DNA of 64,000 bases from Pelomyxa schiedti. Its lineage: Eukaryota > Protista > Evosea. Of this stretch, positions 1 to 64,000 are shown piece by piece. The translations under genes and the position numbers were made by a program. The notes beneath the pieces are model-generated. The model ran no database searches. It was not told where the DNA came from and worked only from the letters and a program-made list of their open reading frames with translations. How positions within the stretch are numbered: the stretch's first letter is position 1; the number at the start of each line of letters is the position of its first letter. The stretch lies in the NCBI GenBank assembly GCA_020536535.1, contig JAHLWZ010000091.1:1-64000 (forward strand). Reading direction: 5' to 3'.

Positions 1-830
1 GGACGCGCGTTCCGCGAATGTGTGGGGCATGTTGCCAGCATGCCTGGGAGGCACGAGAGCCAAGGTCCCTACGACTACCGCCAACAGCAGTAACAACTCA
101 CTCCCTGTTTGTTTGTTTGTTTGTTGTTTTTGTTTGAAGAGGTCAGTTCAATTTTCTTAAGAAACGTAGAGAGGAATGGTGGGGAGAAAGCTAGAAGATT
201 TAAAAAAAAAGAAGCGCGGAGAGGGGCCGCACTCATCACTCCTGATGTTGCCCTTCGTTTGTGGGGTTTTTTTCCGACAATTTCCTGTCAGTTGCTGTAT
301 AGATCTTTGGGGACTTGATTGGGGCAGGAGCAGTCTCTCAGGCTCTTGTCAACCCCACTACTACGTTAGGCGGTTCCTCCAGTGTTCTTCATGCCCCTCA
401 TTCAAAACACCAGTCCCATTCTGAATGCCCTTCGTGTAACGATCGAAAGACAACGAAACAAGGTAATGAGAGTGCACCAACCGTGGTTGGCAGTGTGTCT
501 CGGGCTCGCGATCGTGGGATGCGCTCGGGCTTCCACCACGATCTCGTCTCTTTCGTCTTGGAGGCTCCAGTCCGCGGCCGTAGCCCAAGTTGGCGGCCAA
601 CAAGCTTCGACGGCGGGGTACGACGATTCGTCGTGGTACCCAGTGTCTGTTCCATGTACAGTTTTCGCTTGTCTACTCCAGGTTCGTTTTTTTTTTTTTT
701 GGTTTCACCTAAACACTTTTTGTTGTCATTGTGTCATGCGTGTAGAATGGGGTGTATGAGGAACCTTTCTATGGAATCAACTTGCAATCAATATCGTCTG
801 AACCTTTTAATTCGAGCACTTGGTGGTACC
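1..830 (+). repeat. Diverged direct duplicate of 22768-23599 (head-to-head 5' ends of the Cys-rich gene and the GH2 gene)
   Basis: Colinear from GGACGCGCGTTCCGCGAATG to ...CACTTGGTGGTACC in both places, with scattered substitutions and small indels. Confidence 0.97.
466..830 (+). CDS. 5' fragment of a second copy or allele of the GH2 exo-beta-D-glucosaminidase, truncated by the gap
   Basis: MRVHQPWLAVCLGLAIVGCARAS...WYPVSVPCTVFACLLQ, intron, then NGVYEEPFYGINL; matches the gene starting at 23237. Confidence 0.85.
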
Positions 831-930
831 NNNNNNNNNNNNNNNNNNNNNNNNNNNNNNNNNNNNNNNNNNNNNNNNNNNNNNNNNNNNNNNNNNNNNN
901 NNNNNNNNNNNNNNNNNNNNNNNNNNNNNN
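831..930. other. Assembly gap (100 N)
   Basis: Run of n. Confidence 1.
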
Positions 931-1232
931 TTTTCCTCCCCCAACGCCAACCGCAAACAAACGACCCCTCCCAAGTGTAAAACCTCCTGCCCGCTCCAGT
1001 TTTTTGTACGCGGTTTTTCAAAATTTGGGGCTTTATGCCTGACGAAATGAACGCCTCATTCTCATCACATTTGCACACCGGTGTAATTTTGCTACGCGTA
1101 TAAAAAAGGAAAAAAATCCAGACGAGACGCGATGAAATCAACAAGGCAACCAAAAAATGATTTGGTGGTGTCTAAATTGTCACGGGGATGCCAATTCCGG
1201 CCAGGATAGGGATTCCTATCCTCGCCTTGTTA

Positions 1233-3046
1233 TTAGCAATCATAGACATAGAAATTCGGGGTGCCAGTGTATGTAGAAAAGAACTTCTTGCCGTCCGGTG
1301 TGGGCTGAGAGAAAGCGCACTTTGACTTGGGTATTGTGCAACCATAGACACTGTTTGACCTGCAAAAGTATTAGTGTTTAGAATTTCTTGAAGTGGTTGT
1401 GGTTGTTGGTAATGTGCACAAAAAAAACCTGGCGGCATCGATGAGTTTTGTTGCTATTCCCTTCCTGCGGTATTTCTCATGCACCCATATTCGGCTGATT
1501 CCAAGGGCAACATCGACGTGGGTGTTGTGACATATTATGGCTGTATCTTCTGACCCGGTTGTGCTTGTTGGAAGTGCAGCAGTGATACCCGTGCTTTGCA
1601 AGGGAGGAGCGGTAGGCTGCTGTGAGGTTGGTGTTGTACATGTGTGCGGTTTTAGGGTGGATGGATCATCTTTTGTTACGCAATCCGCGGCAGATGTTGT
1701 TATGTCAGTGTGGTTTTCCTTGGTATTCTGTGTTGAATCTGGTGTTGTACAGTTGGGTGCTGTTGTGTTCGTGTGATCGGTCTGATTCTTTCCTTCAACA
1801 TCACTGCAAGCTGGAGTTCCACTGGGTACCTCTTTGGCTTCAGGAGTGATGCTATTTCCATCACCTTCAAGGGACTCACTTTGACCATCTTTACTTCCTT
1901 GACTTGATTCGGTACTGGTTGTTGACTTTTGTGCGACAGTGATTGGAGTCAGTGCGGAATTAACGGTAACCAATCGGTGAGCTGACTTCATGGACTCGGT
2001 GACAACTGCTCCAAGAGCTCTTCCTCCCGAGTCAAGATATATAAAAAGCTGCGTAGAAAGTTAGATTATGAGGAAAACAGTTCGAGGGAAACGCAAACAC
2101 TTTTGAGAAACCTGCTCTGAAACTCCTCTTCTAGAGTTCTCAAATCCGAGTTGCTGTTCAACAACTTGCAGTACTTTGGCACCCTGTGCTATGTTATTCG
2201 AAGGGTACTTTTCCTTCCAAGACTTTTACTAATAATTCTGGAGTACTTAAACTGCGAGGAATCATTGGGGAAGCCTGAATTTTAACCTGAGTTCAAAATT
2301 TGGTACAACACAAAAATGAACCTGGGGGTTTATGATTTCTGCTTGCAGGCTTTCCAGCGGGATTACAATGATGCCACTTCCATCCACATGATATTCTTTA
2401 ACAACATTTGCTTTGGTTTTCCAATTCTGTTTTGTGCAATGACCTTAAGGCAGTCACATCAATAGGAAAACCTTAAGTTTAAAACAGGCTTGATGCTTTC
2501 TGTGAAAATTGTCATGGAGGGAAACATCTTCAGTGCCTGGAGTATACACTGCTATGGAGTCAGGCAAGAAACCATTTGAAAACGTGTTTACCCATTCCGC
2601 ACTCAGGACACGTTACTGAGGCGAAATTCTTTTGACCAACATCTAGGAACAATTGAACTTTCTTTGGTGCTGTTGGTAGGGCAGTTGTGGTTCTTTTCTT
2701 TACAAAGCCCAATATTAGGTTACGAAAATAGGGTGGTTCCATACGTGTTTTGCTTGCGGCGGAGCTGCACTACTACAAAACAGAGGAAACAAATTAGAGA
2801 AGGAGGAAAAAACCAGCAAGCAAAGCAAAGCACTCATCAGGAAGATCTATCGACAGACCTCGACGAGCAGTCGATAGCAGACGGCGTGGGCGTGGAGGTT
2901 GTTGTCGACGAGAGCGACAACGGGGGGTGAACGTCGGCAGCCGGCCTGCGTTTCCGCTGGTACGTCCTTGGTCTCTCGCCATTGATTACACTGTCTGCCG
3001 ACACCGCCGACGACTTTCCCTCCAACGCAGCACCAACACTTCTCAT
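1233..3046 (-). CDS. ECO1: Cohesin N-acetyltransferase of the ESCO/Eco1 family (multi-exon)
   Basis: QLFLDVGQKNFASVTCPECGM..Y..G..D...H..FH zinc finger; LGISRIWVHEKYRRKGIATKLIDAAR; terminal AFSQPTPDGKKF. Confidence 0.93.
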
Positions 3047-3156
3047 CGCCACCACTTTGGATCTCTCAAATCACTCGTTTCTTGCTAAAATCCACAAAAC
3101 TGCGAAAAGAGTGGTCTCGTGCACGCGGCGGTTTGGTTGATGTACAGTCCTGGTCG

Positions 3157-4720
3157 ATGGTGTTAGCACCTACATCTCGGATCTCAGGCTCATTATACGA
3201 TAAAACGCGAAGGCGACGCGGGGCTGGCGTTTGTCGGGGGGGCTCTGGTGCGTTAGGTGGTGCATGGCGTGCCGGCCGGTTCCCGCAGCCGTTTTGCAAT
3301 GTGAATGTTGTTGTGATCTCCGCGGTTGTTGTACTGTTTGTGTGGCAATTTGCGATTCATTCCGAGTGTCTGTCGTAAGCTACTTTTTTCTTTTTTCCTC
3401 TCGTTAACCTTGAGTTTGGACAGTATTTTTAATGGATTAACTTTTTTAATTGATTCAATTTACGATACTAATTGTAACAGTGGGGACTTGCTGGTTCTGA
3501 TCCACACAGCATATGTTTTTCTTGGTCTTCTACGCGTTGGAGTCATGCTTGTCACAGTGACCTATTTCTCATACTCGTAAAGGTAGGTTTTCCCTCGAGT
3601 TCTCACTTGCTTCTAACTATATTAGTGAGGGTACAGAACCCTGCTAAGTGGTATTGGTCCAGTAGTATTTCCGAATGCTACTGCCCTCTCCCCACAGAAA
3701 GAAATGAGAATATCCTTAAATCCAAGAGCAGCCAGTAAAGAACACAATACCGCTCTGAGTGATCAGCCTCTCAAGAAACAGCTCTTCTATGTATGATGAA
3801 CACTCGGCTTTTTCTGTGCTTTTAACCCATGCTGTTATGATTACAGACTTTTGTTCCAAACGATGCATTTGCATCCTCTCCCTTTTCTCGATTTTTCCAC
3901 GATCATGTATAAGGTTTTGTGTAAATTCCAGTTGAACATCTCTGAAGGTACCTTATCTGGAGATATAAGAATACCATTGCTGCAGTTCTGAAAGCCCCTC
4001 AGGGTGATAACTATGTGTATTTTACCACCTTTTTCCCTCCTGTACTTATCCCATTTAGAGACATTAAACCGCAAAAGGTTGTTATACACAACCATATTTT
4101 ATTTGATCTAATCAGAGTTTTGGCAGTTGGGAGATATGGGATCATGCAGGCACTACGATTGCGCGACGAACATCATTTCCCCGACCGAAAAGCCGGAGGG
4201 CACTATGTATAACGAAACAGTCCGCCTTCCATTATTATTGGCTCACTGTCCCCCAGTGGAATATCTTGCCTGTAGTTGTTGCAGGAGACCAGCACAGCTT
4301 CCACACAGGCAAACACAACCAAATGAGATTGACTCACTTTGGTCTAAGTTTTGCCTTTGGGGTGGCCTTGTTGGATCTGTTTTTTCCGTTTGGGGATTTT
4401 AACCAGCATCATCAGGGCAGTTGTCCTTCCTGCCCTGGAACATATTATCTCCTCAGGTGTTGGCTCCCGATTCCAAAGCAAGGTATGATCATGAGATACC
4501 TCACCACTGAGAAATTTCATTATTTATCCCATTTAAACTATAACAACCCATCAAAACACAAGATGAATGTGCCCCAGCAACCAAGCAACACTACCAGTAG
4601 TGCCAGCACTAGGCTCTTATCCACCTGTACAAAAAGTTACAAACAATGGAAGAAAGAATATCTTTTTGTCCTCTTGGGTTTATTTTCAAGGAAGGTGTTT
4701 CCGGGCGAGGGGTGTTGATG
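3157..4720 (+). CDS. Hypothetical multi-exon protein with an N-terminal hydrophobic segment
   Basis: ORF with VVVISAVVVLFVWQFAI followed by a GTAAG donor, then exon-like pieces (PAKWYWSSSISECYC, GSCRHYDCATN); no family recognised and boundaries uncertain. Confidence 0.35.
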
Positions 4721-4884
4721 CCGTTTCAGGGGCGAAGCGGCACCAACCGCCTATACAGTAGAGACGGAGGGGCAAACTCAAACATTAAAAAACTCACATT
4801 AGTGTCGAGCAGGTTGCCAATGATGGCTGATATTATTATTATCCCACCCCACTATCCCCAAAAATGATGCATGCAACCACCACC

Positions 4885-5020
4885 ACCCAAACTGCTCTGC
4901 TCCCAAATGCTTGCTCCCAAACTGCATGCACAACCACCCACTCTTTGCTCCCCCAAATGCACCCAAATGCTCCCAAACTGCAACTCACTCTCCAAATGCA
5001 CCACCGCTCCAAAAATGCAC
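4885..5020. repeat. Cluster of about 8 copies of CCCAAA(C)TGC
   Basis: cccaaactgc, cccaaatgc and tccaaatgc recur with irregular spacers. Confidence 0.65.
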
Positions 5021-5529
5021 TGCTGCCCCACTTAGTATTCACTGCTGTCTGTTTGACGCCTTTTCTTGCCGGTTGTTACTGTAGCCTTTTCTTTTTTTTA
5101 CTATTTTTATTTTTTTCAAAAAATTTTCGCCTAAAAAGTAAAATTTTTGGCGCGCAAAGTTTTTGCTCCCAGAGGATCCCCATCTTGTTGTTTGAAATGA
5201 GCCTATCGTTATGTTTCGTTGTATGCACGGTGTTGGTTGTAGTGCACAGAACTGGTTTCAGTTTGGTGACAATTCTGCCATCATGATGAAGCCCAACTTG
5301 GAGCTTGTGTGGGTTGGATACAGTACCCTTTAACAAGGGAATGACGTGGAGCAAAGGAACAACAACTTTGACAGGGCAGTCACACTTGTTGCTGTTGACA
5401 TCAACCCCTTGGAATGATGTTTGTTGAGGTGATTTCGTTCGCCGTTCAGGTCAAATCTGCAAAAAAGCTGTTCAGTGAACAACACACACGGGGGTGCTTA
5501 CGATGGGTGTGCGGGAAAGCAAATCAAAT

Positions 5530-7609
5530 CAAATGATGTATAGGTGGTGTGGTATTGTCACCGTAATGGGAGTCTTTTACAACAGTACGTCGTGCATATA
5601 CATTCTTGAGAAATATAAACCCCACAATATGTGAGCAAGTTCTGATATCCCAAGCAAGCCTTTCCAAGTTTCTCCATGTTCCCCTTTTGGTTACCTTTTT
5701 GGGAAATTTGGTTTTTCTTGGAGTTTTTTTACCCGGTTATGACATACAATTTTCCAGGTTCTTCACCAACCTCGGGTCAAATAGCAGCAACGCGTTGCCA
5801 TATCAGGTAGGTTTAACCAGGGAACCTACACGACCCGCCTATGGAGCCGAAAGTGCCGTGGTTTATGTGAATGTACGGGCCCCTCCATCCCCAGAGTCTG
5901 ATAACATCCCACAAAGAAATGGCCTGGATCCACGGAAGAGTGCCAACGTAGTGCATTGTCCACCAATAGCCATCAGGGGCAGATGGCATGATATGTTGCC
6001 AGTCAGCAACAGCAGCTGGTTGTTCCCAATCATCAGCGTATAAGTTGTTCCAAATCAGAGGAAAGTGCCAAATTCAGAAGTTTGTTTTTTATCATCCACC
6101 TGAAGGAAGGAAGTTCAGTCACTTCATTGATCAACGGAAGGAGAACCTGGTTCCACCATGCATTGCATCAATGAATACTTCATCTCTAAGGCGACTTTGA
6201 GTTCGTCCGCTCCCTCCACAGAAAATACTTTATGGGTATTGGGAGCACAGGTCCCGTGATACCTCTCCTCAAGTACTACAATATCAACACCGCACTTCTT
6301 CCACACAGGGGCAATGCAGTCGAAAGTATTTGCATCATTTGGCCACTCCCAGCACATCTCTGGAATCCAAGCAGCACGCGAATCTCTTGAAAACGTATTG
6401 AAGAGCAGTTCTTTATGGTACTTGCCACTTCATTCATTCATATCGTCATGAACGAAGGGCATTACATGTTGTGAGTAAGCTGAAGTCATGACACTCCAGG
6501 CCCCACAGTTTACGCCCGCTTTCATCCATTCTACGAACTCTTGGTCATGCCACAAAGCAGACTGTACAAGTGGCCCACTAATGTGAAAATTGCCTGTTAC
6601 TTTATGTGCGGCATGTGCCCACATCACATCATCAAAACCAGAGTGTTCAGAATCATCAGCTCGGCCACGAAGAACATCTGTGTAAGAAAGTGCTTGATTC
6701 CCATGATTAATGAAAACAACATTGAGTTTGGGCTTTGAGTGATCAAAAAAGATAATGCATTACCTTGGCTGAATTTACTCCCATATCGGAGTTAACACAC
6801 TGTACAGAGTCATATGGTCTCCCTTCAAAGGCAGTGTAGATTTCGAAGTTCATTCTCCAGCCTCTTTGAAATTCTTCAGGGAAGAGAGTGCTTGTTTCAA
6901 AGTAGAGAACATCCGAGTTGGCCCGCAGTCCCATCACTTTGGTGTTGTTTTTGACCCCACTTGATCTGCAGTCATCCCACTCGATAGCAGCCTATTCATG
7001 GTTGTTAGTTTTGCCTATTTGAGGGGAGTACTCCAAATACCCTATAGGACTCCGAGCCAGGGCAACCGTATCTACATCCTCCTTGTTGTATTCCAGCAAA
7101 ATAACCACACCCACCTACTGATCATCTCCATTCATAGCCAAACAAATCAATGCGAAATTGAACATAGTAGCTCCCTTCATTGTAAACACAGCCACAACAT
7201 CCTGCCACAAGGAATGTTACTCACCCAACTCACCAGTCTGCCAAACTACTTCCTCTTCACCTTCACTCATATCACACCATCCAACCAAACCACAGCAGTT
7301 TCTCAACTGGAAGTCTCAGTCCTATTCATTCATTTGTTGGTACAGACAATCAACCTTTGTTTTCCGAGAAATCTTCATTGTCATCACCCCTTGGGTCGAG
7401 CGTCTTGACGTGGTCCAAGCGCCACACCACCCCCACCAGCTAATCCCATAATTCCGCCGACACTCTCGCTCCCGATGATGGCATCACACCCCGCCGTGCT
7501 GCATGAACCACCACCGTCAGCACGCTCGTCGGCGAGGCCACCAGCAACACAACTGAACACAACAAAAAGCTACGGCCTGAGCCACGGATGAATGACACGT
7601 CCGCTTCAT
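5530..7609 (-). pseudogene. Glycoside hydrolase family 57-like gene with introns, disrupted by stops and frameshifts
   Basis: GH57-like motifs VVFINHGNQ, FHISGPLV, SAYSQHVMP, AWIPEMCW and YADDWEQ; in-frame TAG 7440-7442 and TGA 6430-6432; frameshifts near 6188 and 6041; 3' end uncertain. Confidence 0.75.
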
Positions 7610-7659
7610 TTTTTAGCAGGCCACCAGCTCGTAATCATTGTTTGATTGATTCGACGAAA

Positions 7660-9529
7660 ATGGCTTCGGTGTCGAGATACGTCAACCAGGAGAACGAGGC
7701 AACTTCGTGCTGGTTGCGCCCAGAGGTAGTGGAGTTCCTGTCGCGGGAGGACATCTATGGCCCACGGGTGTCCCAGCTCCGCCGCGTCATCGCCACCCCG
7801 CCCCCGCTCACCACCCTCCGCGCCAACTTGGCGCCCGGCAGAACCCCAGTCCGCGGCGACGTCGGCGGACCCAACACCAGGGCGAGCCCCGCAGCCGACG
7901 CCGACGCCGCCACCGCAATCACCACCAGGGCCCAGGTGGCGCAGCACCTCCGCGACAAGTTGGGTGCCTCGTTCGACGTGGCGTGCGACGACCGGCTGCC
8001 GGACCTCATCGTGGTGCGCTCTTCGGCCTCGTCGCGCGGCCGCGGCGGTGGCGCAGCGGCGGACTCCCACTCGTCTGAGCCGCCTGCGCCCGCGCCCGCT
8101 GAGTCTGCAAGCGCACCGCCGTCTGCCACGACGACCGCCACGGCTTCGACGGTGACGAAGGGCGAGGAAAAGGGGTTCCCTGAGGTGATTGTGGATGCGA
8201 AATGTGGAGAAGCAGTCATGCGCGGCGCTGAAGTTTTCGCACCAGGTTTGTCATCCAATTGTGTATTGTTATGGGACTTGAGCTGTAGGATTTTTTTTGT
8301 TTTTTTTCTAAGTTTTTTTTTCCCCCCCTAATTTGGAGCTATGAAGGAGTTGTTGGTGCTGAAACAGGGATAAATACTGGGCATACTGTGGCCGTTTATG
8401 CTGATGCCGATGGAACATGCAAGAAAGGTGAAACCAACAAATTCTTGGGAAGGAAAGTGTTTGTTGGGAATGGTGTTGCAATGATGGGAAGGAGCTTCTT
8501 TTACAAGGTTTGGTTTACCTGTGGCGTGCACGCCCAATAATTGACACGAAGAAGCGTAGGTTAAAACAGGTGTTGCTGTGCAGATGACAGAGCGGGTTTA
8601 TCATATGCCACCTCTGAATGGGTTCCTTGAAGACGTGCTTTTTCTCCAGAATTTGCCTTCAATGCTTGTGGCCCCGATTCTGTCACCCACTCCAGGCTCC
8701 TTGGTATCTATCCATGCAACTGCGCATTCCACCTAGCTCATCGACGGATATTTTTGTAGATTCTGGACATGTGTGCTGCACCAGGTGGAAAGACCTCACA
8801 CATTGCTTCCATCATGGAGAACAAAGGGAGAGTGATAGCAATTGACAAGACACCCCAAAAGGTTGTACAACTCAAGGCAACCTGTTCCCGGCTTGGTGCC
8901 ACTTGTGTGGAGTGTTACAGCTTTGACTCAACAAAGCTGTTATCAGAACCTCCCTCCCATTCAACATCCAACTCAACTCCGGCAGCAGCCACAACTGCTT
9001 CAACCAACCCATCAACTGCAACATCTTCAGCCGCAATGCACGTGACAATAGATAATATTGGGGTACCACCTTATCCACCAAATACATTTGATGCCATTTT
9101 GCTGGATCCCCCGTGCAGCGGAATTGGACTGCGGCCATGCTTACGTGAGCCAATGCATTTGAAGGACCTAGAAGGGCACTGCCGGTACCAACGGAAGGTT
9201 TGTTTTGCCGAACCTCACATTGAAATTCACAAAAATTACAGCTAATCCACGTTGCCGTTGCCTTGTTGAAGCCTGGAGGAACTCTCGTGTACAGCACATG
9301 CACAGTGAACCCACAGGAAGGCGAGCAGAATGTGCACTTCATACTCACCACTTTCCCAAACATGCAACTTGTGGCACCACCACAGTTTGTTCACGAATTT
9401 GGGGGAATTGGAAGGAATGGAACTGGCCTGACTGCGGACCAAGCCAGAATGGTTGTGCGGTTTGATCCCTGTGTGCAAACTGATCACCCTGCTTTCTTTG
9501 CTGCAAAGTTCAAGAAGAATAGTGTTTAG
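7660..9529 (+). CDS. NSUN6: RNA cytosine-5 methyltransferase NSUN6 (PUA plus RsmB/NOP2 domain)
   Basis: TTLRAN; VIVDAKCGEAVMRGAEVFAPG; LDMCAAPGGKTSHIA; ILLDPPCSGIGLRP; LVYSTCT. Confidence 0.93.
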
Positions 9530-9620
9530 AATAACACCATTTTAATTTTCTAAATAAATGCTTTGCACAGTTGCTGCAAAGTCTTCAAAAAAAAAAAAAA
9601 GTTTTTTTTTTGTTTTTTTA

Positions 9621-11327
9621 TCAAGGAATAATGGCACGACACTCAAAGTAGTACCTCTTTTCATTTGCTTCTCCCATGCTGAATGTTTTTCGTGGTACAA
9701 CGCCCATTTCCACAACACCAATGAACAGGTCGGACTTGTTCATTGCTGGGAGGAAGAACCCACAATTGCCGGGTTTCTCCTTGCCCACTGTGACAACTAC
9801 ATTGTCACCATGGACATAGTCAATGTTATTTCGGGGGATGAGTGCGTCGAGAGCAGGCTGGAGTGTCCCAACTGCCAAGGTATGGGTAGGGTCTTTAATG
9901 GTTACCTGTTGTAAGGAGTTAGAGGGGAGATGAAATGTGGTAATACAAACCACGCCACAGGCACTTTGCGACACAAAGCCAAATTTGTGAGGAGGGGTGT
10001 TAGCATTTGCTTTTACTCTGGTAACCATCTCCTCAACGGCACATGGTTCGAATACAAAGCGGGCTGCTCCGTAGAAATCTCGAAGTTGATCCAGAATGTT
10101 TGGCTTTTCGGTGGTTAATTTCGCTGTCAGAGTAACACTCAACGAACCTGTGTGTTGAAGCACACCCTATGGATAGGTGCAAAATGAAGTCCGGAGTCAT
10201 GAACATTCTCAAGTTCAACAAGTGCCCATCGTGCAGGATGGGTATTTGGGTCAGCCCCTTGATTGAAGTTTAAATTGTGCCTTTAGCAAAGCTGAAGTAC
10301 CATTTTCTTTATGCATCTCCCATACCCTCTTAGCGGTGGCAAGAGAGTGATTTCCGTCACCAACGGCATAAATTAAGGGATTTTTCCCAGGTCCATACCT
10401 TTTCGTGAGTGAATATATATTGTATTTCCAGTCACAGATGATTACTTGGATGCCTGTGCGGCGGGTGTTGCCAATCCATCAAGAGCCGCGCATACGTTGG
10501 CTTCAAGAGGTTTGGGTACAGAGTACCCAGTGAGATGCCCACCCTCCATCATAAGCTCTACATCGTAAAGCTGGAAGGAAAAATTAATAGACGAAAAGAA
10601 ATGAAGATAAATTACTTTGGGGAGTGTCCCTTTGGTTGCAACCAAAGGTTCGATGACGGTGTGGTGAGGGTCATCGATAAGAACAAGGATATGAGGAACC
10701 TCAATTTTGGCTCCTGTAGGGGAAAGGGTCAAAAAGTTAATCTATCTTTTCATAATAACCTGTTCTGATCTTGATGCGTGGAGGAAGTCTCTCCACAATT
10801 GTACCCTCAGTTGGGCGGATGAGAGTCTGCGATCTCGGAGAGAACTCGTATTTCTCAAGGTCGATTTCAATCATGAGCCCATGGCGCAAGTGTCCATCTG
10901 ACACTCGCTCAACCAGGATGAATCCGTTGTGAGGGACGAGCAGGCCCTTCAAAAAGATGTTAGAGATTGTGAGACATAAAAAATGCTCGAAAAAAACCTG
11001 AGCAAGGTACGAGGTCATTGCGCCTTGAATTGCTGCGATTCGCTTGTTCGCACTTGTTTCGTCCTCATTCAAATAGACCTCGGGATAGATCATCCTCAAG
11101 GTAGATGGTGCGGCTCCAACAATTCTTTCAACTTCAGCCCAGTATTGTGGCTCAGCTGTGTACTACAGAGCGAAACCCGTTAGTCCCAACAAGCGCAAGA
11201 GGGAAAGAAAAACAAAGGAACAGGAAGGTGGATCTATGTGTACCTGGTCGCAAGCAACAGTGGACCATTTACGGAGATCTGAGCCATTTGCGGGCAAAAG
11301 AACGGTAGGGACGCGTGCCGCTTGCAT
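9621..11327 (-). CDS. DUF1015 family protein, bacterial type (multi-exon)
   Basis: KWSTVACDQ; IRPTEGTIVERLPPRIKIR; YAVGDGNHSLATAK; VPRKTFSMGEANEKRYYFECRAI. Confidence 0.88.
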
Positions 11328-11699
11328 CTCAGGGTTTTTTCTTTTTTTTTCTCGTTTCTACGTTGATCGTTTTTTGTACCCTTCGACCTGTCTAGGCCGA
11401 GCCCCATTCGGAAATTCCGTGACTTTCCACAAAGATGGATCCTTTTGATAGCCACAGAACCGATTCGGCCAGTCAAAGGAGTTACTCCTTCAGGGAATCG
11501 AGCCAGGAATCTCCTACTATTCTCCCACAACGGCTAAGGCGGGTAATCTCTCAATCTCCCATTCCAGAGAATTAAGGTCCGCATCATCACCACATCGAGC
11601 ACCTCGGTTTTTCGCAATCGCGGAATACCAAGTACATATCGTATTCAGATGAACGTCTGGGATTTCAAATCAAAGCCAAAGAAATAGAAAAAACCGTGT

Positions 11700-14600
11700 A
11701 TGGAACCACGACTTCGTCGCAGCGTGTCGCTTTTGGTGGTGGCGTGTCTATGGTTGCTTGCATTTGCGTCTACGTCACATGGCCAAAAGCTCACTGGTTA
11801 CGAAGAGCTTGCCCAGGTCTTTTTTTTTTTTCCCGTGCTTTCAGATGTATGATTTTTTTTTGGTGTCTTCACTTATTGTTATTACTTCTTTATGTCTCCT
11901 TTTTCTTTGGGTTTTTTTATTATTATTATTGATGCTTCTTCATTTTGTGCAGTGCCTTGATACAGCGTATCTTGTGGCTGGAATCACAGGTTCTGTGGAT
12001 AAGCTTATTACCAAAGTCAGAAACATGACAAGTGACGATTACCTTGTTAGATACCAAGTATTTGATAGTACGTTATGGCTTCTCCTCATTTTCTCCTCTT
12101 TGGCAAGGATTGCTATGGCATTGAAGACACCAATATTACTTTATATTGGCCGGAGCCAACCCCAGGTGGAGCCTTGGATATAGCACTCACAAGTGGAACT
12201 ATCCGTCTAGGGGCCCTACCAGTGGATGGCCAAATTTCTGATGGCATTAAAATGTTTAGTGACAGGATTACGGCAATGTACCGCTTCATTCTATCTCGCT
12301 CGTCTTCACTCCACATAGCATTGCTGCTCACTATGGTATCAAGTCCCTAAAGCTTAATATGACTCGGTATACTGATGTGGACTCATTATTACATGATATT
12401 GATGAACGTGTTATATATGGTGGTGCCACTTTTTCCTGCAACACTTTCATCCAACACGTCTCCTAGGTTCAATGCCCATGTTTTCGTTGGGAACCGTTGC
12501 CAGTCAACAACGCATTTCCACGTTGTATCGCACATGTTGCTCTTATATTACAGGGCACACTTATGCTTTTTCCCCAAAGCAGTACAATGTTCTTCTTCTC
12601 GATTTGAAGGCATCCAATTCACAGTATTTTGGCAGATAACCTCAGTTGACGCTTTACGTAAAGCTTTATCAAGCACACCCGGTTCCACTGTATCCAATGT
12701 ATTCAATTCAATGAAAAAATAACTCGGTCTAGTTAGCTGCAGTGTTGATTGGAACTCACCAAGTAGTCCAAGCAAACTTCCCCACAACCCTTGTGTGGCT
12801 GTTCAACAATGTTTCGACAGCTGTTGAAGCAATGCTCCAGCCTGATGCAAGAATTTTGGCAGTGAGTGGAGAATCTTGGGAGGTATGCGCATATTTACCA
12901 GCCACTCTACTGAGCGATCTAGTTTTTTCACAACCCCGACTGGGATGGTTATCCACTAGACTTTTATTCCCCCACAGTAATAATTGTTCCCAAAGAAACC
13001 CGCATCGAGGATAAAGTACAAAAGCTGTATTGTTTTAGCAAACTGACTTTTGGTCATAGGTTGCAGTGGGTGGTACAATTGAGAACTGGCAACAGGGGAA
13101 TGAGGACCTAGCAAATGTGTATGACGCTGCTGTGTTGAACATGTTTCAATGGAATTACTTTCAACAGCACTTCGGATCTCTCACAAGCGTGCGCATTGCT
13201 GTGCGTTCTCCTCTTCAAAACTACATCATAACAAATTTTAGGATTGTGTCAATGGCGATGGATTCTCTTTCCAGCAACCAAGAGGTTATCATATTTCATT
13301 TCTCATATTCCCCCTTATGAATATAGAGGGAGTTCTGGCAACAGTATATACCACAGGTATTATACGTGTAGGAGTTTCCAGAAGAGAAGAAGGAATCCTC
13401 CTAACTGCTGTCTCTCAAAACAACATTTCGGGTCTAATTGTTGATGCTGAGCAGCAAATATGTGCTAGGTGAAACTCCCAATTTGTACCTGTGTTCTCAA
13501 GTGTTTTCAGTATTTCTGTGAACCTGGGAAAGTTCATTAATCCACAGTACTTTTATTATGAAACAGATGAACTCCTCTTGGAGGCGTTGGCAACTGGAGA
13601 AATTGATCGTATTTTCACGTAATATTATAACACCTTTGATTTAATACCCCTTTTTTTGCCTCCAACAAAAGACACACTTCCTGTTGTATTTGAAGGTGGT
13701 GTCATATCAAATGGCACACTCAAACGCTGGGTGTATCGCTCTTCATGTATTTCATTCTCAGATTTCTCTTATATCTTGGCGAGAACTCCACTTGCAACAG
13801 TCTCGGAACTACCAATTACTAGTTCTAGCAAGGTTTGCTATTTCTTTTTTTCTCCAGCATCACCTACGATTTAATGTTCCCATTCTCCCCAAGACTGGTG
13901 GGGTACTCTCCCGGAGCTGCAATGCTTTGAAAATCGTGTACCAAATACGATGCACTCACGAGTATGACACTATGGACGAGGGGCTGGCAGCTCTGCGCGG
14001 TGGCATTATTGATTACCTTGTTGCTGATGCATGGCTTATACGTCAAGCCAATGTAACGGGCCTGTACAATACTAGTACTACAGTTATGGCACCACGAGTT
14101 TCATTTTTCAGAAAGGACAAAGTTTATGGTATGGCCTTGGATCCAATGAGCTGGTGTTTCTAATTGTTATCAAAGCCTGCGGTGATGATATTTATGATGC
14201 ATCCCTTGGGGAAGAATGTGAAGTCAAGGGATTCGGTTGTTCCCAGACTTGCTCTTGCATGGAAGGATTCCGAGTTATCGGGAATTACTCTTGTGAAGAA
14301 GTGAATGATGATGGTCCCAGTATTGTGGGAATTGTTGTCGGTGTTTGCCTTGGTTCTGTGGCGCTTATCCTGGGGGCCTTAGTTGGTACTATCCTGGTTG
14401 TAAGACATATGAACAAGTAAGTTCTTTTTCCCTATATCCCGTTCTAATTTTTTTAAGGCAAACTCAACTTGAAGCTGCAATCAGCCTTGAACAGAGACAA
14501 TTTTTGAAACGGGAAAAAAAAGAAGCTGAAGAGTTTTTTGATGCATCTAAATCCACGTGTGTTTGTGTTTGTGTTTCTTCCACTTCAATATAACAATTGA

Positions 14601-16563
14601 TTAGATTGGTGGAGAATCCCGACGATTTCATGCTCGGGCTATCGATTTCTGAGTTCACCTTTGGGGGTTCATCTCTCAAAGCTGTTGACACTAAACTGGA
14701 GGAAGTGTTCCAAATTACAAACGAGACTAAAAATACAATCTACTGGTCGTTTTATTGCCCCCAGTCACATAAATTTGCCCTGCAAATGGAACCTCAATCA
14801 GGATCTCTGGACCCAGTATTCTCCACAAAATTTTTTTACCTTGTCTTACCCCCTGTAGATGACGGAGTGGGACATCACTTGCACAGCCATGGTGTACTGC
14901 ACAACCTCCGTACAGACACATCTTGCTATTGTTGCTGGGACAAGTTCGCTAATACCCTTTCCAACTTCATTCTAAACCAAGTTCCACAGAGCACAACAAG
15001 GAACAACAGCGTTTCAACATTCCGTTGAATTTGAAAACCATGAACTCGAACAAGCTTGACCCAGATGAACTCGAAACTGACAAGCAAATAGGTACACTTC
15101 TAATTTCTCTTACTCTGGCCCTTTGGCTAAGACATGAAGGTGAGGGCACTTTTGGAATTGTTTTTAAGGGTACCTGGCGAGGAGCTGAAGTTGCAATTAA
15201 GGTTATTAAGTCCATTTCTTGGTAAAGTCCTGATAAAAATGATAAGGTTCTGAAAAATCAGGATCAAACCTACACCAAGCAAAATAAAGAGGATTTTGAG
15301 CGTGAAGTATGTTGAATTATGGACTCGATTAATTAATTGATTTTATCCAGGTTCAAATGATGGTTTCTTTGAAGCACCCTCAGGTCCTCTTAGCTTAGTG
15401 CTATCACCTTAAACCTAACACGTTCCTCCAATCACAGATTGTTACATTCTATGGTGCTGTATTTGTTCAAGGATCTCTGGCTATTGTTACAGTACATCTT
15501 TTGCATTATTACTTCACCTGTTTCGTAAGGACTTATACCCTTTCCAGGAGTTCATGCCATACGGTAACTTACAAAGCCTAATGAAGGACACGAGCAATCC
15601 TTTGTCCTTTAAACTCAAATGCAAATTCATTCTCGACTGTTCTAAGGCCATGGACTTCTTGCATCATGTTTTTTATTCTTAATGTAGCTCTTTTCTAACT
15701 TGGTGTTTCTAGAGTAATGTGATTCACAGGTTTCCAAGTCTTTCTTTTTTTCTTTTTCACTCAACTGCTCACAGAGATCTCAAGCTTGAAAATTTACTGG
15801 TTGCATCTCTGGATGCTTCTGCTTTTGTGTGTGCCAAGATCACAGATTTGTATGCTGAATGCAAACCGCATCGTTACAACTAATCACTCTAAAAAGCGGT
15901 ACCACAAAGGCAGTCCAAGATTCTCACACTTCACAACATATGACGAAGGCCATTGGAACCCCTATTTATATGGCTCCTGAGGTGAAGTACACTTGTTATC
16001 GTTTGGTTTTTCTCATTAGGATTGCGAAAGGTCTTTGAAAAATCACTTTACAGTACAAAAACAGACGTTTTCAGGTATGGCTGTTGCTAAATATCTCCTT
16101 TTTCAAATTTTCTAGCTTTGCCATAATGTGTTGGATTTTGTTCACTGGACAAGGTATTGATACTCTTCCGCATACAAATAACCAACATTCAACTCAGAGC
16201 CCTACACTGAGTTTGGTGATTCAATTTGGAGTATGCTTTTTTTCTTTCAATCCTTGGCAACTTAGCACTAACAATACAACCACAGAGATTGGTGACTTTT
16301 TATTGAAGGGAGAGGTACGAGTTTCTATCTACTTTAGAATAACTTGTTCACACCGTTACCCTCCAGCGGCTCCCAATCCCTGCTGATCTGAATCCCAAAA
16401 TTGCCGACCTGATAAAGATCTGTTGGGACCAAGACTCAAACAACAGACCAGGTTTGTACACCAAAACATCTTTTTGCAGTCAAATGACACAACTCTAGAT
16501 TTCTCAAGTATCATTGTTATGGTTCAGGAGCTTAGTGTAAAGAAACACCACCACAAACACTAA
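11700..16563 (+). CDS. Single-pass receptor kinase of the TKL group: signal peptide, periplasmic-binding-protein-like ectodomain, Cys-rich repeat, TM helix, Ig/MSP-like segment, kinase
   Basis: MEPRLRRSVSLLVVACLWLLAFASTSHG; GALDIALTSGTIRLGA; EGLAALRGGIIDYLVAD; CGDDIYDASLGEECE; TM IVGIVVGVCLGSVALILGALVGTILVV; GEGTFGIVFKG, VAIK, HRDLKLEN, DFG, GTPIYMAPE. Confidence 0.9.
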
Positions 16564-16689
16564 ACTGATCACCCTAGCTGGAGAACCAGCATAAACCACA
16601 GCACCAGTGACAACCCTCTTTTTGTGTTAAATATACTACAAAGAAGCATAGTTTATTCCACAACATCCACTGAAGGTTACTTTTTTTTG

Positions 16690-17950
16690 TTACAATCTTC
16701 TTCGTTTTGAAGAAAAACACCCTCCTTGTTGCTGCCGCGCCGATTCCCTTTTCCTTCCTTCACTAGTATCTTCCTCCAAATCAGAGTTGTAATCACTGTC
16801 ATCCTCTCCACTCCCAGTCCCACAAGATGACAAGCTGTCATCACTTCGGAATCCTTCATCAGCACTGGAATCATCACTCGTCTTAGAAGTCCTTGTTGAA
16901 CGATGGTGGAGGCACGAGGGCCGGTGCGTGGGATGCAAACCCTGGTCCTCCACCTCGTCATCGTCGGAAATGGTTCTGTCCAAATAAGAAGCTCTTCTCA
17001 GTTCCGGGAAAGCACTCGCCAAGCAGCGCTGAACTCCCGGAGGAAGTTCCGCGAATGTGTTAGTAGCAGTGCCTCCATCATCCAGTGCCTCTTCCACATC
17101 GTTGAAGGTGATGGAGTAGTGGGATACCAGCCAGTGAACAACGCTAATGTGCCCACCAAGGCAGGCAGAGCGGAGAGAGAGTAGAACGGGACAATGCTTA
17201 TCTCTTGTCTCAGCACTCCTGGATATGCCCCACGTGGGGAGTGCGAGGTCACCCAGTGAAGCTGCCCACTGTGCGATGCCAAGCCAACCATTTTGGCAGC
17301 TGGTTTGAAGTACCTCAAATTCATTGGCAGCCAGGTCGTCGGGCTTAAGCCTGAAGGAAGTGTGCAACCATTTGAGGAAGTTTAGGTGCCCGTGAGTAGC
17401 ACCAACTCGGAGAACAAGGTTGTCACAGTCCCCCTAAGGTGAGTTGCAAGAAAAACTTTCACTTTTACACGCAGTAGCATTAGAATCATAATAATAAAAA
17501 AAGTATATTCCAGAGACAACTCAAAGGTTCAACAAGACTTGGGAGTTGGAAATTGAACCTGGAGAAACTTGACACCAGTTGCCAGCCTGATGAAAAACCT
17601 GTCCGACTCAGTCTCGCACACGTCGGGCTTCGTGAGACCCCTGACGAGCCTGAGGGCCTCGGCGGGCCTCACGTACCCCCACCTCGCGCACACGATCACC
17701 ACGTCCGTGGGCGAGACGCACCACGCGCCGTCGGTCACGTAGCGCGCCACGGGCCGAGACAGAAGCGGGAGGGCCTGCGAGAGGCGCAGCAGGGCCACCA
17801 AGTTGGAGCCGCACGGGGAGGAGTACTGGGTGGGGACGACGCCGGACCTGCAAAGTGAGTTATGGGTGGCGGAACCCCAAGGGAAGAATTAACCAACCAC
17901 AGCCCACGGCACAACAGAGAGACCCACGCCCGCTCTTTGGCGTTCATCAA
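16690..17950 (-). CDS. Hypothetical protein with degenerate ankyrin-like repeats and an acidic/Ser-rich tail
   Basis: CARWGYVRPA, VGATHGHLNFLKWL, SCQNGWLGIAQW, SACLGGHISVVHWLV; C-terminal SSKRRRL. Confidence 0.65.
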
Positions 17951-18218
17951 CTATTTGTTTTCAGGAAGAAGTACAACGAAAAAGTCAGTCTCTTGATGAT
18001 CTTGGTCACCCAACGCGTGCTGGTTGTTTTGTGTGGGTAGGGATGAGAGAACACTCTTTTCCAGGTTAGCTCACCTACGTCTTCAACACCCTCTCCAACA
18101 AAAAAAGTGGGTTGCGTGGTTGCGTCAAGCGTGGTCTGGTGGCTCAGCGAGCCATTCCCATTAAGTCAGTGCCTCCCGGCATCGCCCAGGCAGGGTCCTG
18201 TTTGACGAGGACTCCTGC

Positions 18219-18708
18219 TCAAGCGTGCAGCAGGCGGGATTGTTTGTTGGGGAGCCTCGGCTCGACTACCTGCCGGGTCGCAGGCTCCCCTAATGGGAAC
18301 GGGATTGGTGGTCCCGTTACCCCGATGAAGCACTGGCAGGCCGAGTTTAGTACCCGGTGTCGCAGAACTTTGCGACAATGACAACCGTCATCGTGCCAGA
18401 GACCCCAGCGGGGTAATGAGGCCCAATCGATGGAGATGGTGGTAGCCCCATCCTCGCAGTTGGGATCGGCGAAAAGACGCATTTTTCGCAAAGGTCGTCG
18501 GAAGATTCCATTCAGTCGAATTGAAACAAATGTTTGAAGTAACGCTCGTGCTTTTTATGCACACAACCCGAAGTTTTCTCATCTTCTCCACTCTGATAAA
18601 ATCACTTTTCATCTCGTACATTTCATTATGGGATGGGTCTGGACCCGAGCAAACGGAAGCCCACGATTCAGACTGCTCATCGTTTAGTCGCGGTGTATAC
18701 CGGCGCAA
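18219..18708 (-). pseudogene. Possible frameshifted gene remnant
   Basis: Two overlapping protein-like ORFs (18388-18708 and 18219-18491) that would join by a frameshift near 18490; no family recognised. Confidence 0.25.
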
Positions 18709-18778
18709 CTTGCAAGTTCACCTCATCCACGTCTCTCAGAAATGGTTTCTGCCATCAATCCCTCGCTTTCTTCCAGAA

Positions 18779-20736
18779 ATGACCAGCGCAAATGGCGAAG
18801 ATGAACGACCGAGCAGTGGGCCACCTAAAAAACTACGCACTGGGGCAACCACAGCACCGGATAGAACTGCCAAGTTGGAGCGGATCGCCGCATCGCTGTC
18901 CCGTGCCCCGACGCGGCAAAAGGCCTTGGACTGCGTGATGTCCTTCATGCCCCTTCCCGTTTTGCTACAAGTTTCGTGTTTATGTGACTGTGAATGTGTC
19001 TTAGAACCGTCGTGTGTGAATCGGCACAGCCACACCCATAAGTTCGAAGCGAAGGCTCAACGACCTAACCAAAACGAACGCCCACTAACAGGTCGAAAGA
19101 GTTGCCCGCATGCGGGTCACGCACGACACGTTCGTTGTGGTCCAGCACCTCACAACCGACCTGTGCTTCAGACTGTTGCGGCTCTGCTCAAAGGACGTGT
19201 GCGAATCTTCTGCATCCGACTTGGACCACCTGAGAGACCGAGTCATTCGAGGATTCGTTTACTTGCTGAGCGGCACCGACCACTCCATAGTTCTCGATCT
19301 GTTGTGGAGGGACAGCTCCAGGTGCCCGTACTCTAACTCCGAATGGCCTTTGGTGTGGAATTCCTTGTGCAAGGATCACAGGCATTGCGGGGGAGCTCCT
19401 TTGCGCGAGATAGGCGAGGCTCTTCGCGACTATGAAAGCTACTCTATCATCACAAAGAAAAGGACACCCTACGGCACTATGCCCTCGAAGCGAGCTGTGA
19501 GAGTGGAAGAGTTTCTTACCGGGCTGTGCGAACCCAAGGCTTTATTTTCTGTTCTGGAATGCGTTTCATCCTGGTTCCTTGAGTTTGCGTGCATGTCAAA
19601 CAGCTTACTGGAGATTGTTGTTCGTCCGGGTCTTTCTCTGTTTAGGTTTCATATTTTTTTTTATTTACAAGTCACTTCTGAAGTAACCCCTTTTCACTTA
19701 GTTTGGAGAGTTACGATAAGGCCTATTTTGCCGCCCTCTCTTCTAAATCGATTGCCTTGGCACGCAAAGTTAGAGAACCACAAACTCTCTGGATCTATGA
19801 CAGAAATGTCAGGAGATTGCTCATCGATATGTGGCTACATGGAATTCCACCTGGGGACCCTGTTTGGAACAAAATTCACGCAATTCCTATAATGTGTGTT
19901 GGGAAAGTGGACCAAAGGACAAAGGCATTTATGCACAAAGAAGATTCTGATGCTTCCGAGTCTGATGACGACTTTGGGCTACTTCCCCCAAACTGTGCCT
20001 ATATTGTGGAGCTGGTGGATGGCAGTGGGGTTGGCCACAAGCTCGTTTTTGATTTCAATCAAGGCGATGCTGATGCCAATACTGGAATTTTTGGGCATGC
20101 TCTTTCTGCAAGGGGTATATGGGTCACTTTCGCTGGAGATGCCTTATGCGACTCCGGAACTCTCGTAACAGCAACAGACCTAGCACTCCATGTATTTTTC
20201 CTCATTTTTTAACTACTCTAATTTTTTTCTTTGGGATTTACAGACATTTGTTCCCCACAACAAGGATTTTCCTCAAGGCCTTCTTCCAGCCAAATCCACA
20301 TGGACAGACAATAAATTCACTTTTGGTTCCCAAGTCGAATTGATTTGCTTTGCAGTTGCAATGCTGTGCATGAAACGGGTGCGTCCTCTTTTCTTAGAGA
20401 GTAAACTAACTATGATACATGCAGCCACCCATGGCCTTCACTGGAGTAGGAGCGTCTCTCGCCCGGAATTCCTTGAAATCTCTTCTCACCATTGTCTTCC
20501 GCAAAGTAGTGCAACAAAACAACCTGTCAGCACTGATCCCATCATCATTCATTGAGCAAGTAGCCAGGCTTGTGGATCCCAAGTTCCCCATTGTTAACAA
20601 CAGCACAACAAACACAAACCATCCCACCAAGACAACAACAGCACCAACAATTGGTGATCCTTGGCCATATGGGCAACTGAAGCCGTACCCAGAACAGATC
20701 AAACTTTGGCGAAGTGGCAAAGACTCCAACACATAA
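18779..20736 (+). CDS. Hypothetical multi-exon protein
   Basis: MTSANGEDERPSSGPPKKLR start; long exons at about 19110-19630, 19700-20190 and 20245-20450 flanked by GT/AG; 3' end uncertain. Confidence 0.6.
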
Positions 20737-21027
20737 AGAGGGTGAATTCTCAGCCTTAAAAAAGGAACACCGGGAGGTCAAAAAAAGCTCGCTGAACTTA
20801 GTCCGCAGCGAAAAGTGCGTATTTTCACTACGTTTCATTGTCAACGAACCTGATGCCATGAAAAAACTTCCGCCGAAAACGTGAAGCACTATCTGCTCTT
20901 CTTAAAACAGTAGGATCGCCCCGATAGAAACACAAAAAAAACTCAAAAACAGGCCCGCACTACGCGGACAACGGTTGTTTGGTGCTAAAGGTGAAAGTAA
21001 AGTGCCACACAAAAAGGTGAGACTGAG

Positions 21028-22057
21028 ATGTCATCTTCGTCACCTCAGCCGGGCACTCTTGTCAAAAAGGTCCCACCACCCATCACAATCAACAAGAAAA
21101 AACGAAGACGGGGGGCCTCCGGTGTCGGTGCTGCTTCTGGGCCTGGATCTACGTGTTCACGACATGCAGAAGAAAACCAGAGACAACTACACTCCAGAAG
21201 TCACGCCGTAAAAGCAGGTGTGCAATCGCATCTACCTTAGAATTTACAAGTTGCCATTTACTATGGAAGTAACCCTCAAAATTAACATAGCAGAATTATT
21301 TTGTTGGTGGTAATTTGTTCAGACTTATTTTAACCTTGATAACGCAGACTCTGTTGTATCATTAAACTTTGTTCTCTTTATTCCTACTACACTTTCACCG
21401 GATTTGATCAGAAAGCACCCTCTTGTCCGAGCAATATGCGAGACAATAGAGGACTCAGTGTTTATGATTCTTGACAGAAGAGCCTTTCCTGTTGTTATGA
21501 ACCAATATGGCTTCAGGCTGCTGGGGCTACGACCTACGTTGCACTACAGCGCTTCAAAAAGATCACAAACAAGCACTTCAACACAACACCCCACTTCTCA
21601 GCAAAGATTTCTAGAAAATCTGGACAATTTGACTCATATCCATACACCAGGGGGCCCTCGACTTTCAAATGACCTGCCAACCTCCCCCGAGTCCACCTGC
21701 ACCGTCCAAGCAATTCCCCTGACAGAAGATAACGTATATTCCTCCAACTGGCTCGATACATTTGTTGTGGAGGGGCAAATTGAGGAATGTCACGATCTTT
21801 GGGCACTGACTGTTGCTGGGGAAGTTCCATCCGTAATGCCAGACTTGACAAACGAGCACGAACGGAAAGGCACAACCCTCGTAAGAGTGTACAGTGGAGA
21901 AGGAAGTGTACTGGACTACAACTGGACTGGGATAAGACTAGTGGACCAGACTGGAAATTTCATTGCCAGTTTGCACATGGGTTCTCCAAGGAGGGAAGTG
22001 GATAACAGAGTAACAGGGATTGCACAAGAACTAACTGATGTTTTAACACTTTCTTAA
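21028..22057 (+). CDS. Hypothetical protein with a basic NLS-like tract and a PAS/PAC-like domain
   Basis: KKKRRR; LVRAICETIEDSVFMILD..FPVVMNQYGFRLLG (PAS N-terminal half); IRLVDQTGNFIASLHMG (PAC-like). Confidence 0.55.
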
Positions 22058-22119
22058 AGAAACAACAAAATGAACATATTTCAGTATAAGTTGTTCTTTA
22101 TTTTACTCCTTGGTTCTCT

Positions 22120-23006
22120 TCTTCGACTTTTGTTTGTAAACAACCCAGCCGACACATACACCAACTCCCCCAACAACAATAACACCAAGTATGCAACCTG
22201 TCAAATGTTATCACAAAGAAAAAGAGGAACGAGGAAAAACTACGCACCATAGACAATTGGTTTCAGGTTTGCTGTGTGGTTATTAGTCGAAACAGAAAAT
22301 AGTGGGGAAAGGAAAAAAACATACTCTCACAATCAGGATAGCCAGAGTTTCCACCAGAGCAAATCATGCAGCCGTATTCAGGGTGATCATCTGTTACACA
22401 ATACGTAAATACCCTTAAAGGACTTCATTTTTGCATAGATGATATTATATCTTTACAACTTAATAATGGTATTAATAATGGAAGGTAGGGAATTCAATGA
22501 AATGAAATGCATACACGCGCTTGTGCAGGATTCACAGATTTCGTACTCGATGCAGTTGACGCATCCCCTGCTCGAGCAGAATGGCTGACTATCCGAGGCC
22601 GTGGGGGCCAAATCCTCCACGACGGCGTACCTCTTCCTCAGCCTGTCCTCCAAGTGCGAAGCCTTTGCAGCGAGGCTCTGGGCCAACTCGGCGGCCGAAG
22701 CAGCGGCAGCTGTCGCAGAGGGCGCAGCGCCGGCGGGGGCGGCAGAAGGGGTGGGTGATGTGCGCATGGACGCGCGTTCCGCGAATGTGTGGGGCATGTT
22801 GCCAGCATGCCTGGGAGGCACGAGAGCCAAGGTCCCTACGACTACCGCCAACAGCAGTAACAACTCACTCCCTGTTTGTTTGTTTGTTGTTTTTGTTTGA
22901 AGAGGTCAGTTCAACAATTTTCTTAAGAAACGTAGAGAGGAATGGTGGGGAGAAAGCTAGAAGATTTAAAAAAAAAAAAAGAAGCGCGGAGAGGGGCCGC
23001 ACTCAT
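22120..23006 (-). CDS. Small Cys-rich, probably secreted protein (multi-exon)
   Basis: LLLLAVVVGTLALV hydrophobic leader, Ala-rich linker, FCSSRGCVNCIEYEICESCTS, YGCMICSGGNSGYPDCE; start and end uncertain. Confidence 0.5.
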
Positions 23007-23236
23007 CACTCCTGATGTTGCCCTTCGTTTGTGGGGTTTTTTTCCGACAATTTCCTGTCAGTTGCTGAATAGATCTTTGGGGACTTGATTGGGGCAGGAG
23101 CAGTCTCTCAGGCTCCTGTCAACCCCACTACTTCGTTAGGCGGTTCCTCCAGTGTTCTTCATGCCCCTAATTCAACACACCAGTCCCATTCAGAATCCCC
23201 TTCGTGTAACGATCGAAATACAACGAAACAGAGGTA

Positions 23237-26200
23237 ATGAGAGTGCCGTTGTTGGCAGTGTGTCTCGGGCTCGCGATCGTGGGATGCGCTCGGGCTTCCA
23301 CCACGATCTCGTCTCTTTCGTCTTGGAGGCTCCAGTCCGCGGCTGTAGCCCAAGTTGGCGGCCAACAAGCATCTACGGCGGGGTACGACGATTCGTCGTG
23401 GTACCCAGTGTCTGTTCCATGTACAGTTTTCGCTTGTCTACTCCAGGTTCGTTTTTTTTTTTTTTTTTTGGTTTCACATAAACACTTTTTGTTGTCATTG
23501 TGTCATGCGTGTAGAATGGGGTGTATGAGGAACCTTTCTATGGAATCAACTTGCAATCAATATCGTCTGAACCTTTTAATTCGAGCACTTGGTGGTACCG
23601 TACTGAGTTCACTATCCCGGATGATGCTGTTGATTACAACGTCGATATCCTATTCAAAGGGTTTATTCCTTAGTCTACATTTTGGAGAGCTAACACCCAG
23701 TTTCCCTTCTCAAGGATCAACTACCGAGCCAATGTTTGGTTCAACGGAGTTCTAATCGGCAATGAAGAAGACATTGTTGGTACTTTCAGGTACCTTGCAG
23801 TACCATGGAAGACACGTCACCAATTCAATAAAGATGGTTCTCATTTGACATAACATCCATGTTACTCACATCTGGTGTATCTAATGCGTTGGCGCTGGAA
23901 ATTTATAAACCATATGATGTTTCACTTGGAGCAAGTGATGCAACTGACTTGGCAATCTCTTTTGTGGACTGGAGTCCTGAACCACCTGATAGTACCTCCA
24001 CCCTGCATTGCACTTCAGGCATTCATCTTTGAAACAGGCAACATGGGTTTATGGCAAGAGGTTCTTCTTCGATACACAGCTGCCTCTGTATCGATTGCCT
24101 ACCCACAAGTTTCCGCGGTTGTGGCAGAGGATGCGTCTACAGCTGATGTGTCTGTACTCCTAGAATTGTATAACTATGCTACTACCTCTGTATCGGGGGT
24201 TCTTTCCATTACCATGCCCAAAGTGGACACAATCACGAAGTCTGTTACCGTTCCACCTCGTTCAAGCATTCAAGTTCTTTTCGACCCAGCAACGTTTGCT
24301 CCTTCTCAGTTAACTTACCACTTTAATTTCTTTTAGATTTCCTTCATTATCAATTGAAGAGCCTGACTTGTGGTGGCCATGGCAAATGGGAGCCCAAAAC
24401 ATGCAAACGTTAACAGCTTCCTTCACCATTGGGTATATTTTCAATCTTATCTGAAACTCCCTTGGTCAACTTCATTTATAGGGTACTTGTATCAGATACA
24501 ATATCTGCACAATTTGGCTTGCGCCAAGTTACATCCGAATTGAGTGATGGCCACAGATTGTTCAAGTTCGCTCATCAACTTTGCCGATAATTTTGACTCA
24601 TTAAAAAGGGTTAATGGGAAGCCAATTCTCCTTCGAGGTGGTGGCTTCACACCAGACCTGTTCCAGCGATCGAGTCCTCAAAGACAAGAGACTGAAATGA
24701 TGTATATGGTAATCGCCCTATTTATTCTTGTTGCTACTCTTAATCCCACATCACAGCGCGATATGAACATGAATACCATCAGGTTGGAGGGAAAGTTCGA
24801 AAACGACAATTTCTATACTCTTGCCGATAAATATGGAATGCTAATAATGCCAGGGTGGTGTTGCTGTGTAAGTACTTTTGGGTTTGGTCTAACTGCGCTC
24901 TGACGTTGGACACAGGATGCATGGCAACATTGGTCTCTGTGGTCTGACGAGGAACACTACGTTGCTGCTGAATCGACTAGGTCTCAAGTGAAACGCCTCA
25001 GAATTCACCCCTCAGTGTTTGTTTTTCTTTATGGTACAGCTCTTTTGATTAGGGCACAACATAACAATTCTCAAAGGTTCTGATGAAGCACCTCCATTAG
25101 ATGTTGAGAGTGAATACCTGGAAGTCTTCCAGGAAGAACAGTGGTCTGTTCCCACACTTGCATCTGCTGCAGCTACCACGTCAGATTTAACAGGCTCAAC
25201 TGGCGTACTACCCTAATTTAATTATTGTGGATTGGAGAGGGAGAACACGGGTGTAACTGGCTTACGCTTTTTAAAGGTCAAAATGAGTGGCCCTTATTCA
25301 TGGGTTCCCCCAAATTACTGGCTTACAGACCCTGGCTTTTGGGGAGGTGGCTATGGTCTTCTCACTGAGGGAGGACCTGGTGAAGCACCTTTAACTTATG
25401 AGAGCTTAATTAGGTATGACCTTTCATGCTGGTTCTACAAAACAACATTTAAAGAATGCTTCCATCTGATCACTGGTGGCCTGTTGACTCCTGGTGGGAC
25501 TATCACACTGCCCCAGGGGTAATCAAAGATTTCCGATATTTTAGCCCTCCTCTTAATGGTACCATCTTAAAACTGCTTTCTCTTTCCAAACGGTGTAATA
25601 GCCAGGTACGGTGAACCGCAAAATGCGGTGGATTTCTCCTATACCTCCCAAGTTGCCAACTACGAAGCTATGAGATCCATGTTTGAAGGATATAGTCGTA
25701 ACAAGTACACTTCAACTGGTGTCATTCAATGGATGCAAAATAACCCCTGGTATTTTACCTATGTCGTTACTGGTTAACCATTTTCACAGGTTTTCCAATA
25801 AGTGGCACATGTACATTCCTCAGTGTAGATAAAATCGCATTTTCTGACATCCAACAGGTATGATTACTTCCTTGTCCAAGGTGGTGGCTACTTTGGATCC
25901 AAGAAAGCATGTGAGGTACTGTAAATACCTCTACTTTTCTAAGTAATTGTTTGCCTTATTCCAGCCTCTTCATATCATGTACGCATATGATGATAATAGT
26001 GTCTATGCCATCAACAGCCTCTACTCTGATGTTACGTCAATGAAGGCATACATGGATCTTATACTGCTCAATGGAACGGTTGTATCTCATGACACTGCCA
26101 GTGTACCCTTGGTTCCAGCAGATGGGAAATCTCAAGTTTTTCCTTCTGTGCCAAAGCCTTCCAGTGCTGATGGTGTTTACTTCCTTCATCTTACACTTTA

Positions 26201-26751
26201 TGGTGTCGATGATGGCATACTCTCTGACAATATGTACTGGCTCTCTACGCAAGCTGGTAGGATTGAATACTACAAAAGCACTATTCAACCATTCAATAGA
26301 TGTTCTTTCTTGGAAGGAGAGTAACTATTACCGCACTCCTTGTTCCCAATATGCCGATTTTACGGCACTCAGGACACTTCCTCAAATTGACCTGACAGTA
26401 ACTTGCACACAAACAAAGGCCAACGTAAACTAACTCAACTCAGGTAACTTCATCAACTTCAATTAATGGAGACACTGCCAGTACCTCGGTCAAAATAACA
26501 AACCCATCCCCCTCTGTACTTCTCATCCCAGTTGATATCCAGAGTAACCGGGAATGTAGGTTGCCTTCTTTGTCCGAGTAAGGCTACAATGCCAGTCTGT
26601 GGATATTGTTCCTTCTTTCTGGACTGATAATTATGTTACTATCATGCCCACAGAGTCAGCAGTTCTTGTAGGCACATACAAAACATCACAAATACAGAGC
26701 TGTGGTACCCCCTCAGTTCTTGTTGAGAGCTTCAACAACAACGCAAGATAA
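23237..26751 (+). CDS. Secreted GH2 exo-beta-D-glucosaminidase (CsxA-like), many introns
   Basis: Signal peptide; NGKPILLRGGGFTPDLF; MNTIRLEGK; MPGWCCCDAWQ; HPSVFVFLYGSD; KMSGPYSWVPPNYW; IQWMQNNPW. Confidence 0.92.
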
Positions 26752-27058
26752 GAAAAACAAGAGAACTATGTTACATTTTAAAAATCACCAAAATTCTTGA
26801 AGAACCGGGGATTGGGATGTGGTTCAAGAAACAAAAAAATGGAAAATGATCGTGTGCGAAGTGGGGAACTGCTTCAGATGCTGATCGATTGATTGTTGGA
26901 TAGGTTGGGACAGAGAGAACATGTGAGGGAGATTTATCTCTGTCCCCCCCTGCCTCACACATTAGAGCACATTTCCAGAAAAAACGAACTCCGGTTACGC
27001 TAATCAGGCCAAATTTTACCGGCCCCGACAACTTGTGGGATGTTAAATCCCACAAAAA

Positions 27059-29462
27059 TCATCGTGGGTCGAGGGATTGTTGGAGGGAGTCGATTCGTAG
27101 GTGGGTGTATTCTGTGATACTGATGATGTAGCCGAAGTTCTCTATCAGTGACACTTCAAAATCATCGGTGGAGAATCCCATGCATGCCTGGTGCATTTGG
27201 TCTGCCACCACAACAAGAGACCCAAGGTCTTTGAGAGTCTCAATACGGCTCATTAGTTTTCCGGTGGGCTTAGGGAGGTGTAAGGGAACGGTAGGGAGAG
27301 AAAAAAAGAGGTAGGTACCCACCATAAAGTAAGTATCCAAGAGATCATAAAATAAAGATGTATATTTGTCTCTCCATTTTGAGACTGAAAGAACACGTTT
27401 CGCAAGAACATTATCAGTAAACTTGTAAGGGTCGACCTGACTAAGATCCTAGACCGGTTTATTCCTTAAAAAAAAAAAAAAAAGAAGAAGAAGAAGATAT
27501 ACCACAATAGGAAGGCCCATACTCATCGGAAAACCCCAGGAAAGGTCCAAGTCGTGACGCCAATATACAAATTGGCCATCGTCATTGAGGTAGAGGAATA
27601 TATTATTGCCTTGATTGGCAATCCCATCCCAGTTGGATGTCGCGACTTCCATAACGTACCTGGAAGCATCCCGTTAAAAAGTACTAGAAATGTTCAGTGA
27701 ATACGCTTGAAGGAAAGCATTGACATCTAGTACCTGCGAAGTATATCAACTTACAATCAAATAACAAAAGTCATACTTTGGAGAGCTCGGATTCAAGCTT
27801 ATCATCAGGAGTTAAGTTGAGAACACTGATCAAATTTGCTAGTGCAGAATAATCGTTGGCTTGATCTGTCTGAGGGTCGTAGCAAGGATTTGGGTCACAC
27901 CAGAGGTTCTGATATATTGTTGGATCTACTTAACATCAATGGCATACTTAACGGCATGATAAATAACCTGACCCCAGGTAGGAAAAATTGGCACCCCAAT
28001 GTGTCTTATACACTGGCGTTTCATCACTACCCAGGCGGGATTTGAAAAATTGGTTATCCATATCCTTGTGTCAAGTTACAGCATGTGTTCCAAGATTTGG
28101 AGTAACAAACCTCGTACATGACATAGAGGCCCCAGCTTATGTCATTTATCCAAAGTTCGGCCCAACTACTGCGATAGACCTAAGAAAAACCATTAGGAAA
28201 AGTATATGGTTTATAAAGCATACAGGGCTATTCATGCTGTAAGAAATAGCTGCTGATGCCATTTCTCTAATGTAAGAAGGATCGAGAGCAGCTTTTTTCA
28301 TTTGAGTAAATTCCAATAAGCTTGAACACGTAATCACCTGATTTGAATAAAAGGTGCTTTAACTGGTACCATCGCCTGTCAGGACTGAACTCCGTGAAGC
28401 TCAGCTTGAAACATTTCTTGGGGAAAAGCTTCATCAAAGATCTGTTCTTGGCAGAGGAGCTTAGTGGATTTCTTTTCAATTTTGGCACCTACCCTCCGAG
28501 TCGAATTCCAACATCAGTTAATGTGTCTTGAACAAGGCCATTATAAAACCACATGTCGGATTGCATGTACATGTCACTCTTGGAGTTTGCTGGGTCCAAT
28601 AATGCCCTCAAATCGTTGTCATTCATACTAATTCTAACCTGGGCAATAACTAATTTGATCAATTTGAGCATTTTTATCACATCTTGTACCTGATTCATTG
28701 AAAACAGGATGTTGGAGTCCATAGTCATCCCAATTGTCAAATCTATCTCCTGAAATAGTTTCAGATATCTCTGCCACAGTGACAACATCGGATGCACAAA
28801 ACTGTGAAGAATAAGAATCTATACGAGAATCTTCCGTCTTTTTACCTGTCCAGTGTACTCACTGCCGCAAACGCATGTATCCTGGCCCATCACTGTGGAA
28901 CATTTTCCTCTTCCCGAACAATAAGCACCAGTGCTGCAAGAGACAGCCGAACAAGAAGGTCCTTTCCAGCCAGGCTAAAAAAAACCAATGTAAAACAAAG
29001 TTGCCAAAGGGCATAAACACCAACCTGGCACGCACACCTCCATTGATCATTATATTCCGGACGTTGCTCACATTTGCCCCTACCACTGCAGGAATTAGGG
29101 CATCCACAAGGTCCCACAGACCAAGTTCCCAATCGATCAACTTTGTACTTGCAGCTAGCAATGGGAAGAACGCCAATGGGACTTGTTGAGTATGTACACA
29201 TGTTGTCAGCAATGGTGACATTGTTCAGCATACACAGTTGTCCCACAACCCCTGATGCCAGGAAAAAAAAAACAAAGGGGGGAAAACAGCACATAAGGGA
29301 AACGCGAAACGGCAACATTTTCTTATGTACAAGAGAGGGCGAAACGTAAGTACCATACGGAGGCGGTATCGAACACAAAGGGTCCGTGCAAGTTTCGGCC
29401 CCATACGACCAAACACTGCACACCACACACAATAGTAAGATCACTACCACCGTGCACCTCAT
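27059..29462 (-). CDS. Secreted CotH-family kinase with two N-terminal EGF-like repeats
   Basis: Signal peptide; CPNSCSGRGKC..CAC..GWKGPSC and CSGRGKC..CVCGSEYTG; DVGIRLGG, KKCFKLSF, DPSYIRE, NWDGIANQGNNIFLY, HDLDLSWG. Confidence 0.88.
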
Positions 29463-29858
29463 CTCATCGGATTAAAGTACTTTTGTAGAACAAACGAGGA
29501 AGATCTGGTATACAAAGCCCCATACTTCCGGTCTGTTGATGATTATTTGCCTCTTCACCGCCGCCTATTTTTGTTCCCACAGAACCTTATGACGTGGGCC
29601 TTCGATAGTACCCTTCCTCCGCTCACAATCGCCAGGACCGACGGTATGGAGTTTTTTTTATGCTCCATAACAACCCGAATGAAAAAGTACAAAGACAACC
29701 GTTGTGCTTGTCTTCCAACTGGCACAGTTGGTGCATTTCGTTTGGTTTTGGTGGGTCTTTTGTACAGAAACAGATTCTTGGTATTGGAAAAGTGCAACCG
29801 AGAGGGTGGGTCTCCCTCGGCGACTCTTGTTTTGTGGCTGTCTATGGGTGGTGGTAAT

Positions 29859-32800
29859 TTACAGTGTTTGAAAGTCGGCTTCCAGGTCGTCGTCAATTAG
29901 AAGAACTGCGAATTGTTCGTCAGTATTTCCGCCGGTTCCAGCCTGTGAAAGGCACGAAGCAGTTTCCGTTCGGGAATCGGCTAGAACGTGGTTCCCCTGT
30001 GCATTTGTAGTTGTGGTTGTTGTGGTGCTTGTTGCTGCTGATGTCGCAGATGCCAAGGAAGTGGCTAGAAGTGTCCTTGGTGATGGTGACTTGGAGGTGG
30101 AAGAGCGGCGACGGTCCACAAGGGACAATGTTGTAGCCGGAGATAGAAGAGAGTTACCGTGTGAGGTTAGTGGTAGATGTTGACGCGGGATTGTTGTACT
30201 TGTACTTCGTGATATTGGTGGTGTTGGGTGGTGGGATGGTTGGGTTTGGGTGGACGAGGATTGCTTGCTGGGTGATTTCTGGGAAGACTGTGTTATTTTG
30301 CGGGATGCTGTGGAGGAAGTACTGGGACTTGTTTTGTGGGGGGATAATGACGTTCTGGTTTTGCTTGGGGGTGGTACTGATTTGCGGCTGGGTGAAAGAG
30401 TTTTACTGCGTGGAGGCACTTGCTTGTGGGAATGCTGTGGAATTTGTGGGGACACGGAGAGGGGCTTGTGGGAAAGTGGTGGGGAGTTGTTACTACTAAG
30501 TTTCGTCTCGGCTTCAATTTGCGTGGCCTCAATTGGAGGTTGGCTGGTCGTTGGAGTAAAATGAGTGAATTGAGGTACAAATGGGAAGATTATACTTCAG
30601 TATCTCTGATTTGAGCATTTGTTCTCTAAATAAGGCTTCATTTAGTTCTGCTAATTGGTTCGTCAATTCTTCTTTGTTCTGATTGAAGAAGACAATAAAG
30701 AGAGGAACTTTGCTTCTCACACAAAACTCACACTTATAAAAACCAACCCCTCACAATAACCCACCTGTTTCCAACCTGTAATTCCTGTTGTAAAGCCAGT
30801 TGCAATTCTGTTATTTGACTATCATACTGGTCTTGAATCGTCTGAAATTCCTGTGCCGGGTGAGCTTTTGGAAAACTATCCATAGAAATAGAGTACAGAT
30901 TCTTGTTGTTGAAGTACTTGCTGCTGCTCAGACAGTTGTGTGTCAACCTCTTGCAAGTGCAAGGTTAGCCGTTTCAACTCAGTTTCTGCGAAGGCTTTGA
31001 CTTCGTCTATCTGGGTAAAGTTAGACGAGACACACAAAGCCAGTTTATAGTAGTGAACCAAACCTGGGCCTCTGTGTCCTCTATCTCACTTTCAGCATTG
31101 GAGCAAGCACGAGTTTGCTTAAAAAGATCAGCTTGCACAATTGGAATTTTTTGCTGTTCGCGGCGTAGCCTAATGATCTCTTGTTTTAAAGGAGCTGTCG
31201 CTTTGTGCTATGTGTTATTTAAATAAAGGAGAAACTTAACTGAAGAGGCTTACTTGCTTTGCACTCAAATTGCCAGAGCAAATTTCTTTGAGCTGCTTTA
31301 TTGTTGTGTGGCTTACTTGATTTTCAGTAATATGGATTGAGGTTAAGCACTTGTTCAACTTCAAACTCTCAAGCATCTTGCAGCCGGCATCTTGGTGTTC
31401 TTAGTTCTGGATATGTGAGTTTATTGTCACGAATACCTTCCGTGATGAAATTATTAGAAATTCTCAAAGAGGTCAGAGAAGTGTTCTCTTCTAAGGCTTT
31501 TGCAATAGCAATTCCTGTTACAGAATGAGACCGTCGGGTGAGGAACCGGCCATACCTCCAGAAGGTCCAATTTTAGAAGAACCAATTTCCAAACAAGTCA
31601 GAGATTTGCCACTAGAATGGTAGGAGTACAATAAAAATGATCATTTTAAGTAATTAATTAAATACTTTTTAAGGGTAGAAGCAAGCTGTAGAGCAGCTTT
31701 GTCCTTAATGCAAGTGCCATTCAGGATTAGTGTTACCATCGCCTGTTTGTGGGGTGAGGTCTCTTGTAGTTTTGATTATTGGAACACACTGTATGACTCC
31801 TCAATGAAGTTACTATGTCCATCCCACCCTCAGCTCCGATGTTGTTGTTGGCAAGATTGAGATGTGTGATAGTCTAATAATACTTATTAGAAACGGTCAA
31901 GAGAACTGGCCAACATTATTTACAATCAGTGCCGCTGCTATTGAAGCAGCACCCCAATCGCCCAAGCCATTGCTTTCCAGATTTAACGTTGATAAAGCTG
32001 TATTCTGCTTCAGCCCATCTGAAAGGGAACACGCACCCCTGTTGGCAGTTAACATTGGATAAGGCATCAAATCATGGGTACGTTGGTCCAAGAGTGTTGC
32101 GAGCGAGATTCAATGTTGTGAGATTTCTATTGGCTTGAAGAGTGTTTCCTAATGCAATTCCTGCGTCTGGACCAATCTCATTATCACTCAAATCTAAAAA
32201 CGAAAGAGCAGTGTTGTGTTGAAGGGCCTGAAAATTATTAGCCTAAACGAAAACTAGAGCAGCAGACACCTGTATAATTAATATGCTACCAGCAGTTCTT
32301 AGACAGTTGGCAGATAGAAAGCAGGACTGAAGTGTGTGATTTCGTGAAAGGAGAGCTGAAAGATATTCCGATCCCTTTTATTCCCTCATCAGTGACCAAT
32401 TCAGTATATGGGATACTCACTTCCACTCCAGTTTTCCCGATACTAATATTTGTCAGACCCAATAGTAGAAGATGGGCGTTTGATTCCAGAGCCTTTGTAG
32501 GGAAGCAATGAGTTAACCAAGAGGGAAAATACTAGGAAAAACTCACAGAAGAAATGTTAGAGATAGCGTTGGCATTCAGGTTATTTATACAGGAGGTGGA
32601 GTCAGATGGTGCTGATCCCAGCTCCAAGTGTGTGAGTGTTGTGTTGCTTCGAAGGCATTGTGCAAGACTTGCTGCACCAGCTTCCCCAAAGTTGTTTGAT
32701 GAAATGTTGAGGTGTGTGACCTTTTTTTTTTTTTCCCCAAAGTGAGAAACATCAAAGAAAGGTTGGCATTGTATCCTTACAGAGCACATTGGGTGAGAAA

Positions 32801-33204
32801 AATACTCCATCAATAGGGCAATACCTTCATCACCCAACACTTTCATACGAATTTACTCTCAGTGAGACAAGAATGAAGAAAGAGGAAGGGTAACGCACTG
32901 TTGTCTTGCACCAAAAGACTAGTAGGTGCGTAGGCTCGAATTACAGCAATGGCGGGCGGAATGCCACTTCTGCCAATTTGCATCCCTGAAATATTTACAA
33001 CTCCGCCATGCGCACATCTGCTCTTCATAATTTCGAAAAAGCCACGTTCGTCCAGCGTGACTTCGCCTCTTCCTCCCTTTAAAAAAAAAAGGGTGCCAAA
33101 CAAAATGTGTTATCCAAAGCGCAAAAACAAGCGGGACTCACAGGGCGTCGATATAACGCATTGAACAGATCTCGACACGCCGTAGACTGTTCCGCCTCGT
33201 CCAT
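29859..33204 (-). CDS. RNI-like leucine-rich repeat protein with a coiled coil and Ser/Pro/Thr-rich tail
   Basis: Repeats such as LNISSNNFGEAGAASLAQCLRSNTTLTHLEL and LNLESNGLGDWGAASIAAAL; Gln/Glu-rich heptads at about 30600-31200. Confidence 0.85.
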
Positions 33205-33609
33205 ACGCCGGTGTTTGTTTTGTTTTTTGTTTACTTGTCGGAAAATCAAGATTTTAGCGTAACAAGTACTTTCTTGGATATTTCCTCCCATATCGGGGCT
33301 GAAGAACTGCAAGATCCTGTCATCAGGCAATGACCCTTGCCGCTCTAGTCTAAGAAAAATCAGATGACTTCTTAGGGTGAATCACAAATGTTTCTCATGC
33401 ACATAAGCGGTTGTCCTCATTTTTCGTCCTTGTCGCGGGTCCGTTGAAACGCACTTGTTGCGTTTCTTTCTGCCTCTCAATTATGGGCAGAAGAGGGCGC
33501 GTGTGTGGTGCTTCCTTTGACATCCGCCATCAACTTTTCCCTATGGAGTCGTTATTAGTCTATTAATATTTCCTTGATTAGAGTTAACAAGGACACTGTA
33601 CCTTTCAAC

Positions 33610-36069
33610 TTAGAACCAGTGAACAGGGGACAGGAACGTGAGGATGTGGTTGATGGCGTATCGTGAGATACGGCCAATTGGGTGGAATTGCTGTGGTTGT
33701 TGTTGCTTCCAAACCCAGGATATCACCTTTGTGAGGAATGATGGTGTTGGTTGTGGTTCTGTGGTGTTGCTGGTGGACTCGGCCAGCTTCTTGTTGTGCA
33801 GCCAACACAGAATCACTGTCTTTAGGATGTGGACTTTGAACCACCACGGGAAGAGGTAGTGCCTCTGTACATCCCATGTCGCAGGCCTGAACAAGTGGCA
33901 GAAGCTGGGGTGGCTGGCATCAGCCATATTGGTATTATGAATGCGGAGTTGCTTCACTGATTGTGGTATGACAAAGCCGTGGCACCACAGCAAGTTGGCT
34001 AAACCGCGCATTCCATCGTCTAGGGCTATGACAGAAACCGTATGTGGAAGGCGGCCAGTGTCACAAAAGGGTAAAAGCATCCTACACAACATGAAATTAT
34101 CGTGGTTGACTGCCCATTCCATCAGTGTGAGTCCTCGCCCAGCCCTGTCTGGAATTTTAAATTCTGACTGTTCCACACCACTGAGTGCCAGAATAGCTGC
34201 AACTCCATCGTTGTCCCCGGCAGTAAGAAGCTGGCTCAACACTGTATGTAAGTGCTGCATTTGTGAAGGTGCAAGGGGTGTTGTTGTGTTGATAGAGGGG
34301 CCAATTGAGGGTGGTAGCCACTTTGGGTTTCCTCCTGCCCGTGGCTGTAATTCAAGCTCCAGAACAATCTTCATCAGTGGCATCAACTTTTCCTCATCAT
34401 TTGCAGTGATACCTTGTGCAAACACACTTTGACTGAACTCTTCTATGTCACTCCACCATTTCTTGACTACCATAGAAACTAAACCAACATCCAGAGGCAT
34501 GCCCAAGAGAAATGACCTTATGAGCCCTACCTTCAATTCAACAGAGGAAATCACCTGAACCAGGGTTCTCTCGGGAGTGATTGAGGAGATAGATGCAACT
34601 AATCCAATCAACAGACGAATCATGCCTGTCTCTAGTGTTCTCTTGGTGATGCAGATGGTATATGCCACAGGCACCACTCTCTCACAAAAGCCATATTTGT
34701 TGTATTCCTCTGGGTCCTCATCCATAGGAGTGAACTGATAAGTCTTCCTTGTCAATCCCACCTCATATGTGAAACAGGGCGTGCTGTTAAGCTGTTTGAT
34801 GTAGGTTTTTGCAGCACGTGAATTGTCTTCGACGAGTGTCACAAACTCTGGAAATTCTTTCACTGCAAGTGGACAAATGCGCAGCATAGAGATAATAGGA
34901 CCACTATGTCCCTGTGCATGCTGAGCCAAAGCAACTTGGAACAGCTCCCTGACTGAACTGAGACTCAAATTTGCAAACACCTGTTTTACTGAGAACAGAC
35001 TGTCCGAAATAAGGGGGTTGCCATCCATGGCAGTTTTCAGTGCCCTGACAATTAGCTGTTGGTTGACAGTTCCTCCTGATACAACCACAGGAAGAAGCAA
35101 CAAAGCAGCAAGTGGTTGTGTTTCCAGTTCATTGTCCACAAATTTTAGAATTGCATCATGTGCCTTTGCCTTTTCCACAGAGCACATAATGCTGAGAGTG
35201 CTAAGAAACTTTGAGAGATCTTCCTTGTGCATTTCAATGATGGACCACTGGTCCAGGAGGGTACCAATCAGGTCCACTGTAACTTGCTTCTCCTGAATGA
35301 AATCAACCACTTGTCTGCCCGATTTCGCTGGTATCCAGTCCCAGTTGTCGAACCACCGAATTTTTCTCATCAGGACCTTGGGATTGCTGACCACCACGAG
35401 GTTTGACACGAAGCTTTCGCAGACGTCCAGGCACCATTCCGGGAGCACAGTGGCCATGTGCACAACAGAAGTCAGCAACCCCTCGGACGGGAACTTCCTG
35501 TACATGTCCAATCCGAGGAGCCTGTCGACAGCTTTCACGTGCGGGACCAGCAAGGAGCCGCAGGCCTCCATGCATATCTTGATGGCGCCGATTGCCCGTC
35601 TTTGCACGTCGTCGCGGCCCTCGTCGCCGCAGGCGATGCTGAGCAATTTTGGGACGAACGGCTCCAGCTTGGAGGCGACGTCGAACCACGAGGACCGGCA
35701 CGCGTCGGCCAGAACGACGCCGCATTCGACGGCCACGCAGTTGCACACCCGCCTTTGGCATCTGAGGCAGTTTTCGCTGCAGCCGCCGTCGGCCTCGTGG
35801 TTGGCCTCTTCTTCCGTCGCGGGCGAGACGATCACGAGCTGCGGGCGGGCGCTCACGAGGAGGGACCATTGGTCTGGGAATGAGTACCCGAGGCCGCGGA
35901 GGGAGGTCTCGAAATCGGCGAGCCGCCCTGAGATGGCCTCTTCGTCGGCCCTGTCCCAGTCACCATCTGTGCGGAGATACAGCTCCAACTCCTCGTTGCT
36001 GACTGGAGACTTCATGAGCTTCTCGATCAGCTTTTCAACAGGTGCTGGCAATTCCCCACATGCCGACAT
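33610..36069 (-). CDS. Intronless protein of about 820 aa: helical-repeat region, ankyrin-like segment, C-terminal F-box-like motif
   Basis: Uninterrupted 825-codon ORF; GRGLTLMEWAVNHDNFMLCRMLL; WDVQRHYLFPWWF; IGRISRYAINHILTFL. Confidence 0.8.
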   Translation of the reverse strand: MSACGELPAPVEKLIEKLMKSPVSNEELELYLRTDGDWDRADEEAISGRLADFETSLRGLGYSFPDQWSLLVSARPQLVIVSPATEEEANHEADGGCSENCLRCQRRVCNCVAVECGVVLADACRSSWFDVASKLEPFVPKLLSIACGDEGRDDVQRRAIGAIKICMEACGSLLVPHVKAVDRLLGLDMYRKFPSEGLLTSVVHMATVLPEWCLDVCESFVSNLVVVSNPKVLMRKIRWFDNWDWIPAKSGRQVVDFIQEKQVTVDLIGTLLDQWSIIEMHKEDLSKFLSTLSIMCSVEKAKAHDAILKFVDNELETQPLAALLLLPVVVSGGTVNQQLIVRALKTAMDGNPLISDSLFSVKQVFANLSLSSVRELFQVALAQHAQGHSGPIISMLRICPLAVKEFPEFVTLVEDNSRAAKTYIKQLNSTPCFTYEVGLTRKTYQFTPMDEDPEEYNKYGFCERVVPVAYTICITKRTLETGMIRLLIGLVASISSITPERTLVQVISSVELKVGLIRSFLLGMPLDVGLVSMVVKKWWSDIEEFSQSVFAQGITANDEEKLMPLMKIVLELELQPRAGGNPKWLPPSIGPSINTTTPLAPSQMQHLHTVLSQLLTAGDNDGVAAILALSGVEQSEFKIPDRAGRGLTLMEWAVNHDNFMLCRMLLPFCDTGRLPHTVSVIALDDGMRGLANLLWCHGFVIPQSVKQLRIHNTNMADASHPSFCHLFRPATWDVQRHYLFPWWFKVHILKTVILCWLHNKKLAESTSNTTEPQPTPSFLTKVISWVWKQQQPQQFHPIGRISRYAINHILTFLSPVHWF

Positions 36070-36336
36070 GCTCGTATCTGATACCACTTTCTTGAAAGCA
36101 ATGAAATGGAGTAGAAGAACTCCTCAATCTTGTACACCGGGAATGGGAACCCTACCTCTGCTGTGTGTGCCAGTTCCGAGCCGAGTGGAACACTAGTTCA
36201 GGGTCTCAGTCGATCTCAATCACAATCTTTTGAAACCGAGAAACTGACGGTGGCGCACAACCGGCTGTCCCACAATACCAAAGCACTACGTCACACCGCA
36301 ACAGAGTGCACCTCAACACATTCAATACCTTAACAA

Positions 36337-37494
36337 ATGGGCAATTACAACAGTCGCGAGGGCGCCGTCGAGCCGGCACCGAAACGACCGAGGACACAAC
36401 CAAATCGAAACCATAATCAAGATCAGCAGAGGCAGCAGCGCGAACAACAGCAACTTGTGGCGCCTGGTTCCGAGAATGCTAATAGGCCTGCCAACGTCGA
36501 AGAGGTTTGCTGTTGTGCTGGAGACTGACGGTACCGGTCACACTATTCACTGACATTCATTGTTTGTTTGGGGCACTGGGCCCATCACAGAGTACGACTG
36601 CTGTGGACGAAATCAGAACCAAAATAGAGGCCGCGGTGAACGTCGCAATTGCGGAGGTCCAGGCCGAGGTGCTTTCCAAATTAGGGGAAGACTCAAAAGA
36701 ACCGCTGAGAGTGTGTTTTCGAGTTTCTGGCATTGGCTGATTTACTTGGCAGGTCAATTACTCAATGGACCGGCTGAAAAGTGTAGTGCGCAGTTCTATT
36801 ACAATATTTCGAGGTGTGTGCAGTAGTTACTTTCATGAAAAAAATTAGGTTGCTCATACCAAAAAGGTACACACATTCTGGACTTGCCCGATCTGGTTTT
36901 ATGGCAGATTGTTGGCTATTTGCCACCCGAGTCCGTTTTTGCCATTCGCCGAGTATGTTTCCGATTTTGGGATGCTGTTCGCACAGGTGAGCAACTCTCG
37001 CATTACAACAACTCAAACATTATTAACAACTGGTTTTTTTAGTGCATGGCTGTGAACGTGTGAACTTCACTACGCATGTGAGTAAGAAAAAAAGCCAAAA
37101 GAGGGCTGCGTGGACAGTAACGGGAGATGAGATTGTCACACCATGCATGGATTTCCACCTGGACGTGAGAGTGAAGACAGGAAATACAGTGGGAGTTTAC
37201 TTCTGGCCAAAAAAGAAACTGTATGCCCAGGCCAAAAGCATAGATATTGAGATCAAATGCGACAACCGCAAAGAGACTCTTAAACAGCGCATTTGCATTG
37301 AGACACATCAACTGTCAAGTCATTCCTGTGGCTGGGGCGTCACTTTCGCCACGAATCCCGGGCCAGTCAATGTAGTCCTCATTGATGTCACCTTCAATGA
37401 TTCCTATGACCACCGCAATGGACCAACACACAGGCTACACGTGGAGCCAAGTTCATGGTACCAACAAGCACCATACAAACGCAAGCACATGTGA
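36337..37494 (+). CDS. Hypothetical protein with an N-myristoylation motif and a beta-rich (possibly MATH-like) C-terminal domain
   Basis: MGNYNS, PAPKRPR, GT-AG introns; last exon VGVYFWPKK...CGWGVTF. Confidence 0.55.
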
Positions 37495-37804
37495 CCCAAC
37501 ACAAACTATGTGGGGTGGGTTTTTGGGAAACCAAACCCACTGTGTTTTCCGAATCTAGGGTCTGTGACTTTAAAAGGAAGGAACGGGAAAGTACCGTTCA
37601 CTCACCGAAAGAAAACGCAAAGGAAAAACAAAAACGGCGACAACAAGCGGCGGGTGCGACACCAACCTCGTCGGCGCGGCCGCGGCATCGGCCTCGGTCT
37701 CGGTCCCGGCGCCGTCGGCGGCCCCGGGCGGCGGCGGCAGCAGCAGCGGAAACGGCGGCGGGGGCGGCGGCGGCGGCGCGGCGACGATCGGATCTCCGTC
37801 GCTG

Positions 37805-40800
37805 GTGGCGTCGTCGGGGGGCTCGGCGTCGTTCGTGAGGTTCCCTGCGGCCAAGGCGCCCGCGCCCCCGACGACGAGCTACCGGAACAGCACCGACTTC
37901 AAGGGCCTCACGCTCACCAGCATGCACCGCACCGCGCCAGCCGTCGCCGCGCCGGCTCCCCCCTCGGGCCCAAGCTGCCCGCCGCCGGCGTCCACCACGC
38001 ACCCAAGCGACTCCAACGCCACGCCATCGTCATCATCACCATCATCATCGACGGCACCGGCACCACCACCACCAACAACAACAACAACAACAACAACAGC
38101 AACAACAATCATCACCAGCGCCAGCAGCGCTACCATGAGCAATTTCAGCAGCAATAGCAATAGCGACAGCGAAGGCAAAAGCAGGAGCAATAGCAGTAGC
38201 AATGGCAGCAGTAGTAGCAATGGGGGATGCCATGGAAATGGAAATAGCAGTTGTAGCAGTGGAAGCACAACCAACGCTAATTGTCTACCTGTTGAGAATG
38301 TTGCTGTTGCCGCTTCGGTTGGAGTGGACATCCCACCGCCCAACGACGCCAACTTGGTGGCGCTGGTGCCTCCCCCGGGCCCCGGCATTCCCCCTCCGAA
38401 TATCCCGCCTCCACCTCCTGACGAGGTGCCATTTTTGTCTGAACTTCCACCACCACCGCCTCTAAATGCTGCCCCGGCTCCCCCGGCTTATATACCACCT
38501 CCACCACCTGAAATCATTGCCCCAGCACCTTCAAAGACATCTGCCTCGGCTCCTGCACAGCACACTCACACAAACAATTTAGCAAACTCCACGGCTTCTG
38601 CAACCCCAGGAAATGACGTGTCCACTACATATACAGCAGCCACCGCAGCTATAACAGCAACAGCCGTTGCCACAGCAGCGGCCACAGCCACTGCCATGGC
38701 CAATGCACAACCAAACTCCAGCTTGACATCTTCTCAGAGTGGACTCTCAAATTCTTGTGAAAATCTCAACTCTTCCTTTGACGAGTCAAAGCTGTGTGTT
38801 CCAAAAGACTGGTTCCACTTCCCTTTACATATGTATTCTTTTCCCTAAATAGGTCTATTGTACTGGAGGATGGAGTAGTCAAAATGGGAACAGTTGAAGC
38901 CTTAGTTGCACGCCTGACTACAGAGAAAAAACCTGGTATGAGAAAACACTTTTCCCCATAAAATGGTAAAAACAAAAAAACAAAACAGATCAGCAATTCA
39001 TGCTAAGATTTTTGCTTACACACAATGCACACACATCACCTTTCCGTCTCCTCGAGTTGTTAGTGAACAGGTAGGTTTACCTGTACTGTATGTGTCCAAT
39101 CAAAATTCTCCGAAGGTATAATTTGCAGCCCCCACCCACATGTACAGCTGAAGAGCGAGAAGTCTTTATGACTACAACTCTGAAATCCATACGTTTGCGG
39201 TTTGTTCTTCCTTTGCTCGTCATGCCTCACTCTTTTCAGCATTTTTGTTGTATTGAAGACGTGGATTGAGAATCTTTGGAATAGTAGTACAGACCCTGAA
39301 CTAGTGGAGAAAGCCAAGGAATTTGCCACAGAAGCTTCTCAGTCCATGAAAATGGCTGCTGAGCAGCTACATAGAACCATACATAAAGCTGTTTGTTCCA
39401 TTCTGCTTTGTCTAATAATTTTGCTGAAACTTTACAGGTGTCTGGAGAAGAAAAAACTCTCCGCATAGTGTGGGATAAGCCACCTCCACAACCACTCCTC
39501 CCTCTGGCCTTAAACCTGGGGTACGAGCTTACCCCAGAAATAATGTCATTCCAATCCATGCCGGTTTAACAAGCATCCCTAATTCCATTGATGTGACACA
39601 TAAAAAGATTAAAGAGATTGCTCGTCAGCTGACACTAATTGAACAAGCAATTTACAGAGCCATTAGGCCTTGGGAGCTACTAGGTCTTGCCTGGACAAAG
39701 AAAGATAAATCACTGGCCCCAAATGTGTCTAGAATGATACAGCACTTCAACAAGGTCTAAACTACCTTTTCTCTTCTAGTTGCATTTGACTTCCAAAGAT
39801 AAGCAACTGGATGTATACAGAAGTAACAGCGGTTGATGATCTGCAAATGAGAATTCGGACACTTGAACGCTGTATTGAGCTTGCAGATGTTGTTTTCCCC
39901 AAACAAACAGAAATTTAATGTCTTAGCTTCTTTACAGGCCCTTGAGGAATTGCAAAACTTTAATGCACTGATGGAAGTAGTTTCAGGTCTCACCAACAGC
40001 TGTGTATTCAGGCTTAAGAAAACTTGGGCAGTAAGCTCCATTAAGTCACAATACAAGTCTTATACAACTATCAGGGAATATCACCTCTACACAACAAAAT
40101 GTGGGAGTCTATACGGGAATTAACTGATGGTGCAAAGAACAATCAAGTACTCCGGAACAGAATAAAATCACTTCACCCAGTATTATCTCTTTTTCCATTC
40201 ACACTGCCTCTAATTAAAAAAAAAAAGCCATGCATTCCATATTTGGGGATTTACCTTACTGACTTCACATTCATTGGTTGGAAATATTGTACTAATTTTT
40301 TTCCTTAACAATCTAAAGAGGAGGGAAACCAAACGTTCATTGAGGACAAAGTCAATTTTTTCAAATGCACACTTCAGGTCAAAAACAGAACAATAAAGTA
40401 ACCCTGAGACTCTTCTAGGCGGGTGTAATTATCAACGTCCAGAATTACCAGCAACAGCCCTATTGCCTGGACCCGGTACAACCTATTGCTGATTGGATTC
40501 TCACACGTGGAACAAGTGCAACAGAAGATATGTGCTACAAACGTTCACTTGTGTATGTTACCTTTCCATATTATCATTTTATCATGAACTCCTTTTTAGG
40601 CTCGAACCAAAAGAGAAGTCTCCAGAAGAATCAAAACCAACTGAAGTAACTGAAGATGGTCCTCCCCCTGAAGAAGAGCTTTCACTCTTGATGCTATTCC
40701 CATATGAATTAGAGCCAACCCTGGTAAAGCTGAGTGGTTCAATGACAGTTGGTGCTGCTTGTCGGTAGTGTTTTTTTTTTTTTCTTTCAAGTTGCCAACT

Positions 40801-43800
40801 GATAATTTTACATGAAGTCTCGTGTATGACAAATGGAAAACCAAAAAGCCTCCTGCCATTTCGACTCCCTTTTTTTCCAAGATTATATCCCAGTGTGATC
40901 TCTCAATGCTTAAACTCGTTTTCCCTCAACCACACGACCAAGCATTTATGCTTGAAGAGCATCAAAATTTGGGAGATTTGGCTTCTTCTCTCCTTTCAAA
41001 TTCCCTGTCAAGGAAAGGGGTATCTTTCCTGTCATTACTTTAAGACTTAATGACAGGGCACAGAACGAAGTCTTTGCTCTTATCCCCTCTCCTGAGGTTA
41101 TTAGTTGTGTGTTTGTTACATCGACTTCTTGCGAGTCAAGTCGTATGCCACTGTTTCTTTTAAAAAAGCAAGTATAATGTATGACACAGATCCTCTTATT
41201 GACTGCAATGCACCCCTTGCCTTGATGGTGCCATTACTCCAGATCGCATTTGGTACAACTGAAAATGTTATTTTAGCCTATTACGAAAATGAAAGTCTGG
41301 GTGTGCACTTTCCCGCTTTTAACCGTTGTTTTCTCATTTTGTGGCAGTCCAATGGGTGAATTGCAACTTGTCATTCAACGAGCAAGGCTTGGGGAAAGGG
41401 ACTCTCGTAATTATTGCCCTCTCAACCTTTCAGGTTCTCCAAAGGTTCCAAGCAATACAATATCTGAACCAAAAAAGAAGGATTTTGTGCAATCTGATGA
41501 GGAAATCAGAGCACGAGGACAATCCTTCAATGCAGTATGTCTTGAATGTTATGAATCACACTGAGTTCTTTAGGGCGAGTGGTCACTGAGCGGACTTCTT
41601 CGAATATCTTCTAGCATTCACAGTAGCATCAAAGCTGCCCACTTGGATTTGCAGGCGAAAAGTCGCAAGCCTTTTGCAAAGGAAAAAGGCCGCTGGACTG
41701 TCATGGTTGATGGCTTACTGGTGTACTATGCCGGGATGGAGGTTGTGGTGTCTACCCTACCAAAACTTACACCCTTTCCAGGACCCAGAGCCAAAACATG
41801 TCCTTCCAATCCAACATTTTGATGTACAGTACATTCGTGACAGCTCTCAGCTGTGCATTTTAATGAGGCCCATTCTTCCCATCAAGGATTACAAGCCCTT
41901 TATTGTACTTTGTGCCCCAAACAATAAATAAATAAATAACAATTAAAAAAAAACCTGTTGCTCAGTAATTTTGTAGCTTTCTGCCCCTCAGGAAGAATTG
42001 ACGAGAACCTGTTTTTCCCTTATGCACACCCATGTAAGGCTGTTCTCCTTTTCCCCTGTTACTGATTCTTTTCTCAGTCTAGGGTTAATGGTTCGCCTAT
42101 TATCTCAACTGAATAACATTAATCTTCCTCAGAGAAAACAAGACAGTTCGGGATTTCTCTTAGTGTAATTGCTGCCCGCCCAGGGAACAAGTCCTTAGTT
42201 CCTTCCGTCTTGAGAGATATACTAAATTGGCTTCACTCTCATGGTAACCTGAGCTCTTTGCTATGTTCGTTGCTGTGCTGACCAGAGCCAGGTGTAAACA
42301 ACAATAGACTCTTTTCTGGGGAAGCAAATGGCTTTGTAATTGAAAGATTTAAGTCTCAGTTTGATTCTGGACTTGAAGTGGATCTAGGATCGTGTGACAG
42401 TCTTATCCTTGGGGAGCTGGTTTGCGTATTTTTGAGTGAATTGCCAGAGCCTCTCTTAACTTATGGACTGCACCCAAAATTCCTGCGTATTGCTGAACAA
42501 CTGGGTATCCTATAATTTTATGTTTAAAAATTCTAACCACTGTCCAAGTGAGGGACCCAACAAACCAAACTGAGATATTCAACCTCAGCTGTCTCATGGG
42601 CCAGTTACCACTCCCACATTATGCTGTAATAACATTCTTGATTGGCTACTTGCGGTCTTGGCTGGCTGAAAGTAAAGCTGATCTCCAAAAAGTACCAAGT
42701 GAGGTTTTCCTTCATGTTTGCCTCATAAATTAACTAGGTAGCACAAAATTTTGGTCCGCTATTTTTAAGACCTTCAGATGCTGATGCCCACGAAAGTCTC
42801 GGTTCTTCTACTGCACTGACCGCCGTGATGATTAAATGCCAAGATCAGGTGGGCTAACCTCTTTCTTTTTTGGGGTTTAACCAATAGCAGATTCTTTCTC
42901 GGTATGATAAAGACTTGTGGCCTCAATTCCATGAACAATTTGGAGAAAGCTATAAAGCACCTCCTACTGACATTCACTTAATTCGAACAGAAACAAAGAA
43001 GGTAATGTCAATACTGGTTTCCCTCAACAAATAATGTGGACGTTAGGAAATGCTGTATGCAATAAAAGAGGCCAAAACTCTTGGTGGGGAAATTCCACGA
43101 AAACCCTACAGTGAAGTAATCAAGCTTATGAACCAATCCGCACATAATACTTCTACAACGCCACCCTTCATAAACTCGCCAACACTCTCATCTTCCCCAA
43201 GTCCTTCTTTGCCTCCTATCGATTCCCGTTCAGGTTGTTTCTCTTTTGCTCTTGTAAATTCCCAATCTCACCAAACACACAAACACACAAACACACAAAC
43301 AAACAAAGAAGGTTCATGCTCGCCCCTACTATCGCCATCCTCACCAAACCTACGCGTTCACCACAAATCGTCTCTCCCGGCCATTCCTCTGCACACATTC
43401 CAGGCACAGTTCACACCGACCCCTCCTACCTCACCGCCTCCAATCTCGATCTCCATATCAATACAGGACATGCCCACCCGGCAGCAGAGCTTCTCGTCGC
43501 CGTCACCCGCCACCAACCCCCGCCCGGTGCTCCCCGAGCAGCCCATAATCCACCACAACGCCACCGACGACGACGACGAGATCCCGCCGCCGCCGCCGCC
43601 CACGCACCACCACCGGCACGTCTCGGCGTCCCACGCCACGTCGGCGCCGCAGCACGCCCACGGCAGCCCCCCGCCGCCGACGCACCACGTGCCGCAGCCC
43701 CCGCACTCGCCGGTCCCCACCCACCCGATCCTGCAGTCCCGCGTGACGCCCCGCTCGCTGCACCTGCCCCCCGCGCCCCCGCCCCCGCCCGGGCTGCAGC

Positions 43801-44009
43801 CCCTGCAGGCCTCGATGTCGCAGCCCAACCTCGGCCTCAAGGGAGGAGGCGGAGGAGGAGTGGGGGGCGGCACTACCACCAATACTATTACCACCTCTGG
43901 GACTGCGGCTGTAAAACAAGCACCGCCCCCACCCAGTCGTTTACCCCCGGGCGTGGCGCCAACGCCACCCCTCAGCCCCACTTCCTCACCATCCTCCTCA
44001 CAGCACTGA
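37805..44009 (+). CDS. RasGEF (REM plus CDC25), PH and RhoGAP-like protein with Pro-rich termini
   Basis: [98 protein letters not shown]; start codon uncertain (first in-frame ATG at 37922). Confidence 0.9.
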
Positions 44010-44210
44010 ATTCTCTACTACTTGGTGTTGATACTCTTTGTCATGTCAATCAGCCAGTTTTGTACAGTAGAAAGAGCCATTATGGACCGTTTTTCACCAA
44101 CTTTGACCGTCTTTAAAAATAAAAGAGAACAATAGCTTGTTTTGAGAATAAAAATATTTCTTATTTTTCACAGTAAACTTGCCATGTATGTATACTACAA
44201 TGAAAGAAAG

Positions 44211-47200
44211 TTACAACAGAAGTGTTCGTGTCACTATCTCCTCGAATGTGGGTCTTGCTGCTGGATCATTGTTCCAGCATTCTTCCATTAATTCCGCATA
44301 TCGCACGTAGGATTCTGTGACAACAAATGAGACAAAGGCCGAAAATCAACTAACAACACACGGGGTATTGCGGCAGGAAGAGGAGGTCTTAAACCCTGGA
44401 TGATATCGGGAATAAGGTCCGCATCCGACCTATCATTGAATGGAATCTTGCCGGTCATCATCTCCCACCTGGAAATAAAGTTGAGTGTGGAGTAATTCTG
44501 GTTACGGTAAACCCAGCTCACATTACAATCGAAAAGGAGTAAGTGTCAGCTTTTTCTGTATATGTTGACTCGGCTAGCACTTCTGGTGCTGCCCAGCAAA
44601 CTTTTTAGAAATGAGGTTAAGTTAAGGGTGTTCTTCAGAGAACTTACCAGTTCCACAGACTGTCATAGCTTTGTTCACACTTTTAAATCTACTTAGACCA
44701 AAATCACAAATCTGTTTTGATCAATGTAAAATCCTTTAAAAATGGAAGTTGTACCTTGATGTCCCACTTCTTGTTCACCTTTTTTTTATGAAGTGTGTTT
44801 TAGTTTTGTTCGGATCGGGAAGAATTCATACCAAGACATTAGCACATTTCAAGTCACGATGTACAATGACAGGTTTGGCTGTGTGCAAAAATAGCATTCC
44901 TTGTGCAATGGAATGTGTACAAAGCTTGGTTTGATTCCATGACAACCGTTCTCCTTTGTCCAAAAGACCCTTTTATTGTTGGTTGCCAAAGAGACATCGG
45001 TTTTTTTGTTGTTACTCGAAGACTGCCAAGTTCCATGAACTCTGTAATGATACACATGTCTGGTGCTTTTAGACACGCGCCCATGAATAACACAATGCTA
45101 ACGATTTTAAAAGAAGTAAAGGTATGAGGGAAGTACTTGGGGTGCCTTAGCTCACTAGTAGAGAGGTTAGGTTCTGTCATAGTGAGTTTCAAGTATTACC
45201 TCATCAACGCTATTTCTTTGAGTTGATTGTAGCGTTCACCCTCTGAATCACCCTCTTTCTGATTGAGGAGCCGTTTGACAGCAACACGCTGTCCCCTCCA
45301 CTTAGCATACCAAACCTCACCAAAGTTGCCTTTCCCGATAATATGCAGTAAGTTAATTTCGTTCCACTCTACTTGCCAGCCTGATGACTCGGAGGTAATA
45401 ATTGCATTCTGAGAGCTGGAAGTATTCATAAAAGCGGAGTTATAGTAGCCAGAAGAATCAAACTCCCGGCATTTCAGACTCACAGGAACAAACTAACATG
45501 ATGGTTAAGGGCATCCTACAATGAATAAACTCGGGAAAAACTTGATAAACAGTTTCAGGAGCAGAGAATCCACTCCACTTGAACGTTCCATATAATGACA
45601 AATCGCCAATGTTTCTCAATTCTTCATTTGGGTCTGATTGGATCATATCATTACATATTTTGTGCATGTCAGCACTCAAGGTTATTTGTCCTCCCTATTC
45701 GGCTAAATAAGGGCTAAATAACAGTAACATAAAACAAAAGACACACCTGCCCAGAGGACGCCACTTTGGATGTTTTGATTACAGTTGGTCCGAAATAAGT
45801 CATTCTTTCTGTAGAAATTCGTTTAAACCACAACTGAAGGGAAGTACTACTTGTGGTTGGATCCAAGTCAACATCTGGGTGCCCATAATGGCATCCCATT
45901 CGAACTTGTAAACCACGGAAAGCAAGTGCACCGTCTAAGAAAGTGTGTAAGAAAGCCCTTCAGTTTAAAGCTCTTTTATACCAATGATCTGATTGCTACA
46001 CAGTGAATTGGTCAACAATGTAGGGTCCCAAGGTGCTGAGATCACAGTTAAACATTGGAGAATGGAAGAAGGTACCGTTGAGCAAAGCAATCTGCGCATC
46101 ATTGCAAAACCGAAGTGCTTTTAAAGGGTTTTTAAATACTACAGTAAAAGATTCCCCCTCTGTTTTAGATTCATAGCCATTGTTTTCACGGTAAGTTTTT
46201 CTAATAATGCTATTGTGCAAGCTAAGAGCTCTCTTCCTGCTGGCGTTGAGCGAAAATACATACAAAGTGAGGTTACATGATGTTGGGATCCCATTCCCAC
46301 AGTGTTGCGGCGCCTCGAACCTCTAAAACGGTGAGGCACATAATACAATACGCAACTTCAACCTGTGAAAACTAAAGCTAGATTTCCCGAAGGTGCTTCT
46401 GCATCACTAAAGCTCTGTTCAACTTCCTATGCACATTAGCTCATTCTCGTTGCTTTTGTGCGGAGAAATACAATGATGTGATTAAGGTGAGAGTCTAGCT
46501 TTTCCCATTCTTTCAAAATTTCAGCAAAGCTTGGCCGTAAGCTTGTATTGAACAATCAATGTTTTCGCCAGATGAAAGGGGAACACACTCTGGAACAACA
46601 CTCCAGCAAGATTGCATGAGTTTTGCTACCGGCTCAATGACAGATGACGGTATAACGGGTCTGCAGTGCCTACTAAAAAAAAACGGTTGTGGAAGAATAG
46701 AAGTGGAACCTCAAATTTTCTTTGGTAACCTTGTGGATAACAGTGAATGCATTCATATTTTCGTATAGTCTCTCTCGCGTGAATATCTTTTAAAAGTTTA
46801 CTTGTTTTCTCACAGGGAGAGTTACAAACCTCCCATAACGAAATCCCGTAAGAATATACATCTGATTTTGTGGTATAGGGTGCTTTATTTAGGACTTCTG
46901 GAGCAGCCCATTGAACCGAGCTCGAAACTCGTTTCGATCCCTCAGCAAAAATGGACATTCCGAAATCTGCCACCTGCCAAGAAAATATTGTAAACAGAAT
47001 GAAGCACCACAAAAACGCACTTTACAATTGAGCTTTGAGTCCACCTAGTGTTGAAGTCAGATAACAAAGTCACAAGATTGGAAAAACCAATAAATTCGCA
47101 GGTTTTATATCACAGTGGATAATGATAGGGTCAAATGTGTGCAAAAAGTTTAGCCCTTTCGCAACATCTTTTGCCATAGAAAGTTTGTTCGAGAGGGAGA

Positions 47201-49813
47201 GAAATCTGCCTTGGTCTCGGAGGATGTCAGCAAGGGATCCCTCTGACATATACTCTGGAAAAAGGGCATGAAATAGAGGAAAAAAGCAGTAATGTTCCCC
47301 ACCAGTGACAATGTACAAATACTCGGGGTCAACCCCAAAAGCCATAAAGAGTACAACCTGAATGAGGTAAGGGACCAAAATGATTAGGTTACGCTACTTG
47401 AGGATGTCTGAGAAGTCTGCTCGTTACGGTAAGAAAAAATACAGCAATTAAAAGAATTTACCTCAAAATCTCCACTTCCCGTTCAAACTCGTCTAGCTTG
47501 TGCCGAACAGTTTGGGTTTGTATCTGTTTGACAGCTACATCAGTCCCACGCCATTCCCCTCTATTTTGTGCATTACGAAGTACTCAAAGAGTGCTGACGT
47601 GTGTACTTATATACGGTGCCAAACGATCCAACACCAATCTGCTTGGATAATGTCAATTCCTTGGGATCTACCTTCCAGATATTAAGGGCTGTGTCTGATA
47701 GTTCATGGATTCTCTGAGAGAGGTTCTTTCCAAGACAATAAAAAAAATAAAGGAGTGATACTCTTGAGTGTCTGAAGTACCTCAGCCAAACCATTATGCT
47801 TGCGAGAATGACAAGAGTGCAAAAAGAAGTTATACTCACTCCAAGTACAAGAGCTATGAGGTATTAATAGTAAAAGTAATTAGCTTCCCTCACACATGTG
47901 TTAACATGGCTGCAAGCAACAGGCCCGCAAGGATAATTATCGTCAATTATTTTCTGTTCAAGGGCAGCAGCATTTACCAACGCGTCCTGTGCGTCTTCTA
48001 ATCCTACCGCAGCGCGGCCAATCTGCTCCATATGGGGGACTAGGAGATCAACATACTCCGGCAACCTAAACTAAAGTGAGCTTTCCATATAAAAGGGAAA
48101 TCCAACCTCCAAAAATCTTTCGTGTACGGGAAAACCAAACTATAGATACTATTGTAAGGCTTGAGGCTTTGGAAAGCAGAACTCATTATAATGTCCTAAT
48201 AATAGTAAAAACAGAGAGAAGGACCAAGCTACCTTTCTTGTTGAAAATCCCCCTCTTGAAGCCCACTCTTTTTGTACAGCTTTGGAGAGAAGCCACTTGA
48301 ACAAGTCAATGGCAGCTTCTTTATTCGGAGATTTCGAGTAGATACCAAGTCCCTGGGTAATTGTTATAAGAACAAGTTTAATGTAAATGAAAACCTGTCC
48401 TCCTAGGGATACATCAAACCCAATTGGGAGTGCTGCATAAGATAAATTCGAGGAATGGAGACAAGAGACTGTATCAAGGAATGAAGGGCCGAAATTTATC
48501 TGCAGTAGTCAGGTTATGCATATGTCTCGGATTGATACCCAAATAGTTCCCATTGCCGCAGTGCCATTGCATAGGAGCTGTCTTTATTAAGGGAAATCTG
48601 GTAACAAATGGAAGTACATTAATGACATCTGTGTGCTGAGCAGAATCACAGGGGGTCCCAATTCCATTGCATGTCTGTATCAAGTTGCGAACAAACTTCG
48701 TGGCATTAATATTTTGGGGACTATCCAGAACACCCTCAATCTCATAGGAAGACTCGTCCCACAATTCGCCTTGTGTTCTGTTAACGAAAGTGGACTTCCT
48801 TTTTCACCCACCTCCAAATGCCCATGCAATTTGATTCCAATTACAAGCAAATTGATCATAACACAATTCAGGATCATGACACCATGCTGCAACAAAGCCA
48901 GCAGGTGCCCCCAAAGAAGGCTTGGCATGGAACTGTTGTGCAATAGACAGTATGTCATCCCTATCAAGGTGAAATATGTGAGGTAGCCCTCTATGCTAAG
49001 AAACTCACCAGGATTCAGGTACGTCGAATCCGTTCTTCTCAAATAAGTCTTTTCGGTAAATTAAAGCCATACAATCACCATTGAAGCCAAACCCTTTTTT
49101 TAGTTAGTTTAAAGAGGAGTGGGGAAGGAAACCCCAATAGCTCTGGCTTTGGAACTGTCCATAGTAATCAAGCTTATAGTAGTTCTCCTTTTCTGGTAAC
49201 ACAATATCTGTGACCTTTAGGAAATATTGTTCAACACTGCAGAAGGGGGTAAGGCAGAGTATTACATCTAAGATGTAGCCATTGTCTACTATGTCACCAA
49301 CCCATTGGCTATCATAAAGGGCTAGATCAGGCCCACGCCCCACTGCCCATCCATTTGTTATGGTATTTTTGTACCACTTACAGGTATTAAACCAATAATA
49401 TGGGAAAAGGCAAGGTACGTACATCTCCTATCGGGGGGCAATCCTAACGAAAATTTAGCGTTACTCCCAACGCGTGGACGTGGTACCATTTGCACTACGG
49501 CATCAGTGTAGAGATCATCCAGCATCCTCTGCAAAATGTAACATGGTGTCCAGTCGAACCACCCGATGGTCAGGTTGACAACGTGGTGGTTTCTGCTCAC
49601 TTTTTCTTCGACTGTCGCGGAGGCCGAGATCTGCGCGAGATGTAGCGCGACACACAGCCACAAGAGTACAGGCCGCGTCGTTTCTACGGAATGGTCTGTC
49701 TGAGATCGCAGGTGGTATTCGGTAGTTTGTAACTTGAGTGTTGCTTTGTTCGTGTGAGATTTTGATTATTTTACAGAAATCCGATCGCGTTCAGAGATCT
49801 TCGCCCGGCACAT
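44211..49813 (-). CDS. Receptor with an extracellular solute-binding (ABC sugar-binding-like) domain, TM helix, kinase, class III cyclase-like domain and a second kinase
   Basis: Leader VLLWLCVALHLAQISAS; DLALYDSQWVG; TM SITSFCTLVILASIMVWL; kinase 1 GVGSFG, HCDIKPAN, DFG, WAAPE; cyclase GNLALVFT, GYESKTEGESF, GLQVRMGCHYG; kinase 2 GKGNFGEV, HRDLKCAN, DFGLS. Confidence 0.9.
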
Positions 49814-49988
49814 CGATTAGGCTAAATCAAGAAGGAAGAAACCAAAGAACTATTTTTGGCTACTGGATTACATCATCCCGGGATCAACAAACCGAAAGGC
49901 ATAATTTCTACATAACAAAAAAAAAACAAACCCACAAAATAAACACGCCTCGTTGGTGCCGGTGTTGGTGCAACCACACACAATCTGA

Positions 49989-50629
49989 ATGATGTCGGCT
50001 GCGGTATACTGGACTGGGACGCCTCCCGTGTTGTGCTCTACGCCGATCCCTTCTTCAGCATCATTACCGCAGGCTACGAGAAAGGGCCAGATCTCGGTGT
50101 CCTCGACTGCAACTGCATCTTCGTCAGCGTCGAGTTGCGAGGAAGCTATGTCGAGGGTAGTTGGCGACGAGTATCTGGTGACTGTGGTGTTAGGCTGCAT
50201 CAACAACGGAGTTGACTCGTGTCGTGCCTCTCACGTTTGCAAAAAGTGGAGGCAGCTATGCGATGAAGACTTCTACAAGGTAATAGTATCCTGTTCGGTC
50301 AACAGTCTCCTTAACATCGCCAGGAAAAGTGCAAAGAGAAGTTCTCTGGAAAAACAACGGGTGTATACAGCTCATGGAAGCACATGTTTGTTGACGGCAA
50401 CAAGAAGAACTTGTCAAGCAGAGTTCGCTCTCTTAACCGCTGTGCTCGCGTCGACTGTGCCTGGTGCGCTAGGAATTCTTGCGCAGTTGCTCATTCAAGT
50501 ACAAGCTTTGTACCCGTAGACTCCGCCATTGGCTCCATTGGAAACATGCATTCTGTTCAATACGCGGGCGTGTTTCACTCCATGGCTCTTGCCTGCACCC
50601 GCCTCCGAGCCATGCTGTCATCGTATTGA
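49989..50629 (+). CDS. F-box-like protein (2 exons)
   Basis: DEYLVTVVLGCI..VDSCRASHVCKKWRQLC..DFYK, intron, KKCKEKF..SWKHMF. Confidence 0.7.
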
Positions 50630-50723
50630 TTTAACCTGTTCCCATAACAATTAACAATCACAACAAAAAAATTGCTGAGAGATTCTCTCGCTTGTTTTTA
50701 TCCTTGGCTTTTTTTTTTGTTGC

Positions 50724-51951
50724 TCAACTCTTGTTGGCCTCTGGGGTAGTAGTGGTAACAGTGGATTGTTGTTGATTCTGAACGGCAGACTGAGAGGGCG
50801 TGGGTGTGGGTGTGGTAGTGGGTGCTTGTACTGGAGGTGCTACAACAAGCCCCCTTATAGTCAGGTCGTAAATGATCTCTTCTATCTGAAGGAAAGTGGA
50901 AGAGAAAGCAAAAAGTTGTTACAAATGGGGAATGGCACACCCTTTTGAGGTCGTACTTCATAGAGTCAAATCGCTTTCTCAAACTGTCGTTCTTTAGGTT
51001 CAGTTGTTGAAACCCTACGGGATGTTAAAGAGTAAACCCAAGTATTACACTGCAAAGATACCAGAATACAAGTCATGCAAGAATGCAGAAATTTTCTGTG
51101 GTGTTGCATATTCCCCTCGAATAACACAGTTGACAGAGTATCTCACTAATTCACTTGGTATTCCGCAAAGACCTTGGGAAGTTTCTTCAGTCATTTATCC
51201 AGTCGTTACTGAGTACACACCGTGCAAATAAGTCTCAAGATCAATACCAAAAGAATCAGTGTCAGCAACAGCGGCTGCTCCATCGATGTTTCTTGTAGGA
51301 AGCCCCAAGATGGCCTGTGTAGAGTGTATAGAGAACAGCCACGTTAGTATTCTACGAAATTGACAACTCCCACTCAATTGGCATATTTAAGGAAGTACAA
51401 ACTTCAATTTCTGGAATTGTCACTAATTTGGCCTCATCCAACCAGATGACTGTCGCTATAACTTGTACCTGAAATTGGATGTTACGATAACAGAGAGCTT
51501 AGCGTAACTTACAAGGTTGCTCATATGCATCCTGAATATTTCATTGTACTTGTAAAAGAGCCCCGGTTGTATATGGCCCCGTAGTACACCGATATGTTTG
51601 CACGCGTCATTTGCCACAAGCTCTAGCACACTTCTCCTCAGAGCTGCTCACAAAGTCAAAATGCAAAATCAGCGATGAGAAATGAGAAACAAGACCCTTG
51701 TGCATATCCACCGCAGAGAGTGCCGAAGTCCCTGACGGGAAGAAGAAGCACCGCGAAACCGCAGCAGAGCACGCTGCCACAGAGGACTGCAACAACTTTG
51801 CGGTGTCGCGGATAACTTCGCGAGTGGATTCTTCCGTAGTCAACAAAGTGCTGATCTCCTGCATCACCCCATTCACTCCCGCAATCACATCCGCGGCCGC
51901 ATTACCACTAGATGTTGTAGTTGATGCCACGGCAGATCCCTTGTTGTCCAT
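50724..51951 (-). CDS. TSN: Translin
   Basis: EESTREVIRD; GLFYKYNE; FGIDLETYLHGV; NLKNDSLRKRFDSMKYDLKR.EEIIYDLTIRGL. Confidence 0.93.
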
Positions 51952-52166
51952 TTTAGTGTAATTTCTGTTTCGTTTGACCTGTGGAACTCCCTTCCCCCTG
52001 GAGGCATTAGGCCCAAAAGAAGAAAGAGAGCACAATCCACAATCTGAGGCTCAGTACAGAGGTCTCAGGATGGCGGAGTGTGCCTCCGGCCGGCATCAAT
52101 CGTCAAAGTTGGTAATTAACTTGATTTGAGTAGCACTTCTAGTAACAGTAAAAAAAAAAAATACGT

Positions 52167-55100
52167 ATGAGCCGCCACAACAACACTCGGCACGGCGCCG
52201 CCCACAACCAGGCAGCCCCGTCTCTGTCAGTTGCTTCCACGGTTACGTCACCCTCCCCGCAGGCGGCGGCCCCCTCCCCCAGCTCTCGCCCACAGCCCAC
52301 CGGTGGGTCCCGCCGCGTCACCACTGCCAGCAGCAGCAACAGCAGCAACTGCACAAGCACCACGGCTTCGTCGGGATCTGCTGCCTCGGCAGCAGCAGCC
52401 GCCGACGACGACTCGGCCCACGTAGCCAACTGGTTCTCACGGCTCAGCGCGCAGGGCCGTGTCGACGCCCTGACGACAGCAGATCCAATGGCCTGCCAGG
52501 CCGTCGTAAGGATGCGTGACATCGAGACCAAGGCTCTCCACCAGCCTCTCGTGCTCCCCCCGTCGCTCTTGGCTCCCCCTCCTAATCCTCCTCCGTCGTC
52601 GTCCAGTGCTTCTCCGAATGGACACGTCGGTGACGTCAATGCAACTGCGGCGACGGCCGCCGCCGCGGCGATTGCGTGCCTGTCGTTGGCTGAGTTTAGG
52701 CAGAATGTGCTAAGGGGGAAGGTGGTGCCAGTGGAGAATTGTGGGAGGAGCGCTTTTGGTGGAAGGTGTGTTGTGAGGCAGTGGTACAACCCAGTTTTCT
52801 TTTTTGGAGTCACTTTCAATTCTGATGTATACCCATCCCCTATATCCATTGCATTTCGGATTTTATACTATTTTAAGTCTCAGTATTGCTCAATTTGTTG
52901 GAGTCCCTCGTAAAAACAAAGAATCCCTGTCACTGACCTCTCACTCTCCCCTTTGAACCACTCACCAAAGGGAGTAGATTTCTGTAATACTCGCTGCCCT
53001 TCTATGCGGAGCCACCCCTTGTCGTGGTCCTCTTCTGCGATTTATGATGAACAACTTTTATCTGGTGTCTGTCTGGGTAAACATGGCCCTCTGGAAAACA
53101 TTACCGTGAAACAATCGATAGTAGAGAATCCAGAAAACTTCATTAAAATGATGGTACTGGCCCAGTTACGACTATTCTTAACTCGAACACAGAAATCTAT
53201 TTCTCGTGGTGGCTTCCTTTCCAGTCCATGTCGGATGCAATTCAACTCCGATCGGCAATGGGTTTGCCAGGACCCTGAGTGGGTGAGTGGATATTCAACA
53301 CAATTGTGACAATAAACGTGCTCCTTTAATTTGCAGTGGACTGGGGGACAGTATCACACATTGCCGCAGTTCATTGCTTTTTTACTTGAGAAGTCCCTGT
53401 GGAGTTACTACTGGTTTCATTCAGGGGAAGTACGCATGGATTCAGCAGCAAAAAGGTTTCTTTATCTTGGAGAAACGTATGCTTAATGGTCCAAGATCGC
53501 CCATCCCAAATCCAACTGTCAATCCCCCCCTACCAAGTTCGGAAATTTACCAATTTTGGCAAAATATATCAGACAGACAGAGGTATGGTCACAGACGTAC
53601 CAAAAAACTGGCAAACCTTATGCACAAGGTCATGCACTATCGCCAAAATCGCTCCGTTTTTGCAGCACTTGGTTGCTAGTGTTCCCCAAAAGTACTTGGA
53701 ATACCATGGTGAGCTAATCTTTTTAGTGTGATTAAGTAACGTGCATGCGTAGATTTATTGGAACTCCTTCAAGATTTGCCATCATTTTCTCATTTTCTCT
53801 TGCACAGTGACGAGAGAGTTTTCATTGACAACCTTTTTTCCTCCCCTTTGTACAGGTAAGAACATTCCTAAACTTTTTTCCTCCATTCTAAAGCAACTGC
53901 AGGGCCGGGTCACACTCTGATAAGCTCATTCTGCAAATGGGAAATATCATTCGACAAAGTTTAACTGACAAAACCACACAAGTCCCTCCCATCCCTCTTG
54001 GTATTTTTAATGACTTCAAGGAGAACAATACATTGAGCCCTGGTGACCACCAGAAAAAGAAAAAGAAGCAAAAGAGTCCATCTCAATCACCCAAATCGAA
54101 AAGGTGAGAACACGTTGCCCAACATTGGAGAAAATAAACTTCTTCAGGAGAGAATGTGAAAATGAAGTTCAGAAACTGCTTTCACGACAAGTTTACCACC
54201 TTTTTCCTATCATTTTAGAAAACAAGCCTGACACTAGGGTTTCGAGAAAAGACCTGATGTGACAACTACCCCATCTGCCACACCAACTGAAACAGCAGCA
54301 ATTCTTCCCACAGCCCCAATTCCCACCAAAACCACGCAAAAGAAGCCAGCAAGGCAAATCGTGGAACCCCCCACAGCGGCAGCCCTTGATCTTGCAAGCA
54401 GCAAACCACTTCACATGCTCACGACAAAATCACACCCTCCTTCTCCTATAGATACACTGGACTTAGTTACTCCCCCACCACCCCTCAAGCAAACTCCTCC
54501 TCCCAAGCCAGCCAGACCAAATCAAAAGGTATGGAACACCTCACATCAACTCCAAACTCATCTGCTACAAGGGGATGGCAGATGCCTTAGATCTGGCACG
54601 TGAAAAAAGAACGAACAAGCCAGTACCTCCACAAAAGCCACAAGCACAAGAAGAAACCCTTCTGAGCAAAAGGACACGTTCCAATAGCCTTACTCAACTA
54701 AAAGAGGGCAAAGGAAAGTCACAAGGATGGCATAGTAACAGTACACCTACTACCCCTCCAAGCAGCCCAACTATTACAGCAGTTTCACACATAAATTCAC
54801 CACCATTACCTGCAAAATCCGCTGTCAATAAAGTAACTTCTCCCCTCCTATCTCCTTCCACCATTCCAAGCTCCGTGGTGCCTTCAGCAAAATCCGTAGA
54901 TAACTCAGTGTGTCTTTAACTACTTGAAGGCCTATTTCTTAACGAATGACAGAAGTCACAAAGAAGAGCACACACTGATCCATCTGTCCCCATCCACTCT
55001 CGCCCACGTTCTTCCAGCATGAATCGGGAAGATCGCCCAGCTCCACTTCAAAATAAACTTTCAGCTCATCTTGACTTAGCAACTACCACACAAGTGCACA

Positions 55101-57361
55101 AGAACCGAAAAGGCAAACCCGTTCCACCAGCCACTCCTGTTGCCACGACCACATCTATACCTTCTGCTCCCCCAGCAGAGGAGAGCAGAAAGAAACCTAC
55201 AGAAGAAAGTACAGAAGATGTGGTCAAGTTACCTCACAATGGATCACCAGAGGTACATCCACCGCAAAACCAAAATTCAACCAAAACCCAGCAAGCACAG
55301 AATCAACAAAGGACAATAAAATCCACACCATCATTGAAGACACAAAATCCAGAATCATCATCCCTTCGGTCATCTCCGACCCAACTTCCATCACAACCAC
55401 ATAACTCGGGACTGCAACCTGTACAACAGCCACAACGACAAAAGGTCATTCACCCAGCATCTCCCCCATCACCGATTCCTTCCCAATTACCACCAGCAAA
55501 AAAGGCAATAAAATCTCAAGCACCTCAAGTAACACACATATATAATGTGAATTCAGAGGTACTAGTGTCACCAGTGCATTCTACACCTGTTCCAGGCATC
55601 GCTGGCCCCACGAATTCAGGTATATCACCTGAACCGTCACCTTCCTTGCAGCACCAGCTTCCAGGGCCCCCCGAGATAAAACTGGTGACGCCTCCTAGTC
55701 CAACCCAAGCTCAACCCGAGTTACATCCAAATACATCTCCACGAAACACTCCAACCTTCCTGCCACAGTACAAGTACCAGACGGCATCACCAACACTATC
55801 AACAACTCCGAGTGGGTATCGACAATCACTGGACCTCGCCACCTCACACACCCAACCACCACACCCAATTCGAACAAGCACATTTTCACTTGACCTCGCA
55901 AGTGAATTCACACCAGCAGTCTCCGTAAGGTTTGTTTACAGCACCGAATCTACCATTTATGATAATCATTTTTAACAGCCGACCTCCGTGGGTGAGGCGC
56001 CCATACACACATTCAAACCAGATAGTAAATTTATCAGCAGAAATTGAGGACTACGTTGACCTCATCACTGCCAGACAGCAAACACAACTGTAAACGTTCT
56101 ACTTTGGCTTCAGTACTATTTCTAAAAGGTTTTAGGGCCTCCAGCACTATCGTTTTGAACCAAATTGTATCAATCGTTTTATTTCTTTGGCCATTGGCAC
56201 AAGTAGCTCCACATTGGAGAAGATATTTGCCTTAGTTTGTTAGGTTTCCCCTTTTGGCTCTTGTGTTACGTCATTGGCCATTCCCTCCAGTGACTTGGAT
56301 ATAGCTATTGTACTAAATGGTGCTGTGGAAAGTATGTTCGTTTCTCCTAGTCTACCTTGAACTCATTCAACAACCCAGATCAAAAAGTTGCCCTCCAAAT
56401 TTTGGCTGATATGTTAAGAAAGCAGGTACAACAACAAACCCACTGCGAGTGTGAATTTTGATAAAATGGGTGGGAAGGACTGGGCCTTGCACGTGAAAGC
56501 CATTGATACTGCCAGCATGCCAATAATCAAGTTGGAAGTCCTTCCAGAAATGACCCGTACTGATATAACCTTCGATGAAGTGTCTGCTACCACGTGTGTA
56601 CCAGTCGTTACAACACACCTGCACTAAATTACACACAAGGAAACATCGAGGCTTGGTGTTCACTCAAGTTATTCAGCAATACGTAAGGTTTTCTTCACCT
56701 TGTTTGTTTATATTGTTTTATCCACTGTGTACCACCAGGGAACTGCCTCACTTCAGGTCCATTTTACTAGTTCTGAAACAATTCCTCCATGAACGTGGGT
56801 TGAACAATATCTACTCTGGGGGGTTGTCTTCCTACTTGCTGGTATCTCCTGCAACAAAATACCAGTGCTTTACTGATAATCATCCTCAGGGAATTATGGT
56901 AATTACTTACCTCCAAATTGAAAACCCGAGAAATGTATGCCACAGTACCGGGACGCTTTTACTTCGATTTCTCAGATACTACGGCTTTGTTTTCAATTAC
57001 AAAACCATGGGTATTACTATGCGTAATGGCGGGTATGTTCTCCTCTTCGCCAGCCCTGCCAATCCCACCCCTAATCCAACAAAACCAAACACTCCCAACT
57101 CCTCCCAATAAACCAACCAATAGGAAGCACTACAAATTTGGCGAGGGAGACTACTACAGCACCCCCGGGCACATGATTGTGATTGAGGACCCATTCAACC
57201 CCAGAGTCAACGTGGCCAGCGGCGTGTTTGCAATGTGGCGGGTCCAGTCCGCCTTTGCAAGTGCATACACACTTCTCAGAAACGACCACACCGTGGAGGA
57301 TGTACAGTGCCCTTCAATTTTGAGTAAAATTCTGGGCCTTGACCCCTTGTTGGGGGAGTAA
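52167..57361 (+). CDS. Non-canonical poly(A) polymerase / nucleotidyltransferase (Trf4/PAPD5-like) with a long N-terminal and disordered region
   Basis: FGSCVTSLAIPSSDLDIAI; LVLKQFLHERGLNNIYSGGLSSYLL; LLRFLRYYG; IEDPFNPRVNVA; N-terminal WFSRLSAQGRVDALT resembles plant MEE44-type enzymes. Confidence 0.9.
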
Positions 57362-57475
57362 CGGGCTGGGCCACAGGAAAAAAAATGAAAAATAATAAAA
57401 ACCTAAATCACAACATAGAACAAAGGCAAGGAAAAAATTGTTTTTTCTATTTTTATTTTATTCTTTTGGCTTGTT

Positions 57476-59492
57476 TCATAGTGATCCACTCCCCACCATG
57501 TAAACTTTGGGTAGGGTTCTGCTTGTGAACTTCGAAATCTGTGTGCAGTAGCGCGCAATTTTGGCTGAAACTATAACGGATTCCATGTGGTCTGGTTGTT
57601 GCATTACTCGGGGTGCTTGAGCTGCGGACTCGCCTTCCTCTTCCATCTGGAAGAGTTGGTGTTGCAAACTTATTGTTGAAAAAAAGTAGTTTACACACCC
57701 TTTTGAGATAGGCGGCTTGTCTGTTGAGGCTGCGTTGGTAGGCCTGGTATCTTGCTTGTTTCTCAGTCAAATCATCTACACACTCCACGAGTGCCTGGGA
57801 AGAAAGGTGAACATGTGTTGGAAGCGAGAAGAGTGCATACAGTAAGATTTTTATCAAGGGAGCCAGTTATGTTCATATCCAAAGCTGTTCTTTCAGGTGT
57901 TAGTGCAGGGACTTTCTCCAAGTCAAACAGCCAGGCATTGACAAGGGCTGTGTTGGCCACACGTATCGGTAGCTCTTCAAGCACATCAACGAGGCCATTG
58001 GTGGACAGTGTAAGGAACCTGGTGCATAATAAGAATAATACGGAACCAAAGGAACAAAAACTACAGTTCTTTAGGCACTGTGGGCTGATTATTGCACAGG
58101 GTCATAAATGATGACGAGAGCTTGAAGGCTCGTAACGAAAGACTCCTCTCCTTAGGTGGTGATTAGAAAGTGTTTCTCTACCTTCATGACTTACATTAAC
58201 AGTTTTGAGGGGGTCATAGACCAAAACAACTGAACAAGGTAAATTGCGTTGATAGACGTACTGTGATTCGATAAATTGCTCAGAAACATATTGCTCCAGC
58301 GAAGTGTGTTGGTACCAGCCAACGACAAACGAATCAAAATTAACTAGGTAGATACAGATTTTCAGTTTGTTAACATTGTGCTATCAAGGGCCATACTCTC
58401 GTGCAGTTTATTCACGTAATCAGTTTGGTACTGGTCATCTCTGTCAGCTGCCATTTGTTCTTCTTCTGCCCTGAGGAGATATTAACATGGGAAAATGTTG
58501 TCGTCTGCGAAATTACCCAAGAACTACTTCCGCGTGAGGCATTGGGAAACAAGATGTGACCTCCAAGCCCTGTGAGCTTGGAAGGCCAAGAAGAGACCCT
58601 GTTGGGACTTCCAGAGGAGTTGTCCGCGTATGTGCTGCAATTTTCATAATGACCTGCAGGCTATTATTAGTAAGGAAATGGACAACAACTACCATACAGA
58701 GCCTTGTACAACAACTGTCTTTGTTGGAAGTTTAATACGCTGTGAAAGGGGCATCTCAGGAGGCCCTTTACGTGACTTCTGAGAAGCTGGAGGAGCTTGT
58801 TGTGGAGTTTGTTCGCCCTTTCCCTTCTTTTTCTTCGTGGCATTAGTAGGGGCAACCGCTGGTGAAGCCGCCGTCTGTCGCTGCTGCGGGGCACCCCAGG
58901 CAGATTTGGTAGGTGCTGGCTTTGATTGGCTTGGTGCCTCTTGTGCTACTGCTGGTTTGGCGGGTGTCTTCTCTGTTTGCTTGGCAGGTTTTTGTTTTGT
59001 AGGTTTTTGTGGGGCTTGTTGTGTTGTCTCTGGGGTGGATTCAGCCGGTTGTGGTGTCTTCTCGGACTTCTTCGGGGCTGATGGTTTCGATGCCTGAGGT
59101 GTTTCTTGTGTTGGTTTCGACTGCTTACTAGCAGCAGCATCCTTCGCTGGCGCCGGTGCCGGTGCCGATGCTGCCGATTGTGCAGGTGTTGTCTGTGTAG
59201 GCACAACGGGTGCTTCAGGGACAGAGGTTGTTGCTTGAGGTGCGAGTGGTGCCTGAGTAGTGGCTGAAGTGCTTTTAGTTGGTGGAGCTGCCACGGCTGG
59301 CTCCGTTGCAGGTGCTTTTTGTTCGGTTTGAGGTGCTGTCTGCGCTTTCGTCGCCTTTTTCTTCTTGTTTTTTGGCGGCTTTGTTGCGGTGGTTGCTGCC
59401 GTATCCGCAACAGCGGGGGCCGTCACTGGATCTTGCTTTTGCTGCGGGGGCGCTGTTTCGGCCACAGTGGGTGCCTTGGTTGTGTCCGCCAT
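57476..59492 (-). CDS. EIF3H: Translation initiation factor 3 subunit H with a long low-complexity N-terminal extension
   Basis: VIMKIAAH..TGSLLGL..LEVTSCFPMP; VGWYQ; VLVYDPLKT; EELPIRVANTALVNA. Confidence 0.88.
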
Positions 59493-59773
59493 TACTCGTT
59501 AAACAAACAAAAATACGGCACTGTGCGACACGGATCTTCTTCTCTCGGCCCGACGACGCGATGGGCGATTTATTGTGTGATAAAGAGAAGGGGAAAAAAA
59601 ATTTAGCGTGCAACTGATCAGGGCTTTTAATTCTTTCTTTCGCTTTTCTAAAGTCAAAAATCGACTGAGGGTGCCCTCACACAACAACAGAAGTTGTAAG
59701 GGTGTTTGAGAAAGGAAAAAAAGAACTAGCTATTCATGTGGGAAAAGAATTACAATTGTAGTTCTTGAACCAC

Positions 59774-61669
59774 TTAATATTTCCTCCTGCCTCCCCTACT
59801 GTGTCCACTTCCAGAGTCTCTTTGTTGTTGCATTTGCCTCTGTATTGCCTTTCCTTTGGCTGAAGTGGCTGTGGGTGGTGATGCTGAAGCGCCTGATCCT
59901 GACGAGGCCTTCATTGTGATGGCATCCGCAGCTTCTGAATCAAGTGAGCCTTGTGTGCCCCGGCTGCTTTGTTGCTTCTGCTTCGCTCTTTTGGATGCTT
60001 GTTTGGCATAGACTCCAAGCTTCCTGTCTCTTTTGGGTATCCACCTCTCTGGGTCCAGTTGTGGCATGTTTGACCGTGATATCGATCCCATGCCGGAAGC
60101 GGCCCTTCTCTTGTTGACTGCAGCTAGCATGAGTGCACAGCGGCGTGCCTTCTTTCTCTTCTTCCGCCTCTCCTTCGCACGTTGCAATGCAACTTCTGCG
60201 CTCACAACCTTTTTGACCTTGGTATTCGTAGTCTTGACGGGATGAATCTTCTTTGGTCTCGAGAGACCCAGTTTCTCCAACTCTTCAGCGGTAAGAGTAG
60301 TAGGAGTTATTATCTGCAGGAGTTCATTAAGGGACTACACAGAGGTACAATCTTACTTTGCGCTCGACCGGTGCATTCTTAATAGGAGCTGTCACTTTCT
60401 TTTCCGGCACTTTTGTTTGTGCTTTCTTTTGCTGGGGGATTTGTGGTTGAGAGGGAGAGGGAGCAGGAGCGGGAGCGGGAGCGGGAACATCACTCTCCCG
60501 CTGGGGCTTGGTCGTTGCTGCCTTAGACCGCCTTTTCGCTTCCTCCAGTGCTTGAATATTGTGATTCACCATTGCTGTTACTTCTTCCTTGGTTTTTCTA
60601 GTTGCAATCGAATTGTAAAGTTCAAGTGCTTCTTGCACCTTTCCTTGCATTTGCAGAACATATCTGTCGAAATCAACTAAATACATATTTTCAAGAAGAT
60701 AGATAAGGTACCCAAGTTGAGCATCAATCTGTGCCGTTTCTCTGTCAATATCGACTTGTGAGACCCCTTCAGTTTGAGCTGCCTTTGTACACACAGTTTT
60801 TGCTTTCTGAAGCCATTCATTGGCTTGGTCCCATTGTTTTGCATAAGCAAAGTGGCAACCAGTGTTATATGAAATTTCATAGGCGCTCTGTAATATGATT
60901 ACTCTACTGCGAAAAATATTGGCACCATACTTGAAACTTGCTTTGACTGCAAAATCGGTCCACTATTTGTTGGGTTTTTGTGGTATCACCGGCTTGAACA
61001 CAGGCAGCACATAGATTAGAGACTAACTCTGTAGATGGAGATGTTGCTTCAAGGAGTTGTTCGTATATCTGACCAAACAAGTCAAAACAGCATGATGTAA
61101 TGATGTTGGTTTGACCTGTACACATTCACTGAACTTTTCAAGTTTGTAAAGGATTTGAGCTTTAAGTAGTAGCACTTGGGTGGTTGGCTTCAAAGGTGAC
61201 AGTGTATCCAAGGCCTTGAGTGATGATTGTCAGCCGCTCCCTGTAGGAAAGTGGGAGGTACCTCTTGCGTTTTCTTTGCCCTATACAAGCAATACGCTCG
61301 CTCAAAAACCAGAAAGTTGTCCTCCCACGTACCTCCTAAATATGAGTGTGAGTAAACCACATAAACCGGTTTAACAAAAAAAAAAAAAAAAAAACCTTCA
61401 CAAACAAACAGAAACATCAAAAAAATCAAAAAAAAAAAAAAAAAAAAAAAAACCAAACCAGTTGCGGCCAGGGCGTCGTCTAACTTTCCAAGGGAAATCA
61501 AACTCACGACCTTGCACATCGTGGCGTCGCGGTCGCGCTCGCAGCCGGGCATCGCGAGCACCTCCTCGCTCGCCTCCAGCGCCCCCTCCGCGTCCCCTGC
61601 CGCCACGCAGTTGCTCACCCGAACGAACGCGGCAGCTATCTCCGCCGCATTCCCCGTCGCCTTGCTCAT
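59774..61669 (-). CDS. SRP72: Signal recognition particle subunit SRP72
   Basis: CKVVSLI, FERAYCLYR, LLKAQILYKLEKF TPRs; basic tract plus LDPERWIPKRDR; RGTQG. Confidence 0.92.
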
Positions 61670-62077
61670 CGCCTCACTTGTTTCTGTTCTACTATTGCTG
61701 TTGGTTATGCGAAGACGGCAGTCTCTGATGTCGATTCATCAAGTCAACTCTCTCAGGTGTTTGTTCCCACTGGAAAACGCACAACGAAATTTGGCCGTGA
61801 TGACTGAGACATGCCGTAACTTGTAGTAGGGGAACACAGCTTGTTGCGTCGCCTGAGAAGTTCAGTGAATTTTGGACTCACACTTGTTTACATCAAAGGG
61901 CAGAAAAGGGTCCTGGTTCTCTGTGACCTGCGAAGGGAAATGTCTGGACCACATCTGGGCCAGGCACATTCTACCGTTTCGTGGTCTTTCCAGCCTCTGA
62001 GGAGCATAACAGTGCAAGATCCAAAGACCCAAAAAATAAAAAGTGTGAGTCCCAATAATTTATCTTAGACAACATAA

Positions 62078-64000
62078 CTACAGAAGGTGGTGTTGTTTTT
62101 TGTACACATAACTTTGGAGCATGTCACGGGTGATCCAGGAGTAACAAACAGGGAGTACGCTCTCAATCACCTCTTGGAGAGTTGGGAAGAAGAACGAGGG
62201 CAGAGTTCCAACTGGCACAGGTATGTACCACCCTGACATCTGCACTGGTGGCACTCCAGCTGACGATGCACTTGTGATTGGGGTGCTGCGCAGTTTGACG
62301 TGTGTGAGCGTTCCTTCATGCACTGCCACCATGTATGGGCTGTAACGTTCTTTGTAAAATATGGAGAATCCTTCTTCTAGTGTTGGTGAGGACTTGAGCA
62401 CATGTCTCCCTGGAAATCGATCACAGAAGTGAATCATTACATGGTCTGGAAACCCTGAAAAGAGTCTCCCATACTCGTTGGGATCAAAGAACCCACATAT
62501 CCAACTGCAGGCAATGGACAAATGAGCAAAAAGAAAGTATGAGGGGTGTTGTTTGGCACACACCTGTGCGATCTCCAATATTCAACTGACACCTGTTGTG
62601 AGGTGTTTCAGAGTGAGAAAGAACTTGTTGGATTAATTGTTGGGTGTCAAAGCTCACCGGATCAAAGGAAACAGGTGTGGGGCTCGCTTCCGACAGCCAG
62701 AATGAGCACAACTGGAGGAATTTCTCCTTTGTGATGGTCGCACCTTGGAAAACTGTGTGCATGTTGTGAGAGAATTGTTGGCAAGGAACCCACAGAAACA
62801 GAAATGTTACTCGAATTTAAGTCGTTGGAGCTCCATATTTGCAGTCCTTGTTCATGTGGAAAATAGGGATACAACTTATCGAGGGTGACAACCGCCATAG
62901 ACGGGGCACCCTTGGTCAGATGTTGCCACAACTGCTCAGCAACAAGCATGGAGGGGAGTGTATTCATCACCTGATCCATTTCGCACACCCGTTGTTCACA
63001 AGGTATATGGGACAGAGGTCTGCTCTTGAATTTGGTCGACGTCACTGTGGAAAAGGTGAGTCAGGCACTTTAAAGAGCGGGAAGAGGTGGTGGGGGATGA
63101 AACACACAAAATTTCCTGTCGGTTTCCACAAAAGAGTCTCCGTGCTTCGTGTACAAGGCAAGCTTCAAATTTCCGTTGTACTTGTACCTGTTTCCATCCT
63201 GAACTGTCGTGATGTTCACGATCCTGAAGTCCCCGGTTGTGTGATCAGGGACACCAATCAAGGTCTGTCCATAGCGCAATCCAACACGTGGCACCGAAGG
63301 CGGAACGCTCTCAGATCGAACGACCTCAAGCCTCATTGGGAACTTCGGACTGTATGACGCCTTATTGGGGAGTCCTGGTGCTGAGTCTTTCTTCTGGACG
63401 AAAAGTGGCAACAGGACCCGCTTGATGCCCTCAGGTAATTTCTTTGTGGCTGGCTGTTTTGTTGCTGTGTTTGGTGGTGAAGAAGCCAGCGGCTCGGTGG
63501 TTGCGGTTGTGGATGTGGCAACAGATTGTACTGGCGACACCAGCGTCTCGTTTCTGCTGTCGTCCATGGGCGTCTCTGCCTCTGTATTCTTGCGTTTGCC
63601 CGTGTTTGGTAAGTCTGACTGGAAGTTGGAGTCTTTTGTTAAAGCCAATGACGCCTGGTTGCTATCGTCCATGGATCCATTTTGTCCTGGGGGAGCAATT
63701 TCAGGTGCCAGCAAATGGGTAGTGGTTCTTTGGCTGGTTGTGGTGGATGTTGTTTCAGGGGCTTTGAGGTCGGCCGAAGAAATCGTCACTCCACTGCCGC
63801 ACATGGAACATCGAAAGACAACCGAGTTTGTGCCAGACAAGAATTTACCAACCGTAACAAAAGTGAACTCGCCTTGTGCGTCTGGTTTCGTTTGGCATTT
63901 GCCACAGGGCAGCCGCACAAACGGTGTGCCTTGGAGACCGAGAGACGAGTTGCTGGCGCTGTTGGTGGTGTCTGATTCGCATGGACCGCAGGCGCAAACG
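62078..64000 (-). CDS. Hypothetical protein (5' end may lie outside the window): Cys4 zinc ribbon, beta-rich domain, degenerate SH2-like region
   Basis: CGKC...CSMC; exons joined by GT-AG introns; WICGFF..HVMIHFCDRFPG. Confidence 0.65.

Follow-up and report, generated by a model that had tools for sequence, protein, structure and literature searches.

The question raised by this locus is whether an amoeba carries a working gene for a glycoside hydrolase of family 57 (GH57), usually regarded as a prokaryotic family. The locus lies within the window, the whole 64,000-nucleotide stretch of Pelomyxa schiedti contig JAHLWZ010000091.1 that was analysed, and the initial annotation had read it as a laterally acquired, domesticated, secreted enzyme gene with spliceosomal introns. 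Our results indicate that positions 5834-7549 (minus strand) hold a decayed, partial, DNA-level duplicate, i.e., a pseudogene, of a P. schiedti GH57 gene located on another contig (hereafter C1413), a reading to which we assign a probability of about 0.9. The reading of this locus as a domesticated secreted enzyme is not supported, as the copy is truncated, carries two nonsense codons, frameshifts and a lost splice acceptor, and has no C-terminal half.

The P. schiedti assembly was made from single cells; it totals 52.4 Mb, is divided into 5337 scaffolds and shows 7.4 introns per gene (PMC8887013). The genome searched comprised 52,367,397 bases in 5337 contigs, and the queries were single exons taken by reference or database proteins; the exons of C1413 were joined end to end for just two purposes, the codon comparison and their row in the tree. 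A six-frame search of the genome with the GH57 profile PF03065 recovered only two loci, the one in the window and the one on C1413. The two are 89.7% identical in DNA over 1785 nt, introns included (blastn), with exons that are 95-96% identical and with identical intron positions. The duplicated segment is roughly 1.75 kb long and represents the 5' 55% of the parent gene. Its homology ends abruptly at 5834, where the paralogue contigs carry on with unlike letters. The window copy contains stops and frameshifts, keeps its introns and is truncated, and changes are in excess on its branch; it thus has the properties of a non-processed, duplicated pseudogene. Its parts and surroundings are as follows (X1, X2 and X3 are sequencing runs, dealt with below).

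5834-7549, minus strand: GH57 pseudogene fragment, homologous to C1413:4602-6372 (blastn and MAFFT pair alignment)
7355-7449, minus strand: equivalent of exon 1, carrying -5 and +1 indels
7202-7354, minus strand: equivalent of intron 1, 153 nt, GT..AG, kept in the X3 contig covering 7040-7602
7041-7201, minus strand: equivalent of exon 2, N-terminal beta-sandwich domain, with -1 after 7186, -2 after 7132, the TAG, and -1 after 7088
7115-7117, minus strand: TGG>TAG stop, from the codon comparison (Trp in the paralogue and in Mastigella)
6992-7040, minus strand: intron 2, 49 nt, GT..AG, absent from a cDNA-like contig (joint 6990>7040, cut +1)
6764-6991, minus strand: equivalent of exon 3, with a 36-nt in-frame deletion after 6967
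6721-6763, minus strand: equivalent of intron 3 (43 nt in the paralogue), with its acceptor AG changed to AT by G>T at 6721
6147-6720, minus strand: catalytic exon, with HGNQ (region I), NFHISG (region II) and AWIPE(M), including the nucleophile Glu (region III)
6147-6720, minus strand: lesions of the catalytic exon, namely TGA at 6432-6430, R>M at about 6356, and -1 after 6192
6430-6432, minus strand: TGG>TGA stop (Trp in the paralogue), invariant in X1 and X2 DNA contigs and in the X3 contig matching the window
6100-6146, minus strand: intron 5, 47 nt (42 nt in the paralogue), GT..AG, absent from a cDNA-like contig (joint 6097>6145, cut +2)
5834-6099, minus strand: last exon, cut short and lacking region V and the C-terminal domains; contains -5 after 6041 and YADDWEQ (region IV, acid/base Asp)
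5601-5809, no strand assigned: another repeated segment, lying 25 nt from the breakpoint of homology and matching C905:9345-9552 at 80% identity
4170-5445, no strand assigned: dispersed repeat resembling a transposable element, adjacent to the fragment on its 3' side; 20 or more partial copies in the genome, 69-80% identical

The parent gene on C1413 corresponds to KAH3731547.1 (P0001), an 806-aa model named "glycoside hydrolase family 57 [Pelomyxa schiedti]" in GenBank, and the "GH57" product name for the intact gene is therefore already public. It has nine model exons, four of which lie 3' of the segment duplicated in the window. Its 5' end aside (C1413 ends 160 nt upstream), the gene is free of stops and frameshifts, and every invariant residue is in place; the intact paralogue that the initial annotation had proposed to look for thus exists as a full-length gene. 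The GenBank model itself has 13 residues wrongly removed (VTGNFHISGPLLQ) and is missing the N-terminal leader. While the parent is full length with spliced RNA support, the window holds a broken version of its 5' part.

As to the signal-peptide-like leader attributed to the window copy, the coding frame reaches upstream to about 7560 through a hydrophobic stretch that lacks an ATG in its own frame. An ATG does stand at 7609, but its reading frame is another one and closes after 30 codons, the equivalent ATG on C1413 (at about 6437) is also out of frame, and no small GT..AG intron of suitable length to bring either ATG into frame was found.

All five conserved motif strings that had drawn attention to the locus are indeed present on the minus strand and in the order given: VVFINHGNQ (6720-6694), FHISGPLV (6588-6565), SAYSQHVMP (6483-6457), AWIPEMCW (6372-6349) and YADDWEQ (6040-6020). 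They cannot, however, be read in a single spliced translation, as the TGA falls between SAYSQHVMP and AWIPEMCW, and the -1 after 6192 and the -5 after 6041 fall between AWIPEMCW and YADDWEQ. Ordered motif strings alone do not prove a gene, and the frame has to be checked against a paralogue. Measured against C1413, the reading frame of the window copy is broken by at least seven indels (-5, +1, -1, -2, -1, -1 and -5). The acceptor of the 43-nt intron has been lost (CAAG>CAAT at 6721), and the Arg directly following the nucleophile Glu, which is invariant in 12 of 12 aligned family members (alignment A1), is Met in the window. Region V (ETGWHD) and the helical and C-terminal domains are missing from the copy, since its homology stops upstream of them, at 5834; within the assembly, the C-terminal exons were found on C1413 only.

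The lost acceptor bears on the intron given as an example in the initial annotation (about 6735-6765). A 31-nt GT..AG intron is possible there (6763-6733), but the paralogue intron is 43 nt long and its acceptor is mutated in the window. A frame-shifting 71-nt alternative (6763-6693) is also available, and this 71-nt skip is present in RNA contigs and in the GenBank model Pelo_1117. In GenBank, the window copy appears as two separate "hypothetical proteins", of 72 aa (Pelo_1116) and 153 aa (Pelo_1117), and their ends fall on the TGA and the frameshifts of the copy.

The pairwise dN/dS between the window copy and C1413 is 0.43 (433 codons, homology register), with a dS of about 0.08. As this ratio is below 1, part of the divergence must have built up under constraint or on the functional branch. 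The 38 amino-acid differences between the two copies were polarised with the Mastigella eilhardi orthologue as the outgroup: 16 fell on the window branch, one fell on the C1413 branch, and 20 were undecidable, while the one further difference, within the 13 residues absent from the GenBank model, has no outgroup column. With 16 of the 17 polarisable changes on its branch (binomial p = 2.7e-4), the Arg>Met next to the nucleophile Glu among them, the window copy is evolving under relaxed constraint. The low dS also places this duplicate as much younger than the gene transfer discussed below.

Contigs from run X3 are confined to the gene body (5804-7651), and their joints leave out two GT..AG segments of the minus strand, one of 49 nt (6992-7040) and one of 47 nt (6100-6146). 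Because of this gene-confined coverage and these intron-skipping joints we treated X3 as cDNA, a library type deduced from the contigs and not taken from the record. The GT-AG introns of the initial annotation are substantiated by the same two joints. The X3 contig with the 47-nt skip bears paralogue-specific letters, and a 43-nt skip in X3 is compatible with the paralogue acceptor only, which indicates expression and splicing of the C1413 gene. The window sequence, TGA included, is matched exactly by other X3 contigs, one of which covers 7040-7602 with intron 1 retained. Together with the 71-nt skip, these contigs suggest that the window copy is probably transcribed, but that it is spliced aberrantly and only in part. 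It is incapable of encoding an enzyme, although it is not silent.

As the locus is probably transcribed and partly spliced, the fragment might have been co-opted as a regulatory non-coding RNA, as an antisense partner of the parent gene, or as a source of a 72- or 153-aa short peptide, and exon identity of 95-96% with the parent could permit RNA-RNA interplay. We regard such a role as improbable. There is no signal of constraint, with invariant residues among the 16 of 17 polarised changes located on the window branch, regions I, II, IV and V are absent from the short models, and no second species carries such a fragment.

It is even less probable that the lesions are artefacts of single-cell sequencing by MDA or of assembly, or that the contig is chimeric, so that the window and C1413 would be one gene. 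Amplified single cells do stand behind the assembly (PMC8887013), and C1413 is short (6.5 kb). However, Logan contigs built independently for runs X1 and X2 agree with the window at every stop and indel. A 13,257-nt X2 contig spans 5300-7800 and joins the fragment to a neighbouring eukaryotic gene of the RsmB/NSUN type. Contigs with the paralogue letters coexist in the same runs, diverging at exactly 5834, and the flanks of the two loci are unrelated. The independent contigs matching the window, together with the coexisting paralogue contigs, exclude both a chimeric contig and an assembly error; chimerism had been named in the initial annotation as one finding that would overturn its proposal. 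Unrelated flanks, and a shared part of just 1.75 kb, also led us to reject the idea that the two copies are alleles of a single locus.

The least credible view is that the window holds an intact, functional, secreted, intron-bearing GH57 gene from which splicing removes the stops and shifts: the catalytic motif strings are all in order and the locus seems to be transcribed, but the TGA and TAG occupy Trp positions within exons that run unbroken in both the paralogue and Mastigella, no GT..AG pair in the window copy excises the stops yet keeps the conserved residues, at least seven indels would have to be accommodated, the 3' half with region V occurs only on C1413, and the RNA-guided GenBank models are two short fragments. 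An alternative genetic code, in which TGA or TAG would specify Trp, was considered and rejected, as there are two different stops accompanied by many frameshifts, and the paralogue has TGG at both sites.

Returning to the pseudogene, we propose that the 5' 55% of the C1413 gene was duplicated as DNA, introns included, this being the presumed mechanism of duplication. The duplicate then decayed under relaxed constraint, and it now ends in repeat-rich DNA. Its transcription apparently continues, with partial and aberrant splicing.

Membership of the GH57 family was assessed with PF03065, which has a curated cut-off of 21.2 bits. In the six-frame search the window locus scored 32.4 bits, above chance, with one TGA inside the match, and C1413 scored 48 bits, stop-free; the GH57 similarity claimed for the locus is therefore genuine. 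Single window exons gave 17.2 and 11.5 bits, both under the cut-off, while among proteins P0001 scored 34.2 bits and the Mastigella orthologue 30.2 bits. No Pfam match was found for the N-terminal exons of the window, and no NCBIfam match for four family members. The family profile aligns E284 and D380 with E123 and D214 of the Thermococcus litoralis enzyme, which agrees with the catalytic residues named in the initial annotation, the nucleophile Glu and the acid/base Asp, and both codons are present in the window. In region III, WIPERCWE aligns with WLTERVWQ of T. litoralis, and the Glu codon is kept in the window (AWIPEMCW, 6372-6349). In region IV, the profile aligns vvYadDwEm with VFHDDGEK of T. 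litoralis, and the window codons are kept at 6040-6020, although the -1 and -5 deletions part the two regions. Region V and the helical and C-terminal domains, missing from the window copy, are present in the parent gene.

The GH57 fold is also apparent from predicted structures. AlphaFold2 models were obtained with a pLDDT of 75.6 for P0001 and 82.4 for the Mastigella orthologue. The P0001 model matched 1K1X with a Foldseek E value of 9e-15. The Mastigella model matched GH57 amylopullulanases with a Z score of 28.9 and an rmsd of 3.1-3.4 A over 320-349 residues; GH57 entries occupied each of the first 18 rows. Thus, in the model, the orthologue of the parent gene is predicted to form the incomplete (beta/alpha) barrel of GH57, as the initial annotation had anticipated when it suggested a structure prediction. 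The C-terminal domain of the models is mutarotase-like, as in the T. litoralis enzyme and GH38. The amylopullulanases of Staphylothermus marinus and Aquifex aeolicus (7E1Y, 9JLU and others; Z 28.9) and the T. litoralis 4-alpha-glucanotransferase (1K1W; 1K1X, Z 26.6) all share the catalytic barrel and the helical region with the amoeba proteins, and the last of these is the sole solved relative by sequence. Identity between the solved enzymes and the amoeba subfamily is just 10-16%, and the subfamily adds an N-terminal domain of about 170 aa. Region I may differ as well: its usual GH57 form is H-x-H-Q-P, whereas H-G-N-Q (as HHGNQ or NHGNQ) is invariant in the first strand of the subfamily.

The 209-aa catalytic exon of C1413, compared with 1.84 billion representatives, retrieved only 187 proteins at E <= 1e-3. 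The top hit was KAH3731547.1, and those following it were prokaryotic proteins of 760-2290 aa, 30-40% identical, with T9SS tails, dockerins, X25, and CBM53 or CBM25; CBM48-like modules also occur among the relatives. A word search with P0001 added an ORF of Mastigella eilhardi as well as Thermococcus proteins named GH57 or carbohydrate-binding. The Mastigella protein (EukProt EP01105_P015732, 813 aa; P0155) is the orthologue in a second pelomyxid, 52-56% identical over its full length and with the same domain order as in Pelomyxa. In the word search it was 52% identical over 99% of the length. The ORF is complete and begins with a signal peptide of classic type (MLKVVVVAAALLLVVGAVAA...); known as a transcript, it is silent on introns. 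A scan of species-representative prokaryotic genomes yielded 212 with relatives, most of them from Eisenbacteria, Krumholzibacteriota, Fibrobacterota, Cloacimonadota, Marinimicrobia, Calditrichota and Bacteroidales, plus Thermococcus. The prokaryotic subfamily (MAGs of the FCB group; Thermococcus WP_014788690.1, 1210 aa) is 30-40% identical to the amoeba proteins and collinear with them over about 800 aa, including the N-terminal domain, and all of its members have signal peptides. The prokaryotic members add T9SS sorting tails, dockerins, X25, CBM53/CBM25 or a membrane anchor, whereas the amoeba proteins consist of the core only, and the amoeba gene has introns.

A tree of 74 rows was computed with IQ-TREE (LG+C20 PMSF, quick search), and its root was set by more distant GH57 proteins. 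It places Pelomyxa and Mastigella in a single clade (support 100) nested inside the prokaryotic GH57 subfamily. This nesting, together with the RNA-supported GT-AG introns, the linkage to a host gene and the Mastigella orthologue, indicates that the GH57 gene was laterally acquired from a prokaryote by a pelomyxid ancestor, and on this point the phylogeny bears out the origin proposed in the initial annotation. These data fit a single transfer that preceded the split between Pelomyxa and Mastigella, with introns gained later. The closest prokaryotic homologue, P0002, is encoded in a bacterial-type operon between an ABC ATPase with a TOBE_2 domain and a sugar-binding protein. It was considered as a link to the donor, but we draw no claim from it, as the eukaryote clade, P0002 and a bacterial clade meet by long branches in an open fork. 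In anaerobic gut fungi, GH57 transcripts have been attributed to horizontal gene transfer (bioRxiv 10.1101/487215), so that GH57 in a eukaryote has a precedent. These fungi (Orpinomyces) are likewise anaerobic eukaryotes with an attributed transfer from prokaryotes, but they belong to a different lineage, and they may or may not share the subfamily.

For the parent gene, we favour the following outline. It belongs to a divergent GH57 subfamily, was acquired from a prokaryote by an ancestor of the Pelomyxidae (Pelomyxa and Mastigella), and gained spliceosomal introns thereafter. Its protein is laid out as an N-terminal beta-sandwich, the GH57 barrel, a helical region and a mutarotase-like beta-sandwich, with the nucleophile Glu and the acid/base Asp both kept. 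Most likely, the enzyme hydrolyses or transglycosylates alpha-glucans (starch, glycogen or pullulan) taken as food, a substrate suggested by the carbohydrate modules and the operon context of its relatives. In Pelomyxa, it may be secreted or targeted to lysosomes. As to the secretion put forward in the initial annotation, the Mastigella orthologue and the prokaryotic relatives do carry clear signal peptides, but this locus does not support it. Overall, it appears quite likely that pelomyxids hold a functional, intron-bearing, secreted GH57 enzyme of a divergent and biochemically uncharacterised subfamily derived from prokaryotes, and that the fragment in the window reflects ongoing birth and death of gene copies.

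For the window itself little is at stake, as it holds a decaying gene copy; the family carries somewhat greater weight. Here a eukaryotic lineage has fixed a GH57 gene that contains introns and has an orthologue in a second genus, and its subfamily is without a characterised member. A literature search for GH57 with amoebae or Archamoebae, and for family 57 with protists and horizontal transfer, returned nothing relevant, and the suspected eukaryotic GH57 clade (Pelomyxa plus Mastigella) proved to be without description in the papers searched. The published P. schiedti inventory of glycoside hydrolases comprises 182 genes in 44 families, and GH57 is not listed (ISME J 2023; PMC10579272, Dataset 1). 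The alpha-glucan digestion toolkit of P. schiedti is therefore incompletely described.

Two minor observations concern repeated DNA around the fragment. The ORFs of the flanking repeats gave no Pfam match. At position 7602, an X3 contig has a 28-nt loose end with at least 17 occurrences in the genome, which suggested spliced-leader trans-splicing. This was rejected, as the 28 nt are the 3' end of a terminal repeat of about 100 nt (TG..CA), belonging to a small LTR/TRIM-like element, and not a 5' exon with a GT behind it; varied sequence or a PBS-like TGG motif follows that terminal repeat.

The GenBank product name of the intact paralogue on contig C1413 (KAH3731547.1) is glycoside hydrolase family 57, in contrast to the published inventory, where GH57 is absent from the list of 44 glycoside hydrolase families for P. 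schiedti (PMC10579272, Dataset 1). The KAH3731547.1 model removes as an intron 39 nt of C1413 (5369-5331) coding for VTGNFHISGPLLQ, which forms the barrel's conserved second strand. Because this segment is present in all homologues, and because a contig from the cDNA-like run X3 carrying the paralogue-specific letters runs unbroken through it, the annotated intron looks false. The model starts at an internal Met, downstream of the hydrophobic leader. In both GH57 copies this leader sits in the conserved coding frame and not in that of the sole nearby ATG (window 7609; C1413, about 6437), which is one frame off.

Three features lie beside the GH57 fragment or are joined to its 5' end in a cDNA-like contig:

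Window 4170-5445: dispersed repeat, of which there are 20 or more partial copies, 69-80% identical.

Window 7661-9245, forward strand: intron-bearing RsmB/NOL1/NOP2/Sun-type RNA methyltransferase gene (PF01189, 67.8 bits at 8769-9242).

C226 8400-8927, C596 50292-50743 and at least 13 further contigs of the genome assembly, with a loose end at window 7602 (run X3): TG..CA terminal repeat.

The ORFs of the dispersed repeat gave no Pfam match. The methyltransferase gene is oriented divergently from the GH57 fragment, and its likely ATG at 7661 is separated by approximately 50 nt from that of the fragment.

The TG..CA repeat, approximately 100 nt long, occurs at least 17 times in the genome. At two sites it is paired, with a spacing of 424-428 nt, and followed by a PBS-like ATTATGGTAGCA, an arrangement resembling a miniature LTR (TRIM-like) retroelement. 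As one cDNA-like contig of run X3 fuses the 3' end of the repeat directly to window 7602, at the GH57 fragment's 5' end, such an element may have inserted there in some cells or haplotypes, where it may drive transcription of the pseudogene.
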